This document shows positions 1 to 11,606 of a DNA stretch of 11,606 nt, in pieces; the stretch's first letter is position 1, and each line of letters starts with the position of its first letter. Position numbers and translations under genes: made by a program. The DNA comes from an uncultured archaeon (GTDB lineage Archaea > Thermoplasmatota > Penumbrarchaeia > JASLWR01). The stretch covers positions 1 to 11,606 of the forward strand of contig CAYFHS010000040.1 of the NCBI GenBank assembly GCA_964342815.1. The letters run 5' to 3'. The notes beneath the pieces were generated by a model. That model worked only from the letters and a program-made list of their open reading frames with translations, had not been told where the DNA came from and did not search any database.

Positions 1-7
1 CATTATA

Positions 8-217
8 ATGCTGTTCGTCCTGATACTTTTAATGGCGGTGGTAGTATACATGGCCTTATTCGTTATAGAGAGTTCATTCTCGATAAATGTGGGAATCGGT
101 GCTTCCATCGTACTTGTGCTGCTGATATTATTAATGATATATTGGATATTTAAACGGGAGAAACTGAAAAAGCTTATCGAAAAGGAAAAAGAAGAGGACT
201 GGAAAAGGAGGTTATGA
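8..217 (+). CDS. Small membrane protein (two hydrophobic segments plus charged tail); may be the 3' part of a gene starting before the window
   Basis: Two long hydrophobic stretches followed by a K/E/R-rich C-terminus. The frame is open back to the window edge (ATT ATA ATG), so the start is uncertain. Confidence 0.6.
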   Translation: MLFVLILLMAVVVYMALFVIESSFSINVGIGASIVLVLLILLMIYWIFKREKLKKLIEKEKEEDWKRRL

Positions 218-225
218 GGGACTTT

Positions 226-233
226 AAAAAAAA
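226..233 (-). terminator. Possible oligo-T terminator of the ferredoxin-GGR operon
   Basis: A8 on + (T8 on -), 19 nt past the GGR stop, in the gap between convergent genes. Confidence 0.35.
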
Positions 234-251
234 TATCATCATTAATATATC

Positions 252-1445
252 CTACAAAAAGTATTTCTCGATCTCTCTAACCACATCGGGATGTTTCTCC
301 GCGATTGCCTGGATTATCTCGAAAGTGCCCACCTCTTCCATTTTCGTGTTTCCCAATGTCTCTATAACCTTGTCCACGGTCTCGTCGCTCTGTTTTAGAA
401 GAAGTTCTTTGGCCATGTAATTTCGATACATCTTCTCCTCGAGACGCTTTCGCCACAACGCATCATATTCTTCAAGTGCTTCCACGCTTACATCGCCCCG
501 TTGTACGGCTTTCGCGGCCACCTCTCCTGCGATCTTGGCTGCCAGCATTCCGTTTGCTAGACCCCCGCCGCTCAAAGGATCAACCATCCTTGCCGCATCC
601 CCTACAACCATGAAACCTTCCGCTACAGTGTTCTTCATGGGCATGGATACCGAAACACCCCCCGCCACCATGGAGATGGCCGAGCCTTTCGACAGTACCG
701 GATGATTCTTTATGAAAACATCAAGGTATTCCTTCACGGCCCCCTTTTTCTCTACTTTTGACAGTAAAAGACCAAGACCGACGTTTAGCTCGGTCGCTGA
801 CTTGGGGAATATCCATATGTAACCTCCTGGGACGATAGAGTTTCCAAAATAAAAATCGCAGTACCTGTCTTGATTCACTACTCCGCCAATCGTGTATTGT
901 AAACAGGTCTCCACGTCCTTGCTCTCGAGACGAGTGTCGATCCCGGCTTGTCCTGCAATTACCGATTCATAACCGTCGGCTGCCACTACCACCTTTGCAG
1001 AAATGATGATCTCTTCCGACATGCATTTCCCTTTTGCACCTGTCACCTTGCCGTCGTTAATGATCAATTCCTCTACATGAGTCCTCAGCATTAATTTCGC
1101 CCCTGCGTCTAGAGCTTTCAACGCTATGACCTTGTCAAATTTGTCGCGGTCGATCACGAGGCCTACCTCCTCAGAAACCGCCTCGCCCTCGATAACCCAC
1201 ATATGGCCTGCTGGTGAGATGAAACGGGCACCGTCTACGGTATTTCTAACCCATCGGGGATCCTTTTTAATACCTATTTCATCGAAGATATCCGGCGCGA
1301 TTCCCTCGCCGCATCTCACGGGAGACCCTATCTCTGACCTTTTCTCTACCACCAGTGTACGAGCACCTCCAAGAGCCGCAAAACGTGCAGCAGTGCATCC
1401 CACGGGACCCCCACCGATGATTAGGACATCCGTATCCATTTTCAT
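252..1445 (-). CDS. Digeranylgeranylglycerophospholipid reductase (archaeal geranylgeranyl reductase, FAD-dependent), 397 aa
   Basis: Rossmann motif DVLIIGGGPVG, VRCGEG, RDKFD, ADG, the GGR signature PGGYIWIFPK (YxWxFP), and VGDAARMVDPLSGGG. Start reassigned from 1538 to ATG 1445, which overlaps the ferredoxin TGA (ATGA). ATG 1439 is an alternative. Confidence 0.93.
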   Translation of the reverse strand: MKMDTDVLIIGGGPVGCTAARFAALGGARTLVVEKRSEIGSPVRCGEGIAPDIFDEIGIKKDPRWVRNTVDGARFISPAGHMWVIEGEAVSEEVGLVIDRDKFDKVIALKALDAGAKLMLRTHVEELIINDGKVTGAKGKCMSEEIIISAKVVVAADGYESVIAGQAGIDTRLESKDVETCLQYTIGGVVNQDRYCDFYFGNSIVPGGYIWIFPKSATELNVGLGLLLSKVEKKGAVKEYLDVFIKNHPVLSKGSAISMVAGGVSVSMPMKNTVAEGFMVVGDAARMVDPLSGGGLANGMLAAKIAGEVAAKAVQRGDVSVEALEEYDALWRKRLEEKMYRNYMAKELLLKQSDETVDKVIETLGNTKMEEVGTFEIIQAIAEKHPDVVREIEKYFL

Positions 1446-1618
1446 TTCGAAACCCCCTCTGAAATTGCGCCCACCGGGCAAACCAGCCTGCAGCTTCCGC
1501 ACTGCACACACAAATCCATGTAAAAAACTATTCCACACTCATACAGTCTTATTGCATTATCATTACATGTGCCAACACATGCGCCGCACCTGAGACATCG
1601 CTCCATGTCAACTTTCAT
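1442..1618 (-). CDS. 2[4Fe-4S] ferredoxin, 58 aa
   Basis: CLRCGACVGTC and CVQCGSCRLVCP motifs. Start at MKVD (1618) follows purine-rich GAGGAAGGG. The stop overlaps the GGR start. Confidence 0.92.
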   Translation of the reverse strand: MKVDMERCLRCGACVGTCNDNAIRLYECGIVFYMDLCVQCGSCRLVCPVGAISEGVSK

Positions 1619-1652
1619 ATATTTCCCTTCCTCTTTGCGTAAACGGCAGAAT

Positions 1653-1671
1653 CCCATATAAAAAATATGGG
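1653..1671 (-). promoter_or_regulatory. TATA-like box of the ferredoxin-GGR operon inside a perfect palindrome
   Basis: CCCATAT-AAAAA-ATATGGG (7-bp arms). The minus strand contains TTTTTATA about 40 nt upstream of ATG 1618. Confidence 0.5.
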
Positions 1672-1817
1672 CACATTTTCTGGATTATGATACATATTTT
1701 CCGTCCAAAAGCGAATTTCAAGGCGAATGCGCACCCCTCAAATTGAACACGAAGTTATTAGTTATCCTTATTTTTAGAAAAAAACGCGCATTTTTTAGGC
1801 TTTTTCAAATCCATATA

Positions 1818-1831
1818 GAAATATTTATAAA
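1818..1831 (+). promoter_or_regulatory. Candidate BRE + TATA for the RHH gene
   Basis: GAAATA followed by TTTATAAA (1824-1831). This would imply a leader of about 100 nt before ATG 1956. Confidence 0.4.
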
Positions 1832-1955
1832 GGTTTTAAGGAATGGTTTCACGTGTAGAGCGAATCGAACTGCCGGTTTCGTAATACACCTGTAATCAAA
1901 AATCTTTTCGGGCATCGGAAAGTGGCTAAAAACAGGTATTAACGGGGGTTAATGG

Positions 1956-2285
1956 ATGAAAGACAAGGAGAGAATATCCGTATCCGTGTATCCATCCCAG
2001 TTGGACATGCTCGACAGGGAACAGGACCGGAAAAAGATTTCCACAAGATCGAAGATGATCCGCATCATCTTCAGCGAGTATTTCAATATACACCAACCGG
2101 AAGAAGGAACTGAAAATCTAGTCATAAAAATCCCGGTTGGCTTGTTGGACCTGATGAGACAGTTGATCTATCGTGAGAATGAGAAAGGAAAAAGAAGCCC
2201 CATTTTCCTTCGCGAGGATGAAGTAATACTATATGCTTTACGGCTCCTTCTCATGGAACACTTTCCCCCTGAACGTAAACGCTGA
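1956..2285 (+). CDS. Ribbon-helix-helix (CopG/MetJ-like) DNA-binding protein, probably with two tandem RHH units
   Basis: ERISVSVY (alternating beta strand), then helix PSQLDMLDRE and helix TRSKMIRIIFSEYF. A second, similar unit follows: NLVIKIP-VGLLDLMRQLI...EDEVILYALRLLL. GGGGG lies upstream of the ATG. Confidence 0.75.
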   Translation: MKDKERISVSVYPSQLDMLDREQDRKKISTRSKMIRIIFSEYFNIHQPEEGTENLVIKIPVGLLDLMRQLIYRENEKGKRSPIFLREDEVILYALRLLLMEHFPPERKR

Positions 2286-2370
2286 ACCGGGATTGAAAGG
2301 GTGAAATCAAACCCGGATTCTGGCTGGATCGAAGACGCTTTATACCAATAAACCCGGAGGGAGGGTTTAA

Positions 2371-3447
2371 ATGAATATGAAAAACAAACAGGAGGTTAAC
2401 ACAGATATAATTGATGAAATGGAAGCAGCGGTCTTCTACGATTTCTTTGAGATCCATAGAAAGACCAGAATAAGCCTTGAAGATTTCATGCATGCGTGTG
2501 AGATCATGGGGCTCGCCAGTATACTGGCACAGAGATATCACCATGGGGCGGGATTATCGATCAATCGGTCGGCAAGATCTGTAAACAAATACTTTCTTGG
2601 CAAAAAGGAGAATGATCTTCTGAACATGGGAGTTGATCTTTCATCGGTGAAAATCGCACTCAGTGACGTACTCATCGCCTTGGACGGAGCGGGTGCCATA
2701 GTGAACGGGAAGATCACGAACGTAGGGTGTATGATCCTTGTATCAAAAAGAACGTGTGAAAAAGCATTGCGACGCCTGAATGAGAATCCTGACCCTGGGC
2801 TTTTTCGGAAAGAAACTTATCAGTTAACCGCTGGAGGTGCCCATACTAGGCATGGTTCTATGACTGCCTACTCAATGAAATGCCCCAATTCGGTAAATTT
2901 CGTCGTTTCCCACAAAGGCCGAGCCTGCATACTGGTAAAGGGAAAGGTCATAGGGCAGATCACCAGGATTGAGAGTATCGACGGTCCCGTATACATCGAG
3001 CCATATTCGGGTAATGGATTTCCCGGAGAGGAGAAAACGCAGTTAGTCAAAACTTTCTCACCACAGCTCCGAACAATAGTTGAGAAAGGATTCAAATCGG
3101 GGGATATCTTCATCGAGCAGTTGATAAAAGCCAGGGCGGACATCGCCTGGGACAAGAAACAAGGAATGTTGCACTATCTGAACAAATTCAGATGGGGACG
3201 TCAGCGGAAAATTTCGGATTATCCCGTATTCATTGAGTCCGACAAAGGCAAATGGAGAGAAGTCCTACGTAAGCTGCAGCAGACCAACACCGAGCGTATC
3301 AATTCCAGTGATTCTGATCTGAAGCATGAGATTAGATCCTTACGAGAAATTAAATTACGAAAGAATATCATGAAAGATAGTAGAAAATCAACGCAAACTC
3401 ATCTTGACAAGTTCTTCAAAATAATTGGGCGATTTAGATATTTTTAA
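2371..3447 (+). CDS. Diadenylate cyclase (DisA_N/DAC)-fold protein, divergent, with an unassigned C-terminal region and a PIP-box-like motif
   Basis: DAC motif order is preserved: helix LASILAQ + G-hydrophobic strand (HGAGLSI), LDGA (D105-G-A, nt 2683-2691), G-x-x-L-type strand (VGCMIL), TRHGS (R160-H161, canonical TRHRA), and VVS-x-x-G with terminal strands. GGAGGGAGG lies upstream. Confidence 0.72.
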   Translation: MNMKNKQEVNTDIIDEMEAAVFYDFFEIHRKTRISLEDFMHACEIMGLASILAQRYHHGAGLSINRSARSVNKYFLGKKENDLLNMGVDLSSVKIALSDVLIALDGAGAIVNGKITNVGCMILVSKRTCEKALRRLNENPDPGLFRKETYQLTAGGAHTRHGSMTAYSMKCPNSVNFVVSHKGRACILVKGKVIGQITRIESIDGPVYIEPYSGNGFPGEEKTQLVKTFSPQLRTIVEKGFKSGDIFIEQLIKARADIAWDKKQGMLHYLNKFRWGRQRKISDYPVFIESDKGKWREVLRKLQQTNTERINSSDSDLKHEIRSLREIKLRKNIMKDSRKSTQTHLDKFFKIIGRFRYF

Positions 3448-3471
3448 TTATCAATTGACAAATTCCTGATA

Positions 3472-3602
3472 GAATATATTTATCCTATTGGGAATATATT
3501 TTTTTTTATATTTATCCATTTATTTCTTTAAAAGGGATTTTCCCGCCCTCTAAAGTGAAATATATATTATTTTAGCAAAATGAGGAAGAATATATATTTA
3601 TC
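3472..3602. repeat. AT-rich short direct repeats upstream of the recombinase
   Basis: TATATTTATC at 3475, 3507 and 3593. GAATATAT at 3472, 3492 and 3588. Confidence 0.5.
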
Positions 3603-3632
3603 AGCATATTTCCTTTTTTTTACAAATATGAT

Positions 3633-3650
3633 GGAAAAGTATATATAAAA
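3633..3650 (+). promoter_or_regulatory. BRE + TATA of the recombinase gene
   Basis: GGAAAAG followed by TATATATAAA (3640-3649). AGGAG at 3701-3705 precedes ATG 3716. Confidence 0.6.
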
Positions 3651-3657
3651 AGGCAGT

Positions 3658-3717
3658 GTATCGGAAGGTATTGTTATAGGTATCGGCCTCGATACTCAAA
3701 AGGAGATGTTTCGATAT
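3658..3717. promoter_or_regulatory. 60-bp dyad-symmetric site (candidate recombination site or operator)
   Basis: Inner arms GTATCG (3680-3685) / CGATAC (3690-3695) and outer arms TATCG (3659-3663) / CGATA (3712-3716) share one centre, the CC at 3687-3688. Confidence 0.55.
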
Positions 3718-4516
3718 GGTCCCCGGTGAAAACGACGGTAATCAGTCTAATTCGAACAAAAAAGACAAAAAAATAGTAATTTATGCCCGCGTGTCTACCA
3801 AAGATCAGGAAAAAGAGGAAACTGCAAAGACCCAGATCGACCTTCTTACCCCTATCATCCAGAAAGAAGGATACGAACTTATTGATATAATAAAGGACGA
3901 GGATGTATCGGGAGACAGCGACCCGGAAAAACGACCTGGCTTTGCCAGAATACTCGATATGGCTCAGTCTGAAGAGATAAATGAAGTATGGGTGGCCAGC
4001 AGGGATAGGATTGCAAGAAACGTGGATCTCATGGGATTCATCCGGATCACCCTCAACAGGCTCGGAGTCACTGTAATGGCTCTCGACGATTCGAAAGAAA
4101 AATACCTCGATAAATTCAAGGATGTATTGTCGGAAATGGAGCTGGACAAGTACAGACAGAAGAGAATGGATGGGATCGAGCGAGCCAAGAGAGAGAAGAG
4201 AACCCTTCAGAGACCGCCCTTTGGTTATGCCAGTGTGGACAAAAAATTGGTGATTGATGAGACTAAAAGAGGAATAATAAGAGCACTATTCCGTGATTTC
4301 GACATACCCCTAATGTCGCTGAAGAAACTGGCTGATAAATACGATATGAGCCGATCCATGATACAACGTATACGCTCAAACCCCATTTATACTACTGGCG
4401 AAGTAAGATGGCAGGGGAAAGTTGTCTACAAGGTTGAACCGATCATATCTGAAGAGACCGGGGGGGGCGAGGAAACCGAAACCCCCGAAAATGGGGCACA
4501 ACAAACCCTCTTCTGA
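3716..4516 (+). CDS. Serine recombinase: catalytic domain plus Recombinase (PF07508-type) DNA-binding domain, no zinc ribbon, 266 aa
   Basis: IYARVST (catalytic Ser27), DVSG, RPGF, RDRIARN; then PFGY...IIRALF...SNPIYTTG...EPIISEE, the pattern of the large serine recombinase RD domain. Confidence 0.92.
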   Translation: MVPGENDGNQSNSNKKDKKIVIYARVSTKDQEKEETAKTQIDLLTPIIQKEGYELIDIIKDEDVSGDSDPEKRPGFARILDMAQSEEINEVWVASRDRIARNVDLMGFIRITLNRLGVTVMALDDSKEKYLDKFKDVLSEMELDKYRQKRMDGIERAKREKRTLQRPPFGYASVDKKLVIDETKRGIIRALFRDFDIPLMSLKKLADKYDMSRSMIQRIRSNPIYTTGEVRWQGKVVYKVEPIISEETGGGEETETPENGAQQTLF

Positions 4517-4532
4517 TTATTTCAAGTTGAGT

Positions 4533-4550
4533 AGGGAATTCCCTTAACTG
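4533..4550. repeat. Palindromic site AGGGAATTCCCT-TAACTG, with a near copy at 7534-7557
   Basis: Perfect 12-bp palindrome at 4533-4544. The same 7+11 nt recur at 7534-7540 and 7547-7557, separated by a 6-nt insertion. Confidence 0.45.
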
Positions 4551-4688
4551 AATCAAGACGAATGTCATTTAGTTTAATTTATTCTCCAAAGATTCTTAAC
4601 ACGGCCTTGGATCCCTGAAAATGCGTTGTTTATTCCCTTAGAAACTGAAGTTTTACTTAGGTATAACACAAATCAGAAATCTAAGGCG

Positions 4689-4732
4689 AACAGGGATTAT
4701 TAGTATCAACGATCCTGTTTTTTATTTTTTTT
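4689..4732 (+). terminator. Hairpin plus T-tract, possible terminator downstream of the recombinase
   Basis: AACAGG(G)AT...ATCCTGTT stem (4689-4719) runs into TTTTTATTTTTTTT. Confidence 0.4.
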
Positions 4733-4756
4733 ACGATTTTTTTGTTTCAATAAGCG

Positions 4757-4777
4757 AATCAATAGTTTCTATTGATT
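4757..4777. repeat. Perfect inverted repeat
   Basis: AATCAATAG-TTT-CTATTGATT (9-bp arms). Confidence 0.6.
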
Positions 4778-4949
4778 TTATAATTAATTTGTCTCAATCC
4801 ATTAATTTAATCAGAGATGTTGGCTAACTGCAAGCCGCCGCGTGAAGTAAAGCAGGTAAAATCAATAATAGTGAAATAATCCTTATTTGAGATTATGTAG
4901 TTCCATAGATTTAATCAATGTTTTATGCCACTCCAATGATTTATTTAAT

Positions 4950-5027
4950 GTTCGTTATTTATTACAATATGGGTTCAATACCCCGCAGCTTGCTGCGGAT
5001 GGGACCATATTGTAATGAATGAAGAAC
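4950..5027. repeat. Long stem-loop 1 with a REP-like apical hairpin
   Basis: ATTACAATATGG (4961-4972) / CCATATTGTAAT (5005-5016) form a perfect 12-bp stem, extendable with G-T pairs to 4950/5027. Apex CCGCAGC-TT-GCTGCGG (4983-4998). Confidence 0.7.
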
Positions 5028-5110
5028 CGTCTTGAAAATTGCCGTAATACCCTGCAGCTTGCTGCGAAGTGAGCAGAGCGAACGATGGGATCGGCAATTT
5101 TAGGTTCTTC
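5021..5110. repeat. Long stem-loop 2 with the same apical motif
   Basis: GAAGAACC (5021-5028) / GGTTCTTC (5103-5110) and AAAATTGCCG (5035-5044) / CGGCAATTTT (5092-5101). Core at 5046-5066 matches 4977-4997 at 20 of 21 nt. Confidence 0.7.
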
Positions 5111-5500
5111 AAATTTATTTCGAAGAAAAAGGTGATAAAAGACAGAAATCCTATTGATGACAGCAGGGGTCTGACAGGTTATCGGATCCACCCGAATTAT
5201 TGAGAGCATTATCAATTAAGCGTATAAACAAACAAATCCGTCGGATTATTTTTTCATTCAAAAAGGATATGTATAATTATATACTCGGAGATATCTCGTA
5301 AAAAAATTCTCGAAGCCAACTAATTGTGCGGAAAATTGCACAACCATTGGAACAATATTCTCACCTCTATGGGATAATATTCATCCACGGCATGAATTCC
5401 TGAAATAAGGAGATATTATACCTGAAAGAAAGGAGGAAAGGTATGTGTATAAACTATGCACAATCGAATATATATAGCTATTAAATCATTTTTACCGTGT

Positions 5501-5515
5501 GAAGTTTTTTATATA
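5501..5515 (+). promoter_or_regulatory. Candidate BRE/TATA for the acetoacetate-CoA ligase gene
   Basis: GAAG followed by TTTTTTATATA. An archaeal-type GGGTGA ribosome site lies at 5579-5584. Confidence 0.45.
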
Positions 5516-5589
5516 GCCTTAACAATATGCATGTGATCTGATAACCAATCATATGTTTTCGTTAAGAGAAAAATATACGGGTGAGTTAC

Positions 5590-7542
5590 ATGATGGAACA
5601 ACCGCTTTGGGCCCCGAGTGATGAGAGAATCGCACGGGCCAATATGACGCGTTTTATAAATTTTATCAGGGATTCCGGCCTTAATATACAAAACTATGAT
5701 GATCTCTACCAGTGGTCTGTTGACGACCGCCCTGGTTTCTGGGCCGCTCTATGGGACTTTTGTGAGATTAAGGCATCCCGCAGATATGATAAAATACTGG
5801 AGAATCCTGATGAGATGTTGGCATCGAAATGGTTTCCAGGAGCTAGATTGAACTATGCCGAGAATCTATTGCGTTTCCGAGACGACCGCAAAGCACTGAT
5901 TTTCAACGGTGAAGGTCGTACGGTAAAAGACATTAGTTATGGAGAGCTCTATGATGCTGTTGCCCGTCTGGCAAAAGCCTTGAGGGAATTCGGAATTGAA
6001 AAAGGTGATCGCATCGCCGGTTTCGTTCCGAATATGATAGAACCGGTGGTAGCAATGCTGGCAGCAGCCAGTATCGGAGCGATATGGTCGTCCTGTTCAC
6101 CGGATTTCGGTATTAAGGGAGTTCTGGACCGTTTCGGCCAGATCGAACCTCGTATTCTGTTTACCGCTGACGGGTATTTCTATAATGGGAAACCCTTCGA
6201 TTCTCTTGACCGTATTAATGGTATCCTTGAACATCTTCCATCAATAGAAAAGATAATCATAATCCCCTACCTGAAGGATAAACCGGATATTTCCTCCGTA
6301 TCTGATTCCATTCTATTCCATGATTTCCTATCAAATGAAAATGATCTCGAGATCGAATTCGCTCAACTCCCATTTGACCATCCACTTTATATTCTATATT
6401 CGTCCGGGACTACTGGGATTCCCAAATGCATGGTTCACGGAGCTGGGGGAACGCTGCTGCAGCATCTCAAGGAACTGGTACTCCACACCGACCTAAATTG
6501 TGAGGATAATATCTTTTACTTCAGTACATGCGGGTGGATGATGTGGAACTGGTTGGTCAGCTCTCTAGCGGTGGGAGCCACGGTTTTACTATTCGACGGC
6601 TCTCCGTTCTACCCGGACCCTGGAGTACTTTTCCGCTACGCGGAAGATGCTAAAATGACCGTGTTCGGTACAAGCGCAAAATATCTATCTGCTTTGGAAA
6701 AGACAGGGCTTAAACCAAACGAGAAATACGATCTAAGTTCTTTAAAATCAGTCCTTTCCACCGGATCACCCCTGTCGGTTGAAAGTTTCAAGTTCGTATA
6801 CAGGGATATAGAAAATGATCTCTGCCTGTCATCTATTTCCGGAGGTACGGATATGATTTCTTGTTTCGCCTTGGGAAATCCCATAGCCCCGGTATGGGCG
6901 GGAGAACTGCAAACAAGAGGGCTTGGTATGGATGTGGATGTGTTCGACGAATCGGGAAATTCAATAAGGAACAAGCAAGGCGAACTTGTATGTAAATCGT
7001 CGTTTCCCTCTCAACCCATTTACTTCTGGAACGATCCGGACGGAAATAAGTATAAAAATGCCTATTTCGAGGTATATGATAACGTGTGGCGGCACGGAGA
7101 TTACGTTGAGCTCACCGACCATAATGGGATGATAATATCAGGAAGGTCCGATGCCACATTAAATCCTGCAGGAGTAAGGATCGGGACTGCGGAGATATAC
7201 CGACAGGTGGAAGCAATGGATGAAATAATGGACAGCATTGCCACCGGGCAAAACTGGGAGGATGACGTGAGGGTCATCTTGTTCATAAAACTTAAAGAAG
7301 GTGTAAATCTAACTGAGGAGTTGGTAAAGAAGATCAAAACAACCATAAGAACAAACTGTACACCGAGGCACGTCCCAGCAAAGATCATACCCATCGTTGA
7401 CATACCATACACCATCAGCGGTAAAAAGGTCGAATTGGCCGTGAAGAAAATGATCGAGAATCGGCCGATATTGAACAGGGACGCTCTTAAAAACCCGGAA
7501 GCATTAGAGTTGTATAAGGAGATTCCGGAACTCAGGGAATGA
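5590..7542 (+). CDS. Acetoacetate-CoA ligase (acetoacetyl-CoA synthetase, ANL/AMP-forming family), about 650 aa
   Basis: PLW-P start, WFPGARLNYAENLL, GAIWSSCSPDFG, YILYSSGTTGIPKCMVHG, CGWMMWNWL, SISGGTD, WRHGD, GRSDATLNPAGVRIGTAEIY and SGKKVE are the acetoacetyl-CoA synthetase subfamily pattern. GTG 5581 lies within the ribosome site, so ATG 5590 or 5593 is preferred. Confidence 0.9.
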   Translation: MMEQPLWAPSDERIARANMTRFINFIRDSGLNIQNYDDLYQWSVDDRPGFWAALWDFCEIKASRRYDKILENPDEMLASKWFPGARLNYAENLLRFRDDRKALIFNGEGRTVKDISYGELYDAVARLAKALREFGIEKGDRIAGFVPNMIEPVVAMLAAASIGAIWSSCSPDFGIKGVLDRFGQIEPRILFTADGYFYNGKPFDSLDRINGILEHLPSIEKIIIIPYLKDKPDISSVSDSILFHDFLSNENDLEIEFAQLPFDHPLYILYSSGTTGIPKCMVHGAGGTLLQHLKELVLHTDLNCEDNIFYFSTCGWMMWNWLVSSLAVGATVLLFDGSPFYPDPGVLFRYAEDAKMTVFGTSAKYLSALEKTGLKPNEKYDLSSLKSVLSTGSPLSVESFKFVYRDIENDLCLSSISGGTDMISCFALGNPIAPVWAGELQTRGLGMDVDVFDESGNSIRNKQGELVCKSSFPSQPIYFWNDPDGNKYKNAYFEVYDNVWRHGDYVELTDHNGMIISGRSDATLNPAGVRIGTAEIYRQVEAMDEIMDSIATGQNWEDDVRVILFIKLKEGVNLTEELVKKIKTTIRTNCTPRHVPAKIIPIVDIPYTISGKKVELAVKKMIENRPILNRDALKNPEALELYKEIPELRE

Positions 7543-7579
7543 GACATCCCTTAACTGTTAATATGTTGGGCCAAAAGTC

Positions 7580-8965
7580 TCAGCTAAAAAAATCCAGTGT
7601 GCAATTAATGAACATCAGGTTTGCAAATACAGCAGCACCGATCAATAGAGAAATAAAACCCAGGCCCTCTATGAAGTGTAAAAGAGCAATAAGAATTAGA
7701 AGCAGGCTGATAACGGTCCAATCCAGAAGCTTATACTCTCTCTTCTTCACCTTTTCCGAGTCCCTGACATCACATCCGGTTCTTTTTAGTGATATTTCAT
7801 CAATAAAATAGATCGGAATTGACAGTCTGTAGAAAGTGACCATCAAAATACCAAAGATCATGGATTCTGATATTACATACAGACCAAATTTCATCAATGC
7901 ATAGGCGATGAGCAACCCGGCCATGGATTGAAATATCCCCCAATGTCGATTTGATGTCAATAAATTCATCACCGAATTTTTATTTCGCTCAGAGACTTTC
8001 CGGGATTTACCCTTCCAACGCACAAACCGTCCCCATAGCATGGTGATACCGATTCCCAATATGACATAGAAAAAGATAGAGATTAATAAAAAAAACATGT
8101 TTCGTAACCTGATCAATTGGACGAAGAAACTGGAAGAAAATACAATTAACATCAGAATATAGAAAAAATTGAACATCTTCAGATCAATATACTCGCCCTT
8201 CTCAAATATCTTAAGGTAAGACCAAAGATTGATCCCAAGGAACATAATAATAAAAACGCTAAGCAGATACATTGAATGCTCGTCATGCACTCCAAAGGGA
8301 TTATCTATCACTTCCGCTCTCCCCTGAATCCACTCGTATCTTACTGGTTTCATACGTTCCTGGTCCACTTTCAAGTTGTGGTCACCCATGGTAATGTACC
8401 CTGAACCGTACTCAAGCTCCGAAATGCTGTTGTAAGTAAGTTTGGACTCGAACAGAAATGGCTGGATGAGTTTCTCTACCTCGAGCTCGTAAGAGTTAGA
8501 CACGGAAAATATGTATATTGAATTAGCCCCGTAAATCCCGATTTCCGGTACATCGATCTTGACCGAATCAATATCATTGACCTTGGCTTGGGTGAGGTTG
8601 AATTCAATATAGATAAGCACCCGATGGCAAATCCTTATGGAGTCTTTCCCATTTGGTTCAAAAACAATAACATCCCCCCAGAATCCACACGACTTCCTTC
8701 CTTGCTTCATCCCTTCTCTTACAGTAACAATGCTCTCTTTGCTTTCATATGGTGTCACAAAGAGACTGTCCCCTTGATCTATAACACCGAATCTAGCACC
8801 ACCATGGGTCATAGATAAACCTCTGACAGGTGCCACGTGTTCATCATCGGTTACCTCGAAGTAGACCAGACACCCGAGACAGAGGTTTAATATAAGCATA
8901 AGACAAACGAATTTGAGAATCTTTCGATCATTAACGGAATTCCCTTGTTCCATTATGCATCCCAT
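7580..8965 (-). CDS. S26 (Sec11-like, Ser-His) signal peptidase domain fused to a C-terminal domain of about 7 membrane segments
   Basis: N-terminal hydrophobic helix, GLSM (Ser51), IDQGD, GDVIVF, ICHRV (His114), GYITMGDHN, DQ and PVRYEWIQG, then about seven hydrophobic segments after residue 230. The start may be ATG 8953. Confidence 0.75.
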   Translation of the reverse strand: MGCIMEQGNSVNDRKILKFVCLMLILNLCLGCLVYFEVTDDEHVAPVRGLSMTHGGARFGVIDQGDSLFVTPYESKESIVTVREGMKQGRKSCGFWGDVIVFEPNGKDSIRICHRVLIYIEFNLTQAKVNDIDSVKIDVPEIGIYGANSIYIFSVSNSYELEVEKLIQPFLFESKLTYNSISELEYGSGYITMGDHNLKVDQERMKPVRYEWIQGRAEVIDNPFGVHDEHSMYLLSVFIIMFLGINLWSYLKIFEKGEYIDLKMFNFFYILMLIVFSSSFFVQLIRLRNMFFLLISIFFYVILGIGITMLWGRFVRWKGKSRKVSERNKNSVMNLLTSNRHWGIFQSMAGLLIAYALMKFGLYVISESMIFGILMVTFYRLSIPIYFIDEISLKRTGCDVRDSEKVKKREYKLLDWTVISLLLILIALLHFIEGLGFISLLIGAAVFANLMFINCTLDFFS

Positions 8966-9091
8966 GTATTGTAAGCTATTGAATCATTTTCTGTTTACCA
9001 GATATTAATACTAGAGAACCTATGCTATTTAGTCTTTTTCCATCATTGTAGTTTTGAGGTATGAATTTATACTCATGGCCTAGGAGATGAC

Positions 9092-9106
9092 AAGGCTTAT
9101 ATAAAA
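9092..9106 (+). promoter_or_regulatory. Candidate TATA box
   Basis: AAGGC followed by TTATATAA (9097-9104), upstream of the 9168 gene. Confidence 0.4.
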
Positions 9107-9167
9107 ATAGAAATATAATGAAAAGGATTACACAGCTATCCGAAAAAAGGTGTTCCCCGGAGATACC

Positions 9168-10448
9168 ATGTACCTTCAGATATTATCAATCGTTCTTTTC
9201 GCTTCGAAAGGTGGTACTAAATCAAAGAAAATAGGGCGGGAGAAAGGTTTAGGGAGCCACGAAGATGCAGCTACGGATGAGATCGATAGCAATGATCCTT
9301 TCTCTTTTTCCTTTCTTGATGAATATCCTTCGATAATTGAGGATTATGCCAAAAATAAACCGGGTGAAGAAGACGGTGAGAATACAGAGTCCATGAGCGA
9401 TACGCAGGATAATATGGATGACATGATTTTGGTGGAAATGAAACAGCTATATGGAGATCTCGAGAACCTGCTTACCAAATCCCTTCATAAATCCGAAATA
9501 AAGGATGATGTTCACGTCCATGAAGAAGGTGTCATTGGATTGCCTGTTACCCCGGAAAAAGAGATCGAAACATCTCCTGGAGTAATTAATCTCCAGGTTA
9601 CTCCTCCAAAAAACCTTGAGGATATGGGGGAAAAGACAATCGAACTGCCCTCAAAATCGGTCCCTACCACCCCGGTTGCGGATATTCAGAAGGTAATCGA
9701 ACTTCCCACTAAACCCCAAGCGGAAGATCCGGAACCAAAAAGTGTAATACCTCTCTCCCAGCCTAAGGACGGGATATCCGAGGCCACGGAAATTCAGATA
9801 CTGGCGGATATTGGAAAAAGAATATCGGAGGAAGAATCAATATCTGACATGATGTCCAAAAGAGGTTTGTTGAAAAGGCCATTTAATGAAAAGTCATCTA
9901 GTCCCACGGCAGCCATAGCGGAAAATGAATTGAAAAGACTCCAGGAATTGCAGAGGAAACAGCGGGAAGCCATAAAAAAACGGTTGCAGGAGAGAAAGAA
10001 AGGTGACGTTTCCTGGAACCAACTGGTGGAAGTGAAGAAAAAAAGGCTGGAAAACCTTAATGAACTAAAGAAAAAACGTAAAAAAAGGCGCAGTCGGTTT
10101 CGTAAGGAAAAGCTACATAAATTAAAGGAACGCGAACGGGAAAAAATGAAGAAATTAAAGGATAATGGTGTCCGGGAAACCAGAACCACTGGTTTCGCTA
10201 AAAGGGAGTTTACAGAAGTAAGATCACCCTCTGAAATCACTAGACACGAGGAGGACAACACCTTTACGTCTGAGTACGTTCAGCCTTCATGGAAAAAAAT
10301 GGCAGTACCTCCAAAAGAAACAATAAGATCGGCACCAGTAGTTCCCGGAGTGACCTTTGCCGCTATAAAACGATGCCCCGATTGCGGGGGATTTATTAAT
10401 CTTAGTGTGTCCAATAAATGCTATTCATGCGGAAAAACTTTCCCATAG
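9168..10448 (+). CDS. Hypothetical low-complexity protein with a C-terminal zinc ribbon, about 426 aa
   Basis: Long ORF with an acidic N-terminal part, Pro-containing repeats, a K/R-rich helical block and CPDC-x11-CYSC at 10374-10430. ATG 9168 follows GGAGA; GTG 9150 is an alternative start. Confidence 0.75.
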   Translation: MYLQILSIVLFASKGGTKSKKIGREKGLGSHEDAATDEIDSNDPFSFSFLDEYPSIIEDYAKNKPGEEDGENTESMSDTQDNMDDMILVEMKQLYGDLENLLTKSLHKSEIKDDVHVHEEGVIGLPVTPEKEIETSPGVINLQVTPPKNLEDMGEKTIELPSKSVPTTPVADIQKVIELPTKPQAEDPEPKSVIPLSQPKDGISEATEIQILADIGKRISEEESISDMMSKRGLLKRPFNEKSSSPTAAIAENELKRLQELQRKQREAIKKRLQERKKGDVSWNQLVEVKKKRLENLNELKKKRKKRRSRFRKEKLHKLKEREREKMKKLKDNGVRETRTTGFAKREFTEVRSPSEITRHEEDNTFTSEYVQPSWKKMAVPPKETIRSAPVVPGVTFAAIKRCPDCGGFINLSVSNKCYSCGKTFP

Positions 10449-10459
10449 ATTTCTTATTT

Positions 10460-11335
10460 TCAATACTCACCCTGGAACCGCTGTTCCAAAACATTGAAAA
10501 ATTCTTTTACAGCTTCTGCGCGCTTACCTGAAAGCTGGACATGGTGTCTGGGATTGTCGTGCTTTGCACAACCTTTTGCCCATCTTTCTTTGACATCATC
10601 CTTTGCCTGTCCAACTAGTGCCGCAAGACCCAGCTCCCGATCCCTGATCCTTTCCAATGCTTCCATATCTCCCCACGAATCCGCTATGAAATGTATGGGA
10701 TAATACCCGTATGACAGTGCCATTTCGATACCATTGGCTTTTGTAAATCCCCTGGGTATCAGGTCCACAGCTTCCGTCGAAGTTGTTATTGTAAGACGAT
10801 CAATCCATTCTGGGTGGTTTAACTTAAAGTCTTCTTTGAGGCCGTCTATGGTCTCATCAAGTTCGTAACGTGGAATAATGGTCACCATAACCTCAGAGCC
10901 GGGAAATAGAGCATAATGCTTTTTCATTTCATGCCGCAGCTCTTCGAGCATTTCCCTTTGTTCCCTTGTCCCGCCAATTTTTTTTTCACCGTCAATGAGT
11001 TGGACCAATCCCATTTCGCAGAAAAAATGACCGGTGGAAAGCCAGTGTTCCAACCGTGAATCCGTAGCCTTAAACGCCCCAGCGACCCTATAAATCTCGC
11101 AACCGGTGAGTAAACCGCAACGATGAAGCTCAACAAAGGAAGAAATTAGATCGGCCACACCATCATAGAGATATCCAACCCCGTTCTCACGCCACGAATC
11201 AGGTTTTAGGAGAGTCCCATCCATGTCGAAAAGCACTAGGGGGCCTCTGGTTTCTAGGTTTTCCCCCTGCTTTGAAAAGCCGAGTCTGTTTGACTTGGAA
11301 TTACCCTTAATTGTTAAGTTCCCAGAATCGTACAT
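10460..11335 (-). CDS. HAD-superfamily hydrolase, probably a C2-cap (Cof/SPP-like) phosphatase
   Basis: Motif I LFDMDGTLL, motif II LLTG, motif III DLIPRGFTKANG (Lys after the cap) and motif IV IADSWGD. Substrate unknown. Confidence 0.8.
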   Translation of the reverse strand: MYDSGNLTIKGNSKSNRLGFSKQGENLETRGPLVLFDMDGTLLKPDSWRENGVGYLYDGVADLISSFVELHRCGLLTGCEIYRVAGAFKATDSRLEHWLSTGHFFCEMGLVQLIDGEKKIGGTREQREMLEELRHEMKKHYALFPGSEVMVTIIPRYELDETIDGLKEDFKLNHPEWIDRLTITTSTEAVDLIPRGFTKANGIEMALSYGYYPIHFIADSWGDMEALERIRDRELGLAALVGQAKDDVKERWAKGCAKHDNPRHHVQLSGKRAEAVKEFFNVLEQRFQGEY

Positions 11336-11389
11336 TACTAATCACATTCCATTTATGATCGCGCTGATTTCGACTACATATTCATAACA

Positions 11390-11605
11390 CTATATCCATT
11401 CATCCTCCAAATAGTCATCATCTTCATAATAGCCATTGTCATCGTCTTCATAATAGTCATCGTCATCGTCTTCATAATAGTCATCGTCATCGTCTTCATA
11501 ATAGTCATCGTCATCGTCTTCATAATAGTCATCGTCTTCATAATAGCTATTGTCATCGTCTTTATAATAGTCATCGTCATCGTCTTCATAATAGTCATCG
11601 TCATC
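11390..11605 (-). CDS. C-terminal 71 aa of an Asp/Tyr-repeat protein (5' part outside the window)
   Basis: Manual translation: DDDDYYEDDDDDYYKDDDNSYYEDDDYYEDDDDDYYEDDDDDYYEDDDDDYYEDDDNGYYEDDDYLEDEWI, then TAG at 11392-11390. The acidic pattern continues past the point where the DNA repeat decays. Confidence 0.7.
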   Translation of the reverse strand, partial: DDDDYYEDDDDDYYKDDDNSYYEDDDYYEDDDDDYYEDDDDDYYEDDDDDYYEDDDNGYYEDDDYLEDEWI

Positions 11606-11606
11606 G
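11405..11606 (-). repeat. Coding tandem repeat, 24-nt unit GACGATGACGATGACTATTATGAA with 18-nt variants, at least 9 units
   Basis: Directly visible. Variant units encode DDDNSYYE, DDDNGYYE, DDDYYE, DDDDDYYK and DDDYLE. Truncated by the window end. Confidence 0.95.

Follow-up and report, generated by a model that had tools for sequence, protein, structure and literature searches.

The question raised by this locus is whether three co-oriented genes of accessory appearance, located amid housekeeping genes of an uncultured archaeon of the phylum Thermoplasmatota, form a mobile island. In the analysed stretch of 11,606 nucleotides (hereafter, the window), open reading frames on the plus strand encode a ribbon-helix-helix protein (RHH; 1956–2285; P0001, 109 aa), a protein that we denote P2 (2371–3447; P0002, 358 aa) and a small serine recombinase (SR; 3716–4516; P0003, 266 aa). 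The trio is flanked on one side by the minus-strand genes for GGR (252–1538) and, beside it, a small ferredoxin (fdx; 1442–1657), and on the other side by the plus-strand gene for acetoacetate-CoA ligase (AACS; 5581–7542). The original prediction described these genes as a compact mobile or domesticated unit, or a signalling or defence module, in which both enzymes possibly dock on the sliding clamp. Its description of the locus stands: the three genes are located as claimed between GGR/ferredoxin and a metabolic gene, the identities assigned to them (RHH, diadenylate cyclase (DAC)-like, serine recombinase) hold, the spacers are AT-rich (GC 0.27 at 3448–3715 and 0.34 at 4517–5580), and profile searches of the window ORFs recognised no effector, replication or transfer gene. 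The statement that the spacers are rich in dyads is only weakly borne out: short, imperfect inverted repeats are numerous, but no inter-spacer repeat is consistently above shuffled controls. The long non-coding spacer between SR and AACS (4517–5580) retains its length in four lineages (940–1064 bp), and at least 621 bp of spacer follow the relocated SR gene of genome G002; the sequence of this spacer is poorly conserved (mean column identity 57%), and no Rfam match, tRNA or conserved ORF was found in it. All the genomes compared are metagenome-assembled, so that absences reported here mean ‘not found’.

Comparison with related genomes argues against mobility. The RHH-P2 pair is divergent from fdx-GGR in all seven synteny contexts recovered (G001, G002, G003, L043–L045 and L047), over which the identity of P2 falls from 80% to about 26%, and RHH is directly upstream of P2 in each of these contexts as well as on the short contig L046. 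An empty site, sought among the relatives, was not found within the family; outgroup families lack RHH-P2 altogether, and in seven outgroup genomes fdx-GGR is kept, with none of RHH, P2, SR, AACS or DacZ adjacent. SR behaves as an independent orthologue: it is unlinked from RHH-P2 in G002, and both Heimdallarchaeia and a further family of Thermoplasmatota have it while lacking RHH and P2. Fixed synteny and independence of the genes had been named in the original prediction as grounds for refuting it. No pair of att-like direct or inverted repeats was consistently above shuffles in five lineages, no tRNA target was found at the locus, and the composition of the coding regions of the trio does not differ from that of the flanks. 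An integrated mobile element or genomic island is accordingly not supported, given that no variable presence, flanking repeats or tRNA were found. The trio is best read as two independent, vertically inherited chromosomal units, RHH-P2 and SR, rather than as a mobile island. We consider this a useful negative result because a trio that looks accessory, contains a recombinase and is bordered by AT-rich spacers nevertheless is not an island.

The same comparisons bear on the origin of the locus. RHH, P2 and SR could have arrived together at the base of the family in a small integrative element that was inserted by SR beside fdx-GGR and subsequently lost its mobility and was domesticated, a scenario that can be reconciled with the functional explanation developed below. 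The AT-rich spacers, the outgroup arrangement, the lack of detectable relatives of RHH and P2 outside the family, and the patchy distribution of SR, whose family spans several phyla (it occurs in f1, f29 and Heimdallarchaeia, with identities of about 50%) in a manner typical of past horizontal transfer, are all compatible with such a fossil element. Nevertheless, we find it unlikely, given the missing repeats and tRNA, the uniform composition, the separation of SR from RHH-P2 in G002, and the fact that SR is never accompanied by RHH or a DAC elsewhere. Because SR occurs separately in G002 and in other lineages, the three genes need not have arrived together. The term ‘domesticated’ may still be apt for SR and for genes acquired long ago, when the family arose.

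P2 consists of an N-terminal domain with a divergent DAC fold, a helical region that is poorly modelled and matches no family, and, at the C-terminus, a PIP box. No match to P2 was found among the Pfam, NCBIfam, PADLOC and PHROG models, including no match to the Pfam DAC family (PF02457) even at an E value of 10, and the P2 family is tiny, with 7 cluster representatives in 1.84 billion proteins. The DAC-like assignment had been made by eye, and both structural modelling and profile-profile comparison corroborate it. The AF2 model of residues 18–232 has a pLDDT of 85.7 and a pTM of 0.86. The DAC-fold core of this domain spans approximately residues 24–212 (2440–3006). In a Foldseek search with the model, all 70 top matches (E ≤ 0.001) are DACs, with E values from 6e-6 and a probability of 1.00, and VIA-align superimposes the model on 40 DAC entries with Z scores of 10.2–12.7 and rmsd of 2.6–3.4 Å over 131–140 residues, the next fold after the DACs scoring 2.4. 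Alignment of P2 with the DACs of the class using hhalign yields 91% probability and E 9e-7, with the motifs in register, whereas a low-diversity profile-profile comparison failed to match. Judging from the model, the N-terminal domain of P2 is a highly divergent DAC fold. Given that P2 was missed by all sequence models, surveys that rely on Pfam undercount the DAC family.

The phyletic patterns of P2 and of canonical DACs are complementary. The Pfam DAC search detected no DAC in the four family genomes (89–93% complete) compared with 32 of the 33 sister-family genomes of the class, whereas P2 is present in all four family genomes and in none of the 37 others, a pattern that RHH shares exactly. 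Family f29 has SR and a canonical DAC but no P2. This complementarity suggests that P2 functionally replaced a DacZ-type cyclase. No DAC at all is found in three further families of Thermoplasmatota, so that the family with P2 may simply have lost c-di-AMP signalling, P2 serving some other purpose.

Such a loss is part of an alternative under which P2 is a non-catalytic DAC-fold protein, that is, a clamp-bound nucleotide sensor or an adaptor in repair or recombination. P2 carries the DAC motifs DGA (D105-G106-A107; 2683–2691) and TRH (T159-R160-H161; 2845–2853) along with S180..G183-R184, and in the 14 sequences of the family, D105, G106, H158, T159, R160, H161, S180, G183 and R184 are invariant; the third residue of DGA, which aligns to the DGA of the DACs of the class, is A or G. 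The last Arg of the RHR motif is replaced by G, T or I, which, together with the extreme divergence from all DAC HMMs, the DAC-less families, the recombinase as a neighbour, and a 16-residue low-confidence stretch inside an inserted loop just before TRH, would fit a protein without activity. Against this possibility, the invariant positions are exactly the ATP-binding motifs, and the last Arg is likewise absent from the DacZ proteins of the sister families, which score above the Pfam cut-off and in which the motif reads G-RH-L. The invariance of the DG, TRH and S..GR motifs at only 25–30% overall identity is expected of a working active site, and we regard a non-catalytic P2 as quite improbable. 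By the model and the motifs, P2 is predicted to be a working DAC that makes a cyclic dinucleotide. P2 lacks, however, the Glu found in the VSEETG stretch of bacterial DACs, so that catalysis and the product are predictions. Neither a receptor for c-di-AMP nor a phosphodiesterase was identified, the PF06153 search being uninformative.

The C-terminus of P2 would connect this predicted cyclase to the sliding clamp. The canonical PIP box QTHLDKFF occupies residues 342–349 of 358 (3394–3417), and motifs of the type Qxx[LIF]xx[F][FLIS] are found in 11 of the 14 P2 family members, with Q342 invariant and T343 at least 90% conserved in the family alignment; the deepest-branching members, P0012 and P0014, have no canonical PIP box, and P0015 has only the weak form QTSLTEFP. 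Within the same genome, the large subunit of RFC ends with the closely similar QISLDSFF, and an EndoQ homologue ends with QKSLFEF. In a complex model of P2 with PCNA from its own genome, which scores 0.88 compared with 0.08 for the best control, residues 338–352 of P2 contact PCNA residues 39–46, 117–124, 219–220 and 237–244, that is, the IDCL, the C-terminus and the hydrophobic pocket in which PIP boxes bind. At least 83% of the contacts agree between runs, and the pLDDT of the partner is at least 54. The mark used for the complex score is reached by 58 of 80 solved complexes and 2 of 110 mismatched pairs; because many structures of PIP-PCNA complexes have been solved, the pass of the P2 model shows likeness to these. 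The tail of P2 probably docks on PCNA, as judged by the motif and the model. The earlier suggestion that both enzymes dock on the clamp therefore holds up for P2, by the PIP box and the PCNA model, and for SR by the likeness of its terminal motif. We found no report in the literature of a nucleotide cyclase or a serine recombinase as a PCNA client.

The product of the gene upstream of P2 has an N-terminal ribbon-helix-helix domain, and visual inspection of its sequence suggests that a beta-alpha-alpha repeat of RHH type occurs a second time. The window copy matches Pfam RHH_1 (PF01402) at E 0.032 and 14.6 bits, below the cut-off of 20.5, whereas the orthologue in G002 (51% identical) scores 23.0 bits, above the cut-off; orthologues yield E values of 7.5e-5 and 0.0029, and the beta-strand motif ERISVS at the N-terminus is kept in seven sequences. 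A putative promoter and leader of RHH (1825–1896, plus strand) includes a TATA-like box, TTTATAAA (1825–1832), and a direct repeat, GTAAT-N6-GTAAT (1881–1896). Across six lineages, conservation of the fdx/RHH intergenic region is highest in this box and in the GTAATAC..GTAAT element, and the repeat is the candidate operator to which RHH would bind.

A small RHH gene just upstream of a larger gene is also the typical order of toxin-antitoxin pairs, in which RHH would be the antitoxin or repressor, and the DAC-fold P2 a toxin that arrests growth through excess c-di-AMP. Toxin-antitoxin loci are normally patchy and multi-copy, whereas RHH-P2 is present in one copy per genome with strict vertical inheritance and fixed synteny; P2, at 358 aa, has a conserved PIP box, the 85-nt gap between RHH and P2 might harbour a separate promoter, and there is no PADLOC match. 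We therefore give a toxin-antitoxin function very little credence, the lethality of DAC overexpression in Haloferax volcanii (PMC6741144) notwithstanding.

The notion of a signalling or defence module fares no better. DAC domains act in anti-phage systems (bioRxiv 10.64898/2026.08.10.743927), and compact, lineage-specific, fast-evolving genes that adjoin a recombinase could resemble a Panoptoo- or CBASS-like system in which a DAC signal controls an effector, with RHH as the regulator and SR as the mobility gene. However, none of the expected partners (S2TM-beta, SLATT, patatin or a nuclease) is present, and the sole PADLOC match among the window ORFs tested is a weak homing-endonuclease hit to the C-terminal region of SR (E 0.0039). 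Moreover, P2 is not patchy: every genome of the family has one copy, in conserved synteny, and it would replace the housekeeping DAC instead of adding to it. Like the enzymes of the DAC-based defence systems including Panoptoo, P2 is minimal, divergent in its DAC fold and not a member of the classical CdaA, DisA and CdaS classes, but unlike these, it is vertically inherited and has neither a partner effector nor a defence-island context. A defence role thus appears highly improbable.

The second unit, SR, consists of a catalytic domain (Pfam Resolvase, PF00239, E 4.2e-21), a C-terminal region with RPPFGY and an HTH-like part, an acidic linker and the terminal QQTLF (4499–4513). With Y23, R25, S27, Q31, R96, D97, R98 and R101 invariant in 19 sequences, SR looks catalytically intact. 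The gene is single-copy in all four family genomes, at 71–81% identity, and between genera, SR is conserved at 76% identity, compared with 58% for GGR and 51% for P2. Its neighbours in several other archaeal lineages are housekeeping genes. Among solved structures, the closest relatives of SR are the catalytic domain of the TP901-1 integrase and a putative conjugative-transposon recombinase (3g13), which places its nearest solved neighbours among the catalytic domains of large serine recombinases; SR also matches the PHROG 95 integrase (E 1.4e-36), whereas scores against the NCBIfam XisF and Ccr models are far under the cut-offs. The promoter and leader (3640–3715, plus strand) contain a TATA box (3640–3651), a GTATCGG element (3658–3664), a dyad, GTATCG-GCCT-CGATAC (3680–3695), and a ribosome site, AAGGAGAT (3700–3707). 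These elements are conserved in the four lineages in which the leader is covered, including the relocated copy in G002 (the G003 row is partial), and no second copy of the leader element was found in the genome itself. The dyad may serve in autoregulation or as a recombination site. No element or att, res or hix sites for SR were identified. The ending Q.TLF-COOH is found in 9 of the 11 family-level SR orthologues and is similar to AKTLF and QKSFF, short PIPs described for archaea (PMC4858679); in the same genome, SRAP ends with QSRLF and the EndoQ homologue with QKSLFEF. This short PIP-like terminus may bring SR to the clamp.

Taken together, we favour, as somewhat more probable than its negation, an RHH-controlled, PCNA-tethered DAC that replaced DacZ and that has as its neighbour a recombinase of independent standing, kept by the host. 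The RHH-P2 pair, specific to one Thermoplasmatota family, would be the first unit. P2 would dock on PCNA in vivo through its PIP box and, as a head-to-head DAC dimer, convert ATP into c-di-AMP or a similar dinucleotide, which would tie the output of second messenger to DNA that carries the clamp and so to replication or repair. c-di-AMP is an ‘essential poison’ of many bacteria and haloarchaea. By binding the GTAAT repeats of its own leader, RHH would tightly set the level of the dose-sensitive P2. The second unit would be the single-copy small SR, which has a conserved promoter and leader to itself and which the host would keep for a function of its own. A more ambitious version, which we put forward tentatively and consider rather unlikely, is that P2 acts in archaea as the functional counterpart of DisA and reports fork or repair status from PCNA, with SR as a second clamp client in the same DNA-transaction pathway. 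If true, no second-messenger synthase and no serine recombinase would have been tethered to the clamp in any earlier example.

Among known systems, SR shares with small serine recombinases of the resolvase/invertase type a Resolvase catalytic domain in which every key residue is kept, and with the large serine integrases (TP901-1, XisF and Ccr) the RPPFGY and HTH-like region, which resembles the start of the ‘recombinase domain’. Unlike the large enzymes (>400 aa), SR has 266 aa and no PF07508 or zinc-ribbon match, so that there is no room for the coiled-coil; unlike known serine recombinases, it is single-copy, strongly conserved and surrounded by housekeeping genes. Archaeal serine recombinases ‘were never fully investigated’ (PMC8371274), and SR represents a conserved, apparently host-retained family common to Thermoplasmatota and Heimdallarchaeia.

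With respect to archaeal PCNA clients (RFC-L, EndoQ, FEN1, ligase and UDG), QTHLDKFF of P2 fits the Qxxhxxaa pattern and, as in these proteins, is located near the C-terminus after a variable linker; unlike in these clients, clamp binding here is modelled, and for P2 only. P2 and DacZ/CdaZ are mutually exclusive in genomes and share the fold and the relaxed motifs (DGA, G/T-RH-x and S-x-x-G). In DacZ, an N-terminal PK_C-like domain precedes the DAC domain (PMC6741144), whereas in P2 the DAC domain is N-terminal and is followed by a 125-aa extension with the PIP box; P2 also has an insertion of about 23 residues ahead of TRH, and the Pfam DAC model, which finds every DacZ, does not find P2. The link with RHH regulation has a precedent in H. 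volcanii, where the RHH regulator CdrS binds upstream of dacZ (PMC8406309); in this species dacZ is essential, and its overexpression kills the cells (PMC8406309, PMC6741144).

In bacteria, the closest counterpart is DisA, the DNA integrity scanning protein, a DAC with a C-terminal HhH domain after a helical spine. DisA is the best structural match of the P2 DAC domain (Z 12.7, rmsd 2.7 Å, 132 residues), and the order of parts in P2 is the same, with the DAC followed by a helical region and a C-terminal module that would bring the enzyme to DNA. Unlike DisA, P2 is archaeal, confined to one family and without a sequence-level Pfam DAC match, and it has a PIP box instead of the HhH DNA-binding domain, for which there is no Pfam match. 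The combination of a clamp motif with the apparent displacement of the canonical DAC suggests a direct, testable link between the replisome and a second messenger in archaea, one that P2 would have reached by a route different from that of DisA.

The window contains three co-oriented genes on the forward strand that encode, in this order, a 109-aa protein resembling ribbon-helix-helix (RHH) regulators (1956-2285), a 358-aa protein without a family match (hereafter P2; 2371-3447), and a 266-aa serine recombinase (SR; 3716-4516; Resolvase model, E 4e-21). The trio and the gene identities given in the original prediction are confirmed by the ORFs, the HMM searches and a structural model of P2; the RHH protein of the window itself scores below the Pfam threshold (E 0.032), whereas its orthologue from another genus (genome G002) scores above the cut-off. 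Divergent from the trio, on the reverse strand, are the genes for a 71-aa ferredoxin (1442-1657) and a geranylgeranyl reductase (GGR; 252-1538), and the acetoacetate-CoA ligase gene (AACS; 5581-7542, forward strand) bounds the trio on the far side. The spacers between P2 and SR (3448-3715) and between SR and AACS (4517-5580) are AT-rich (GC 0.27 and 0.34, respectively).

The ferredoxin-GGR pair is kept throughout the phylum. As listed, with a GTG start codon at 1538, the GGR ORF overlaps the ferredoxin ORF by about 97 nt; the real start is probably farther downstream, given that the Pfam and NCBIfam matches begin near residue 35. The window also encodes a 461-aa multi-pass membrane protein (7580-8965, reverse strand) and a highly charged, low-complexity 432-aa protein with a C-terminal CxxC...CxxC zinc-ribbon-like motif (9150-10448, forward strand), neither assigned to a family and both conserved in a second genome of the same genus (G001; 73-75% identity).

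P2 has no match in Pfam (to E 10), NCBIfam, PADLOC, PHROGs or, in a profile search, among PDB sequences, so that the description of the middle gene as diadenylate cyclase (DAC)-like had to be tested by other routes. The P2 family is tiny: word-indexed searching of 5.8 billion proteins recovered 8 sequences, and searching 1.84 billion cluster representatives with a profile recovered 7. Its members are only 25-30% identical but share the invariant blocks D105-G106, H158-T159-R160-H161 and S180..G183-R184. The AF2 model of full-length P2 is poor and unusable (pLDDT 42.5); that of the core (residues 18-232), built from family sequences only and with no templates, is confident (pLDDT 85.7, pTM 0.86). 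In a Foldseek search of the PDB with this core, all the matches listed are DACs (CdaM, DacM, CdaA, DacA and DisA; E from 6e-6, probability 1.00). VIA-align superimposed the core on 40 DAC entries with Z scores of 10.2-12.7 and an rmsd of 2.6-3.4 A over 131-140 residues, DisA being the best match, compared with Z 2.4 for the next unrelated fold. With hhalign, P2 residues 101-220 aligned to a profile of 17 diverse DAC proteins from the same archaeal class as the window (91% probability, E 9e-7), the DGA, TRH and S..G motifs being in register; such diversity was required, the probability being only 1.5% against six closely related sequences of DacZ, the canonical archaeal DAC. Of the DAC ligand-binding motifs DGA and RHR (PMC8573169), P2 retains DGA and TRH and lacks the last arginine of RHR, and canonical DacZ proteins of sister families also have G-RH-L at this position. 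Judging from the core model, the DAC-only structural matches, the in-register profile alignment and the motifs, P2 is a genuine, very divergent DAC-fold protein, in agreement with the original call, and we infer that it is catalytically active.

Each of the four family genomes has a single copy of P2 and of RHH, and neither gene is found in 37 genomes from elsewhere in the class or phylum. When related genomes were compared for an empty site, the order GGR-ferredoxin, RHH-P2-SR, spacer of about 1 kb, AACS was found to be kept in G001, in a genome from another genus (G003) and in metagenomic contigs with a 50%-identical P2. In G002, from a third genus, RHH-P2 still adjoins ferredoxin-GGR and is followed by a UbiD gene. 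Even the most divergent P2 (P0015) follows an RHH gene that is divergent from a ferredoxin gene, and another member (P0014), on a short contig, is also preceded by an RHH gene. In seven outgroup genomes, ferredoxin-GGR is present with none of RHH, P2, SR, AACS or DacZ adjacent, so that the RHH, P2 and SR set beside this pair is a family-level novelty. It is possible, if less likely, that the genes were inserted long ago in the ancestor of the family. That P2 is a fast-evolved positional orthologue of DacZ was rejected because DacZ is not located beside ferredoxin-GGR in the seven outgroups. In one outgroup genome (G006:C33, locus L051, 7424-9675), about 500 bp separate DacZ from a GGR-family paralogue with 27% identity to the GGR of the window; we judge this closeness coincidental, although it echoes the DAC/GGR adjacency in the window.

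The trio had been interpreted as a mobile mini-island or a signalling/defence module. This interpretation is not borne out: the RHH-P2 synteny is fixed, SR is separable, and the hallmarks of an island are absent. The coding regions of the trio show no compositional anomaly, and the window encodes no defence effector; PADLOC found no effectors in the window, its sole match being a weak homing-endonuclease hit in SR, and no match for ORFs other than the trio. The separability of SR is apparent from G002, where its orthologue (71% identical) is unlinked, on a separate contig behind TPR genes. Close relatives of SR were found in only one other Thermoplasmatota family of about 50 sampled (f29; 62-63% identical) and in Heimdallarchaeia (about 50% identical), in both cases in housekeeping-gene surroundings with no RHH or DAC-like neighbour; the f29 genomes encode a canonical DAC but not P2.

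Little work has been done on the serine recombinases of archaea (PMC8371274). All catalytic residues of SR are invariant (Y23, R25, S27, Q31, R96, D97, R98, R101), and the C-terminal part opens with RPPFGY and includes an HTH-like segment. In this it resembles the beginning of the 'recombinase domain' found in large serine integrases (PHROG 95; PDB relatives), but SR is only 266 aa long and has no match to PF07508 or a zinc ribbon. SR is single-copy in every genome of the family and 76% identical between genera (versus 58% for GGR, 51% for P2 and 72% for AACS), and thus evolves in the manner of a housekeeping gene. Its promoter and a leader of about 75 nt with a GTATCG-GCCT-CGATAC dyad accompany it even in G002; a search of the window's own genome for a second copy of the dyad yielded only chance-level short matches. 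In two Heimdallarchaeia lineages (L060, 5104-5936; L064, 5119-5933), the same two small ORFs (122-127 aa and 149 aa) precede the SR homologue within differing outer flanks and may form a conserved three-gene module with it; the two ORFs were rejected as RHH and DAC equivalents, being helical proteins without DAC motifs. In a Euryarchaeota MAG (L063), a 62%-identical SR homologue is surrounded by ELP3, NMD3 and MCM genes and has a divergent 81-aa neighbour (5399-5644, reverse strand) that appears RHH-like by eye.

For a compact archaeal genome, the spacer downstream of SR (about 1 kb) is of unusual length. Four lineages have kept this length (940-1064 bp) but the sequence is poorly conserved, and a long AT-rich stretch also lies downstream of the relocated SR of G002. 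A motif hunt in the spacer gave AT-rich near-matches only. A short box, CTTAACTnAATCAA, occurs 27-79 nt past the SR stop codon in four lineages and is absent in G002. Twin hairpins within 4950-5070, which share a 21-nt core (4977-4997, 5046-5066), are conserved in neither G001 nor G003. Inverted or direct repeats between the SR-flanking spacers of five lineages were not consistently above shuffled sequences, and no Rfam family or tRNA was detected in the window.

With the Pfam DAC model, 32 of 33 genomes from the eight sister families of the class show one or two DAC genes, whereas the four family genomes (89-93% complete) show none; the absence of a canonical DAC is thus exactly complementary to the presence of P2. 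[quoted passage not shown] The complementarity together with this precedent suggests that RHH-P2 would be a tightly controlled replacement cyclase, with P2 apparently taking the place of DacZ in a single archaeal family and RHH probably acting on the repeat GTAAT-N6-GTAAT, which is conserved in the leader of its own gene (1881-1896). DACs are absent altogether from three other Thermoplasmatota families, so that plain loss of the c-di-AMP pathway is possible in this family as well. Neither a c-di-AMP receptor nor a phosphodiesterase was identified; the c-di-AMP receptor family PF06153 was found in none of 41 class or phylum genomes and hence is uninformative on the persistence of signalling. 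If P2 is a replacement cyclase, its product could still differ from c-di-AMP, by analogy with PanS of the Panoptoo defence system (bioRxiv 10.64898/2026.08.10.743927).

The DAC domain of P2 is N-terminal (approximately residues 24-212); the helical region after it is poorly modelled and matches no family. Ten residues before the C-terminus is QTHLDKFF, a canonical PIP box, the docking motif for the sliding clamp PCNA (consensus Qxxhxxaa; PMC4858679). A motif of this type is present in 11 of 14 P2 family members and degenerate in the deepest-branching ones. A scan of the C-termini of all ORFs in the window's own genome revealed similar motifs in local clamp clients, namely the RFC large subunit (QISLDSFF; G000:C7:124243-126009), an EndoQ homologue (QKSLFEF; G000:C8:45306-46565; match to 5zb8, E 6e-80) and an SRAP/HMCES-family protein (QSRLF; G000:C26:46295-47026). 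The complex predicted for P2 residues 315-358 with the PCNA of the same genome (G000:C3:11040-11771) scored 0.88 (best control, 0.08), on a measure whose mark is reached by 58 of 80 solved complexes and 2 of 110 mismatched pairs; because PIP-PCNA complexes abound among solved structures, this model demonstrates likeness rather than binding. Across the runs, contact agreement was at least 83% and partner pLDDT at least 54, and P2 residues 338-352 were placed against PCNA residues 39-46, 117-124, 219-220 and 237-244, that is, the classical PIP pocket. The proposal that the enzymes dock on the clamp is therefore upheld for P2, at the level of a conserved motif and a model. For SR, clamp docking is plausible from sequence: orthologues across the family have an added acidic linker and a strictly conserved terminal Q-x-T-L-F (9 of 11), and short archaeal PIPs are documented (AKTLF in UDG, QKSFF in ligase; PMC4858679). 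The unlinked SR of G002 lacks the terminal QxTLF, and P2 of G002 likewise lacks a canonical PIP. The termini of SR and the SRAP protein have the same Q-x-x-L-F-COOH form.

A literature search found no paper linking DACs with PCNA or PIP boxes. P2 appears to be a DAC-fold enzyme that sequence models do not see, with a new architecture. Its layout mirrors that of DisA, in which a DAC domain is followed by helices and a DNA-targeting module, but where DisA has an HhH domain, P2 would be directed to PCNA, with predicted clamp docking in its place.
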